DNA from: Zootoca vivipara
Lineage: Eukaryota
Direction: 5' to 3'
Assembly: GCF_963506605.1 (NCBI RefSeq)
Contig: NC_083279.1
Span: 98,332,001-98,396,000 of the forward strand
DNA: 64,000 nt
The notes below the pieces were generated by a model. It saw nothing but the letters and a program-made list of their open reading frames with translations. It did not search any database and was not told the origin of the DNA. Positions within the stretch are counted from its first letter, which is position 1. The number at the start of each line of letters is the position of its first letter. Below, one piece after another: positions 1 to 64,000 of this stretch. A program made the translations under genes and the position numbers.

Positions 1-725
1 GCCATTGTGGCTACTAGCCTTTGGCTGCCTTCTCCATCAACTTGCTTAGTCCTCTTTTAAAGCCATCCAGGTCGGTGGCCGTCACTATTTCCTGTGGGAG
101 AGAGTTCCACAGTTGCATGATGAAGTCCCTTTTTTATCTGTCCTGGATTTCCCAACATTCAGCTTCACCGAATGTCCACCGGTTCCAGTATTATGAGAGA
201 GGGAGAACAACTTTATTCTGTCCACTTCCTCTTGGCATAACTTCATAAACCTTTGCCATGCTGTCTCAGGCTCGCCTTTCCTCTAAACTACAAAGTCTCA
301 AAGCAGACTTCTTTTCATAGGAGAGTCACTCTATCATTTTGGTCGCCGCTTTCTGAACCTTTTCCAACTCCACAATAATATTTTAGAGGCAAAGCGAGCA
401 ACACTGTACACAGTACTCAAAATGCGGTCACACAATAGACTCGCATAATGGCACTGTGATATCGGAAGTTTTAATTGTCTTTCCTAATTATCCCTAGCAT
501 GGAATTTGCCTGTTTCACTGGGTTGGCATCTTCACTGAGCTCTCTGCTGTGAAGCCAAGCTCCTATTCCTGGTCCATCACCACCACTTCAGGCGCCGTGA
601 GTCAAAATGTGAAATTAGGATTTTATTTTATTTTTGCACCCACACACATCATTTTAAACTTGTTCGCACTGAATTGCATTTGCCATTTTCCCACGCATTC
701 ACTCTCAATTCGGAGCGCTCCTTTT
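1..725 (-). mobile_element. Old CR1 LINE 3' remnant
   Basis: Degenerate CR1 RT C-terminal and 3' UTR sequence (ttccacagtt, ttcctctaaacta, actgtacacagtactc). Confidence 0.6.
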
Positions 726-729
726 GGAG

Positions 730-1050
730 CCCTATACAGCCTCAGCCCAGTGTACCTGAAGGAGCGTCTCCACTCCCATCGTTCTGCCTGGACACCGAAG
801 TCCACCACCGAGGGCCTTCTGGCAGTTCCCTCACTTTAAGAAGCAAAGCTACAGGAAACAAGGCAGAGAGCCTTCCACACCCACCCTGTGGAACGCCCTC
901 CCATCAGATGTCAAAGAGATAAACAACTACCTGACATTTAGAAAACATCTGAAGGCAGCCCTGTTTAGGGAAGTTTTAAATGTGTGACATTTTAATGTAT
1001 TTTAATCTTTGTAGGAAGCCGCCCAGATTATTATTATTATCATTATTATT
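730..1050 (+). mobile_element. L2-like LINE 3' fragment
   Basis: YLKERL-type C-terminus and gccgcccag + (TTA)n tail. A related minus-strand copy lies at about 2480-2750. Confidence 0.55.
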
Positions 1051-1076
1051 CATGTAGATATTGGACTTCCCTCCAG

Positions 1077-1437
1077 GGTAAAGGTAAAGGGACCCCTGAC
1101 CATTAGGTCCAGTCGTGACCGACTCTGGGGTTGCAGCGCTCATCTCGCTTTACCGGCCGAGGGAGCCGGCGTACAGCTTCCGGGTCATGTGGCCAGCATG
1201 ACTAAGCCGCTTCTGGCGAACCAGAGCAGCACGTGGAAATGCCGTTTACCTTCCTGCTGGAGCGGTACCTACCGTATTTATCTACTTGCACTTTTTGGCG
1301 TGCTTTTGAACTGCTAGGTTGGCAGGAGCAGGGACCGAGCAACGGGAGCTCACCCCGCCATGGGGATTCGAACTGCCATCCTTCTGATCGGCAAGCCCTA
1401 GGCTCAGTGGTTTGGACCACAGCGCCACCCACATCCC
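1077..1437 (-). mobile_element. Sauria/Squam1 SINE
   Basis: tRNA-like head gtggcgctgtgg..aaaccac..ttcgaatccc, conserved body and (ACCTTT)n tail. Confidence 0.85.
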
Positions 1438-2818
1438 AATGCTCCCCTGCAGGGTAGATTTCGCTAATTGACTTATGCACCTTGGCAAGAGAAAAGAGGA
1501 AAATTAGTGATTGTAAGGCGGAGATCCTAGACATGCTCAAGTGGGAGGAAGCCCCACTGAAGTGGGATAGATGTCAGACGAAGTATGCAGACTAAATGTG
1601 CTTGGGGGCAAGAGGAAGCAGCTTTTGAGAAGCAAATTCCTCCTTATCTAGGCTTTTAAGGAAATGTATTGCTGTCTGGGGTCTCCCTCCCTCTCTTCTC
1701 TTGAAGTTTTCAACCTCTTTTTCCTGATGGCTGGGAGAGATAGTGGCTTTTGCTTATTTTCTTTTTTTGCTTTCCAAGGCAGAAACCATTTAGCATGGCA
1801 TATGTTCCTTAGCCAAAGCTAGGAGGAGAAGGAGGGGGGAGGACGTCATTTTGAGTGGGTGGGGTGGGGGGGAACAAACAGCCTCCAGATCTAAGTTTAT
1901 TGTTCTGGAGAGAGAACTAAGGTATAATTACAGGGTGGGGTGGGTTTCCCCCCCCCTCCGCCTTTTACAGCCCTTTTGTGAGCCCCACCGGATTCCCTGC
2001 AGTTAAATTCCCGCGTCTTGCTCATTCAAGACCAAACGCATCCCTGGCTGTTCCTGCAACCTCTCTCCTTTCCAGAGGAGCTGAAAACATCCTGACTTCT
2101 TCAGGAAGGCTTCCTGCCCAGCCAGACCCAGCCAGGTAAAACCTTAAATTGGGGGGGGGCTCTTCTAAGGGGGGGTGAAAGTCAGACGGAGGGTAAAGGG
2201 GTGAAGCAGACTGGGGGGGAAGCTTGCGAGCTTGGAACCAGGCGCAAATTGCGGATCTGCAGAAAGGGAGTTTGTTGCTCAGAGGCAGGGGGGCATCTGC
2301 TTGGCGTGCAGAAGGAGGAACCAAGTTCGTACCCCAACCCCACCCCACGCCTCTCCAGGTAGGGCTGGGACTGCTCCTCTCCACAAAGCCCGGGGGGGGG
2401 CACTGCCAGGCTGGGTGGGCAATTCGGAGCCAAATGGACCAATGTCTAAAGGGGAATGCTGGGCTAAGGGAACCATATGTTACAACAACAACAACAATTT
2501 ATTATTTATACCCCGCCCATCTGGCTGAGTTTCCCCAGCCACTCTGGGCGGCTTCTAACAGAAGTATTAAAATACAATAATTTATTAAACATTAAAAGTT
2601 TCCCTAAAGAGGGCTGTCTTCCGATGTCCTCTAAAAGTCTGGTGGTAGTTTTTCTCTTTGACATCTGGTGGGAGGGCGTTCCACAGGGCGGGTGCCACTA
2701 CCGAGAAGGCCCTCTGCCTGGTTCCCTGTAACTTGGCTTCTCACAGCGAGGGAATATGAAAAATATAAGGATATAAGAATATAAGAAAAAACTGTTCCTT
2801 TTCCCTTATGGGGTAGCA

Positions 2819-2953
2819 CATAGAATTTCAGAGTTGGAAGGGGACCTTGAAGACCATCCAGTCCAACCCCCCGCAATGCAGGAATATGCAGCTGTCCCAT
2901 ATGGGGATCGAACCTGCAACCTTGGCGTTACCAGCACAAGGCTCTAACCAACT
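2819..2953 (-). mobile_element. tRNA-Ile-headed SINE with CR1 3' tail
   Basis: Reverse complement reads cagttggttagagc..aacgccaaggttgcaggttcgatccc + ttcctgcattgc..ttggact..cccttccaactct. Confidence 0.75.
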
Positions 2954-2961
2954 GGCTAGAT

Positions 2962-3097
2962 CAGGCTTCCTCAAACTCGGCCCTCCAGATGTTTTTGGCC
3001 TACAACTCCCATGATCTCTAGCTAGCAGGACCAGTGGCCAGGGATGATGGGAATTGTAGTCTCAATACATCTGGAGGGCCGAGTTTGAGGAAGCCTG
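2962..3097. mobile_element. ~135-bp palindromic hAT MITE
   Basis: Long TIRs caggcttcctcaaactcggccctccagatg; 8-bp TSD ggctagat/ggctagag. Confidence 0.85.
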
Positions 3098-3264
3098 GGC
3101 TAGAGGAAGGAAAGAAGGTAACAAGCCTGGAAAACAATGCATGAAATATCCACTGCATGCCAGATATTTAACTCCCCACCTTCTAATAGCACATTGTTCT
3201 CTCCCAGTGGCATTTCTGCCTGACTCCACTTCCCTGCTTTGCTGAACCCTCTTTGTCTCCTTGC

Positions 3265-3655
3265 CTGTTGTCTTTGTCCATGGAGTTTTCTTGGCAGGGA
3301 TACTATAGTGGCTTGCCAGTTCCTTCTCCAGGTGGATCACGTTTAGTCAAAACTCTCCCCTATGACCTGTCCATCCTGGGTGGCCCTGCATGGCATAGCT
3401 CATAGCTTCTCCGAGTTATTCAAGCCCCTTCGCCACGACAAGGCAGTGATCCATGAAGGATCGCTTTGGACACCTCATGAGAAGAGAAGACTCCCTGGAA
3501 AAGACCCTGATGTTGGGAAAGATGGAGGGCACTAGGAGAAGGGGACGACAGAGGACGAGATGGTTGGACAGTGTTCTCGAAGCTACGAACATAAGTTTGA
3601 CCAAACTGCGGGAGGCAGTGGAAGGCAGGAGTGCCTGGCGTGCTATGGTCCATGT
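3265..3655. mobile_element. Bov-B LINE fragments (two pieces, opposite orientation)
   Basis: FGHLMRREDSLEKTLMLGK..RRRGRQRTRWLDS peptide on +, preceded by an inverted Bov-B/Sauria-like piece. Confidence 0.75.
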
Positions 3656-3819
3656 CTCATGACTTCTGCCCTCCTGCTCCCCATGCCTAGAATAGCACAC
3701 AAACACGACTCATCCCCTGCTTCCCCTGCTTCTTGAACCAAGCCCTTTTCTGTAAGCTCCATGGCGGCAGGGACCTGGCTATATTTGCCCATGGGAAAAC
3801 TTAATCAGGCATCATGGGA

Positions 3820-4468
3820 CGTTTAGATTTCTAGGCATTGAGTTACAGGAGGATCTGTCCTGGAGTGTTAATACAAGGGGGCTTGTGAATAAGGCGCAGC
3901 AGAGACTGTATTTTTTGAGAATTTTAAGGAAAAACCATCTTCCGCAAAAGCTGCTGCTTTCCTTCTATCACTGTGCCATACAGAGCGTGCTCACGTACGG
4001 TTTATGTGTGTGGTACGGAAGCTGTACTTCTCAGGACAGAGCAGGGCTGTGTAGAATTATTAAAACAGCAGAGAGAATTGTTGGCTGCCCACTCTCCACC
4101 TTAGAACAAATCTATACCACCAGGTGCCATAGAAAAGCGCTAGACATATCAAGAGATCCAACGCACCCTGGTCACCATTTCTTTCAGCTCCTGCTGAAAT
4201 AGATATAGATATAGAACTATGCAGGCAAGAACGAGCCGTCTCAGGAACAGTTTCTTCTCTAGAGTGATTTTGGCCTTACCGTAAATGGAAAGCCTGGACT
4301 TTGAAGTCATCTTATTTTACTTGTTATTTGTATTATATTTACTGTTTTTAATTAGGTTTTTAAATTTTGGATTATGCGGAATGCTTTATCTGAGTGGATG
4401 TAGCAACCGAGTAATTTCGTTGTTCCCGCAAGGGGACAATGACAATAAAGATATCTTATCTTATCTTA
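3820..4468 (+). mobile_element. Rex1/Babar LINE 3' fragment
   Basis: KAQQRLYFLRILRK..FYHCAIQSVLTYGLCVWYGSC..DPTHPGHHFFQLL peptide; tail gacaataaag(atctt)n. Confidence 0.75.
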
Positions 4469-4649
4469 TGTGGGTTGGTGACTGTTGCCCCAATGATCCT
4501 TCCTTCCTCCTCCTTGCTTAGCCCCCAAACCTCTCTCCCATCCCTGCCTGGTGTGGCTGCTTTGTCAGTGCCAAGATCGCACCCTCAGAGCCGTTTAATA
4601 GATAACGGCAGGTGTAATCATCTAATAATACTAATTATTATGAATGGCA

Positions 4650-5370
4650 TCATGGGAAAAGCTTTGGTGAAATGACTTAAAGTTTATGGCATGCTATACT
4701 TCAAAAGAAAATTATATGAAGATGTTCTACCAATGGTACGCTACACCGTGAGCTGGCGACAATGTATAAAACCAGCTCAAATCTTTGCTGGAGATGTAAA
4801 GCATCAGAGGGGACAATGTATCATGTGTGGTGGAAATGTAATAAAGATTTAAAAAAAACTTTTTGGAAATCATCTCTAATGAGCTTTTTAAAATGTTCAA
4901 ATCAAAAAGCCAGAAGCCTTCTTGTTAGGTATTATTGATGTAGATATACCGAAAGAATTAAGGAAGATATTTATGTACGCAACGACTGTGGCGAGAATGT
5001 TAATAGTCAGGTGATGGAAGGGAGATAAAATACCAACTAAATTGGAATGGCAGGCAAAGTTATTTGAATATGTAGACTTGGCAAAGATGACAGGGAAAAT
5101 TAGGAATCAGACAAACCAAGAATTTAACAAAGAATGGGATTTATTCAAATTATATTTAAAAGAACATGGTTCTCAGTTAAAATATTTGACATGTTTTGAA
5201 TAACTTCTGCAATGATATATTCTACCAAGAATTTGGGCAATTAATGATAAGTTTTAAAATATGCAAATATGCACTCAACAAGAGAATGATGGACCCCTAT
5301 TGAGAATGACAGAAGTCCCAATATATGGAAGAATTTTATTTTATATGCGAAAATTTCTTTGTATGTGAAG
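4650..5370 (+). mobile_element. L1-like LINE 3' remnant
   Basis: AT-rich, with a degenerate CWRC..GTMYHxWW zinc-knuckle-like stretch. Related to fragments at 21292-22637 and 46650-47071. Confidence 0.6.
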
Positions 5371-5483
5371 TGATTTGTTTTCATTTCTGTTCTTTTGTGG
5401 TGGAAGGAACACTTCCTTCCGGGTTTTCAGAGTTTGAGTACCAAGGTACCACTGCAGTTCTCTCTTTCCCCTCCAGGCTCCTG

Positions 5484-5994
5484 ATGGAGGTCCAGATCCC
5501 GCTTGCTCTCCTACTGGCCGCCTGGAGCTGCTCCTTCCCCTCCTCCTGCTCCTCCTCCTCGCCCTCCTTCACCCACCAGCTGGCGCAACTGAGCAGCCGC
5601 CGCAGCAGCTGCAAGCCCGTGCCCAGCAGCATGAGCCTGTGCCACGGCGTGGGCTACAGTGAGATGCGCTTGCCCAACCTCCTGGGCCACGAGACCATGA
5701 AGGAGGCGCTGCAGCAGGCCGCCTCCTGGGTGCCCCTCCTCACCAAGCAGTGCCACCGAGACACCAAGAAGTTCCTCTGCTCCCTCTTCGCCCCCGTCTG
5801 CATCAGCGAGCTGGACGAGCCTATCTTCCCCTGCCGCTCCCTCTGCGAGGCCGTCCGGGACGGCTGCACGCCCGTCATGGCTGCCTTTGGCTTCCCCTGG
5901 CCGGAGATGCTCAACTGCAGCCGGTTCCCCCGGGGGAACGAGCTCTGCGTCCCGCCGGCTGGCCCGGATGACAGGGTGCAGATCCCCAAAGAAG
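5484..5994 (+). CDS. Secreted frizzled-related protein 2-like, coding exon 1 (signal peptide + Frizzled cysteine-rich domain)
   Basis: Acceptor ctccag|g at 5476/5477, ATG 5484. Hydrophobic leader MEVQIPLALLLAAW, then a 10-Cys CRD (CKPVP..LCHGVGYSEMRLPNLLGHETMKE..CHRDTKKFLCSLFAPVC..PCRSLC..FGFPWPEMLNC..LCVP) closely resembling SFRP2. Donor gaag|gtaggc, phase 1. Confidence 0.93.
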
Positions 5995-6330
5995 GTAGGC
6001 GGGAGGTGAGCGGGGTGGGTGGCTGGGGTGGGAAAGTCCCCAGGGAGGTCCATCCGTGGGTTACAAGCAGCCAGGTCCTCCCTTCCCTCTGAGCTGCCTT
6101 TCCCCCTCATCGCTTCCCTCAGAGAGTCTAACAAGGACTTGGGAGACATGGGTTCGAATCACGCACCCTCCCTCGGCCATGAAGCTCCCTGGGCACCCTT
6201 CGCCAGCTTCTCTCAGCCCAATCTACCTCGCAGGGTTGTTGTTGGGGTTTTAAACGAGGAGGGGGAAGAACTACGGTATGTGCACCACCTTGAGCTCCTT
6301 GGAGAGGAAGGTCGGACATATTATTTCCTT

Positions 6331-6648
6331 AAAGGTAAAGGGACCCCTGACTGTTAGGTCCAGTCACGGACGACTCTGGGGTTGCAGCTCTCATCTCGCT
6401 TTATTGGCCAAGGGAGCTGGCGTACAGCTTCCAGGTCATGTGGCCAGCATGACTAAGCCACTCCTGGCAAACCAGAGCAGCGCACAGAAATGCCGTTTAT
6501 CTTCCCACCGCAGCGGTACCTATTTATCTACTTGCACTTTGGCGTGCTTCCGAGCTGCTAGGTTGGCAGGAGCAGGGACCAAAGCAACGAGAGTTCGACC
6601 TTCTGATCGGCAAGCCCTAGGCTCTGTGGTTTAGACCACAGCACCACC
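6331..6648 (-). mobile_element. Sauria/Squam1 SINE
   Basis: Same consensus as 1077-1437, with an internal deletion. Confidence 0.8.
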
Positions 6649-6943
6649 CTAACCAAGTGCAATAGACAAAACAGAAATGCAGTACATAAAATAAATCAGT
6701 GCGTCAGTGTGACTCAGTCAATTGGTTACCTGCCCTGACAGATATCAGCAGATGTATGCTGTGATTCAATTGGGAAAGGCAGCGTCCATTTCTGGGTACC
6801 TCAGTTTAAGAAGGATGCTGAGAAGCTGGAAGGTGTGCAGAGGAGGGTGACCAAGATGAACCAAGGGCTTCGGGGTACATGCCTGATGAGGAACGGTTGA
6901 AGGAGCTGCGTATATTTAGGGTATATTCCCTTTGCTCCTCCAG

Positions 6944-7021
6944 ACACAGTGTGTGCGGCCTGTCTGCATACTGAGATCGGGGAGAAGGAATTCCTGGAGA
7001 ACGTCTGCAGCCAGGACTTTG
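6944..7021 (+). CDS. SFRP2-like coding exon 2 (start of netrin/NTR domain)
   Basis: ctccag|ac... encodes (D)TVCAACLHTEIGEKEFLENVCSQDF; donor g|gtgagt. 78 nt, phase 1-1, same position and motif (CxxC...C..DF) as SFRP2 exon 2. Confidence 0.9.
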
Positions 7022-7798
7022 GTGAGTCTCTCGTTCTGTGTGTTGGCCGGGGAAAAGTGGTGTTGCATGTCGGGGGGGGGGCAGAATCATGTGAATGGAA
7101 AAACGCCCACAAGTGCAATGTCACTTCCCTCTCTTCTCCTTCAACCCCAAATTACTGGGGGATCCCCAGAAGTAGTTCCTTGGGAGAGAAGGTGGAAGGG
7201 CCATTCATTCATTGCACTCACAAATGTTCTTCAACTGGCGCATTGACTCAGGATATGCTCCCATTACCAATTATTCCGCATCTAATTTTTGAAGCCACAT
7301 TCGCAAGACGTTCGGCAAAATCCATACCAGTTTAGTAGTTTCTTGGCTAGTGCTGCTATTTGATTACAAAACTGGATACGGGGTGAGCCACAATGTGGAC
7401 ACCCTATAACAGCCATTATGCTGGTGCATTTGACAGCTTCGTGAACATCGGGCAGGCAGGGGGAGGTTGCGGGAAAGGCCACCCCAAAAAAGTCCTGCAC
7501 ATTGGTTGAAGGCATACCCCTCCCCCCTTCTGATTTGAACCGCCCTGAGATCTTTAGATGGCTGGTAGTATATAAATTTGATTGATAAATAAATAACAGA
7601 AAACACCTCTCTGTGCAAATGCAGCTTGCAAAGCAACAGTGGATGGAATGATATTGCCGTGTTTCAAGCCACGAATGTGAACATAATCAGCAACCTACAA
7701 CCCTGCCTGCCTGCCCCAAATTAGCCGTGGCTCGTGCATTGCGGGGGTTGGACTAAATGACCCTTGGGTCCCTCCCAACCTTGTAATTCTATGAGGAG

Positions 7799-8465
7799 CA
7801 GTGCCGGATTTACGTATAAGCTAAACAAGCTATAGCTTAGGGCCCCACTCTCTTGGGGCCCCCCCCAAATTTTAAAAGGATGTACATTTCCAAAATATAA
7901 GATTAAAAAACAAATAAAATAAAAGCTACGCACAGCAACAGTGTTTTGTGTTGCGTAGGCTCCTAGGATGTGAGTCATGCTAGCCTGCTCCCTAAAATAT
8001 CACTGGTTTGCTCATTTCTATATATAGAGTGCCTACATTCTGCTATTTATAATTATTAGTAGTTTGCATCATATATTTACACCTATTATTATTTCATGTT
8101 ATAGAAAGTTTCTAGAGACTAGTCTTTGTAAATTGCGTTTCTAAAGGAACTTTTGTTGTTGCCAAATGCCAATGTGTTGGCATTCTTAAGTTTGTTATGA
8201 ATAAAAAATCATTTAAAGTTAGAGCTTAATAATTATTTCACTATTAATGTACTTCTTCTTAACTGTAATGCAGTTCAACAATTACTTTGATAAAATACAT
8301 ATTATGTTATGTGCAAATGACTTTAGATACCTATTAGGTCCATAGCATATTCAACACACACAAAAAAGCAGCGACCATTTGCTGTTGACAAAGGACAGCT
8401 GGACATATAAAGGACCCCATTACCTTCAGTAGCTCAGGGCCTCCTCAGACCTAAATCCGGCCCTC
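7799..8465. mobile_element. Non-autonomous hAT element
   Basis: TIRs cagtgccggattta / taaatccggccctc; perfect 8-bp TSD atgaggag (7791-7798, 8466-8473). Confidence 0.85.
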
Positions 8466-8656
8466 ATGAGGAGGCATACGGAGGTGGGGGGGGGGTCCTA
8501 GCCAATGGTGACCAGAAACGCCACAGGAATTGCTGGGGCAACCCTTGACGGCAGGGAGCGAGGTGGGCAAAACAGGAGGCGGAAAACCCCCCGACTTGCA
8601 GAGGAGACTTCCCATTAACCCTGTCCCTCCCCCCTGCGTCTCCCTGTCTCCCACAG

Positions 8657-8967
8657 CCTTAAAAATGAGCATCAAATCTTCATCTGCCATCGACGGGGAC
8701 CTCCAGCTGATCCCTGAGCTCCGGGGACGCACCCTTTACAGGCAGGACGGCTGGTCAGAGGAAGAGCGGAAGAGGCCGGTTCTGTGGCTGACTGGCGGAG
8801 AGGCTTGCTCCTGCGAGGAAGTGGCAGCGGCAGGCCCTGGGTCCGTGGTCCTTGCCATGGGGCACAGGGTAGCTGGCCGGCTCGTCCTGTCCTGGGTCAG
8901 GAGGTGGCGGCGGGGGGAGAAGGAGCTGAAGAAGTTCACCCGGGCCGTGCGGAAAATGCAGTGTTAA
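8657..8967 (+). CDS. SFRP2-like coding exon 3 (NTR domain, stop)
   Basis: cccacag|cc; (A)LKMSIK...RTLYRQDGWSEEERKRPVLWL..ACSCEE...RRWRRGEKELKKFTRAVRKMQC* parallels the SFRP2 C-terminus (..KKSVLWL..CTCEE..KRWQKGQREFKRISRSIRKLQC). Spliced CDS 900 nt = 299 aa. Confidence 0.92.
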
Positions 8968-9506
8968 GAGGCAGCAACGTTTCCTCCTCCCCTCCCATAA
9001 CCAGGTTCTGCAATTTATCTTCTGCAGTGGAATTCCTGCATCGCAGCGGGGTGGGATGGATGACCCTGTGGGGTCCCTTCCAACTTTGCACATCTATGAT
9101 TCAAGCCAGACAATGCGTTTAGATTTAGCCGGGCTTCTGGCATGCCTGACACTTCCTCCAGATTGTGTTAGGATATGGTATCTAATATTGGATAAATATC
9201 TGGTGGAGCCATGACCCTTCTGTAGGTATGGGGGGGGGGAGCAACTTCACCGGCCAGGGGTTGGACGCCAGAAACAGCCAGTTTCAGGCTCTAGGATGCC
9301 ACCATTCCATACTTCCATTTGGATTAGAATTTTCATCTGCATGGAAATGGCAGTGTTAAAAGACATTTGTCCCTCCCCAGCCTCAAATTAGTAGACTACT
9401 GGGTGTGTGTGTGTGATATTTCCCCCGAAACCCAGCATTTTATACTGTGTGTTTGCATTTCGTGGCTTCTTTATCCACTAAAATGTTTGCTTTTAACACA
9501 TGAATC

Positions 9507-9512
9507 AATAAA
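9507..9512 (+). terminator. Probable poly(A) signal of the SFRP2-like gene
   Basis: First AATAAA downstream of the stop codon, followed by GT-rich sequence. Confidence 0.55.
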
Positions 9513-9749
9513 TATACGGCTGGTTTGTGAAAGTTCCTTCGTGGTTTCTGGGAGGGAGGGAAGCTCAGTCGGACGGGAATGAAGCTCAGCGGAAATGAAG
9601 CTCTCTGAAGCAGACGCTCCATCGCCTCATCCCAGACGTGTGTTGAGAGAAAGCGGAGGAGCAGGCTCTGGCTAGCTCAGTGAAAGGCACTCTGCACATA
9701 CTCAGAGGCACACGTGTTCTACAAGTCAAATAAGTGTCTCTCTCAGGGT

Positions 9750-10161
9750 CAAAGGCCGGGAAACGATGCCTTAGGAGGAACGGCTTAGGGAGCTGGCTAT
9801 GTTTAGCCTGGAGAAGAGAAGGTTAAGGGGTGATATGATAGCCATGTTCAAATATATTAAAGGATGTCATATGGAGGAGGGAGAAAGATTGTTTTCTGCT
9901 GCTCCAGAGAAGCAGACACGGAGCAATGGATTCAAACTACAAGAAAGAAGATTCCACCTAAACATTAGGAAGAACTTCCTGACAGTAAGAGCTGTTCGGC
10001 AGCGGAATTTGCTGCCAAGGAGTGTGGTGGAGTCTCCTTCTTTGGAGGTCTTTAAGCAGAGGCTTGACAGGCATATGTCAAGAATGCTTTTATGGTGTTT
10101 CCTGCTCGGCAGGGGGTTGGACTGGATGGCCCTTGTGGTCTCTTCCAACTCTACGATTCTA
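9750..10161 (+). mobile_element. Young CR1 LINE 3' fragment
   Basis: [22 protein letters not shown]...; tail ccaactctacgattcta. Near-identical copies elsewhere in the window. Confidence 0.9.
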
Positions 10162-11220
10162 AGACCTTGGGCAGGGGCTGTTCATAAAGCACCTCTTCGT
10201 CCGTGGAGCTCCTCTTATTTATGATTTGTTTATTCCATTTATATCCCACCTTTTCCTCCGAGGAGGTGCTGACACTCTTATCTGCTACACTGCCAGCCTG
10301 GGTCTTTTAAGGAATCTGAGGCGGTGAGCCAGCCTGCAAACTGATGGCATTGGCCACCACAACATTGGTGGTGGTTCTCGAGCATGACGCCGCAGTCAGA
10401 CAAATTTAATAAATAGCAACAATAATGGTGGAAGGTGAGTGGCGGGCAGAAGTTCAACAGGCTCAGCTTCTCCTTTCCACGCAGCGTTCTGGCTAAATGC
10501 ACCGACTGGGCTAATCTCAGCCTCGGAGCCGCTGAAAGGAAGCAGGTCAAGCGCAGACCTCTGGGTGGGATCAGGGGAGGAGAAACTGGCCCCTCTCAAA
10601 GGGAGCTGAAACAGTCGAGACGAAATGAGATTTGTTCCAACGTGTTTCCAGTTATGCTCTTTGGCACTGAGGAATTTGGTTTTTGAAAATCTAATCAAGA
10701 ACGTAGATGCAAAAAGGGCTCACTCCGTTGTTGGGACGTATGGGCATGCCTGTTGTTTCAAAATACTCATAATAAAAAATTGTATTTTGTTAAACCACCA
10801 TTCATGCAAGGGTTCATTGATCTAGCTCCCCTCCTTTTATCCTCCCAGTAACCCTGCGAGGTGGCTTATTTTGCTTCTGCAGAGGCTGCCCGGGGGGGGG
10901 GGAGGGCCTCCACCTTTCCCTCAGAAGGGGAGCTCCCTCTGCCTTGTCACCTGTGCCAGGATGACGGCAGGTGCGAAGCGAAACCCAAGAGGCAGCTTAG
11001 GTGACACCATCCATCATTTATGGCTCTCGGCAGGAGGGCTGCTGCTCCGCTCGGCCTCTCGCCCCAGACGCCTAGGGGAGTCAAGAGGGGCTCCGCATCC
11101 CAGCCTCCAGGTGGGACACAATCGAGCAGGTAAGAGCTGCTGCCCCCCCCCCGTGTCCCCAGCATGGTGTGCGCGATTCTCCCCCTCCTCATTTAATCCC
11201 CACAATAACCCTGTGAGGTA

Positions 11221-11550
11221 AACCACTGAGCCTAGGGCTTGCTGATCAGAAGGTCGGCAGTTCGAATCCCTGTGACGGGGTGAGCTCCCGTTGCTTGGTC
11301 CCAGCTCCTGCCAACCTAGCAGTTCGAAAGCACGTCAAAATGCAAGTAGATAAATAGGAACCGCTACAGCGGGAAGGTAAACGGCGTTTCCATGTGCTGC
11401 TCTGGTTCGCCAGAAGTGGCTTTGTCATGCTGGCCACATGACTTGGAAGCTATACGCCGGCTCCCTCGGCCAATAATGCGAGATGAGCGCGCAACCCCAG
11501 AGTCGGTCACGACTGGACCTAATGGTCAGGGGTCCCTTTACCTTTACCTT
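11221..11550 (+). mobile_element. Sauria/Squam1 SINE (5' truncated)
   Basis: 15-bp TSD taaccctgtgaggta (11206-11220, 11551-11565). Confidence 0.88.
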
Positions 11551-12729
11551 TAACCCTGTGAGGTAGGGCAGGCTGAGAGGCAGGGACTGGCCCCCAACAT
11601 CACACCCAGCGAGCTTCAAGTGATCAAATGGGCATTTGAACCCTGGCCTCTCCAAAGTCTTAGTCTGACACTCTGGGTCTAAACACTGGTTCTTGGTCAC
11701 TCCCAGAGCTCAGAATCCACGAGGAAACCAATTCCATTTGGTTTATTACTCGTTCTATTAAACTGCCCCCCACAGATCCTACCCCCAAAAGTTCTTTGCA
11801 AAACACATGAGGTTGTTTCTTCGTCCTTTTGGATCCCCACTCTGCCCCGCTCCCCATTCCCTTCTGATGATAAAATGACCGCCAGATAATACCGTAGTTG
11901 CCTCTTCAATTTCACACGCTGAATGACCCCCTTATGGCAAACTATATCTGTCCAATGACGGCTGGCATTGATGTTACTGAACTACTGTATCCCCACCCTG
12001 AAGAGCTGCTGTGGGTACCAAATTCAAAAGATGCACCTATCTATATTGGAGGTCTCTTAAAAGCAAGGCAGGCAGCCAGCAGTTAACCTGGATCTGGTTT
12101 GTTAGAAAAGTTACATGCTTTGGAATAATGCAGCCTGGGTGGAGGGTCTCGCTGGCTGTGAGGTGTAGTGGTTAGAGTGCCAGACTACAACCACTGGAGG
12201 AGCGTGCCTTTGGGGCTGAAGTCAAAGTGTAGAGACTGATAGAGGAGAGACATGTTTTGTTTCAGCTGGGGCAGAGGAAGGCTTCTGGTTGTGCTGCTGC
12301 AGATGCACCGGGGGGGGGGGGCGTTTCTTCTCTCTGCTCTCCTCCCAGAGGTCATTCCTTCTCTGGTCACTGCTATAGATGCACAACCCGACTGGCTGTC
12401 TCCAGGCACAATCCCACAAGGGATTCCCACAGGGCGGGTTGATGCCGTCAGCGCTCATGGCATGTTTGCATCTTCGTAGTGCAGAGTTGGTCTGCCAACT
12501 GTCTTGGCGCCTGAAGAGCACGTCCTCGAGGACCCTGCCATCTTCCATTCTGTAGACGTGACCAAGCCAGCATAGACAGGAATGTGAACAGTCTGGGGAT
12601 GTGGGCTTAGAAGAGCGCGTCTTTGTTTGAAAGCCACCACCAAGAAGGTCTTCTCCTGCATCCCCACCGAAGATGTCCGAGAGGCTGGTGAGACAGAGAG
12701 AAGGGCTTCCCCTGAAGAAGATCTCAGAT

Positions 12730-13329
12730 CAGTGATGGGCAACCTTTTGAGCTTGGTGTGTCAAAATTCGCCAAAAAACCGAGCATAAGTCGGGTGGTGT
12801 GTCACTTCGAGAAAAAAACCATAATTTCGTGATATTTATAGTTTAAATAACAAAAATGTATAATTGGAGGTTTTTTGGGGGGTGCAAAAGTTGCTTTGCT
12901 TTTGGGGGGATGCCCCAAAGCTGCTGCTCTTTTTGTGGTGGAAAGAGAACAGAAATAAATGACAAATAAATGACAAATAATACCTTCGCTGGAACTAACA
13001 CGCAGCACCGACATAGTCTGCCAAAGCGCCAAAAAAAACAGCACAGAACGGGTTAAAAAACGAATGCTGTTACACCAAATCGTCTGCCAAAGCGCCAGAA
13101 AAAACAGCACAGAAAGGGTTAAAAACCAATCTCTGGCTACCAGCAGCAACAACAACAACAAAAAAGGATCCGGGTTTTAACAGCGGAGACAAGCTGTAGC
13201 GGGAGGAGGAGCTGGAGAACAAATGGGTGGGGGGACAACAACAGCGTGAATGGGCCGATGGGGCGTGTGCCAGCAGTGAGGGCTCTGCGTGTCATGTCTG
13301 ACACATGTGTCATAGGTTCACCATCACTG
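12730..13329. mobile_element. 600-bp non-autonomous hAT element (hAT1-like ends)
   Basis: TIRs cagtgatgggcaacct / aggttcaccatcactg; perfect TSD tctcagat; internal ~45-bp direct repeat. Confidence 0.88.
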
Positions 13330-13586
13330 TCTCAGATCCTGGGCAGATTCGTTTGGGATAAAACGCTCCTTCAGATAGCCTGGGCCCAAGACATAGAAAA
13401 GGGACTAACAGTCCTATTCGTGTCTACTCAGAAGTAAGCCCCATCCAGACCCGTGAGGTTTGCTCCCAGGGAAGTAAACGAGACTGAAGGCTGATCCAGA
13501 GTTTGAGGGTGTCACCCAGGCCTCCCCTGCCCCGCTTGTGTCTCCCACAGGTCTGAGGACGGCGGACGGCTTCTCGGCACACCGCC

Positions 13587-13848
13587 ATGGTCTCCCCGGC
13601 TATTGCGCTGGCGTTCATCCCTTTCGTGGTGACCCTGCTCATCCGCTACCGGCACTACTTCTGCCTCTTTTACCGGGCAGTGTTGGTGCGGCGGCTGCGA
13701 GACTACCTAACGGGCATCCCCAAGGAAGAGAGGGCCTTCCAGTACGTCCTGACCCACACCATCCCAGGAGACCCCCAGCATATCTTGGAGACCTTTGACC
13801 ACTGGAGCTACCACTGCGAGTATCTCAGCAACCTGGGACCCCAGAAAG
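13587..13848 (+). CDS. TOMT: Transmembrane O-methyltransferase, coding exon 1
   Basis: Acceptor cccacag|g at 13550/13551, Kozak gcc[34 protein letters not shown]...[38 protein letters not shown] matches the TOMT/COMT2 N-terminus. Donor g|gtgtgc. Confidence 0.95.
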
Positions 13849-14545
13849 GTGTGCGATGGGGACGGGGGAATGTCCCTGTTTCCATCGGAGAAATGTTGGA
13901 GGGGATGGAATAATAGGATGTCCCTGTTTTCACCAGAGAAATGTTGGATGGGGTGGGAATGCAGTGAGGAATCCCGGATCTGTTGGTTTCCCATTTGTCT
14001 TTGTTTCTTTCTGAACAACCTGCCCCGTGTTGAAGGCCTGAGACACGAGGCGATTGCCTTGGCCCCTTGACTCAATCAAGTGGCGGGGAGTTCCAGGGAA
14101 TGGGCTCTTCTTAGGTCTAACTGTAGTGAGAGGGAGAGCGCACACTGGTAAGGACATAGGGAGAGCCGTATTAGATCAGGCCAAAGGTCCCATCCTGCAT
14201 TGCAGAGGGTTGGGCTAGATGACCCTTGGTGTCCCTTCCAACTCAACCATTCTGTGGTTCCTCCTGTTCTCCCAGTGGCCATTTGGATGCCCTGGGGAAG
14301 CCTGCAAGCAGGACAGGGGGGCAACAGTGCCCTCCCCTCCTGTGATTCCCAACAACTGGTATTCAGAGGCACAACAGCAGAGAAAGAAAATAGCCACTGT
14401 GTCTAGCAACTGTCTCCTCCGTGAATTTGTCTAATCTTCTTTTAAAGCCATGAAAGCTGTTGGCCCTCACTGCCTCCTGGGGGAGAGAATTCTGTAGTTT
14501 TTAAACTTCCTGTTGCCCCTTCAAGATGTTGTTTTATTAGATGTA

Positions 14546-14789
14546 CCGTATTGGCCCGAATATAAGCCGCACCCAAATATAAGTTGGACCTTTAAAATTC
14601 AAGGGGGGGGGGAGAAAAAAAGACAATACCAGAATATAAGCCGCTCCCTTTTCATTTTACCGCATGTCTGTTTCAGCAGCGATATCGTAAAAGCCCATTT
14701 TGTAAGGTCGCAAATTTAAGCCGCAATGTAACTTTTCAGTCATAATTTGGAGTGGAAAAACGGTGAGGCTTATATTCAGGCCAATACGA
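14546..14789. mobile_element. Tc1/mariner-superfamily (Tc2/pogo-like) MITE
   Basis: TA-flanked TIRs ccgtattggcccgaatataagcc / ggcttatattcaggccaatacg. Confidence 0.75.
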
Positions 14790-14982
14790 TATATCTACAC
14801 ATTCAGAAGCAGATCATAGTGGAAGCAATCAAATTTCTAAAGCAGGCAGCAAAACTGCTGATCCCAAATCTGAGTTTTTTATTTATAGCCGTGGCTGTTT
14901 TTTGTGGTTTTAGTCTATAATTTTGTACTATTGTCAGTTGTGATAATCAGTAACCTGCCCTGGAAGTATTTGGTGAAGGGCA

Positions 14983-15329
14983 AGTGGCGCTGTGGTTAAA
15001 CCACTGAGCCTAGGGCTTGCTGATCAGAAGGTCGGCGGTTCGAATCCCTGCAACGGGGTGAGCTCCCGTTGCTCGGTCCCAGCTCCTGCCCACCTAGCAA
15101 TTCGAAAGCACCTCAAAGTGCAAGTAGATAAATAGGAACCGCTACAGCGGGAAGGTAAACGGCGTTTCTGTGCGCTGCTCTGGTTTGCCAGAAGCGGCTT
15201 TGTCATGCTGGCCACATGACCTGGAAGCTATACGCCGGCTCCCTCGGCCAATAATGCGAGATGAGCGCGCAACCCCAGAGTCGGTCACGACTGGACCTAA
15301 TGGTCAGGGGTCCCTTTACCTTTACCTTT
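14983..15329 (+). mobile_element. Sauria/Squam1 SINE
   Basis: Full consensus with tttacctttacc tail. Confidence 0.85.
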
Positions 15330-15471
15330 TAAGCTAGAAGCACAAACAGCAAATAGATAAGGCCAGGTCACACTATCCCTCTTTCTTTCTGCCTATTTAA
15401 ACTGCTCCAGACCGCCTCTGCTAGAAGGCTGTGCCAAAGACTAGAGAGACCGCAGCAGCAATTAAGGAATG

Positions 15472-15612
15472 TAGAACCACAGAATTGTAGAGTTGGAAGG
15501 CACATCGAGGGTCATCCAGTCCAACCCCCTGCATTGCAGGAATCTTCTGTCCACAGCTCAAACAACCAACCTTGTGGTTTACAGACAGACTCAAGATGCT
15601 TTAACCCTGCTG
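15472..15612 (-). mobile_element. SINE with tRNA-Asn-like head and CR1 3' tail
   Basis: Reverse complement gtctgtaaaccacaaggttggttgtttgagc matches the recalled tRNA-Asn arm GGCTGTTAACCGAAAGGTTGGTGGTTCGAGC at 25/31, followed by ttcctgcaatgcagggggttggact...ccaactctacaattct. Confidence 0.5.
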
Positions 15613-15798
15613 AATGAAGAAAAAAAATATGATAGGTTCATTTACAGTAATCAAGTCAGACGCCTGTGTGCCAGTTATTCAAAACAACCTGGTTTCAATG
15701 ACCTTCTAAGCTCACCATCTCTTTTAGTTATTCACTTTGAAACATCTTTTAGCCCTGATGCACCTGGGCTGTTTTTTAGGGCTGCTTATTTGCACTAA

Positions 15799-16160
15799 TG
15801 GACGCTGGTGGCTCTGTGGTCTAAACCACAGAGCCTAGGGCTTGTCGATCAGAAGGTCGGCGGTTCGAATCTCCGCAACGGGGTGAGCTCCCATTGCTCG
15901 GTCCCAGCTCCTGCCAACGTAGCAGTTTGAAAGCATGTCAAAGATCAAGGACATAAATAGGTACTGCTACAGCGGGAAGGTAAACGGCATTTCCGTGTGC
16001 TGTTCTGGTTCACCAGAAGTGGCTTAGTCATGCTGGCCACATGACCCAGAAGCTGTCTGTGGACAAATGCTGGCTCCCTCAGCCTATAGAGCGAGATGAG
16101 CGCCGCAACCCCAGAGTCGGACACGACTGGACCTGATGGTCAGGGGCCCCTTTACCTTTA
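15799..16160 (+). mobile_element. Sauria/Squam1 SINE
   Basis: Full consensus. Confidence 0.85.
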
Positions 16161-17151
16161 CTTGCATTAATTTGCATTATAATTATTATTACGTTATATT
16201 TCCCCCTTCTGCTGCAAGACACTCAATATACAATTGTAAAAGCGAGCTGTAGGGGTCAGTGGCCTCTGGTCCCGGGTGTTCCCTCACAATTTATTGCAGC
16301 TTTCAAACTCACCAGGAATTGGTTGGTTTTCAAAGGACGACGTTTCAAAGCGTTTAAGTGAAGCAACATTCACGAAAGAGGCACAGCGGAATCGATTCCA
16401 CCCCCTCCCCGAGGGCCCACCCCACAGCCAACACAAGCAAAGAATCATGTAATAGACTTTTGGGTGCTTTGCGCCAGTTTCTGGTCGGGGAGCCAGCAGT
16501 GCAGCTGTGAATAGTGTTGAGCCCTGTTGCATTGGCAGCTGGCACACTGAAGCTGCCTGCGAACCGGGTTTCAGCGCCTTGGCGCATCCCAACATGGCTT
16601 AGAATTGTAGAGTTGGAAGGGATCATGTAGTCCGAGCCCCCCTTGCGGGGATTGAACCTGCAACCTGGGCGTTATCAGCACCACGCTCCAGCCAGCTAGG
16701 ATCGCCTCTGAGCACGGGCAGAGAGTCTTTACCTCTGGCACGGAGTAACCACAACACAAGTCTTGGGCTTGGAGCCAGAGGGTCACATTTCTGCCTTGAT
16801 CCAGGCAGGAGACAGGGCTCCCTAAGGCCAGCCAGCCAAAAATAGCAGGTCCCAAATAGCTTCTACAGCTGTACAAGCAGCATGAGACTTTAGCCCTCGG
16901 ACTGCGAAGGCAGCGGCTATTCGTAGGTGGACTTTTTGGTTTCACAGGCTTCCCCAAGACGGTGCCCTCCTGAGATTTTGGACTCTGGCTCCCAACAGTC
17001 CTGGTCAGCCCCACGGAGGGCACCGTCTTTGAGAACGCTGCCTTAGAACAACCGCCCTTCTGCAGGGAAGAAATTGAGAAGAGGTGGCTGGCTGCTGCGC
17101 ACCCTCGATCCTTCCTCACCCCAAACGCAACATTTATTTGGTGCCTTCTAG

Positions 17152-17348
17152 CCAAGATCCTGGAGCGGCTGATCTACGAGAAGGCCCCCCTCAGAGTCTT
17201 GGAGCTGGGCACCTACTGTGGATATGCCACTATCCTCATCGCACAGCTGTTGCCGCTGGGCGCCCGGTTGTACACCGTGGAGATGGACGACCGCAAAGCG
17301 GCCGTGGCCGAGAAGGTCATCCGCCTCGCTGGCTTCGACGATGACACC
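17152..17348 (+). CDS. TOMT: TOMT coding exon 2 (SAM-binding motif)
   Basis: ttctag|cc; (A)[26 protein letters not shown]...[26 protein letters not shown]; donor acc|gtgagt. Confidence 0.95.
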
Positions 17349-17605
17349 GTGAGTGGCTTGGGCTTCCGCAGCTGCCCTTGCCAAACTGCCGGGGGCAGAG
17401 ATAGAGGCAAAGCGAGGCAGTTGCCTTAGGGTGGCAGGCTCTGGAGAGCTGGCAGATTCACCTCCTGTGCTTGTTTGTGCTTCCTCCGTTCTCTACCGCG
17501 TGTCTGTTGTGCAACCGCTGCCACGGCCAGGCACGTAGCTGCAGCCATGTGGCAGGCAGGCAGGCAGGCAGGCAGAAGAGGACAAGGCGTTTTCTGATTT
17601 GCCCC

Positions 17606-19385
17606 TGCTCCCTTTCCCTTTTGGGGTTTTCCAGAGCCCATGTAGAGTCCTTAAATAGGTTGCCTATCAGTAGGAGGAAATAACAGAGGCCAACCAGAGT
17701 ATATTGAGAAGCAGAGCGACTAGTGCAGCGTTTCTCAACCGCTGTTCCGCGGCACAGTAGTGTGCCGCGAGACGCTGGCTGGTGTGCCGCGACGTGCGGC
17801 GACGAGAAGGGCACTTGTCGCCAGCAATGCACCAGGGTGCCGGGCTGCCAGGGGCGCCGAGCCGCTGCGCCCGCGGCACTTGTCCGGCGCCCGCGGCAGT
17901 TGCGCCCGACTCCCGAGCCGTGCAGCGCCCGAGGCGCCTGTCATCACAGCTGCGCTGTGTGGGAGGGGGCAGGGGCTGACGCTGACGCTCCCGACGTTCG
18001 GGAGTCCTTTGCACATGCGCAAAGCGCAGCTGTGAACTCCGGCGGTTTCTCCCGAACGCCGGGAGTCGTCCGGCATCCTCCAGACGGCCGCAAGGCACCC
18101 GCCGGAGCCCGCACTGTGTGGGAGGGAGCAGGGCTGACGCTCTCATGGTCTCCCGACTCTGCCAGCCAGGTCTCCTTCTCCCGACGTTGGCAGCCCGGCA
18201 CAGCTCACGGGGCGCCCAGGGGCCGTCAAGGCAGGTGCTCGGCTCCCGCCGGCGGCCCTTCTCCCGCCATGGCTGCCGCCGCGCACCTGGCTGGGCTCCA
18301 AGCAGGCGGCCGCGGGGCAGGTGTGTCGCTGGGTCCGCTCCTCCTCCTCCTCCCTCGGCGGGGCTCTGAACTCTGTGTAGGTGTGTTTAAACTTTTATTG
18401 ATGAAAAGTAAACTCTTCAGCATAAGTCTGTCATGATATTAACACGTATTTTCATTTTAGGCAGGCTAAATCATTTCGATTAATGACACAGCACTTCCTG
18501 TCGAGAATCCCAGCAAAACAATTTTGCATAGGTGTACGCCACACATTTCATTAAAGTGCGCATCCAGGGAATTCCCCCCCCCAAAAAACCCATTTATTGA
18601 GTACATAATCATAAAAGGACATCATTTTTATTCATCAAACTAATGAAACAAAAGCTTCACTATTTCTTTTAAATTAACAACCAAACTTTAAAAATACAAT
18701 CTTAAGTGAGACACAAATTACTATCTTTTTGGCAAGTGTTTCTTACAGTCATAATTATATAGTCAATATAGGGCGGCACAGAGTTAAATTTTTTAACTTT
18801 TTAAATGGTGGTGTGCCTCGAGATTTTTTTCATGGAACAAGTGTGCCTTGGCCCAAAAAAGGTTGAGAAACACTGGACTAGTGAACCTGATCTTTATTAA
18901 ACTGTTGCAAGAGGGTCCCCACTCACCACACGCAGGAGGCAAGCTCTTATAGAGAGACATTTGAAATTGCCCCCCCTCCCTGTAGCCCAAGACCTCCCCC
19001 CAAAACATCATACATACATCACAGGAGGAGGTGGGTCTACAGCAGAAATCCTGTCTGCCAGGATACCTGATAATGGTCACTGATTGCTTTACCTGGGCAG
19101 CCTGGCCATTCTTTTGCAATGGTAAATACTTTAGTCCAGGTCACAGACTCACCCTGTTCATACACAAATACCCCATTAAGGCAGGATTTACAAGCAAAAG
19201 GACAATGGGAAGGCTTTCCCCATTTGCCTCCCTTACTGCAGAGGACTTTTTGAGGTCATTGGAAGAGTCAAAATGGCTTCGGGATTGCTGTCCTGTACTA
19301 TTTCAGACACATGGTTCATATATTTAGATACGTGTGCATTTATGAATATTTATTCTATATTTGAGACCTTAAAATTCTCGTAACA
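17606..19385 (-). mobile_element. Solo LTR interrupted by a hAT element (TOMT intron 2)
   Basis: TG...CA ends, 4-bp TSD cccc, AATAAA on the minus strand (~18894). Homologous to 20176-20819 and the 30281-32099 cluster. Confidence 0.7.
17726..18875. mobile_element. 1150-bp non-autonomous hAT element with CpG-rich interior
   Basis: TIRs cagcgtttctcaacc / ggttgagaaacactg; perfect TSD gactagtg (17718-17725, 18876-18883). Confidence 0.9.
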
Positions 19386-19826
19386 CCCCTAACAGCAAAA
19401 CCTGCAGGGCTAGGCCCTGGCCTGGGACACACTCAAGCAGGGGAAACTCGAGCTATCAGAAGGAGAGAGTCACATTCCCAAGAGACAGTAACAGGGAGTA
19501 GAGGCCACTCTGTTGTTGTTTTTGTCAATTTTTTATTAAACTTTAAAATATTTACATATAATTCCCCCCTTTTAAAAACAACAACACAAAGCCCTTTATT
19601 CAAAAGTTACAATACAATGCATTACATTTTCAATCAATTTATTCCCCTCCCCAGACACCAGCTTTTAAGTTTGTTAAGCATTTTCCTTTAAACACGACTC
19701 CCTTGTCCGAGATCCTGCAGAGCAGCTGTGCAGGCAATACTGGGCTAGATGGGCCCCTGGGCAGATTTCTCTGTGGATGGATCCTGGTGGCAGGCTGCCT
19801 CTCTTTCAACCGCTTCTCTCGCGTAG

Positions 19827-20147
19827 GTGGAGCTCATTCGGGGACCCTCGCAGGAAGTCATCCCCCAGCTCAAGGAGAAATACGGGCTCAGCCACGTGGA
19901 TTTCATCTTCATGGACCACTGGAAACGCTGCTACTTGAGGGACCTGCAGCTGCTGGAAGCCCACGACCTCCTCCTGGAAGGGGCCACCGTCGTGGCCGAC
20001 AACATCATCTTCCCCGGCGCGCCTCATTTCCTGCAGTACGTCAAGGCCTGCGGCAAGTACAAGTGGAGGATTCACAGGACCAGTCTGCAGTACTTCCGAG
20101 CCATACCTGACGGCATGGCCCAGCTCACCTGGACGGGTCTGCAATGA
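19827..20147 (+). CDS. TOMT: TOMT coding exon 3
   Basis: gcgtag|gtg; [35 protein letters not shown]...[28 protein letters not shown]. Spliced CDS 780 nt = 259 aa. Confidence 0.95.
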
Positions 20148-20175
20148 TGGGAGATGTCACTGCTATAGGGGAAAC

Positions 20176-20819
20176 TGCTCTGTTTCCCTTATGGGGTATT
20201 CCGGAGCCCATACAGAGTCCTTAAGAGGAAATAACAGAGGCCAACCAGAGAATATTGAGAAGCAAAGCGGCTAGTTCTGATCTTCATTCAAGGAGCTGTT
20301 GCAACAGGGTCCCCACTCACCGCACACAGGAGGGAGGAGGAACCCAGAACAATGGTGCACAAGTCCTTATAAAGACTTTTGAAATTGCCCACCTGGTTGC
20401 CCAAGGACCCCCCCCCCCAACACACACACATACACACCACAGAAGGAGGTGGTCTACAGCAGAAATCCTGCCTGCCAGGATACCTGATAATGCTCACTGA
20501 TTACATTACCTGAGCAGACCGGACATTCTTTTGTGATGGCTAATACTTTAGTAATTTAGTTCCTGAATCCAGGTCACAGGCTCACCCTATTCATACACAA
20601 ATACGCCCTGAAGACAGGATTTGCAAGCAAAAAGACAATGGGAAGGCTTCCCCCATTTGCCTCCTTTACTGCAGAGGAATACCTGAGGTCATTGGGAGAG
20701 TCAAAAATGGCCCCAGGATTGCTCTCCTGTACTATTTCAGACACATGGTTTATATATTTAGATATGTGCGCATTTATGAATGTTTATTCTATATTTGAGA
20801 CCTTAAAATTCTTATAACA
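20176..20819 (-). mobile_element. Solo LTR beginning 28 nt after the TOMT stop codon
   Basis: Long-range identity with 17606-19385 (tgctc..ttccctt..gggg..taacagaggccaaccagag...gagaccttaaaattct..taaca). TSD not readable. Confidence 0.7.
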
Positions 20820-21291
20820 TCGCCAATGGGGGCCTAGATAGCTCCTTCCTCAAGAGCCTGAGATGCGGCTACAAAGAGACGGGGTGTTCTCCTTCCTTGC
20901 TGGGAGAGCAAAAGAAGATTCTGTCCCGATTTACACACCCCTGCAAACAGCCATGGAAATGACACAAATATAAGGAAAGCAAAATGACTTTGTTCTCATG
21001 CAAATTTCCGGTTTTTGGGCGAGTACTGAAGACCTGCCAACGCTCCTCTCCTAGCACAAGACCGGCCAGTTTTTAAGCTGATCTATTTATGTCTTTATTT
21101 AGTTTGAGTCCCTGGGGAATGCAGACCTGAGTTCCTCATGGCAGGCCTTGCCAGATGATAAAATTGAGGCAAGTGAGCTATTTGATGTTGCAATTATCAA
21201 CTGGCCGTTTGAAATCTTCTCTGTCAGCAAACAGAACGCCCCCCCCCCCCCGAGATTTCTAGATTGGAATTGATTAACGGGCCTCAGTCTA

Positions 21292-22637
21292 TCTTATTTT
21301 TTTTGAACTTCATTTTGTATTGTTTCCATTTATCATACAAATAGTTTGTTAAATCAATATACAAATAAACTGCCATGCATCTGGTAATACATGTCAATTA
21401 CATTGAAAAACAAAAGTTGTTTTCCAAACATACCAATGTATCATTTCTTATTTACACCTCCTTTGATCCTCCTATATGTTCTTATCATCTAGACTTGTTC
21501 TCTCGAACTGGACTTCCTCTTTCTTTTCTCTTGGTTTTATTTACCATCTTCCACGTTCTGCGTTTTATCTTTTCTTGTCCGTCATTCACCTCGAACATTA
21601 CTGTTAGGGAATTTTATAGGGGGGGGGCACCCAAACGAGGCTTCATTTGGGAATCAAGATTGGCACAAATGCCCTCAAGGGGACCCCGTCTGATCCTACA
21701 ACACCACTCTAGTATCGCACCAACACGAACCCCCTCAAGATCAAGCCCTGAGTAATAAAGGCTCCCTTTCCTAACCCTTCTCTGTTGCCTGAGACTCTAT
21801 GTAACCATATTTCTTTATGAATGAATACAGTGTATCTTTATTTCTAAATGAAACCCCCTTCTTCTACTCTGGCCAAGGGCTCTCAGGGATGCAGGGAACA
21901 GCCATAATCCCTTAAGCAAGAGGTCAGGTAGCCAGGGTGGTGCTCCTCTGCATATCCATAATCCATTCAGGTACCATCTCCTGCCATTCCCAACCCTCTG
22001 AAGCCAGAGGCAATACTCACACCTGGACCCATTGTTTTTCCCCACCAGGAACTCAAGGATCCCCTCCCAGATACTTACTGGTACTTGCTTAACAATGACC
22101 TGGGACATCCTGCATTGTTACCTTATGCTAATCCTGCTTACCTCCTGTTTACCTGTATGCTAATGCCCCTTGCACCTTCCCCTTTTCTGACGTTTTACCC
22201 TGTCACAAGTGATGTATGTATGATGCTTTCGATGTGCATTATGGGATGGTGGTGGGAACTTTTAAAAGTTCTTGCAGTCCTCTTCACGGTGTTCAGTCTG
22301 GCATTGAACCTGCTGCGCAGTAATAAACCTTGCTGTTTGCTCTGGATCGTGGCTGGACTCCTTCCTTTTATACTCCGCAACGACCACAGGCCCTTGCCTG
22401 ATGAGCTGGGTGGCTGAGCATTCTCGCACCCAGAATTTTGCCCTAACAATTTCCGAACATGTGTTATTGACAATGACTATATGCTTTTTGTGCTGTATTT
22501 TCAAAACAATCCTACTAGTGTTTTAATATTTTAACAGTATTCCTTTAGATATTCTACAAACTTTCCCCATTCTTCCTGATACCTTTGTTCCTTCTGATCT
22601 CTTATTCTTCCTGTCAACCTCGCCAATTCTAAGTTTC
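21292..22637 (-). mobile_element. L1-like 3' fragment with 17-bp TSD, containing a nested LTR
   Basis: T-rich tail at ~21296; TSD taacgggcctcagtcta (21275-21291, 22638-22654). Confidence 0.75.
21602..22448 (+). mobile_element. Solo LTR nested in L1
   Basis: Inverted termini tgttaggg...ccctaaca; AATAAA at ~22322; near-TSD attac/atttc. Confidence 0.7.
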
Positions 22638-22734
22638 TAACGGGCCTCAGTCTAGTTCAAGGCGGTTCAAAAAGAAGGCAAGAGGGAAACACTGTGAATT
22701 ATATTTAGAAATCTAACTTGAATGATTGCAGAAA

Positions 22735-22845
22735 ATAAAATAAAAAAATTCCTTCAGTAGCACCTTAAAGACCAACTAAGTTTTTATTTTGGTATGAGCT
22801 TTCGTGTGCATGCACACTTCTTCAGATGACGGCTACCTACCTGTA
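22735..22845 (-). mobile_element. Penelope-like element remnant with hammerhead-ribozyme core
   Basis: Reverse complement reads ctgaagaagtgtgcatgcacacgaaagctcatacc..cttagttggtctttaaggtgctac, with an inverted terminal piece acggctacctacctgta. Sister copies at 27730-27852 and 35575-35668. Confidence 0.65.
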
Positions 22846-23704
22846 TGCAGAAAATAAAATTATCTGCACTGATTCCAACGGTCTTTTTTTCAGTCTGAAC
22901 AAAATAGAAGGAGTTAGCAAATAGCACCTCTCCTAGATGGCCAGGGATTGCAATGTTTAGATGCGCTTTGCTCAAAGGTCAGTAACCAAATGTGCCCATT
23001 TCAAAACCACAGCAAATTCTACAACACCCTGACTGACTGAAGACCAAGAGAAAAACCACCACAAATTCCTTGTACTAATTAATTTAATCAGATTTCTGCC
23101 CTGCAATCAACGATGTCACCAAAGCAGCTTATAATAACAAATTTTTGTTTAAAAACTACAATAAAAACAGCAGGGCAGGCGAAATCCGTGAAACCAGGCC
23201 ATTAAAACACCAAACAACAGAAGACGATTAAGCGGGGGCTCAGACATTATTTCAAGTTGTTAACAGGCCAGATTTAGCCTGGTGCCAAAAAAAAAGCAAT
23301 GAAAGGTCCAAGGTGAATATGATCAGGGAGGAATTCTCACAATTTGGGTGCCGTCCCTCTCTGTAGTAACCTCCCCCCACCCTGCCGTTTAACCTCCAAG
23401 CAAATTGGATCACACTTTTTCACTAATGCCTCTAAAATATTAGTGGCACAACAAATTCTCTGCATTGCTTGCGCTGTTGAGCCTGCCTGTTATTTCACAC
23501 ACCAGTTCTGTTCCAAACTGAATTTCTGCCTCCGCTACAGTCTGCATGCATTGTTTAAAGAGCAGGAATTGGCTATGCTCTGCCCTCCGTGGTCGAAAGC
23601 AGCAATGCTTCTGAACACCACTTGCTGGAAACCACAGGGAGAGATGCTCTTGTGCTCAGATCCTGCTTGGAGGTTTCCCACAGGCATCTGGACAGCCACT
23701 ATGA

Positions 23705-23841
23705 CAGGCTTCCTCAGCCTCAGCCCTCTAGATGTTTTTTGGCCTACAACTCCCATGATACCTAGCTAGCAGGACCAGTGGTCGGGGAAGATGGGAATTG
23801 TAGTCTCAAAGCATCTGGAGGGCTGAGGTTGAGGAAGTCTG
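23705..23841. mobile_element. ~135-bp hAT MITE
   Basis: Same family as 2962-3097; perfect TSD cactatga. Confidence 0.85.
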
Positions 23842-23908
23842 CACTATGAGAACAAGATGCTGGCCTAGATGGGCCCCTATTGGCCTGATCCAGCAGGCTC
23901 TTCTCAGA

Positions 23909-24401
23909 TGGCTCAGTCAGTAGAGCATGAGACTCTTAATCTCAGGGTCATGGGGTTGAATCCCTCATTGTGCAAATAAAAATTCCTGCATTGCAGGAGT
24001 TGGACTAGATTGTTGTTGTTTAGTCGTGTCCGACTCTTCGTGACCCCATGGACCATAGCACGCCAGGCACTCCTGTCTTGCACTGCCTCCCGCAGTTTGG
24101 TCAAACTCATGTTCGTAGCTTCGAGAACACTGTCCAACCATCTCGTCCTCTGTCGTCCCCTTCTCCTAGCGCCCTCCATCTTTCCCAACATCAGGGTCTT
24201 TTCCAGGGAGTCTTCTCTTCTCATGAGGTGGCCAAAGTATTGGAGCCTCAGCTTCACGATCTGTCCTTCCAGTGAGCACTCGGGGCTGATTTCCTTCAGA
24301 ATGGAGAAGTTTAATCTTCTTGCAGTCCATGGGACTCTCAAGAGTCTCCTCCAGCACCAGAATTCAAGACTAGATTGGTCCCTTCCAATTCTATGATTCT
24401 A
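23909..24401 (+). mobile_element. tRNA-Lys(CTT)-headed SINE with CR1 tail, split by a Bov-B insertion (24013-24367, minus)
   Basis: gctcagtcagtagagcatgagactcttaatctcagggtc resembles tRNA-Lys-CTT. Bov-B flanked by 10-bp TSD gactagattg (24003-24012, 24368-24377). Confidence 0.8.
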
Positions 24402-24531
24402 AGAGTCTTTGATTCTTATGTTGTTTTCTCAGAGGTGGGCAGGCAATTCCCCACCACCACTGTGATGTAGCCTCAAACCACATGCCAGGGAGGAGGAGAA
24501 AAAACATAGGCCAGATAACAAAAGAAAAAGG

Positions 24532-24537
24532 TTTATT
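24532..24537 (-). terminator. ANAPC15: Probable ANAPC15 poly(A) signal
   Basis: AATAAA on the minus strand about 360 nt past the stop codon. Confidence 0.6.
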
Positions 24538-24894
24538 GACAAAAATGTTTCTGCCGAGAGCAGAAAACAGACACACACACACCAAATGCAAACAAAAGAC
24601 CTTTGCTGCCAAAGTCAAGCACTGTACTTCAACTCCTTTCCTCTCTGGAGTCTTTAGCTGCCTCAAACAGTTCAGCAGAACGACAAGCAAAGAGCCCAGC
24701 AGGGCAGCACTTCTGTGGCAGGGATGGGGGCACGAAGGAGTCCCACTTTTCCAGCCAGGATTCAGGACAGGCCTGGATCACACACACCCCAGCCTGCTTT
24801 GCAAACAGCCCGGCTTGGGGAGACCTTCCCCTGTTTTCCTGCTCCACGGAGGACAGATACACACCCAAAGGCTGGATTTAGTCCTTTTGGGAAT

Positions 24895-24942
24895 CTAGAT
24901 CATCCACTGGTCCTGATCTTGCTCAGCCCCTTCCATATCCAC
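24895..24942 (-). CDS. ANAPC15: ANAPC15 coding exon 4 (stop)
   Basis: ccccag|VDMEGAEQDQDQWMI*. Total CDS 366 nt = 121 aa, the same length as human ANAPC15. Confidence 0.96.
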   Translation of the reverse strand: MDMEGAEQDQDQWMI

Positions 24943-25138
24943 CTGGGGAGGGACACAAAACGATGAATTGTTAAGAGGCCACGCTTATAGGGATGCCCAC
25001 TGCGAATGGATGGCCTCTTGTGAGGATGTGAGCTATGTGCCCAGGCCCCCTGAGCTGCTCAACTCCTTCAGCACTGCTCCTCCGCTGAGGCCCTCCTCGT
25101 ATGTACTGCTGTCTCCCTCATGGTCCGCTGTCTGGCTA

Positions 25139-25369
<231 letters not shown>

Positions 25370-26345
25370 CTAAGGCAAAGCAAAGGCGCAGCCGTCACTT
25401 TCCTGCCAGCCTCTCCTCCCGGCTCCTGTGCGCCACAGAGCCCTTGTCCACAATGTGGGATCTTTCCTATTCCAGCCCCTGGTCAACAGCTGACTTAACT
25501 GGCTACTCTGCTTTATGTTTTGCAAATTGCCTCGATGCGGCTGTTACCGTGAAATGTGATATAACAATATTTCAAATAAAATCAACTATGTGAATTACAA
25601 TGTAAGCCCTCAAGACAATATTAACAGTTTATCTACAGCCCCTGCTATCCTCAAGGCGGACTGCAGCTTTAAAACGCAGGAAGTTCCTCTCAATCCTACA
25701 AGCTCTCCTTCTAAACGATATGAAACACCCGTCTCGGTTCCTTTCCCTTTCTTACAATCTTCTTAAAAGGAGTCCAGGATTTCTCGGCTCTTATGTTCCA
25801 TAGCTCCTAAAGGGTAATTCAAATCTCCTAAGCCTAGAATTTCTCACATCCTAATTAAGCCTAGAAGGCCTTGTGCTTTTGCCCCCCCTCCCCGCAAGAT
25901 ACAGGTGCCTGTTTTTCTGTGCACTCTGCAGAAGATGGTTATAACAGCAACCAGGAGAGCAGGAACCATTCCGCTTTTAAGAGCAACCAGGGAAAGGCTT
26001 GATAGGGACCAGGGGGTTTAGGCTTGCAGAGGAGGAGGGATGATATGGGGGTGGCAATTGTGAGATCCTGATGTAAATGGTCCAAGTGAGAGGAACCAAG
26101 AGAGGAAACGACCCAAGAGATGGAGTGAAGCCATTAGGCACATCTAAGATAAGTGACGGAGGTGGAGGCAATCCCAGGGCAACATGGCCGTTTCCTCATT
26201 ATCTAAGTATATGATGGTGATAAAAATAGTAATGGCAGCCCATAACCTACCCAAATCCATAGCTCCTTGAACAAGCCCTCCCAATCTAGGTGCAGAACAC
26301 CCCCGCCCCACCCCAGAGTATGCCAAGGGCTGACATGGTTGTTAC

Positions 26346-26405
26346 CTCGGAGGCAGGCTTCCCAATTGGGACCAAGTTGTTATCTTTCTCAGCGATGCTC
26401 TGCAG
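26346..26405 (-). CDS. ANAPC15: ANAPC15 coding exon 2
   Basis: cacag|LQSIAEKDNNLVPIGKPASE|gtaac, 60 nt. Confidence 0.96.
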
Positions 26406-26606
26406 CTGTGACAAAGGGAGAAAATGTTAAAAAATTAATCCAGAGAGACTATCAAGGACATCCAGAAGGAAGGTTCAAGATGAAGGCATGTGAATGGGAG
26501 GGAGGGAGCGGGCGAAAGGACAGGCTTTCCAACGGACAAAGTATAAGATTGCCCTCAGGAGAAATCTCTTTTTCCTGTTCACTTCACAGAAGCATAGAGT
26601 TCAAAG

Positions 26607-26741
26607 CAGGCTTCCTCAAACTCGGCCCTCCAGATGTTTTGAGACTACAATTCCCATCATCCCTGACCATGGTCCTGCTAGCTAGGGATGATGGGAGTTG
26701 TAGTCCCAAAACATCTGGAGGGCCGAGTTTGAGGAAGCCTG
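26607..26741. mobile_element. ~135-bp hAT MITE in ANAPC15 intron
   Basis: TIRs as 2962-3097; TSD gttcaaag/gtttaaag. Confidence 0.85.
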
Positions 26742-26932
26742 GTTTAAAGGACCACCAGAGTCATCCAGTCCAACCAATCACAGCTCAAGAATCCCCGACA
26801 GGAGAGGCCACCACTTTTGAACAGCTCTTACTGTCAGAAAGTTCTTCCTAATGTATGGCTGGCTCCATCTGACAGCCCTGCTCCTTCCTCTTCTTTATTC
26901 CCAAAGCCCCCTCTGCTCCTTGCATGGCTCAC

Positions 26933-27052
26933 CCAGGCCTGATGCTGCTGCTCTTGCTGCTGAAGCTCATTCTCATCCACACATGGCCGGTCCAGGTTAA
27001 ACCACAGCGCCTCAGTGACTCGTGGGAAGAGGGAAGGAAAGAGCGTGGACAT
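26933..27052 (-). CDS. ANAPC15: Anaphase-promoting complex subunit 15, coding exon 1
   Basis: [40 protein letters not shown]. Acceptor 6 nt upstream of the ATG; donor tgg|gtgagc. Confidence 0.96.
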
Positions 27053-27339
27053 GTCTTCCTGAGGGATTGGGAGAAGAAAAATGGTTGGAATGAAAAGCAC
27101 TATAGTCAGCTATGAGACTGTAAAGGACAGAGGCAGGTCTGAACCTCTGTCCCCAAAGAATGATCCTCCACTCATCCGCCGCACAGCCCATGAAACCCAA
27201 ACCATCACCACATTGTACCAAGGGATCCCAGGCACAGGCAGTACCCAACACATGGTCTTCAGCAAACACAAGATGAGAAACAAATAAAAATAATCTTCTT
27301 TCTCCTATCAAAAAATGCAAGAAGGGCTTTTACACTCGC

Positions 27340-27625
27340 CAGAAGATTGGCTCTGCCCTTGCCAGTCCTGGAAAAACTTTTACAAAAAACTCCCATATGC
27401 TCAAAGACTCTGCGCCTGTTCATTGGGGGAAATAGGAAGCCCAGAGCACCTGTTTTTTAGATGCCCCTTCTATGAAGAGGCACATAGTGAGACCACTGAT
27501 TCCATGCTGGTGAGGCTAGCTGACCTCCTGGAAATGCGAAAATTCGGCCTGCTCCTGCTAGGCAAAGACCAGAAGACGACCGGGATGGTCGCCAGATTCT
27601 GTGTTCAGATCTGCAGGCATAGACC
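27340..27625 (+). mobile_element. Non-LTR retrotransposon C-terminal (Cys/His knuckle) remnant
   Basis: RLCACSLGEIGSPEHLFFRCPFYEE resembles a LINE ORF2 C-terminal zinc-knuckle; no splice context. Confidence 0.45.
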
Positions 27626-27729
27626 TTCCCCTGATCCAAACTTTGTTTGTTTGTTAGAAACAAAGTTTGTTAGAAAATCCCTAAACTTGGTTCCGCGAGC
27701 GACCCAGTGTCAGTTCTCTGCGGCAGCTT

Positions 27730-27852
27730 AAGTGTGCATGCACACGAAAGTTCATACCAATGACAAACTTAGTTGGTCTCTAAGGTGCTAGTAAAAGGAT
27801 TTTTTTTATTTTGTTTCGACTACGACAGACCAACACGGCTACCTACCTGTAA
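27730..27852 (+). mobile_element. Penelope-like remnant
   Basis: gtgtgcatgcacacgaaagttcatacc..cttagttggtctctaaggtgcta..cagaccaacacggctacc. Confidence 0.6.
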
Positions 27853-28303
27853 TTAAAGTTTTAAAGTAATTATATGCTTATTGCACGTATAAACATTAAT
27901 TTTACCGTTCTTCAATGTTTTATATATATGTTTTGTCCTCCGGGATTGTTCCCCCAAATGTGCTTTTATAAGCTGGTCTCCGACCGTAACAAATCATTCA
28001 TTCATTCATTCACAATTATAATATAATATTAAGCAAGGGACCCCAGCTGGGGGCACCTCCTTCTCTCCCTCCTTCTATGGGGTCAGGATCCCCCCCCAAC
28101 TTTCTCTCAAGCCCAGGGATACTTGGCGGGGCCTTTGGGGGTTCACAAAGTGAGATCTCCCGCCCTATTTTTGGAACTGCCAAAGGCCATGACCTCCAGT
28201 GGCCAACAGCATCCGGGTCATTGAGCCCGCGGTGCCTCCCGTTCCCTCCCCCACGTGCATTTCCTTATCTCCTGCCCCCCTTTCCCTTCCCTTCCCCCCT
28301 CAC

Positions 28304-28640
28304 CTCCCACTTCGCTGCTGAGGGAGAAGCCGGCCCTGGTTCGAATCCCCCATGCCCCCGGAAGCGCATCTGCTATGCCCCGGAAGCGCTCTGCTGCGGT
28401 GGGGTGTGTTTCGGATCTGGTTTGTTTCCCCCAATTTCGTTCACCGGAAGTGCTCCTCCTCTTTACTTTTTTCTAGCTCTAGGTTTTTCACGTACCCAGT
28501 GCGCAGGCGCGTGGGTGGAGCCTCCTGGTCCCCGGCGGCTGGAAAGGCTCGCTGACCCCGCCCCTCCCAGGAGGATTCCTGCGCGCCTGCGCAGTGGAGC
28601 CCTGCAGCTTCCCTGCGAGGGGCGTGTTTAATCCGGCGCT
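28304..28640 (-). promoter_or_regulatory. ANAPC15: ANAPC15 CpG-rich housekeeping promoter and probable non-coding exon 1
   Basis: Minus-strand donor gag|gtgagg at 28304/28303. Three ETS/GABPA cores CCGGAAG (28358, 28380, 28444) and NRF1-like TGCGCAGGCGC (28500) and GCGCCTGCGCA (28583). CpG enrichment. Confidence 0.7.
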
Positions 28641-28990
28641 ATTCATGCAGCTGTTAAGGAGGGAGGGAAAGAAAGAGAGGGGCAAGTTATAGGATTGGTT
28701 GGTTGGTTGATCGATCAAGCAATGAAATGATTTAATTGGTTGATTTAAAAGACACAATTCTTACTACTATCCTCCCTGGATAGTAAGGGAGGAGTATTGA
28801 ATGTGTTTGAAAAGCAGCATTTGGAATGGAAAGAAGCAGCTGGGGAGAATCTGACAGCTGATTGTTTTGCCTGCTAGAGCTGCTTGCATGTGGCTACTTT
28901 CAGCCTCAAAACAAAAATGTTTAATAAGGAAAAAACAAGAACAAACGTTTGCATGAAAGAGACAGAGGCAGTGTGGTGCAGTGGTTAGAG

Positions 28991-29109
28991 CAGTGGTGGC
29001 CAAACCTGGACTACAATTCACACCAACCCTGGCCACTGGTCCTGTTAGCTAGGGATGATGGGAGTTGTAGTCCAAAACCAGCTGGAGGGCCAAGTTTGGG
29101 CCCCCACTG
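28991..29109. mobile_element. hAT MITE inserted in the A-box of an older tRNA-derived SINE
   Basis: cagtg...cactg termini, perfect TSD ggttagag. Confidence 0.75.
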
Positions 29110-30280
29110 GGTTAGAGTGTCAGACTGGGACCTGGGGGAGAGAAGAGTTCGAATTCCTCACCAGGCCCATAAGCTCTCACAGGATGACCTTGGGTGCCAG
29201 ACTTCCTCTCAACCTAACCTACCTTGCAGGGTTGCTGTTGGGGGGGATAAAATGAGGAGGAGGAGAACCAGGCACTCCTCGGAGAAAGGGGTTGAATATA
29301 AATGCAAGTAATTATTGTCATTGATAATAGCGAGTGGGGAATGGAACAGATTCATACTTCCCCTGCTGGACTTCTGCACCCCCTACAAATCAACCCCTTG
29401 CCAGGTCAGGGTGCCAGCTTGCTTCACTCCACCTGCAACTTGCCTGCCTGCTTGCTTTAATATTATTTAATAAATGCATTTACATAGGTGCTCTTCAGCC
29501 CCTTCAGGACTGGTCATTCCCAGGGCCCAGATAGGAGGTGTGAAGTAGCAGCTTAAAAAACAGCAACCCAAAAGCATGTGCAGAGTTCCTCTCCTCTCTG
29601 CCCTATTCAGTGACGAGCAAGCAAACTGCCTGAGTCGATCCGATGAAACAGCTTCCTTGGCAGGTCTCATTTCTATGGTTTGGAAGAATCACTCGCAGGA
29701 GCACAAATTTATTCAAAATTGCAAAATGATAAAATCAGCTGCGGTCAATGCCATCTGCTTTCTAGGACCTTAATAGAAAGCATCCGGTTCTGCAACAAGC
29801 AAGCCACTCCTTCCTGGAATTAGAACTCACTATTTGTCTCAAAAGTCCAAAGTTCTAATCTCTGTTATGTAAAATCTTCCCAGAGCTCAGCAGCAGCAAG
29901 CAGAGATCATGCTTTGAATTCAGAAAGTCCCATCCTGAGATCTAAACAGTAAAGAATCAGTAACCCACTACGAGCAGCCGGAAGGGCCATTCAAATTCAA
30001 ATGCAAACTTTGCCGATCTGGTCTGAAAAGCAGATTTTTTTTGCGGGGGGGGGGGGGAAACTCTACAACACAATTCTGTGTGTTTTGGACATAGTGTAGG
30101 TTGCCAACAAACTCAGTTCTTATTCTGAGGGATATTTCTTCCTCTTCTTTCTGTAATGTTCTTGTTATAGAAAAAAGGGGGTTTGGCTTTTGCTGCCAAA
30201 CTCCCCAAGGGACTGGGTCCCCTAAGTCCATTATTGTCAGAGATGAATGGATGGAGGTAAGATCTGTTTTAAGCAAAATC

Positions 30281-32099
30281 TGCTCTTATTCCCTTATGGA
30301 CGAAATTAAAAGACGCCTGCTTCTTGGGAGAAAAGCAATGACAAACCTAGACAGCATCTTAAAAAGCAGAGACATCACCTTGCCGACAAAGGTCCGTATA
30401 GTTAAAGCTATGGTTTTCCCAGTAGTGATGTATGGAAGTGAGAGCTGGACCATAAAGAAGGCTGATCGCCGAAGAATTGATGCTTTTGAATTATGGTGCT
30501 GGAGGAGACTCTTGAGAGTCCCATGGACTGCAAGAAGATCAAACCTTTCCATCCTGAAGGAAATCAGCCCTCAGTGCTCACTGGAAGGACAGATCCTGAA
30601 GCTGAGGCTCCAATACTTTGGCCACCTCATGAGAAGAGAAGAATCCTTGGAAAAGACCCTGATGTTGGGAAAGATTGAGGGCACTAGGAGAAGGGGACGA
30701 CAGAGGACAAGATGGTTGGACAGTGTTCTCGAAGCTACGAACATGAGTTTGACCAAAGTGCGGGAGGCAGTGGAAGACAGGAGTGCCTGGCGTGCTCTGG
30801 TCCATGGGGTCACGAAGAGTCGGACACGACTAAACGACTAAACAACAACAACAACAACAATTCCCTTATGGGGTACACAAGAGCCTTATTGGGTTCTCCA
30901 TCGGTCGGAGAATATATAACAGAGGCCAACCAGAGAAGTTTGAGAAGCAAAGCCTTTATTTGCTGTTGCAACAGGGTCCTTCCCCTCACGCAGGAGAACA
31001 AGGAAGGAACCCAGAACAAAAGAGAACCTCCACTTTTATCAGTTTCCCCATCACCAAGAAACGCCCCCAATACATCATTCCTACATCACAGCTATGTAAT
31101 CAATACCTCACAAAAAAGGAGGGTTCAAGGTAGAAATCTGAGCACTTTTGATACCTCTCCTAGTCCTCCTATCACCCCTCCCAGGTGTGAATTCCTAAAC
31201 ACAAAGAGAAATTAACATTTTCATAAGAGTTGATCACTGTCTTTTGTTCAGAGGAGTCTTCCATTGTGAATGAGGTACCATTGACAGGGAATTATGGCTC
31301 CCAAGTTGCTAGTCATGTGGAAATGTGTGCATATGCTGATCCTTAAGCCTTCCTTAAGGCAGGGTTGAGTCCAAGTGGGAGGGGTGAGGGTCTCTGGAGT
31401 GGAGCAGAGGCGAAGAAGGTGGTGTTGCGAGGGATTCTGGGTAACTGCAGCTGTCAGGTTCGGTCACCCCTCTCTGTTCATTAGTAATGGTGTCCTGCAA
31501 CCCCCTTATAATTTTCTATAACAGATCCATAGAAAGCAAGGCAGATCTTTATTTTTCTTTTGCAACGGAGTTCCCTCCCCTCCTTGCAAGGAGATAGGAG
31601 CTATCCAGAACAAGCCCCTATAAAGACTTATATAGACTTTTGAAATTGCCTACCCTGTAGCCCAAGACCCCCCCAAAAACATCATACCTATGTACATCAC
31701 AGAAGGAGGTGGTCTCCAGCAGAAATTTGAGAGGGTTGCTTCCCTCCTGTCTGCCAGGATACCCGATAATGCCTTACTTGGTTGCATTTTCTGAGTAGCC
31801 TGGGATGGTAAATACTTTAGTTCCTGAATCTCTCTTACACTTATCTATAGTTTGCTCAACTTCAACAGATACTTGCTGGATTGTATTTGCAGGGAGGTTC
31901 CTACAGCCCGACAATTGGAAAGCTTTTCTCATTTCCTTCCTCCTTGCAGAAAAATATATTGAGGTCAATTCGGGAGAGTCAAAAATGGCTTCAGGATTGC
32001 TCTCCTGTACTATTTCAAACACGTGGTTTATGCACTGTTTTGCTTTTGTGCATTTAGGAACATTTATTCTATGTTTGAGACCTTAGAATTCTTATAACA
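30281..32099 (-). mobile_element. Cluster of related LTR pieces (at least two), interrupted by Bov-B
   Basis: Shares tgctc..ttcccttatgggg, taacagaggccaaccagag and gagacctta.aattcttataaca with the 17606 and 20176 LTRs. Internal ...ctataaca end at 31523. Confidence 0.6.
30300..30859 (+). mobile_element. Bov-B LINE 3' fragment
   Basis: EIKRRLLLGRKAMTNLDSILKSRDITLPTKV...RTRLND*, (CAA)n tail, 12-bp TSD attcccttatgg. Confidence 0.92.
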
Positions 32100-32463
32100 C
32101 TCTTAACTGCCTTCTCCATAGCCAGATAAAGGTTATCTCTGAATACCTGATTCTGAGCACAACCAACAGAGCAAAGTCTCCTATCTCCCAGGAATCTGCT
32201 TTGCCAGCTTCGCAAATCAAGGACAGGCCCAGGTTGGTGCACGTTGGCCTGATTTGACAAGGCAGTCCGCCTGCTGCTAAGTTCTCATCATGATCTGTGC
32301 AGTTTATTAACAACCATAAAATTGTTTGTTCCAGGAAGGCTGAGTGAGGCCCTGGGCATACGCCAAGCAGATCTCCCAAAGACTTCAGTCAAGGAGACTC
32401 ACTGTTGCATAAGAAGTACCGTACCGGTACTTATTCCTGCATTGCAGGGGGGTTGGACTAGAT

Positions 32464-32599
32464 CAGTGTTTTCCAAACTTGGGGCTCCAGCTGTTTTTGG
32501 ACTACAACTCCCATCATCCCAAGCTACCAGCACCAATGGTCAGGGATGATGGGAGCTGTAGTTCAAAAACAGCTGGAGGACTGAGTTTGGGAAACTCTG
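32464..32599. mobile_element. hAT MITE inserted in a CR1/SINE tail
   Basis: Perfect TSD gactagat (32456-32463, 32600-32607). Confidence 0.82.
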
Positions 32600-32811
32600 G
32601 ACTAGATGACCCCTGGGGTAGCTTCCAAGTCCACGATCCTAAGCATCTTTGCAATGGATTAGGACTTAAGGTGATATCCTTAATGCTGAGGGTCCGCCAT
32701 GCCCTCCTGTTCTGATCTGCAGATCCAAATGCAGACCAGGGCAAAGGGTTGACTGATGCTTCGAAGGACCCAGTTGCAGGGAACCCAAAGCAAGATGCAC
32801 AAAACTCCAGA

Positions 32812-32954
32812 GTAGCTCAGTTGGTTAGAGCGTGGCGCTGATAACGCCAAGGTTGCAGGTTCGATCCCTGCAAGAGACAGCTGCATATTCCTGCATTGCA
32901 GGGGGTTCCACTAGAATAGATGATCCTCTGGGTCCCTTCCAACTCGACAATTCT
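32812..32954 (+). mobile_element. tRNA-Ile-headed SINE with CR1 3' tail
   Basis: tagctcagttggttagagcgtggcgctgataacgccaaggttgcaggttcgatccc (tRNA-Ile-like, intact A/B boxes) followed by the CR1 tail. Further copies at ~16600-16698 (-) and ~57630-57750 (+). Confidence 0.82.
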
Positions 32955-33391
32955 CTTGGAATTCTATTCTAATTCAAATGCTTTATTATAAAGGTGTATC
33001 AAGAGATTTACATGCAGAATTCCTTGCCGCTACACTTCAGGGTGGCCACTGATGTGGGAGGCTTACTTGCAGGAAAAGCAAGCTCGGCAGCAACAGCCCC
33101 CTCAACCACTCCTGGCTTAGAGGCCTCTTCCCCACTACTGGCATGTAGCTGGCAGGCAGGCAGCAGGAGAAGCCTGCCCTTGCCCAGCTAGCTAAACCAA
33201 AAGTGAAGGCTTAAAGGCAAGCAGATAAGCAGGTGTGACCCCATTTTACAGCTCACACCAATTCACCCCACTGTTCTCTTGGGGCAATTGGGTCCTCACC
33301 TCCCTCACCCCAGTTTAAAACTGCAGCCCTTTAGCCCAGCTCATGCTGCATCTATATTGGACTTGAAAAACCGTTTCACATTGGATATTTA

Positions 33392-33760
33392 CCGTATTTT
33401 TTCATGTATAAGACGAGGTTACTTTATTTTAAAAATTATGCTAAAAGTTGGGGGTCGTCTTATACACGGATTGGTGGCTGCCGCGAGCAGGAGATTGTCA
33501 GTGGCGTTTTTGCGTGTGATTGGCAGGTGCGGGAATGTCCGCTGGCTATTGGCTGCTGCGGCACTTGGGCGTGCGATTGGCGCTTGCTTTTGGTGAGCAT
33601 GCAGACAATTGGCTGTGGCGGTCCTGCAGGTTAGCGATTTTCGACACCACCCCCCATAAAAAGCTCAACAAGTCTGGGCAATCCTCCCCCCCCCCCAATT
33701 TTCTCAGTTTGGAGCCCCAAAATATATACATGGGGGAGTCTTATAGATGGAAAAATACGG
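33392..33760. mobile_element. Tc2/pogo-like non-autonomous DNA transposon
   Basis: TA-flanked TIRs ccgtattttttcatgtataagac / gtcttatagatggaaaaatacgg. Confidence 0.75.
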
Positions 33761-33896
33761 TATTTTAGTACAGTACAGTGCTTTAGACTGTTTCTCTCCC
33801 CCACCCCCAATTCCGCAATTGCTACAGTTGCCACAGTATGAAATTGTGCAACTGTTTCTATTGCTGATGCTTTTTATGAGGAATTGCTTCAAGGTA

Positions 33897-34505
33897 CAGT
33901 GGAACCTCGGTTTATGAACACCTCGGTTTACGAATTTTCGGTTTATGAACGCCACGGACCCATCTGGAATGGATTGATTCACTTTCCATTGCTTTCAATG
34001 GGAAAGTTCGCTTCAGTTTATGAACGCTTCAGTTTATGAACAGACCATAGCTGCCAAGTTTTCCCTTTTCTCGCGAGGAAGCCTATTCAGCATAATGGAA
34101 AATCCCTTTAAAAAAGGGATAACTTGGCAGCTATGGAACAGACTTCCGGAACAAATTACACCTATGTTTCAGGTTAAGTACGCTTCAGGTTGAGTACTCC
34201 GCGGACCCGTCTGGAACAGATTAATCCACTTTCCATTACTTTCAATGGGAAAGTTCGCTTCAGTTTATGAATGCTTCAGTTTATGAACAGACTTCCGGAA
34301 CCAATTGTGTTCATAAACCAAGGTACCACTGTACAGTCATACCTTGGGTTAAGTACGCTTCAGGTTGAGTATTTTCAGTTTAAGTTCTCCGCGGACCCGT
34401 CTGGAACGGATTAATCCACTTTCCAATACTTTCAATGGGAAAGTTCGCTTCAGGTTAAGTACGGACTTCCAGAACCAATTAAGTACTTAACCTGAGGTAC
34501 CACTG
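33897..34505. mobile_element. Two tandem Tigger-like MITEs (33897-34331, 34334-34505) with a nested 90-bp hAT MITE (34046-34135)
   Basis: TA-cagtg..cactg-TA termini. The nested element has TIR catagctgccaagtt and TSD gaacagac. Confidence 0.8.
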
Positions 34506-34834
34506 TACAGTATTTGATGGGATGCAAGTCATGAATGGAAATAAATAGACAAATAGACAACACTTTCCTTTGGGGTGTCTTTGAACTCTACGATTCTATG
34601 TTTTGGAGCACCTCTGAAGTGATATTCTCCATCTCCTTGGTGGGGCACGCTTGGCAAGGTCCCCTCCTTTGTGCAATCATTGACAATTTCTCGGCTGATC
34701 TTTGGAACCAGTTCCCATTTCCAGGCATATGGGGAAGTCTGCTTCTTTAAGGCTCAAGGAGCTATTGGCTTTCATCAGCTGCGCTGCCTGCCCACCTGAG
34801 AGAGAGAAAGCAGCTGCAGGTGAGAATGCTCAGG

Positions 34835-34902
34835 TATAAAAGGTCCCCTGTTGGGAGGGTTTCTTGTGTTTGAAAGTGGGTCTTCCTTGGCTCTATGTGC
34901 AG
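34835..34902 (+). promoter_or_regulatory. Candidate TATA promoter and short non-coding first exon of the folate receptor gene
   Basis: TATAAAA at 34835-34841, upstream CAGCTG/CAGGTG E-boxes, and a consensus donor cag|gtgagt at 34902/34903. The FOLR ATG exon has a splice acceptor, so an upstream exon is needed. Confidence 0.5.
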
Positions 34903-35574
34903 GTGAGTGAGGGTGGAATGGAAGGGTGCTGTTTTGGAACTCACCTGTAGCACTGGCTTAAAAGTGGCTGGAAACTCTTGCCTAATATGCTTGTGAAGGA
35001 CAGTTTTCTGGAATTATAATGCTTTGTTTGGAACACTGCCCATCTCCCCTCATATCTTTCCTTTCCTGTTTTCACCTCTTTCTTCCTTATTGTTGTTGTT
35101 ACTATTTTAAAAAGTGGATAGAAATAAAACCGGCTCCTGCCTCCTGTGGATTTAGGTCGTGGGCTCATCCTCGGGGTTGTTGTTTGTTGTATTACTTATT
35201 TCATAAAAATCTATTCACCACTTGAATGTAAAACACATTCAAATCCATTCACAAAAAAAGGGAAAAATAAAATTGGCAATAAGAAAAATTGGCAATTTAA
35301 GATTTTTTAAATGTTAAAATTATAATAGAAGATTCAATCTTGCACCACCTTTTAAAATATCTGGGCAGGCTTGTCGATGCAAAAATGTTTTCAGGAGGCG
35401 CAGAGAACACAGCAAAGGTGCCTGGCCGATGTCAATAAGCAGGGAGTTCCAGAGAGCAGGTTTTTTGCCACACTGAGAAATCAAGTTATTAACAATAAGG
35501 AGCAGATATCACTTGGCACCTGTTCCACATATCAAAGCAGTCAAGTGGGCATATAAAGGGCACTTGTTTTCTTG

Positions 35575-35668
35575 GGTATCTGAAGTGTGCATGCACACGA
35601 AAGCTCATACCAGTGACAAACTTGTTGGTCTCTAAGGTGCTACTGGAAGGAATTTTTTTATTTTGTTC
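35575..35668 (+). mobile_element. Penelope-like remnant
   Basis: ggtatctgaagtgtgcatgcacacgaaagctcatacc..ttgttggtctctaaggtgctac. Confidence 0.6.
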
Positions 35669-36029
35669 TCTTTTGTAAGGTTTTGTTTTCCAGCAAAAAT
35701 CAAAGTTTAGTGTTGTTGTTTTTTAAAAGCCAGAGAATTCGAATGAGGAAACTGGTTTCCAAAAGTGCGGGTAAGGGGAGTTCTCTGCCAATCTTACCTG
35801 GGCAGGTAGACACAGTTGGGGAGGGAGGGAGTTAAGGAAAGATGACTGAGGTGGGGGCAGAAGCCATCTGCTGCAATTTCCTCTCCTGGTTGCAGGCAAT
35901 GTTGAACACAGCTCCAGACATGCTCAGTTCATGGCACTGAGAGCAGCGACAAAGCTGCCCTCTTCAGCCTTTACAAGCCAGGTGGGTCCTTGTGTACTGC
36001 TGCAGCTGTTTGATTCTTTGCATCTGTTC

Positions 36030-36096
36030 CTCTCTCCCTCCCTCCCTCCCTCCCTCCCTCCCTCCCTCCCTCCCTCCCTCCCTCCCTCTCTCTCTC
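36030..36096. repeat. (CCCT)n/(CT)n microsatellite
   Basis: Directly upstream of the FOLR coding-exon-1 acceptor. Confidence 0.95.
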
Positions 36097-36121
36097 TTCC
36101 GCCACCACCATCTGCAGGGAG

Positions 36122-36259
36122 ATGGCAGCGTGCCGGAGGTTACTGGGGCTGCTGGCTTTCTTGGCTGCCGGGGCTGCCGATGACTCGGTGCTGAACATGT
36201 GCATGGATGGTAAACATCACAAGACGGAGCCTGGTAAAGAGGATGCGCTGCACGGGCAG
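36122..36259 (+). CDS. Folate receptor (FOLR1/2/3 family), coding exon 1
   Basis: Acceptor ctgcag|g at 36117/36118. MAACRRLLGLLAFLAAGAADDSVLNMCMDGKHHKTEPGKEDALHGQ (signal peptide + NxCMDxKHHK motif); donor cag|gtaggg. Confidence 0.94.
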
Positions 36260-36524
36260 GTAGGGCTCTCCCCCCAATGGGATTCTGAAACTCAGTTCTA
36301 TTCCCTGAGCTGAGCTATGCCAGAGAGAGTGAAGGGAGGGCCACAGCAGCCTCTGCCAAACCTGGTGCTCTGATGATGATGTTGGACTACAACTCCCATC
36401 AGTCTCGGCCAACAGAGGTTGGGCAAGGCCATAGCTCTGAAGGAAAGTCATCTTATTAATTTTATTTTTTGCTAAGGCTATTCTAGGCTGCATCAACAGA
36501 AGTCTAGTGTCCAGCTCAAGTAAT

Positions 36525-37430
36525 AAAGGTAAAGGTACCTGTGAGGGACAGGGGATATTGCGAAGTCCCTCCCCTCCTGAGTTCCAGCCCATCCCCGAGC
36601 GCAGGGGAAACTGTAAATACGCAGCACCAATAAAGAGATAAAATGCAGAGCCGTGTGGAGTCGTTACTCTGAAGTAGCCCACCCAGGCCACTGTGACAGT
36701 ACCCCTGAATGTTAAGTTGTCGCGGACGACTCTGGGGTTGCGGTGCTCATCTCGCTCTATAGGCCGAGGGAGCCGGCATACATCTTCTGGGTCATGTGGC
36801 CAGCATGTCTAAGCCGCTTCTGGCGAACCAGAGCAGTGCATGGAAATTCTGTTTACCTAAACATACCCAGCTCCTTATGAGGAACGGCTTAAGGAGCTGG
36901 GTATGTTTAGCCTGGAGAAGAGAAGGTTGAGGGGTGATATGATAGCCATGTTCAAATATATCAAAGGATGTCATATAGAGGAGGGAGAAAGGCTGTTTTC
37001 TGCTGCTCCAGAGAAGCACACACGGAGCAATGGATTCAAACTACAAGAAAGAAGATTCCACCAAAACATTAGGAAGAACTTCCTGACAATAAGAGCTGTT
37101 CGGCAGTGGAATTTGCTACCAAGGAGTGTGGTGGAGTCTCCTTCTTTGGAGGTCTTTAAGCAGAGGCTTGACAGCCATCTGTCAGGAATGCTTTGATGGA
37201 GTTTCCTGCTCAGCAGGAGGTTGGACTGAATGGCCCTTGTGGTCTCTTCCAACTCTATGATTCCTGCTGGAGCGGTACCTATTTAACTACTTGCACTTTT
37301 GAACTGCTAGGTTGCCAGGAGCTGGGACCGAGCAACGAGAGCTCACCCCGTCACGGGGATTCGAACCGCCAACCTTCTGATCAGCAAGCCCTGGGCTCTG
37401 TGGTTTAGACCACAGCGCCACCCGCGTCCC
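36525..37430 (-). mobile_element. Sauria SINE containing a 159-bp mini-LTR (36540-36698) and a CR1 fragment (36857-37262)
   Basis: SINE consensus resumes after each insert. The mini-LTR has TG..CA ends, AATAAA and 5-bp TSD gtacc. Confidence 0.8.
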
Positions 37431-38000
37431 AAGTAATAGTAAATAGGGAAGTAATAGTCCGTTTATTCCATCTTGGTCAGGCCCCACCAGTGTCCAGTTT
37501 TGGGCACCCTGGTTTAAGAAAGATGTTGACATCAATCTGAAAGGGGTCAGAGGAGAATAACCAAGAGGTTCCCCGGGCCACAAGCCTGGGTAGCGTGTAT
37601 GGAGTTCCTGGACAAGTCTCATTGATGTGGTTCGAAGGAAAGCAGAGCAAGACGTTTGACACCAGTTGGCTGTAGGAGTTGCCGGAAGGAGGCAGACAAA
37701 GTGCCACCCGACCACCTTAGGGACTCCGCTCCAGATTTGTGCAGGGTTTACTCCTTGGGTCTGGAATCCAAGCCTTAAGAGCTGGGGTGTACCTTCCAAC
37801 CCTATAGTTCTACCGGTGTAGGATTTGATGACAAGCTAAATGAGAATAAATTTGCCACTGGCTAGGAAGCAGGGCTTGGGTTGTGAGTGAGGGAAGGCAG
37901 CGTGGAGCATCCTAGTCTTGTGACATGGGAGGGAGGGCGATGTGCTAGATGAGTTGGCCTTGACTCCCATATCCCTCTCTCTTTCCCTCTCCTCCCATAG

Positions 38001-38384
<384 letters not shown>

Positions 38385-38876
38385 ATATATATGACTTTTG
38401 ACATGATTGAGAATCGCACAGCCAGGGCCGGAGAACTTTAAAGTGGTAAAATTGGAATGTGGAAAATAGGAGCACAACAGAAGGCAGGGACGAAATAGGG
38501 AAGATATTCTTCAAGAGGTCCAGACTATGGGAAGCCCAGAAAAAAAATCAATAATTAATGATTTGGATTACAATTTGGTTTTTTTAAATTTTAGTTTATT
38601 GTTTTTAATTGGATTATGATTTCATGTTAATTGGCTGTTTTTATTGGAAAATTAATAAAAATGATTAAAACAAACAAACAAGGTGGGCTTAGGGGAGCCT
38701 CAGCCTTTCACCTGTGTACATCTACCCCCCCACGCTCCCCTAAAAGAGAACCAGACCGAAATTGCTGGACTTTGGGTGCCCCATGTTCTTTCGTGTCTAG
38801 AGAAAGGAATTGCAGTAGTGGTTCTCGGACCTGTCCGGGCCACCCCACCTTGGTTCCACAAACTCATCCCCCTACT

Positions 38877-39237
38877 CTGGAGAAGAGAAGGTTAAGGGGT
38901 GATATGATAGCCATGTTCAAATATATAAAAGGATGTCATATAGAAGAGGGGAAAAGGTTGTTTTCTGCTGCTCCAGAGAAGTGGGCACGGAGCAATGGAT
39001 TCAAACTACAAGAAAGAAGATTCCATCTAAACATTAGGAAGAACTTCCTGACAGTAAGAGCTGTTCGGCAGTGGAATTTGCTACCAAGGAGTGTGGTGGA
39101 GTCTCCTTCTTTGGAGGTCTTTAAGCAGAGGCTTGACAGCCATATGTCAAGAATGCTTTGATGGTGTTTCCTGCTTGGCAGGGGGTTGGACTGGATGGCC
39201 CTTGTGGTCTCTTCCAACTCTATGATTCTAGGATTCT
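38877..39237 (+). mobile_element. Young CR1 3' fragment
   Basis: [19 protein letters not shown]...; (ATTCTATG)-type tail. Confidence 0.9.
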
Positions 39238-39778
39238 ACTCTATAGAATGCGTTATTCAGAATAATGGTTTGCATGACCCACTAGGGAAGGCAGTAACAT
39301 GAAAAAATGCAAAACCGTAAGAATTAATAGTGCATTTATTCAAAATCCAGTTAAAATTATTTAGTTAATTCAATTTGTTTTAAATATAACTTTTATTCTC
39401 CAAAGCTATTTCAAAGCATTGACCATCAGTTTTTCTTTAACATACGTAGTTTCTTCCTGACTTTCTACCCTTCCTTTCCATTAGTTGTCTTATAACACGT
39501 TTCTATTGTCTAAACCCCAATATCATTGGTTCTTTCAATGATCCACTGCTTATACTTCAGATCCTGCCTTTGACTTCATATATGGGTGATAGTTTGATAC
39601 TTAATCCATCAATGGTCCCCATACCTCCTTAAACAGTTCGTCCTTATGAAAGCTGGAGGCAGAGACCTGCATGCTCCGTGCTGGATCCAAAGCTGTGGTG
39701 AATGGAGAAGCAAGACATGTTGAGGTCTTAGTGCTGTGAGCCCCTCCCACCTCGTGCCCAGGTTGTATACCTGTGTAA

Positions 39779-40174
<396 letters not shown>

Positions 40175-40232
40175 TGAGCAATAGCTTCCTGGTGCTTCTG
40201 CCTCCTATGGGAGATTGAAGGAAGGGAGATAC

Positions 40233-40628
40233 AGCACCCTAGGCTAAATCACCTTCTGACGCCTCTCCCCGGCACATGCGTCATGACGTGTGCGTCGTGC
40301 GTCATGACGCACGCATCATGACGCGTGCACAACGCCGCTGACGCCGCTGCGTCCCCTCCATAGGCGGGAGGGCGCTGAGCTCTCATTTTGGCTCGCGCGC
40401 CTCCCGCCTATGGAGGGGACGCTGTGAGCTCTTCAGCGGCCGCGGCAGCGAACGTCGGCGTCGGCAGCAACAGCGCCCATAGCTGAAGGCTTCAGCTACT
40501 GGCGCTGCCACCGCTCGCTCGTTGCTCCCGGTGCTGTCGGGAGCGCGGCGGGCCGGCTCGACAGCGCCCCCTCCATTTCGGCGCCCTAGGCCATGGCCTA
40601 GTTTGCCTAAATGGAGGTGCCGGCCCTG
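40233..40628. mobile_element. CpG-rich hAT-like element remnant in FOLR intron 3
   Basis: Right end ggcgccctagg..gcctagtttgccta..gccggccctg (CAGGGCCGG-type TIR); left end missing. Confidence 0.55.
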
Positions 40629-41471
40629 GGGAGAGAGTGACATAGTGGCCAAAATAGAGCCGGTTTGCACATAATACCACGGCCCTAGTTTATTTTAAAC
40701 CCAAGGGTGTAGAATTAGAGCAGGTCAGAGGCACAGTTCCTTATCTCCTCCACCCAATCGCAGGGCCAAGTCTGAGAGGTGAGTGGGGCATTGCGTGGCT
40801 CATCCATACGACGAAGCTGAATGCTGGAAGATTCAGGACACATAAAAGGACGGACCTCTTTACACTGTGCATAGTTAAACTGTGGAACTCTCCGCCACAG
40901 GAGGAGGCAGCGGTGGCCTCCAGCTTGGATGGCTTTAAAAGAGAATCGGACAAATTCACGGAGGAGGAGGAGGAGAGGGCTATTGATGGCTCCTAGGCAG
41001 CAGGATGGTTGGGCTCTGCCTCCACAGAGGCTGCAATGCTTCTGAAGCCTGGTTGCTGGGAAGCCCCGGGAGGGCAGCGTAGTTCTTGTGCTTGAATCCT
41101 GCTTGTGGGTTTCGCTTTGGGGCATCCTGTTGGCCACTGTGAGAACAGGATGCTGGCCTAGAGGGGGCCCCCTTTGGCCTGATCCAGCAAGCCCTTGTTA
41201 ATGTTCTTACAGACTTGACAGTCCAGGTGAGTGTGTTTTTGTCTGGCTGTGCACTAAGGGCAACTCTGTTCTAAAAATGAATCATTCAAATCATTTGGCC
41301 CAATTCAAAATTGTGGGTGGTATCCAGACAGGCAATGAATGAATGAATGAATAAGAAGTGTCAATTCAGGGGAAGGGTTTATTCTTAAGGTGGCCATCCT
41401 GGCTGCTAGGGATGCCAACTTGAGGTCTGGTGACTCTCCTCCTTCCTCTGGGACGGGTACCAGCTACCTGA

Positions 41472-41798
<327 letters not shown>

Positions 41799-42193
41799 AC
41801 TTTGCAAGGAACTTCTCTGATCCTGGAGAGTTTTGACCCTGCAAAATAGCACTGGGATTTTCCTACTTCCTCTATCGTGGTGGGAATGCTCTTGTTCCGG
41901 GTTCCCAGTAAATAACACTCCAGCTCGCCTGTAAGAAGAGTTTATCTTCCGGGACTTCCTCCGAGCATTGTTTCAGCTTCTGTTCATTCTATCACCTTGG
42001 CAAACTTGGTCTACTTACGGGGACATCAAAGGAAGATGCCAATGGCCTCTAGTAATAGGGGCGTTTGCTGGGAACATACAACTGGAAGAAGGAATAAAAG
42101 CTTGGTTCTTCACTTCGATTTGCTGTTGTGTCCTTTGCTTTCATAAATACAAGGAAGAGGATCGATGCCTGATTATCAATGCCCTAATGGTCA

Positions 42194-42548
42194 AGGGACG
42201 CAGGTGGCGCTGTGGGTTAAACCACAGAGTCTAGGGCTTGCTGATCAGAAGGTCGGCGGTTCGAATCCCTGCGACGGGGTGAGCTCCCGTTGCTTGGTCC
42301 CAGCTCCTGCCAACCTAGCAATTCGAAAGCACGTCAAAATGCAAGTAGATAAATAGGAACCACTACAGCGGGAAGGTAAACGGCATTTCCGTGTGCTGCT
42401 CTGGTTCGCCAGAAGCGGCTTTGTCATGCTGGCCACATGACCTGGAAGCTGTACACCGGCTCCCTCGGCCAATAATGCGAGATGAGCGCGCAACCCCAGA
42501 GTCGTTCACGACTGGACCTAATGGTCAGGGGTCCCTTTACCTTTACCT
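42194..42548 (+). mobile_element. Sauria/Squam1 SINE
   Basis: Full consensus. Confidence 0.85.
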
Positions 42549-42625
42549 AACCCTAAATACTTGCTTCCCACTATATGAAGAAGGGGAGTGGGTGGCGGAG
42601 AAGTTTATTATCACTTATTAATATT

Positions 42626-44097
42626 GTTGTTGTTTAGTCGTGTCCGACTCTTCGTGACCCCATGGACCAGAGCACGCCAGGCACTCCTGTCTTGCACTGC
42701 CTCCCACAGTTTGGTCAAACTCATGTTCGTAGCTTCGAGAACACTGTCCAACCATCTCGTCCTCTGTCGCCCCCTTCTCCTAGTGCCCTCAATCTTTCCC
42801 AACATCAGGGTCTTTTCCAAGGATTCTTCTCTTCTCATGAGGTGGCCAAAGTATTGGAGCCTCAGCTTCACGATCTGTCCTTCCAGTGAGCACTCAGGGC
42901 TGATTTCCTTAAGAATGGATAGGTTTGATCTTCTAGCAGTCCATGGGACTCTCAAGAGTCTCCTCCAGCACCATAATTCAAAAGCATCAATTCTTCGGCG
43001 ATCAGCTTTCATTATGGTCCAGCTCTCACTTCCATACATCACTACTGGGAAAACCATAGCTTTAACTATACGGACCTTTGTCGGCAAGGTGATGTCTCTG
43101 CTTTTTAAGATGCTGTCTAGGTTTGTCATTGCTTTTCTCCCAAGAAGCAGGCGTCTTTTAATTTCGTGACTGCTGTCACCATCTGCAGTGATCAAGGAGC
43201 CCAAGAAAGTAAAATCTCTCACTGCCTCCATTTCTTCCCCTTCTATTTGCCAGGAGGTGATGGGACCAGTGGCCATGATCTTGGTTTTTTTGATGTTGAG
43301 CTTCAGACCATATTTTGCGCTCTCCTCTTTCACCCTCTTTAAAAGGTTCTTTAATTCCTCCTCGCTTTCTGCCATCAAGGTTGTGTCATCTGCATATCTG
43401 AGGTTGTTGATATTTCTTCCGGCAATCTTAATTCCGGCTTGGGATTCATCTAGTCCAGCCTTTCGCATGATGAATTCTGCATATAAGTTAAATAAGCAGG
43501 GAGACAATATACAACCTTGTCGTACTCCTTTCCCAATTTTGAACCAATCAGTTGTTCCATATCCAGTTCTAACTGTAGCTTCTTGTCCCACATAGAGATT
43601 TCTCAGGAGACAGATGAGGTGATCAGGCACTCCCATTTCTTTAAGAACTTGCCATAGTTTGCTGTGGTCTACACAGTCAAAGGCTTTTGCATAGTCAATG
43701 AAGCAGAAGTAGATGTTTTTCTGGAACTCTCTAGCTTTCTCCATAATCCAGCGCATGTTTGCTATTTGGTCTCTGGTTCCTCTGCCCTTTCGAAATCCAG
43801 CTTGCACTTCTGGGAGTTCTCGGTCCACATACTGCCTCAGCCTGCCTTGTAGAATTTTAAGCATAACCTTGCTAGCGTGTGAAATGAGCGCAATTGTGCG
43901 GTAGTTGGAGCATTCTTTGGCACTGCCCTTCTTTGGAATTGGGATGTAGACTGATCTTCTCCAATCCTCTGGCCATTGCTGAGTTTTCCAAACTTGCTGG
44001 CATATTGGGTGTAGCACCTTAACAGCATCATCTTTTAAAATTTTAAATAGTTCAGCTGGAATATCATCACTTCCACTGGCCTTGTTATTAGCAGTGC
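42626..44097 (-). mobile_element. Bov-B (RTE clade) LINE, 5'-truncated, open RT frame
   Basis: About 490 uninterrupted codons including QAGFRKGRGTRDQI, FIDYAKAFD, GVRQGCILSP and LRYADD; (CAA)n tail; TSD taatatt. Confidence 0.95.
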
Positions 44098-44449
44098 TAA
44101 TATTTCTATTGTTATTTCTAAGGCCCATTTATTAATATTATCCTGCCTTTTTCCTGAGCTAAGACTCAAGGCTTACTCAAATCAAAACGCAGGTAAAATG
44201 CAAAAAGCTAAAATCTTACAGATGATAATACAGAGTAATTAAACTCTAGTAGATTTAAATCAAGGTAGCAATAGATAGTAAAAACAGCACAGTGCTATTT
44301 AAATGCCCTTTTCTTAAAAGCCAGTCCCCCAAAGCCAGTTGGATTAAAAGTCTTCACCTGCCCATGAAAAGACAAGGAAGGAGCCAATTTAGCTTCTCCA
44401 GGGAGGGACTTCCAAAGCTGTCTGGGAGCAGCCACCACTGACAAGGCCC

Positions 44450-45014
44450 TGTTATAAAAAAAATTCTGGGGGACCCCCTAAACCCTATAAATTAATAAAT
44501 GGTAGGATTTTGATGATTTGGGATGTGAAGGGAGAAATACAAGCTGCAGAGGAATTCCTGGGCTAGCCTATGCAAAAGGACCTGGCCAAGGTAGGACCAT
44601 TCAGGAACCAGAGAGGGCCATTGAGAGCCATCGGCAATGGGAGAGAAGAACTGTCCTCCCCCCTTGCCCTGAGGTATGAACAGAGACGGGTGTGGGTGTG
44701 TGTTTGGAAGGTTGACAGGGAAACTGGGTGTTTGAGGTGACAGGAAAATGGGGGCCTGGTAGCAAGGGGTTCTAGGAAGAAGGGCTGGGAGCCATCTTTG
44801 GGCAGACTGGCTGGGAGAGGTGCCTTGGACTCTAGGGCTTCACTGCTGTGGGGGGGGGGGACACAAGCCCCTCTTGAAAGGACCGTGCTGTAAGATCAGG
44901 ACTCCCTCCATGCAGACAGAAGGTGTAAACAGGTGAATAAACAATATTTCTTAATGCTGTTTCAGTCTCTGCTGTGTCTCGGTTCTCTCTGAAGGAACAC
45001 AAACTTTTGCAACA
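44450..45014 (+). mobile_element. Probable solo LTR
   Basis: tgtta...caaca termini, AATAAA at ~44936, near-TSD gccc/gcac. Confidence 0.55.
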
Positions 45015-45660
45015 GCACTCTCCTGCATTTCCCCCAAGCCTGCCTGTGAAGGTGAGATTAGTTCTTCCCCTGAAGATCTCTGAGCCTGGGCCAACTCGTA
45101 GGAGAAGACAGTCTTTCAATTAGCCTGGGTCCAAGCCATGCAGGGCTCTCTACAAGATGGGACCTTCCAGCTGCAGAACTGACGCACCCTTTCCCCTAAC
45201 GGGAATCTTCCTGCTCAGCGTTCCAGACAGGGAAGGAGCCAGGGGCGTACCCAGGATCAAAACTAGGGGGCGGGGCAAGAGAGGGGAAGAGAGAGGGAAG
45301 GAGGGAAAAAGAGAAGGAAGGAAGGGGTGGGTGGGGGGGAGAGAGAAGGAAGGAAGGAAGGAAGGGGTGAGAGAGAGAAGGGAGGGAAGGAGAGAGAGAG
45401 AAAGGAAGCAAGAAGGGGGGGGAAGGAAGGATGGAAGGAGCTCCCGTCTGCCCCTCCCCCCTCCCACGTTCCTGTCGCTGGCTGCAGCTGCGGAGGAGGT
45501 GGAAACAGCCCGATTTCCATAACCCGCAGCGACTTTTCCCCTTCAGTTTTCGGAGGGAAAATGTGTGGGTTATGGTCTGTAAAATACAGTAATTTTTTTT
45601 TTTTGCTTCTGTGGGGGGCAGCTGCCCCCCTGCCCCTTGCTGGGTACGCCCATGGAAGGA

Positions 45661-45800
45661 GCCACAGCTCAGTGGCAGAGCATGTGCTTTGCATACAGAA
45701 GACCCCAGCCTTTAATCCCCAGTGGCATCTCTAGGGAGGGCTGGGAGAGACTCGAGGCTGAAGCCCTACAGAGATGCTGTGAGCCAGGCTGAGCTAGGTA
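45661..45800 (+). mobile_element. tRNA-Ala-headed SINE
   Basis: agctcagtggcagagcatgtgctttgcat resembles tRNA-Ala-TGC. Copies at ~46550-46628 (-) and ~55728-55810 (+). Confidence 0.6.
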
Positions 45801-46074
45801 GACCCAAAGGTCTGACGGAGGAACTCCCTTTGACTTTCTCCAGGATATGTTAAGCTTCAAGGAGCCCAAGCAGACAAACGCTACTTCCTCATTCTCCCCC
45901 ACTCCCTGATAGCCGATGATCTGTTGCTTCTGGGGGGGTCTCCTGAGCATGCTCAGCCTTTGCTGGGCCGCCCAGGGCCAGGGGGACATCGAGTTGCCCT
46001 GAGCAAGCATGAGACCTTCCTCTGTATGCAAAGCCTCTCTATATGCAAAGCACTTGCTGCCTGACTTTGCTATT

Positions 46075-46088
46075 GAGAGGGAGGGAGG

Positions 46089-46164
<76 letters not shown>

Positions 46165-46165
46165 A
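46075..46165. repeat. (GGGA)n(GAAA)n compound microsatellite
   Basis: Direct reading. Confidence 0.95.
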
Positions 46166-46649
46166 GACCTTTGGCCAATTCATCTAGCTGAGAATTGTCA
46201 ACACTGACTTCAAATATCTGTTGCTTCTGCCACATGCAAGATGGAGCAAGCTTGTTTTCTGCTGCTCCAGTTGACCTGAACCAAGGGATTCAAATGACAA
46301 GAAAGGAGGGTCCGCCTAAACATTAGGAAGAACTTTCTGACAGTAAGAGACATTCAGCAGTGGAATGGGCTCCCTCGGAAGGTGATGGACGCCTTCCGGG
46401 GAGGTTTTGAAGCAGAGGTTGGGTGGCCATCTGTCAGGGATGCTTCAGCTGAGATCCCTCCATTGCAGTGGGTTGAGCTAGATGACCCACGGGGTCCCTC
46501 TACAATTCTATGGTGGTCAGCACCTCTCTGGGGGCTTCAGGCAGGAAGTCTATCCCTGTCTTGGCTGGAGATGCTACTGGGGATTGAACCCTGGTCCTTC
46601 TGCATTCCAAGCAGATGCTCTGCCACTTCCCCAAGTTACCCCTGTAAAA

Positions 46650-47071
46650 AGGAAAGATTTGATTTATGGGGACTGCGTCTGGCTGTGAGAAAGATCTTTG
46701 GATTTTTGGACGGACTTGGCAAGATACCAGCGTGCGAAGAGAGAGTGTTAATATATAGAGAAATCATAGGCATAATTTCACACAGAAACATACTTGGTTT
46801 GGTCAAACTCGCTTGCTCGAAAAAACTCAGGGGCTTGAAAGAAGACAGAAGGATTTTAATAGACTATTAGATAAGATCTGGACTTGATTAGAAAGCACAG
46901 AAAGCACAGAATATAAGAGAGCTGATCTTCCTGAGGTATGGGAAGTCAAATTTAAATTTGTATAATTCGGCAGAAGATTTGGATTAATTGTTTAATTGAT
47001 ATTTGTATAATTTGAAAATGGATTAGATGTTGAAATTGGAAAATTTAATAAAAATGTTTATTATTTTTTTT
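46650..47071 (+). mobile_element. L1-like 3' fragment
   Basis: Flanked by aagttaccc(c/t)tgtaaaa duplication; AATAAA near its end. Confidence 0.65.
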
Positions 47072-47088
47072 AAGTTACCCTTGTAAAA

Positions 47089-47447
47089 GGGACCCAGGTG
47101 GCGCTGTGGGTTAAATCACAGAGTCTAGGGCTTGCTGATCAGAAGGTCGGCGGTTCGAATCCCTGCAACGGGGTGAGCTCCCGTTGTTCGGTCCCAGCTC
47201 CTGCCCACCTAACAGTTCTAAAGCACATAAAAGTGCAAGTAAATAAATAGGGACTGATCCGGCGGGAAGGTAAACGGCGTTTCCATGCGCTGCTCTCGTT
47301 CACCAGAAGTGGCTTAGTCATGCTGGCCACATGACCCGGAAGCTGTCTGCGGACAAACGCCGGCTCCCTCTGCCTATAGAGCGAGATGAGCGCCGCAACC
47401 CCAGAGTCGGACACGACTGGACCTGATGGTCAGGGGCCCCTTTACCT
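47089..47447 (+). mobile_element. Sauria/Squam1 SINE
   Basis: Full consensus; TSD ttaccc(t/c)tgtaaaa. Confidence 0.85.
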
Positions 47448-48040
47448 TTACCCCTGTAAAATGAGAGGATCGGCTACAGCCCTTCTGTTCCAGGCTTCTT
47501 GCTTTTATCTCAAATTCTCCCTGGAAGGCCAACAGAGGGTGCCAGATCATCACTCTCTCTCTCTCCAGGCCTGGCTGCAAAACAAAACAGGAGAGTATTA
47601 ATTGAACTGTGGGCGGGTGTACATTCTTGTGGGCTGTGCGCATACTTTTTGGAGCTGGAGGAGTGGGGTGTTCCGCATGCGTGCTGGCAGAGTCCTGCAC
47701 CCACACAGCCCCGGTGCAGGGCAGTGCCCTGGAGGGGAGGCCCCCTGGGCAGAGAGGGGTTGTCTCCCACCACCCTGTAGCAACGGAGGGGGGGGCACCT
47801 GCACATGAGGAGAGAATTCAGCCCCTTCAGCTCACAAGTGTGGGGCAGAGTATGCAAGGTATCGAGGAGGAGCTGTAGTGGAACATCGTTATAGCTATTT
47901 GGCCATTATCATCTCCCTCATAACACTAAAACTTGAAGACATTCAATGAAACTGAATACTGCAAGATCTTGGGTAGAGAAATTCCTTCCATTAAACTATG
48001 GAACTCCCTCCCACAGGAGGCAGTGACGGCCACCAACCTA

Positions 48041-48614
48041 CACCCTTGTGCAAATTAATCGAAACAAAGCCTGTTTTCTTTCTTTCTTGTAATCCTGTAC
48101 TCAAAAAAAGCACGGAAAGTCAGTTGATCCTTATGGTGTCGGAAGCCTGCAGCCAATAGAAGGAATGATGCGCTCGCCACAATATATTGAGGTTCTACAA
48201 AAGAGAGTTATTCCAGAGCTGGAAAAGAGGTATCCTGACAGTACTACGGTAGGATATTGCAGCAGGACCTAGCCCCTGTCACACATCGAAAGTGGTGAAG
48301 AAGTTCATGTCAGAGCAGCAAATACAGGTACTTGATTGGCCAGGGAATTCCCCGGACGCAAATCCCATTGAGAATTTGTGGGCTATATGTAAAAGTTGCC
48401 TCCGTGCTGTAGACTGTACGACTATGGAGAAGCTTATTCAGGTGCTGATTCAAGTGTGGTACAGGGATCCGAAAATCAACAGTGACTCTTCGAAAAGAGC
48501 AGATTCTATGCCAATACTGCTTAAAAATAGTGGAGGTCATATCCGTTACTAATGTTCGTATATGTGAGCTTTGTACAATAAACTACATTGTTTCAATTAA
48601 TTTGCACAAGGGTG
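48041..48614 (+). mobile_element. Internally deleted Tc1 transposon with transposase C-terminal remnant
   Basis: TA-flanked TIRs cacccttgtgcaaattaat.gaaacaa; peptides QQDLAPCHTS and WPGNSPDANPIENLW (Tc1 DDE motif). Confidence 0.9.
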
Positions 48615-50249
48615 TAGATGGCTTTATAAAAAAGATTAGGCAGATTCATGGAGGGAAGGCTATCGAAGGCTACTATTTAAAAGGGTCCTTCATACACATG
48701 TGGTGGAACTGTCCTGAAATATGTAAATAGTGGAATAACATCTATGAAGAACTCAAAAAAATGTTAACATGCTCGATTAGAAAAAGACCAGCAATGTTCC
48801 TACTAAATATAATACCAGAAGAGATCAAAACAACAGAAATGATATTGTTAAGGTGTTTGATGTTTTATTATGCTTTTGTATTTGTTGGAAGTTGCCCAGA
48901 GTGGGGCAACCCAGTTAGATGGGCAGGGTACAAATAATATTTATTATTATTATTATTACTATTATTATTAGAAGTCCACAAGCAAAGCATGAGCAGAACA
49001 AAACTCTCCCCAGAAAACAAACTTCCAGTTCTCAGCAAGTGATATTTGGAAGCTTCAGTGCCTCTGACTGGGCAGCGGCAGAACACAGCCATTGACAACC
49101 TTATTCTCTGTGAATGTATCTCACCCTCTCTTAAAACCATAAGAGTTGAATTATTTTAGGCCAACAATTGTTTTGTAATCTAACTATCTGAGCCTGTGTG
49201 CTTTTCTGCGAAGTATAATGCACTTCCGGACTGTTGCAATTTGGAGGTGGAATGTGATCACATACTAGCAAATTCAGGCTGCGGAATGGATGCCGATTTT
49301 CCATTCTTGTGCAATAAACCTGCTTCTGCCCACCCACCCACTATCCCCGAATCTGATTTTCTGTGATAGGGAAAGTGATGAGGAAATGTTAGGGGAAACG
49401 TGGGCTAACAACTGCTTGACTGGAAAAAGGCAACTGACAGGGTTGAGGGGATACAGCAACTCCCCTATGGGGAAAGGTTGCAGCGCTTGCGGCCTTTTAG
49501 TTTAGATAAAAAGCAAGGGAGAGGCGACATGGTAAGAGGTTTATAAAACGATGCATGTGATGGAGAAAAGGTTTCCTTCCTCTCTCATAACATTAGAGCT
49601 TCCTTCTCTTCAAGAGTCTGCAGGATGAGGCCAATGGCCCATCTAGTCCAGCATCCTGTTCTCACAGGGGCCAACCAGGGGCCCCAGCAGACCTGAACCC
49701 AAGGGCCCCCTCCCCTCTTTCTACTACTGGGATTCAGAAGTATTGCTGCCTTCGACTGCCAAGGCAGAGCAAAGCCATCCGGACGAAGTAGTCACCTATA
49801 GCCCTCTCCTCCTCCATGAAAGGAGATTCTGACTCAGGATCAGGAAAACTTTCTGAAAGTAAGAGCTGTTCCACAGTGGAATGGCCTCCCTTGGGAGGTG
49901 GTGGACTCTCCTTCCTTGGAGGTTTCTAAGCAGAGGTTGGATGGCCATCATCTGCCATGGATGCTTGAGCTGAGATTCCTGCATTGCAGGGGGTTGGACT
50001 AGATGACCCACGGGTCATTCAATGAATTTTGTCCAACCTACTTTTCAAGCCATCCAAGCTGGTGACTTCTTCTTATTAATATTATTATTATTATTTAGAA
50101 TTTATATACCTACCGTACCTATACCTGCAGGTCTCAGGATGGTTCACAGAATAAAATCAGAATATAAAACCTCAAAATACATATGCTGCCTCCTGCGCAA
50201 TAGGGAGCCAACTGAGGTCCCTTGGGCCCTCCCGATCATATATTCTGCC

Positions 50250-51640
50250 GGGCTTTGCCATTCAAAGAGCGTGCGGCGCGTGCACCGCGCCATGTGATCG
50301 GTTCTGCGGGACGGGGCTGCCCTGCCCTGCTCTGCCCTCCCGCAACATTTCACTCAACCCGCCCCCCTCTCCTCCGGGAAGGAGTTTCCACCTTTAGACT
50401 GCGCGCTGCGCCCGAAGGGCTTTCCCCGGAGGCGCCCCGTCCCTTCCGGAGTCCCCCCCCCGGAGCCCCGGCCCGCGAAGTCTCTCCCGCTTCGCTCGCC
50501 CGCTCAGGGTCTCGCCCGGAGACTCCGCCACCGAGCAGGAAGCGCCCGCCGTCCCCCAGGCGGAGAAGGACGGCGACGGGAACCGGCGGGGCCCAGGGCT
50601 CGTCGGAGGAGCCGAATCGGGGCTGCCGCTGGCTTCCCAACTTCTCTCCGTCCCGGTGGGAAGTGGGATCTAACTGGGAGCCGAGGGGCGCCTGCGGGGC
50701 GCGCGCCCTTCCCGTCTCGGCGCGCCCTTCCCCTTCTCCGCGGCTTGGCGGGGACCCGGTCCCTGCTTCGTCGGAGCCCTTTCTTCGCCGCTGCCCGGAG
50801 GAGGAGGAGGCGGAGAAGGAGGCGGAGGCGCCTTTTCCCCGCCTCGAAGGGGCCGCCGAGCAGCGCGCCAAGCGGCTCTCCTCGCCACTGCGCCTCGCCG
50901 GACAAGAAGCGCCACAGGCTCGGGAAGAAGGAGGAAGGAAGGAAGCGAGCGAGCGAGCGAGCGCGGTTTGCTGCCTCTCCGCCCCCGCCGCCCCTACACC
51001 ATCCCCCGTGGGCGCCCCGGGCCAAGAGTCTCCCGCAGCCGCCATGCGCCCCTCGCGGCCCGCCCGTCGGGGGCGCCGCCTCCTCCTCGCCGGGCTCTGC
51101 TAAGCGCCCGCCTCGCTTCCGCCGCTCTGCTCCGGGCATGGCGGGCGCAGCAGGGGCCGCCGCGCTGCAGCCGCCGCCTCCGCCACCTCCCGCGGCCCCG
51201 CCGTCGTGGTACCACAAGGACCTGAGCCGCGCTGCGGCCGAAGAGCTCCTGGCCCGCGCGGGGCGCGACGGCAGCTTCTTGGTGCGCGACAGCGAGAGCG
51301 TGGCCGGAGCCTACGCCCTGTGCGTGCTGTGAGTGGAGGGGCGAAGAAGGGAAGGGAAGGGGCGCGCGGGAGGAAGGGGCGCGTCTCCCCCAAAACCCCG
51401 GGTAGCTTGGAGCAGGGGCGCCAACTTGAACAAAATATTTGATTTTCTTGGGGGGGGCAGGTAAGCCTCACCCCGAGGAATCGATCACCAGGCATGGCGC
51501 ACGCACGCCCTTTGAGTGGCGGTGCCCATCAACTTGGACCCCGCAAATATTTTATTGGGGGCAAGCCGAGGAGTTGGAGACCGGGGGCCGGACGGGTCTC
51601 GCCCATTCTGGCGGCGTGTGCGGTGCTGTGCCGGGACCCC
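50250..51640. promoter_or_regulatory. INPPL1: CpG island / promoter of INPPL1
   Basis: About 1.4 kb of very GC- and CpG-rich sequence surrounding the first coding exon. Confidence 0.85.
51138..51328 (+). CDS. INPPL1: SHIP2 (inositol polyphosphate phosphatase-like 1) coding exon 1, N-terminal part of SH2 domain
   Basis: [64 protein letters not shown]; donor ct|gtgagt, phase 2. Position downstream of FOLR as in human. Exon 2 not found before 64000. Confidence 0.93.
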
Positions 51641-52451
51641 CCCCCCCAAGCACTTTTCAGCCCAGAGCTAAAAAGTGGCAGATTCTCCAAACCAAACGCG
51701 CAACTTCCTCAGCGTTTGGAAGAAGAACCGCTCTCATCAAATTCCAAACCTGGGATTTCACTTCTGAAGTTTGAGATGGGGTTTTGGATTTATGGGTTTG
51801 GCGGTGCCGATCCTCTCTCTTTGCATGTTATAAGACTTTCCTGCCGGGTCTGAGTCGGGTTTCCCCGGCTCCTGTGCGTACTTTCCTAGGAGTGTGAGCC
51901 CCGCTGAACTCAACGGGGCTGGCTTACTCATGAGGAAGACTTGACTGGGATCGCGCTGTCAGACTAGTTAGCATCTCTTGCTTGTCAGATCTCCTAACTG
52001 TTGGCAGCCAAGGTACTGAAAGCCGTTGCATGTCATCTGTTGGAGGCAGTCAAATATCAGAGACGCCATTGCATGCCAGTTTTAAAGATATTGTCAGTTT
52101 TAGACAAGTCAAACGCTGGACTCAAAATGTGCTTGGGACTTAAATTTTGGGATTGGAAAAAAAGAGAGAGAATGTATGTATTTGACCCACAGAAGAAATT
52201 TGTGCAGAGTTTTGTAAGCAAATGAGGTTTCAACTGGATTGAACAATTCGGGGTTTGGGGAGAGGCCTGTAATGCTTTGAAGGACTCGGGCTACACTTTT
52301 CCTTTTGGCTGGTGCTTTTGGGAAGTTCCTGTGTCCTGAGGCAATATCCAATGTTCTCATGCTCAGAGCAGACCCACTGAAATAAACAGACCCAATTATT
52401 TTGATCAAACTGCCTGATTTGAGCCCTGTTAATGTGGGATATTGCTCCTTT

Positions 52452-52453
<2 letters not shown>

Positions 52454-52497
<44 letters not shown>
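52454..52497. repeat. (CA)n microsatellite
   Basis: Direct reading. Confidence 0.95.
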
Positions 52498-52499
<2 letters not shown>

Positions 52500-53316
52500 A
52501 AGCCTTTGATTTGGTTCTTGTTGAGTGGTGGATGGGAGGCAGAATTAAGTGCAAAGTGAGGTACAGTCTTCAAAAAGAGGTAGGGTTCTCCACACCAGAA
52601 CAATAAGGGCATTTTTGTGAACAGCCAGGAAGTGATGCTGTTAAAACAGCACTGGAAGTGAAGTTGCGAGGAGGAAAGTTCAGGAGGGCAGGACAGGCAG
52701 CCAGGCAACCGCCCAGCTAAGGAGGATTTACTGCTGAGTAAAAGAGGTATAGGGATTTTAAAGTGCTTGCCCTTTCATGTAAATATTATAAAGCCTGGAA
52801 GCTGGTTACTGACAAAGGCCGGACAGGGACTTTGGGCTTTCGGTGACCGACCATTCACTTGGATTCTCCCAATGTTTCCTGCTTGGCAGGGGGTTGGACT
52901 GGATGGCCCTTGTGGTCTCTTTCGACTCTAGGATTCTATGAATTCCTGCTTGTGCCTTAAGCAAATGAGTGGTCAAGCCATGTCAGGAGGTGAGTGCCTG
53001 TGTGTTGTCTATGTGATCCTGAGGGTGCCAAAGCAGCCACTGGAGGCTGGGGTGTGTGTGATGGGATTTGTAGTCCACAAACCATCTGGCGGGAGCCAGC
53101 AGGTTAGCGAAGGCGGCTGTCGGAGAACAATCAGTAGTGACCTCCTTTCCTTGGCTGCGCCAGAGCCTGTTAATCTTCCTGGGGGGTGGGGGTGCTTGTG
53201 TGGGTTGCCTGGAGGGTAGCAGCTGGAACTCACCCCCCCCCCCAACCTCTTTCTGCCTCTAGCAGCACCCGCATCTGTATGGCAAGCTTAATCTATAGCT
53301 GCCCTGGCATATTTCC

Positions 53317-53438
53317 CTGGGAGATCCCTGGGGGAGGCAAAGTCAGAGCATTAACTGGTACTGTAAATACCATTAACTGGTATTTTTCTGGGAGATCCCT
53401 GGGGGAGGCAAAGTCAGAGCATTAACTGGTACTGTAAA
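53317..53438 (+). repeat. 51-bp perfect direct repeat
   Basis: 53317-53367 is identical to 53388-53438. Confidence 0.9.
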
Positions 53439-53917
53439 GACACGGTGTGGATTCAGAGTGAGACCGTGGACCGAGTGCTAGGGGTTTGCAGAGAGTGTCT
53501 GTTGGGCGACCCCAAGTTAAACCACAGCCTTGTTGTTGAGATAAATTAGATGAAGCTCGTGAAGCAGTTTGTGCATCATTTTTGGGTGGGTGTGCCTGGA
53601 CATCATAGTGCCTCCTTTTGCCTGTGAATATTAAAAAGCAAAACCCTTTCAAGGGGGCTGATCCTGATTAGTAAGGAAGGCCTCTGCAGAACTGCCTGAA
53701 GCTGTCCTGCTGCAACCCCACCCCCTACTCTCAGAAGAGCACCTGTCGCGTTGGAGAGGTCACCTGTCGTCCCTGCACCTGCTCCTCCTGCTGCTAGCAG
53801 ACAGGACAGCACCAGCTGCTGCCTTGCCCCGAGATCAAGGCTTACAGCTGCGCTTTTGTGAGTTCCTGGATGCAGTCTTAGAAACTCAGATATTAATGGC
53901 TCCTTAAACCAAGGTTA

Positions 53918-54464
53918 GAAAGGTAAAGGACCTCTGACAGTTAAGTCCAGTCGCAGGCGACTCTGGGGTTGCGGCACTCATCTCACTTTTCAGGCCGAGG
54001 GACCTGACATTTGTCCGCACACAGCTTGCGGGTCATGTGGCCAGCATGACTAAGCCCCTTCTGGTGAACCGGAGCAGCACACGGAAACGCCGTTTACCTT
54101 CCCGCCGCAGCGGTACCTATTTATCTACTTGCACTTTGATGTGCTTTCAAACTGCTAGGTTGGCAGGAGCTGGGGCCGAGCAACGGGAGCTCACCCCGTT
54201 GCAGGGATTCAAACCGCCGACCTTCTGATCAGCAAGCCCTAGGCTCTGTGGTTTAATCCACAGCGCCACCTGGGTCCCTTCCTTCCCACTATAGTGGTAC
54301 CTATTTATCTACTTGCACTTTGATGTGCTTTCGAACTGCTAGGTTGGCAGGAGCTGGGACCAAGCAATGGGAGCTCACCCCATCGCGGGGATTCAAACCG
54401 CTGACCTTCTGATCGGCAAGCCCAAGAGGCTCAGTGGTTTAGACCACAGTACCACCTGCGTCCC
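53918..54464 (-). mobile_element. One-and-a-half (dimeric) Sauria SINE
   Basis: Half copy plus full copy within one 13-bp TSD taaaccaaggtta. Confidence 0.75.
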
Positions 54465-54688
54465 TAAACCAAGGTTACTGGCACCCAAACAGAATGTCTT
54501 GTTGCCATTTTGGGGCAAGACGGCTCTAAAGTCTTTATTTTTCAAATGACGGACTAACCGTGATTGATTCTCAGTTAAACATCTGGCTGATTTAGATGGC
54601 AGCCTTGAGCTAGGTTGAGAGTTTTGAGAACTTAAAGAAGAAAAGTCGCTTGATCCAGGGACAGTCCACATATATATTGGTAAGTATA

Positions 54689-55066
54689 GGGATGTGGGAG
54701 GCGCTGTGGTCTAAACCACTGAGTCTCTTGGGCTTGCTGATCGGAAGCTGGGCTGTTCAAATCCCTGCAACGGGGTGAGCTCCCATCGCTCTGTCCCAGC
54801 TCCTGCCAACCTAGCAGTTGGAAAGCACATTAAAAGTGCAAGTAGATAAATAGGTACCACTGCGGCGGGAAGGGAAACGGTGTTCCCTTGCGCTCTGGTT
54901 TCCATCACGGTGTTCCATTGCACCAGAAGCTGTTTAGTCATGCTGGCTGCGACGCGGAAAGCTGTGGACAAACACCGGTTCCCTTGGCCTGAAGCGAGAT
55001 GAGCGCCACAACGCCATAGTTGCCTTTGACTGGACTTAACCACCCAGGGGTCCTTTACCTTTACCT
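54689..55066 (+). mobile_element. Sauria/Squam1 SINE (older subfamily)
   Basis: Consensus match; TSD-like tatattggta(a/g)gt. Confidence 0.8.
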
Positions 55067-55884
55067 TTATATTGGTAGGTGAAGACAAGTTACAGCAAAT
55101 AACTTTTAATGTTGCTCACTGCTCCTGCTCAGGCTGCACAGGAAAAGCATTTTGGTTCCTGAAATCCATTCCGATTGTGCAGATAAAATATAACGGTTAG
55201 GAGTAACAGTAAGAGCTGTTCAGCAGTGGAATTTGCTACCAAGGAGTGTGGTGGAGTCTCCTTCTTTGGAGGTCTTTAAGCAGAGGCTTGGCAGCCATCT
55301 GTCAGGAATGCTTTGATGGTGTTTCCTGCTTGGCAGGGGGTTGGACTGGATGGCCCTTGTGGTCTCTTCCAACTCTATGATTCTATGATTCTACAGGATG
55401 TGGTATTAGTGTGTGAACACAGTCCTGATCCAAGGATCCCCAGGCACGCACCTCCAGATGGTGGAGACGATCAGGCACCATCCTCACTCCTAGGCATCTT
55501 CACTTAGACGGGTCATGCTCCACACACTGGCTCTGCGAAATATTTGACAGGCTCCCTGGAGGAACTGGGATGCTGGCGCTGGTTCTGTGCTTGTCAGTGG
55601 AGAGACAGTCCTCCCCCTGGGACTTGCAGTGTAAGAGGCGCGGCACAAAAGAAAAAGGGATTGGGAGGGAGAAGGAGGGGGAAGTGAATGTGGGCACAGT
55701 TGCTTAGGTGGAGTTTTTGTGATGTGCCGTGGCTCAGTGGCAGAGCAGGTGCTTTGCATGCAGAAGGTCCCTGGCAGCGTCTCCCAGTAGGGCTGGGAAA
55801 GAGAAACCCCAGGTCTCTCTTCTCTGCTAATCTCTGCTTAAGCCCCTTTGTGCCAGGAGCCCCACTGTGATCAATCAGCGCCGC

Positions 55885-56133
55885 GACAGTGGGGTGTGGT
55901 GGTTAAGAGCGGTAGACTTGTAATCTGGGGAACCGGGTTCGCGTCTCCACTCCTCCACATGCAGCTGCTGGGTGACCTTGGGCTAGTCGCACTTCTCTGA
56001 AGTCTCAGCCCCACTCACCTCACAGAGTGTTTGTTGTGGGGGAGGAAGGGAAAGGAGAATGTTAGCCGCTTTGAGACTCCTTCGGGTAGTGATAAAGCGG
56101 GATATCAAATCCAAACTCTTCTTCTTCTTCTTC
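55885..56133 (+). mobile_element. tRNA-derived SINE with (CTT)n tail (Squam3-like)
   Basis: A box gtggtggttaagagc, B-box-like gggttcg, CORE-like gggtgaccttgggc, tail ctcttcttcttc. Confidence 0.65.
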
Positions 56134-59100
56134 ATCTTGTCTGGGAACCACGTTAAGAACTTAGGAAATTATAAATCATATGGATGGAAAGAGCCCTGGA
56201 GTTGGGGTGGTTCACCTAAAGGTCATCCAGCCCAACCCCTTGTCAGGGCAGGGAACCCAGGGCAGCCCCACAGCATACAGTTACGTGGTAGCTTTCAGAG
56301 GCTGGCGAACGGGTGTGGATATTATTTGGCTTTTCCGCCTTCCGGCTTCAGAGCGGCTCTGCAATGTCCTTTGGGATAAAAACCATTGCAACGCCTACCT
56401 CACAGGGTTGTTGTGAGCACAGCGTACAGCAAGCCCATGTAAAAGAGAGCAAGGCTGCAGCTGCAAAGCTTCGAGCTCTTTGGAGACATTAATGGATAAC
56501 AAAAATCTAGGATCAGTGAAGAATTAAGGTGGAAGTTTCCTTCCTTCCTAAATGAAAAGGGCGCATTCCTCGGATACAGAGTTATCCGCCAAGCTCTGGA
56601 TCCTGTTATGCCCTCTTCCGTAGGAGTCCTTCTTCCTCCCCTTGGAATGTGGTTTCTGTTGCTTCTGGGAAGCGAGGTTTAATCACCACCCCTGGCAGTA
56701 ATTGGGGTAATTGGGTCAAGACACCTACAGAACCTCCCTTTCAATGCCTCCCGCGGCTGCCCTGGTTAAGTTTTCAACGAAGAGCGTACACCAACAGGTC
56801 TCTGTAGTACCGTATTTTGCCTTCTTCATTCACAGCATTCGTATTTCCCCTTAGCAAAAGAAAGGGTGGGGGTGGGGAGCCTGGTCCCAGACTCAACCGC
56901 TAAAGCAAAGTGCTGTGTTCAAGTCCCAGGCAGAACTTCTCTGGAGCACTTTAGGAATGTTTTGCCTGTGTCTGTAAACTACATCAGAAGACAAGGTGAG
57001 CAGCTTGGAGAGGAAATGTCTATGGCGGTCCTAACTACATTTACCCAAGAAGGAAGGCTTGTTGATTCCATTTAGGACTTACTCCTGAGTAAGCGTGCTT
57101 AGGACCGCAGCCTTAAATTCAGTACAAAGAGTTTTTGTACTGGGAGAGTTTTAAACTGTGCACACAAAAGCCACATGAGAGGCAAAGCCGTGAATAACAA
57201 CAACAACAATAATTATTAATAAACAGTTCTCCTTGGAACAAAGTCTGGTGTAAAAATAGGCACTGTGCTGCAGTGGTTAAAGTCCTGAACTAGGAATGGG
57301 ACTTTAACTCAGATCCTAAAGTCTAGCAATGCTCAATGCTGGGACTTAAATCAGTCGTGATCAGATTATGCCCCTTGTTTGCAAAGGGACTTCCATCACG
57401 ATTCATTTCAGATGAGGGAGGTGCGGGGGACCTTTGGCTCTCTAGGTGTTGCTGAACTATAACTCCCATCATGCTTGACCATGCTTGCTGGAGCTGATGG
57501 GAGTTGTAGATCAGCCGCATTTTAATCTCCCGTAGATTTCAAAGGGAGAACGAAGGATAGGCGGTGTGTAAGTTTTAAATATAATAGCATGCAAGTAGTT
57601 TTTAAAGTATGCGAGACATCAACAATATATAGCTCCGTTTGTTAGAGCGTGGTGCAGATCACGCCAAGGTTGCAGGTCCGATCCCTGTCTGGGACAGTTG
57701 CATATTCCTGCATTGCAGGGGGTTGGACTGGAGGACCCTTGGGGGTCCCACTGAAACCTCCTGTAGCTGCAAGGTGCAGGTGGGGGAATCCTGATGGTGG
57801 AGCCTTCCTGGAGTTAAAGCAATAGGTAGAGCCTTGCGGGGTCTCCATGCAAGCCACCCTGAGCCTAACAAAAACGGAGAGCGGGTTGTAAGTAAAATCT
57901 TTGTATACACAGTACATTTATATCTCGTTCCTTCTGAATTGAACTAGGGTTTCTGACTGCCAAAGCAGGGCAGCTGACAAATGAAATGGAGGTATTAGCA
58001 GCCTTGGGGGACTGAATCACCCCCAGAGTCCAAGGGGGGGGGGGACTGGGGTTGGGCAATGGATACCAAGAAGCCTGTCACGTTGAGTGTCGGCTGCACA
58101 ACTGTACGCATGAAAAGAAATAAGTAATTATAATATCACGGTTACATAGGCAGCTGTACACCAGGTGTTTTAACCCACTAGGCCCGTGGCCGTTCATTCC
58201 ATTTCATGACTTCCCCCCTACTGTTAAGGAGCTTTCACAAGAGGTAACTGGAGCTACAGTGAAATATAGTCCAAGATTGGTGCTCGTATCTATGCTATTT
58301 GCTTCCAGGGGGGAAAAAACAAACCCATTTGCAAATAATGTGGAAACAAGTTCTGAACATGTGCCATGTTCCACTGTCGTTCCAGAAGTGGACTTCACCC
58401 TGTGTGAAAGCTCATATATAAATGTGGAAATGCAAAGTGAGGGAAACGTTGTGAAAATGGAATCGGCTTAATCGTCCTTTATTTTTAATCTAATGTGGAT
58501 TGTTTGTTGCACCTTTGAGCATTCAAAGCTGCAAATTCCGCTCGGTCCTGGTGTTCCTCCTAAAAATGTAGATTTCCTGCTCCTTTCTGGCTGGTCAGAT
58601 TTTTAATAACCAGTTATTTTATTTAAATTGCGCCTTTAGTAAACATTGTTTGCTTATGGTAGAGAAAAGCTTTGGAACTTGTCTATATGGAGCCAAGGAA
58701 GCAGAGGACTGCGATGTGTGGACATGTGTCTCCCGTCAGAGGTTTGAGCTGCCTTTCTGGTCCCGATGCAACAGAGGGACCTGAATCGAATTCTTCTGGG
58801 GAAAGCTGGTCCCCGACAGCAGTGGGATTTGGGCCTCCCCAGTTCCCTCTGTCCTTAGCTCATGCAGAGGAAGAGGGACACACAGGCTTGCTGTCACACC
58901 ACAAAATCCCCCGCTATAGCAACAAACACAACAGCCAGGAAGGGGTCCCGCCTGGGAGTCTGGGCTAGATCACATTTGAGGTATCCTTTCTGCTCTGTGC
59001 CTTGCATCCTCTGAGCACAGAGGACAAAACTGTTGTGCATATTGTCTTGTGGCTATTAGTAATCTTAGAAGGACTCCCAGTTCTTTGGCTTTTGGGTTTT

Positions 59101-60399
59101 GTTTTAAATAGCAAATTGTGGCCTTTTCTTCCCGCAGAGGCAAAGGCTTTCATTCCTGCTGGCTTTTTCCTTTTTCAGCCTCCCTTCGAGAGCTTGCTTG
59201 GTTATAGCAGAGTGATGATTTGTGGGTTGTTGGTTTTTTTTGTTCTTAATACACACACAGCGTGTTTTCGTGTTTTAATACACACGCCTTAAGCTTTCCT
59301 AGGAAAGGCATGCATCTCCTCCGCCACTAAATTGTTGGTGAACTAAGACCCCCTTCCTGGGTGTTAGCCACATGATGCAAGACCTACTCAGAGTATTCCT
59401 GAGTTAGGGCATGGCTAACTCAGGTGCATTAATGACAATGGGCCTACTCTGAGTAGCTGGCTACAACCCCTTGTTTCTAATGTTGTCTAACCAGATTTCT
59501 CCAGAAAGTCCAAAAGCAAAGCAGACTTTCCTCCCAAGGTATTCTGCTCCTGTAAATGGAGGTTCTGTACACATGTTGTGGTTGAAAACCACCAATAGAC
59601 CCATCCTTCATGAGGAAGATTTATTGCCGTAATTTCATTGTAGACAGGTTATACATTGACAATAAAGGTTATTATTATTATTATTTTTATTATTATTATT
59701 TAAATGAGACTCCATTAATAATAATAACTTATGTAACTATTATTTTGGTGAGGGTCCTTAGCCACAAGGGAAAGGGAATCACGTACATATTCATGTTCTC
59801 TTTTGCTCCTACTTTGCAAGAGCCATTGCAGATGAATAAATTTATGGCTCGCTTCCTTCGGCCAGCCCTCTGCCCACACTTTCCATCCTTTCCGCCAAGT
59901 CAAGAAACATTTTTGAATGGGATTAAAATAGGAGGAGATTTCGTGTTCCTGAGATCCAACCTCTAGCTGGATCTTGGCAGGGAATTTCCTCCAGGGTTCT
60001 GGCTGAATCTCATCGGAGACGGAAAGGTTTCTCCTCCTTTCCCTTCAGCCCAGTTTACTTGTGAACATTTCATTTCCTGGGATTTAAGAGGGAGGGAGGG
60101 AGAAGCTGGTAATTTGAGGCTCCCTTTGGGCAGCCGTAGCTGGACATCTGTGTTGGTTGCCACCCACGATCACACTTTGACTCTTTAAAAACAAATCCCC
60201 CGGTCCAAGCCTGTTATTTTGTTCATGTGTCCAGGGAAGAGGTGTTCTCCAGAGTGTAATTGTGCCCCAAAACTTATTTCAGGGACGTTGTTTTTGGTGA
60301 AAGTGAAGTTGCGCCTCTGTGCATGTGCAGAGATGGTTGTTGTTGTTTTTTAAAGCTATAAATTAATGCATTACTAAATAAACCCTCTAGGGTTTAGAG

Positions 60400-60535
60400 C
60401 AGGCACCCCCAAACTTCGGCCCTCCAGATGTTTTGGACTACAATCCCCATCATCCCTGACCACTGGTCCTGTTAGCTAGGGATCATGGGAGTTGTGGGCC
60501 AAAACATCTGGAGGGCCGCAGTTTGGGGATGCCTG
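60400..60535. mobile_element. ~135-bp hAT MITE
   Basis: Perfect TSD gtttagag. Confidence 0.85.
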
Positions 60536-60986
60536 GTTTAGAGGCTGGGGTCCCAGGTTAGAGGGTGTGATTTCACTAGCCACCGAACCCTCTTTCTGAA
60601 AAGGCATTGTTTGTGTGTGTGTGTCTTCTGAAGATAATGTCCCTCTGTGGTTTATGACTCTCCCAGCTCTGGAGGTTCTGCCAAAGTCCAGGACATCTCC
60701 TTGCAACCAAACCGACATAAGACAGTTTTTATTTAAGGCACCTATTTAGTGGCAACAGATAAATGTAGGTTTGTTTCAGTGGGTAATTTATATATAGATA
60801 CAGCTGTTTTGCATGTTACGGGTTTTCAGTTGCCTTTGAGAAAATTGTGCGTTTAAAGATATGTTTACCAGTTCTGAGCCTGAATGGCCCCCAGGCTAAA
60901 GAGCTCTCGAGCCCCTCCAACTAGCAATTTTTCCTGCTGCGATCCTCACTTGAAACCGCAAGCCATCCCAGCTACTCTCGGTGAGG

Positions 60987-61320
60987 TAGAATCATAGAAT
61001 CGTAGAGTTGGAAGAGACCACAAGGGCCATCCAGTCCAACCCCCTGCCGAGCAGGAAACATCATCAAAGCATTCTTGACATATGCCTGTCAAGCCTCTGC
61101 TTAAAGACCTCCAAAGAAGGAGACTCCACCACACTCCTTGGTAGCAAATTCCACTGCCGAACAGCTCTTACTGTCAGGAAGTACTTCCTAATGTTTAGGT
61201 GGAATCTTCTATCGTGTAGCTTGAATCCATTGTTCCGTGTCCGCTTCTCTGGAGCAGCAGAAAACAACTTTTCTCCCTCCTCTATATGACATTCTTTTAT
61301 ATATTTGAACATGGCTATCA
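60987..61320 (-). mobile_element. Young CR1 3' fragment
   Basis: Same family as 9750-10161. Confidence 0.9.
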
Positions 61321-62544
61321 GGTGAGAGCGTCTGGTTCAGAGCTCGGGTGGGGATGGTTTTGCAGTTGTTTCAAACAGACAGCGGTAATAACAAGGCCGT
61401 GAAGATTTCATGGGGAGCAAGTACCATGGAACGCATTGCCTCTGTGGGTGCCCCAAATACACCCAATTTCCGAGGCTCACTCTTTTTCCACTCTTGCCTT
61501 CGAGAACAAAGAAATTGCTCATATAGAATGTGAAAGGGCTGTTCTGAGCCGCTGACATTTTTTCTGATGTTTCTGCGGCTGTTTGGTTGGCTGTACTAAC
61601 CCCAAGTACTGGGGTTGTTCTGCGTGTTCCTTCAGATGCAGGATACATGGGTCTCTTTTGTTTAGGTAAGAAGGGGCGTGATGGAAAAAGATTATGCCTG
61701 GTACGCAGAAAGTGAGCAGAGAAAAGTTTCCCTCCTCCTTTCCTAATGCCAGAACCTGTGGACAAGCTGAATGCTGGAAGACTTAGGACAGGGGAAAGAA
61801 AGTTTTTCCATGCACTGCATAGTCAAACTGTGGAACTCCCTGCTACAGGAGGCAGGGATGGACACCAACTTGGACGGCTTAAAAAGAGGATTGGGAAAAT
61901 TCATGGAGGAGGAGAGGGCTATCGATGACTTCAGGCCATGATGGTTCTGCTTTGTCTGGGGCAGAGTCTGGGGCCGCAATGCTGCTTCTGAATACCAGTT
62001 GCTGGAAACCACAGGAGGGGAGAGTGTTGCTCTTGTTTTGTCCAGCAAGGAGGAACAGTCTAAGTCTTTCCTCCTTTTTTCCCCTTGCAGGAATTTCATC
62101 CGAGCCTCCCCCACCCGAACCACTGCCCCCTCCTTGGCAGCTGTTTGGGCTTTATGACAGCACCAGAGGGAGGGAGGGAAGGAGATATACCAGCATAGAC
62201 TGCTCAGGTTGCTGTTGATTTGAGAAAATTGTGTGCTCCTTAAAACAATGATGCAGAAAGCTCAGAGCTTGCTAGTTTTGTGTGTGTGTGTGTGCACATC
62301 TGTTTGTAGTGCTACCTTGGTTCTCCAACTTAATCCATTCCGGAAGTCACCAAAGCGTTCTAAAACCAAGGCTTTCCCATAGAAAGTAACGCAAAAATTA
62401 TTTTCCCATAGAAAGTAACGCTTTCCCATAGAAATGGATTAATCCGTTCCAGACTTTTAAAAACAACCCCTAAAACAGCGATTTAACATGTATTCTACTA
62501 TCTAACGAAAGCATTGATCCATAAAATGAAAGCAGTAATCAATG

Positions 62545-63072
62545 TTAGAATCATAGAGTTGGAAGAGACCACAAGGGCCATCCAGTCCAACCCCCTGCCA
62601 AGCAGGAAACACCATCAAAGCATTCCTGACAGATGGCTGTCAAGCCTCCGCTTAAAGACCTCCAAAGAAGGAGACTCCACCACACTCCTTGGCAGCAAAT
62701 TCCACTGCCGAACAGCTCTTACTGTCAGGAAGTTCTTCCTAATGTTTAGGTGGAATCTTCTTTCTTGTAGTTTGAATCCACTGCTCCGTGTCCGCTTCTC
62801 TGGAGCAGCAGAAAACAACCTTTCTCCCTCCTCTATATGACATCCTTTTATATATTTGAACATGGCTATCATATCACCCCTTAACCTTCTCTTCTCCAGG
62901 CTAAACATACCCAGCTCCCTAAGCCGTTCCTTATACGGCATCGTTTCCAGGCCTTTGAACATTTTGGTTGCCCTCTTCTGGACACGTTCCAGCTTGTCAG
63001 TCTCCTTCTTGAACTGTGGTGCCCAGAACTGGACACAGTACTCCAGGTGAGGTCTGACCAGAGCAGAATACA
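62545..63072 (-). mobile_element. Young CR1 3' fragment
   Basis: [27 protein letters not shown]... Confidence 0.9.
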
Positions 63073-63769
63073 GAATGATCGCCTCCTTGCCGTCAAATCC
63101 AGGGATGGGAATCGGATCTCAGAAACTTAGTCCTTCTAGGGCATGGATGTGTAGTGCATACTATGAAGATTGGAGTACCATGTCTTGAGGCAGTGAGTTC
63201 CACAGGTAAGCAAAGGATTTGCGAAATAGGTTGATTACCTTTGGGTCATTGCACGAGACATGGAATGGGCTGAGATTGCTGCAGTTTGTTAATGGCGATG
63301 AGAGTTGTTAGGAGATGCCCTCGCAGAGCGACCGTTCCCAGAGTTATTGGTGAAGAGGGATTGATTGTTAAGCCACCCTGGGAATTGTAGTTCTGGGAAG
63401 GTAATCGGGTGTCTAGGCCCGTTGGGTGTGAGTTTCACGGGCTCATTCATATTGCGCAATCATAGTGCCCAGTGCTTTACAGAGTACCAAAAGACGGGTC
63501 CCTGCCCCTAGCGGCATACAATTCAAACTTGAACACAAGAGAAATGGAAGTAGGGAGTCGGGACAAACAGGGGAAGAACATTGAGTCTCCGTTTCCCTTA
63601 TATGTGCTTTTGCTTAGTGGCAGTGGGACAAGTGTCCCCAATTTGGTGCCCTCCAGATGCTTCAGGCTACGGTTGCTGATGTAACCCCCCCCAAAAAAAG
63701 CAACAACTGGAGGGCACCATGTTAGGGAAGGCTGCTGTAAGGGTGCGTGCCTTAGAGGAGGAGAGGCTT

Positions 63770-64000
63770 GCGCAGTGTGATGCAGCAGCAGCAAAAAAAA
63801 GCTAATGCGATTCTAGGCTGCATCCACAGAAGTCTAGTGTCCAGATCAAGGGAAGTCATATTCCTGCTCTGTTCTGCCTTGGTCAGACCACACCTGGAGT
63901 CCTGTGTCCAATTCCGGCCACCATAATTTAAGAAGGATGTTGACAAGCTGGAAGGCGTGCGGAAGAGGGCCACCAAGATGATCAAGGGTCTAGAAACCAA
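63770..64000 (+). mobile_element. CR1 RT C-terminal fragment running off the window
   Basis: [31 protein letters not shown] peptide. Confidence 0.8.

Follow-up and report, generated by a model that had tools for sequence, protein, structure and literature searches.

An intact SFRP2-like gene beside TOMT in the lizard Zootoca vivipara, a likely ohnolog of SFRP2

The genome of Zootoca vivipara carries an intact SFRP2-like gene, which sits between LAMTOR1 and TOMT in a stretch of 64,000 nucleotides (contig NC_083279.1, positions 98,332,001 to 98,396,000 of the forward strand; hereafter, the window). This gene appears to be the lizard counterpart of Xenopus sfrpx and of the sfrp2l of fish, and we consider it quite probable, taking the parts of the reading together, that it is intact, likely an ohnolog of SFRP2, and encodes a putative secreted protein, which is expected to bind Wnt through its Frizzled domain. 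The first-pass annotation of the window presented the gene as a surprise, which it is not, given that both have been documented before, the gene and its loss: RefSeq annotates it in Zootoca and in many other reptiles, and its loss from five birds and six mammals was reported in 2019 under the name of sfrpx (PMC6871517).

The coding region is distributed over three exons (Table 1), separated by two GT...AG introns, both of phase 1. The spliced coding sequence of 900 nt (GC3 of 0.85) encodes 299 amino acids, with no internal stops, as had been proposed from the sequence, and the product is identical at 299/299 residues to the RefSeq protein XP_034972063.1 ("secreted frizzled-related protein 2-like", Zootoca vivipara), an annotated gene with an automatic name and no function attached. 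The second exon agrees in location and phase with its counterparts in the SFRP1, SFRP2, and SFRP5 genes of Zootoca (78–81 nt). In three raw RNA runs (approximately 6% of each) and one contig set, the exons compared had no read depth and no exon joints were recovered, a result that speaks neither for nor against expression, since most of exon 1 lay outside the comparison and reads of conserved genes may have been filtered away. The intronic repeats of the gene were the sole matches.

Table 1. Features of the SFRP2-like gene and its neighbors, in window coordinates.
Feature	Position	Strand	Basis or content
Candidate acceptor of an upstream 5' exon	5458..5477	+	Pyrimidine tract, AG six bases 5' of ATG; sequence only
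Coding exon 1	5484..5994	+	511 nt; ATG, hydrophobic leader, Ser-rich linker, entire Frizzled CRD; donor G|GTAGG
Predicted signal-peptide region, residues 1–17	5484..5534	+	Hydropathy windows >1.6 over residues 3–17
Frizzled cysteine-rich domain, Cys43–Cys155, 10 Cys	5610..5948	+	Pfam; model overlay on FZD CRDs
Predicted N-glycosylation sequon N144-C-S, clade-typical	5913..5921	+	N in 28/33 orthologues vs 0/8 SFRP2 rows
Coding exon 2	6944..7021	+	78 nt; NTR domain start (CxxC...C); AG|...|GT
Coding exon 3	8657..8967	+	311 nt; CxC-bearing NTR domain, C-terminal basic helix, stop codon TAA
Candidate polyadenylation signal	9507..9512	+	First AATAAA 3' of stop; sequence only
TOMT, three coding exons (13.6, 17.2, 19.8 kb)	13587..20144	+	tblastn, paddlefish TOMT, 62–73%; Pfam Methyltransf_3
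ANAPC15 exon	26837..27109	-	Pfam PF15243, E 9e-18
Folate receptor gene, three exons matched	38001..41795	+	Pfam PF03024
SH2 exon, taken as INPPL1	51207..51329	+	Pfam SH2, E 4e-12

The protein combines a Frizzled domain (Pfam Fz, residues 43–151, E 5e-32; E 1.6e-32 on exon 1 alone) with an NTR domain (residues 189–288, E 3e-6), whose score of 27.5 bits exceeds the Pfam cut-off of 21.9, while exon 3 by itself falls below it. The ten cysteines of the CRD (residues 43–155) and the six of the NTR domain (174, 177, 192, 247, 249, and 299) confirm the domain pattern first proposed, and two further cysteines are found in the N-terminal segment. Judging by hydropathy, the product has a putative N-terminal leader and no long membrane helix; in the AlphaFold model, the leader forms a helix at residues 6–13, at low pLDDT. 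This model has a pTM of 0.52, and does not establish the angle between the CRD and the NTR domain; its CRD overlays those of FZD proteins at 1.2–2.2 A in most rows, including complexes with fatty acid and Wnt8. The CRD residues W82, P84, L85, V131, M132, F135, and F137, which we take to form the lipid groove, are invariant in 33/33 orthologues and in all eight SFRP2 rows.

Separate SFRP1, SFRP2, SFRP5, Sizzled, and Crescent-type genes are all present in the Zootoca genome, which makes the SFRP2-like gene a sixth member of the family, and upholds the earlier proposal of an extra paralogue of SFRP2 type. Over the whole protein, it is most similar to SFRP2 (52% identity), followed by SFRP1 and SFRP5 (42%), the Crescent-type protein (39%), and Sizzled (33%), and the nearest paralogue of exon 3 alone is exon 3 of SFRP2 (41%). 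The canonical SFRP2 lies intact on another contig (C9), where it occupies the place adjoining a TLR gene, and its exon 3 is 98% identical to that of Anolis SFRP2. The two genes share three coding exons, the intron phases, a three-residue insertion in the CRD, the CxC of the NTR domain, and the C-terminus, and the CRD exon is unbroken, as in the SFRP1/2/5 subgroup. The SFRP2-like gene differs from SFRP2, in turn, in its sequence, its faster evolution, the N144 sequon, the presence of YSE rather than YPN, its contig, and the lack of any mammalian member found. Sizzled and Crescent have the same Fz and NTR fold, and provide the best solved match (5XGP/7EL5, 32–33% identity), but are distinguished by an extra CRD intron, an extra CRD cysteine, and the Asp92 loop. 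The motif GYSEMRLPNL was initially read as a sign of divergence, although Sizzled has the same motif. Both Sizzled and Crescent have also been lost in eutherian mammals (PMC3296468).

In a tree of 61 rows, the 27 SFRP2-like rows, ranging from sharks to reptiles, form a single clade (98/90), with internal nodes at 100/99 for the bony vertebrates and 99/98 for the tetrapods. This clade is nested in a group (98/99) with SFRP2 and the cyclostome proteins, in which the gnathostome SFRP2 has support of only 77/77, and none of the named cyclostome matches is placed inside the SFRP2-like clade. The tree of 27 rows recovers the bony-vertebrate part at 97/94, and does not join the shark pair to it at a support of at least 80; the shark SFRP2-like proteins are 51–56% identical to the window protein, that is, no closer to it than shark SFRP2 (50–55%). 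As anticipated, the window protein is placed outside the canonical SFRP2, and its union with Crescent and Sizzled is rejected by the AU test (p-AU 7e-4). The idea that the gene is a relocated canonical SFRP2, or a recent lizard duplicate, might be prompted by SFRP2 being its best paralogue, and by the plain "SFRP2" label given to its orthologues in some databases. This idea can be discarded almost entirely, considering that the canonical gene is intact on C9, that both copies are found in sharks, as they are in the coelacanth, lungfish, and amphibians, and that a late duplication from the amniote SFRP2 is rejected (p-AU 2e-8).

In line with the earlier suggestion of a possible ohnolog, the gene is probably an ohnolog of SFRP2, because two flanking families pair its contig (C4) with that of SFRP2. 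Arfaptin and the multi-exon NHL genes are located at 39.89 and 40.09 Mb on C9 (SFRP2 at 40.27 Mb), and at 102.13 and 102.07 Mb on C4 (SFRP2-like at 98.34 Mb), in matching order and relative orientation. This paralogon support thus comprises two families, located 3.7 Mb from the SFRP2-like gene, and a third pair, RNF175/RNF121, was not identified by a pattern search near SFRP2. The gene may instead be an old duplicate of a different kind, either an earlier local copy or a lineage nearer to Sizzled, Crescent, or tlc, given that a placement of the whole clade as the sister of Sizzled and Crescent survives the AU test (p-AU 0.19, 27 rows), and that the GYSEMR motif is common to the SFRP2-like protein and Sizzled. 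We regard this as improbable, given that the introns, the insertion, and the cysteines are arranged as in SFRP2, that Sizzled and Crescent have an additional CRD intron, that two families are paired, and that the clade contains none of the named cyclostome matches. No tlc-labelled sequence was found among the database matches, nor any phylogenetic placement of zebrafish tlc in the literature searched, and the portions available of PMC3516229, PMC4669655, PMC12923738, PMC12722812, PMC5826324, and PMC2757023 contain nothing on the ancestry of the SFRP2-like gene. An origin as an ohnolog of SFRP2, in the early vertebrate genome duplications, is likely.

The association with TOMT is found in other lineages. 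In sturgeon and paddlefish, the SFRP2-like and TOMT records lie on shared contigs, and in three sturgeon sets the accessions of the two follow one another directly. A single gene model of sturgeon fuses the SFRP2-like gene to TOMT, in the same order as in the lizard. The position directly upstream of TOMT was thus encountered in all the species checked (lizard, sturgeon, and paddlefish). LAMTOR1, on the opposite strand, starts approximately 12.5 kb upstream of the SFRP2-like ATG; it was located by a motif, and then confirmed by Pfam, although a search of the genome for the Pfam LAMTOR family returned no match anywhere, and 150 of the 282 upstream ORFs were scanned with nothing above the Pfam cut-off. 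The Pfam scan of the neighbors covered 300 of the 345 ORFs of the window, and its SH2 exon is presumably that of INPPL1, a name taken from the known gene order.

The proposed link to the sfrp2l of fish was also borne out, with the window gene grouping with fish proteins named "SFRP2 like". The sfrp2l proteins of gar and teleosts belong to the same clade, although those of teleosts differ in their long branches and insertions in the NTR domain. The Xenopus sfrpx proteins (NP_001098737 of X. laevis and NP_001090810 of X. tropicalis) also fall in this clade, with 57–60% of residues identical to the window protein. In one frame, the published sfrpx forward qPCR primer encodes SWVRKW, which is present in 25 of the collected proteins, all of the SFRP2-like clade and including NP_001098737; the three other published oligos had no match in the collected proteins, and may lie in untranslated parts. 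Given this six-residue match and the database name, the identity of the SFRP2-like clade with the published sfrpx is strongly favored. No match was found between the published sfrpx morpholino target and the annotated start.

The SFRP2-like gene has been kept in sharks, fish, amphibians, and reptiles, and appears, from the sequences collected, to have been lost in mammals. No mammalian member of the clade was found among the matches listed from protein databases. In a library of 50% clusters, whose matches are dominated by multi-CRD proteins, 19 of the 150 listed matches were looked up, and none of these was a clade member from a bird or a mammal; five near matches carry no species name. A protein of the magpie goose (NXI62479.1), whose record is missing approximately the first 12 residues of exon 3, falls inside the clade, and argues against a loss in all birds.

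The SFRP2-like gene changes faster than SFRP2 in 10/10 species pairs (turtle, 77% vs 93%; coelacanth, 57% vs 83%), and the Anolis copies have a long branch in the 61-row tree. Together with the lack of a regeneration defect in frogs treated with sfrpx morpholinos (PMC6871517), this might indicate a gene that is intact yet vestigial in lizards, and drifting toward the loss reported in birds and mammals. This seems very unlikely, given that the frame is open, that 16/16 domain cysteines are kept, that identity reaches 92–96% among lacertids and 69–84% in most full-length orthologues of other reptiles, and that the frog mRNA is induced following tail amputation (PMC6871517).

The Frizzled CRD and Wnt form a textbook pair. 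The leader would send the SFRP2-like product out of the cell, where the CRD may hold the Wnt lipid, in competition with the Frizzled receptors, and the NTR domain and the basic C-terminal helix may bind the matrix, setting the range of the protein. The product may damp or spread Wnt signals, depending on the dose, and would be largely redundant with SFRP1, SFRP2, and SFRP5; this redundancy, together with the faster sequence change, would explain the loss in mammals and most birds. Wnt binding or modulation is thus predicted from the conservation of residues and the likeness of the modelled fold, and the label of "Wnt antagonist" is an inference. Stickleback Sfrp2l, for its part, reportedly rises alongside other Wnt inhibitors under Bmp6 (PMC10730089). 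No Wnt-binding or reporter assay on the clade was found in the literature, and functional work on the gene in reptiles does not seem to exist in the literature searched.

A different role, that of a regulator of the BMP1/Tolloid protease, as in Sizzled and Crescent, rather than primarily a Wnt binder, is suggested by Y58-S59-E60, which aligns with Tyr42-Ser43-Glu44 of Sizzled (E60 in 26/33 orthologues) and has no match in the SFRP1, SFRP2, or SFRP5 of Zootoca, and by the acidic insertion loop (SELDE) of the CRD. SFRP2 and SFRP5 also reportedly affect Tolloid (PMC9437010, PMC3639276), although the literature on SFRP2 and BMP1 is contradictory. Sizzled reportedly requires Asp92 and Phe94, whereas in the SFRP2-like protein, S108 stands at the aligned position of Asp92 (with D in 1/33 orthologues), three more residues lengthen the loop, and Phe94 is missing. 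The protein also lacks the additional cysteine that Sizzled and Crescent have in the CRD. A secreted Wnt binder is the more likely, because the Sizzled Asp92/Phe94 loop is lacking, and a mainly Tolloid-directed role is rather unlikely.

A broader scenario, which is doubtful when taken as a whole, would have the SFRP2-like gene as the genome-duplication twin of SFRP2, kept beside TOMT from sturgeon to lizard. Mammals would have lost it independently of birds, among which there would have been several losses, with the gene either still present in the magpie goose or hidden because it is rich in GC and lacks an annotation. Its product would join an SFRP2 body to the Ser-Glu contact of Sizzled, and may thereby modulate Wnt as well as BMP1/Tolloid, in the embryos of reptiles or in tails undergoing regeneration. 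Neither the placement of the gene as an SFRP2 ohnolog, nor the linkage to TOMT, nor the bird copy was found in the literature searched. As a secreted regulator of signaling, it joins the patterning genes lost in mammals (Sizzled, Crescent, ADMP, and Noggin2/4), and is a candidate for the idea that gene loss has lowered regeneration in warm-blooded animals. The "SFRP2" label on some reptile and fish records covers two genes, and may mislead cross-species work on expression.

The first-pass annotation had described a three-exon gene with GT-AG introns at the TOMT locus, encoding a Frizzled cysteine-rich domain (CRD) and a C-terminal NTR domain, and this gene, SFRP2-like, is real and correctly described. 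The spliced frame (900 nt, 299 aa) has zero internal stops, Pfam places both Fz (residues 43-151) and NTR (189-288) above the cut-offs, and the product matches XP_034972063.1, an "SFRP2-like" record of the common lizard, Zootoca vivipara, at 299/299 residues, with 92-96% identity to the Lacerta and Podarcis records. A pyrimidine tract and AG immediately 5' of the ATG suggest a candidate upstream 5' exon. An AlphaFold prediction (45-row alignment, mean pLDDT 84, pTM 0.52) shows two folded domains along with a disordered, Ser-rich segment; among solved structures it is closest to Sizzled, followed by the Frizzled CRDs.

A CRD search of the Z. vivipara genome recovers 24 matches, five of which are intact relatives (see table), and the SFRP2-like protein is 52% identical to SFRP2, 42% to both SFRP5 and SFRP1, 33% to Sizzled, and 39% to the product of a gene which we take to be of the Crescent type, since it carries a typical motif and clusters with Sizzled. 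Both SFRP2 and SFRP2-like have an unbroken CRD exon, a three-residue CRD insertion, and the CxC of the NTR, whereas Sizzled and Crescent have an additional intron and an additional cysteine. Given these five separate intact relatives and the SFRP2-type layout, the gene is neither a moved SFRP2 nor a Sizzled or Crescent, which upholds its initial reading as an extra paralogue.

Features of the window, and related genes on contigs (C) of the same genome (C4 carries the window)
Feature	Location	Strand	Remarks
SFRP2-like coding exons	C4:98.34 Mb; window 5484-5994, 6944-7021, 8657-8967	+	GT-AG, phase-1 introns
Intronic repeats	window 6330-6650, 7730-8460		heavy RNA read cover, from copies elsewhere in the genome
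ALKBH8_N-type match	window 3756-4199	+	
tRNA-Lys(CTT) gene	window 23901-23975		between TOMT and ANAPC15
Folate receptor	window 38001-41795	+	Pfam matches tile a single gene only
Reverse-transcriptase ORF	window 42614-44128	-	505 aa
DDE transposase fragment	window 48253-48549	+	
Frizzled receptor gene, presumably FZD4-like	C4:90.12 Mb		8 Mb from SFRP2-like, same contig
NHL gene, multi-exon	C4:102.07 Mb	-	
Arfaptin-family gene	C4:102.13 Mb	-	
Arfaptin-family gene	C9:39.89 Mb	+	
NHL gene, multi-exon	C9:40.09 Mb	+	
SFRP2	C9:40.27 Mb	-	exon 3 98% identical to Anolis SFRP2; adjoins a TLR gene
SFRP5	C5		intact
SFRP1	C6		intact
Sizzled	C10:13.71 Mb		intact, four exons; closest solved structure Xenopus Sizzled; CLDTF loop kept
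Crescent-type gene	C2:20.70 Mb		intact, four exons; groups with Sizzled

In the 61-row tree, with rows hand-picked from the collected proteins for lineage cover, all 27 SFRP2-like rows fall into a single clade (98/90). Together with gnathostome SFRP2 (77/77), the lamprey and hagfish rows, and two long rows from tunicates, this clade makes up a 98/99 group, with SFRP1/5 and Sizzled/Crescent outside. When the invertebrate and hagfish rows are left out (27-row tree), SFRP2 is recovered at 100/99 and the bony-vertebrate SFRP2-like at 97/94, with the shark pair unplaced among them. The AU test rejects the union of amniote SFRP2-like with amniote SFRP2 (p 2e-8), and that of the window protein with Crescent and Sizzled (p 7e-4); the union of the whole SFRP2-like clade with Sizzled/Crescent is not rejected (p 0.19). 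SFRP2-like is faster than SFRP2 in 10/10 species pairs, and the two Anolis orthologues (clade members) form a long branch of 1.04 changes per column, a rate far above that of the other squamates in the tree.

The Arfaptin-family and NHL genes, presumably ARFIP1/2 and TRIM2/3, accompany the SFRP gene in identical order and relative orientation on C4, at 3.7 Mb from SFRP2-like, and on C9. This pairing of two families backs SFRP2-like as an ohnolog of SFRP2, as supporting evidence rather than proof, because both families have additional members on further contigs.

The Pfam scan covered 300/345 of the window's ORFs (of the others, 25 overlap SFRP2-like and 20 lie at the end of the window), and finds TOMT (+), ANAPC15 (-), the folate receptor (+), and an SH2 exon (+) 3' of the gene. 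LAMTOR1, on the minus strand, starts ~12.5 kb upstream. This is presumably the human 11q13 order minus the SFRP; the human block has several folate receptor genes. The reverse-transcriptase, transposase, and ALKBH8_N-type matches are probably mobile-element pieces. SFRP2-like and TOMT also have contigs in common among the sturgeon and paddlefish records, and their accessions are consecutive in three sets from sturgeon; the linkage, shared with the lizard, is therefore older than the split between ray-finned and lobe-finned fishes. A 541-aa gene model of Acipenser sinensis fuses SFRP2-like (1-287) to TOMT in the lizard order, probably through an annotation merge of two adjoining genes, and draws both into one 90% cluster.

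Seven hydrophobic CRD positions are invariant in 33/33 orthologues and 8/8 SFRP2 rows, a sequon at N144 is typical of the clade, and the protein has a basic C-terminal helix, although its NTR is less basic than the one in SFRP1. By analogy with its family, SFRP2-like is predicted to be secreted, its CRD would bind Wnt and its NTR the matrix, and it may damp or carry Wnt, depending on the dose. A Wnt modulator redundant with SFRP2 is the likely role. The inhibition of Tolloid by Sizzled requires Glu44, Asp92, and Phe94, according to the available part of PMC9437010, and a main role on Tolloid, which the retention of Glu44 (26/33 orthologues) would favor, is improbable for SFRP2-like, which lacks Asp92 and Phe94.

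The likely Xenopus counterpart of this putative Wnt modulator, sfrpx, is documented in the accessible portions of PMC6871517, where tail amputation is followed, one day later, by its induction, and its morpholino knockdown leaves regeneration without clear change. One frame of its forward qPCR primer reads SWVRKW, found in 25 collected proteins, all of the SFRP2-like clade, including X. laevis NP_001098737. The morpholino, reverse primer, and tag primer have no match among the collected proteins and may come from untranslated regions, making the knockdown one of uncertain strength. Neither the morpholino site nor the terminal part of the tagged test construct, as given in the supplement, translates into any of the collected Xenopus clade proteins, and the annotated start may therefore escape the knockdown. 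Other sources, each available in part, list sfrpx among the axolotl cartilage markers (PMC8140481), and report that Bmp6 raises stickleback Sfrp2l (PMC10730089), that Sizzled and Crescent were lost in eutherians (PMC3296468, with SFRP2-like unmentioned in the text available), that SFRP1/2/5 are a vertebrate-expanded subgroup (PMC2453138, SFRP2-like being unnamed there), and that lamprey clones include one SFRP2 and one SFRP1/5 (PMC2671401). A literature search largely confined to the main text of open-access papers found no study on the ancestry, synteny, or biochemistry of SFRP2-like, nor any placement of the zebrafish gene tlc.

SFRP2-like is already annotated and its loss in warm-blooded vertebrates already published, in a study that predicts the loss of nine genes, sfrpx being one of them, from five birds and six mammals, with platypus, opossum, and human among the latter (PMC6871517, in part). 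The homologue searches, of annotated, length-limited proteins, listed the best 120 of 566, 49 of 49, and the best 120 of 476 matches, and among these the clade spans sharks, rays, sturgeon, gar, teleosts, coelacanth, lungfish, frogs, salamanders, caecilians, turtles, crocodilians, tuatara, and squamates. The sole bird among the matches listed is the magpie goose, Anseranas semipalmata (NXI62479.1, a partial record in a single-member cluster), which shares 74% identity with crocodile and 49% with chicken SFRP2; with this query, the other birds and all mammals among the matches listed are canonical SFRP2 (47-48%). It groups with crocodile in the 27-row tree (90/82) and with the long Anolis branch in the 61-row tree (81/91). 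The additions made here are modest, namely the ohnolog case, the ancient TOMT linkage, and this one bird record, which speaks against complete loss in birds. The goose sequence is G/A/R/P-rich, with ~12 residues missing at the start of exon 3, and may be a relict, a decaying copy, or a sign of GC-rich hidden bird genes.
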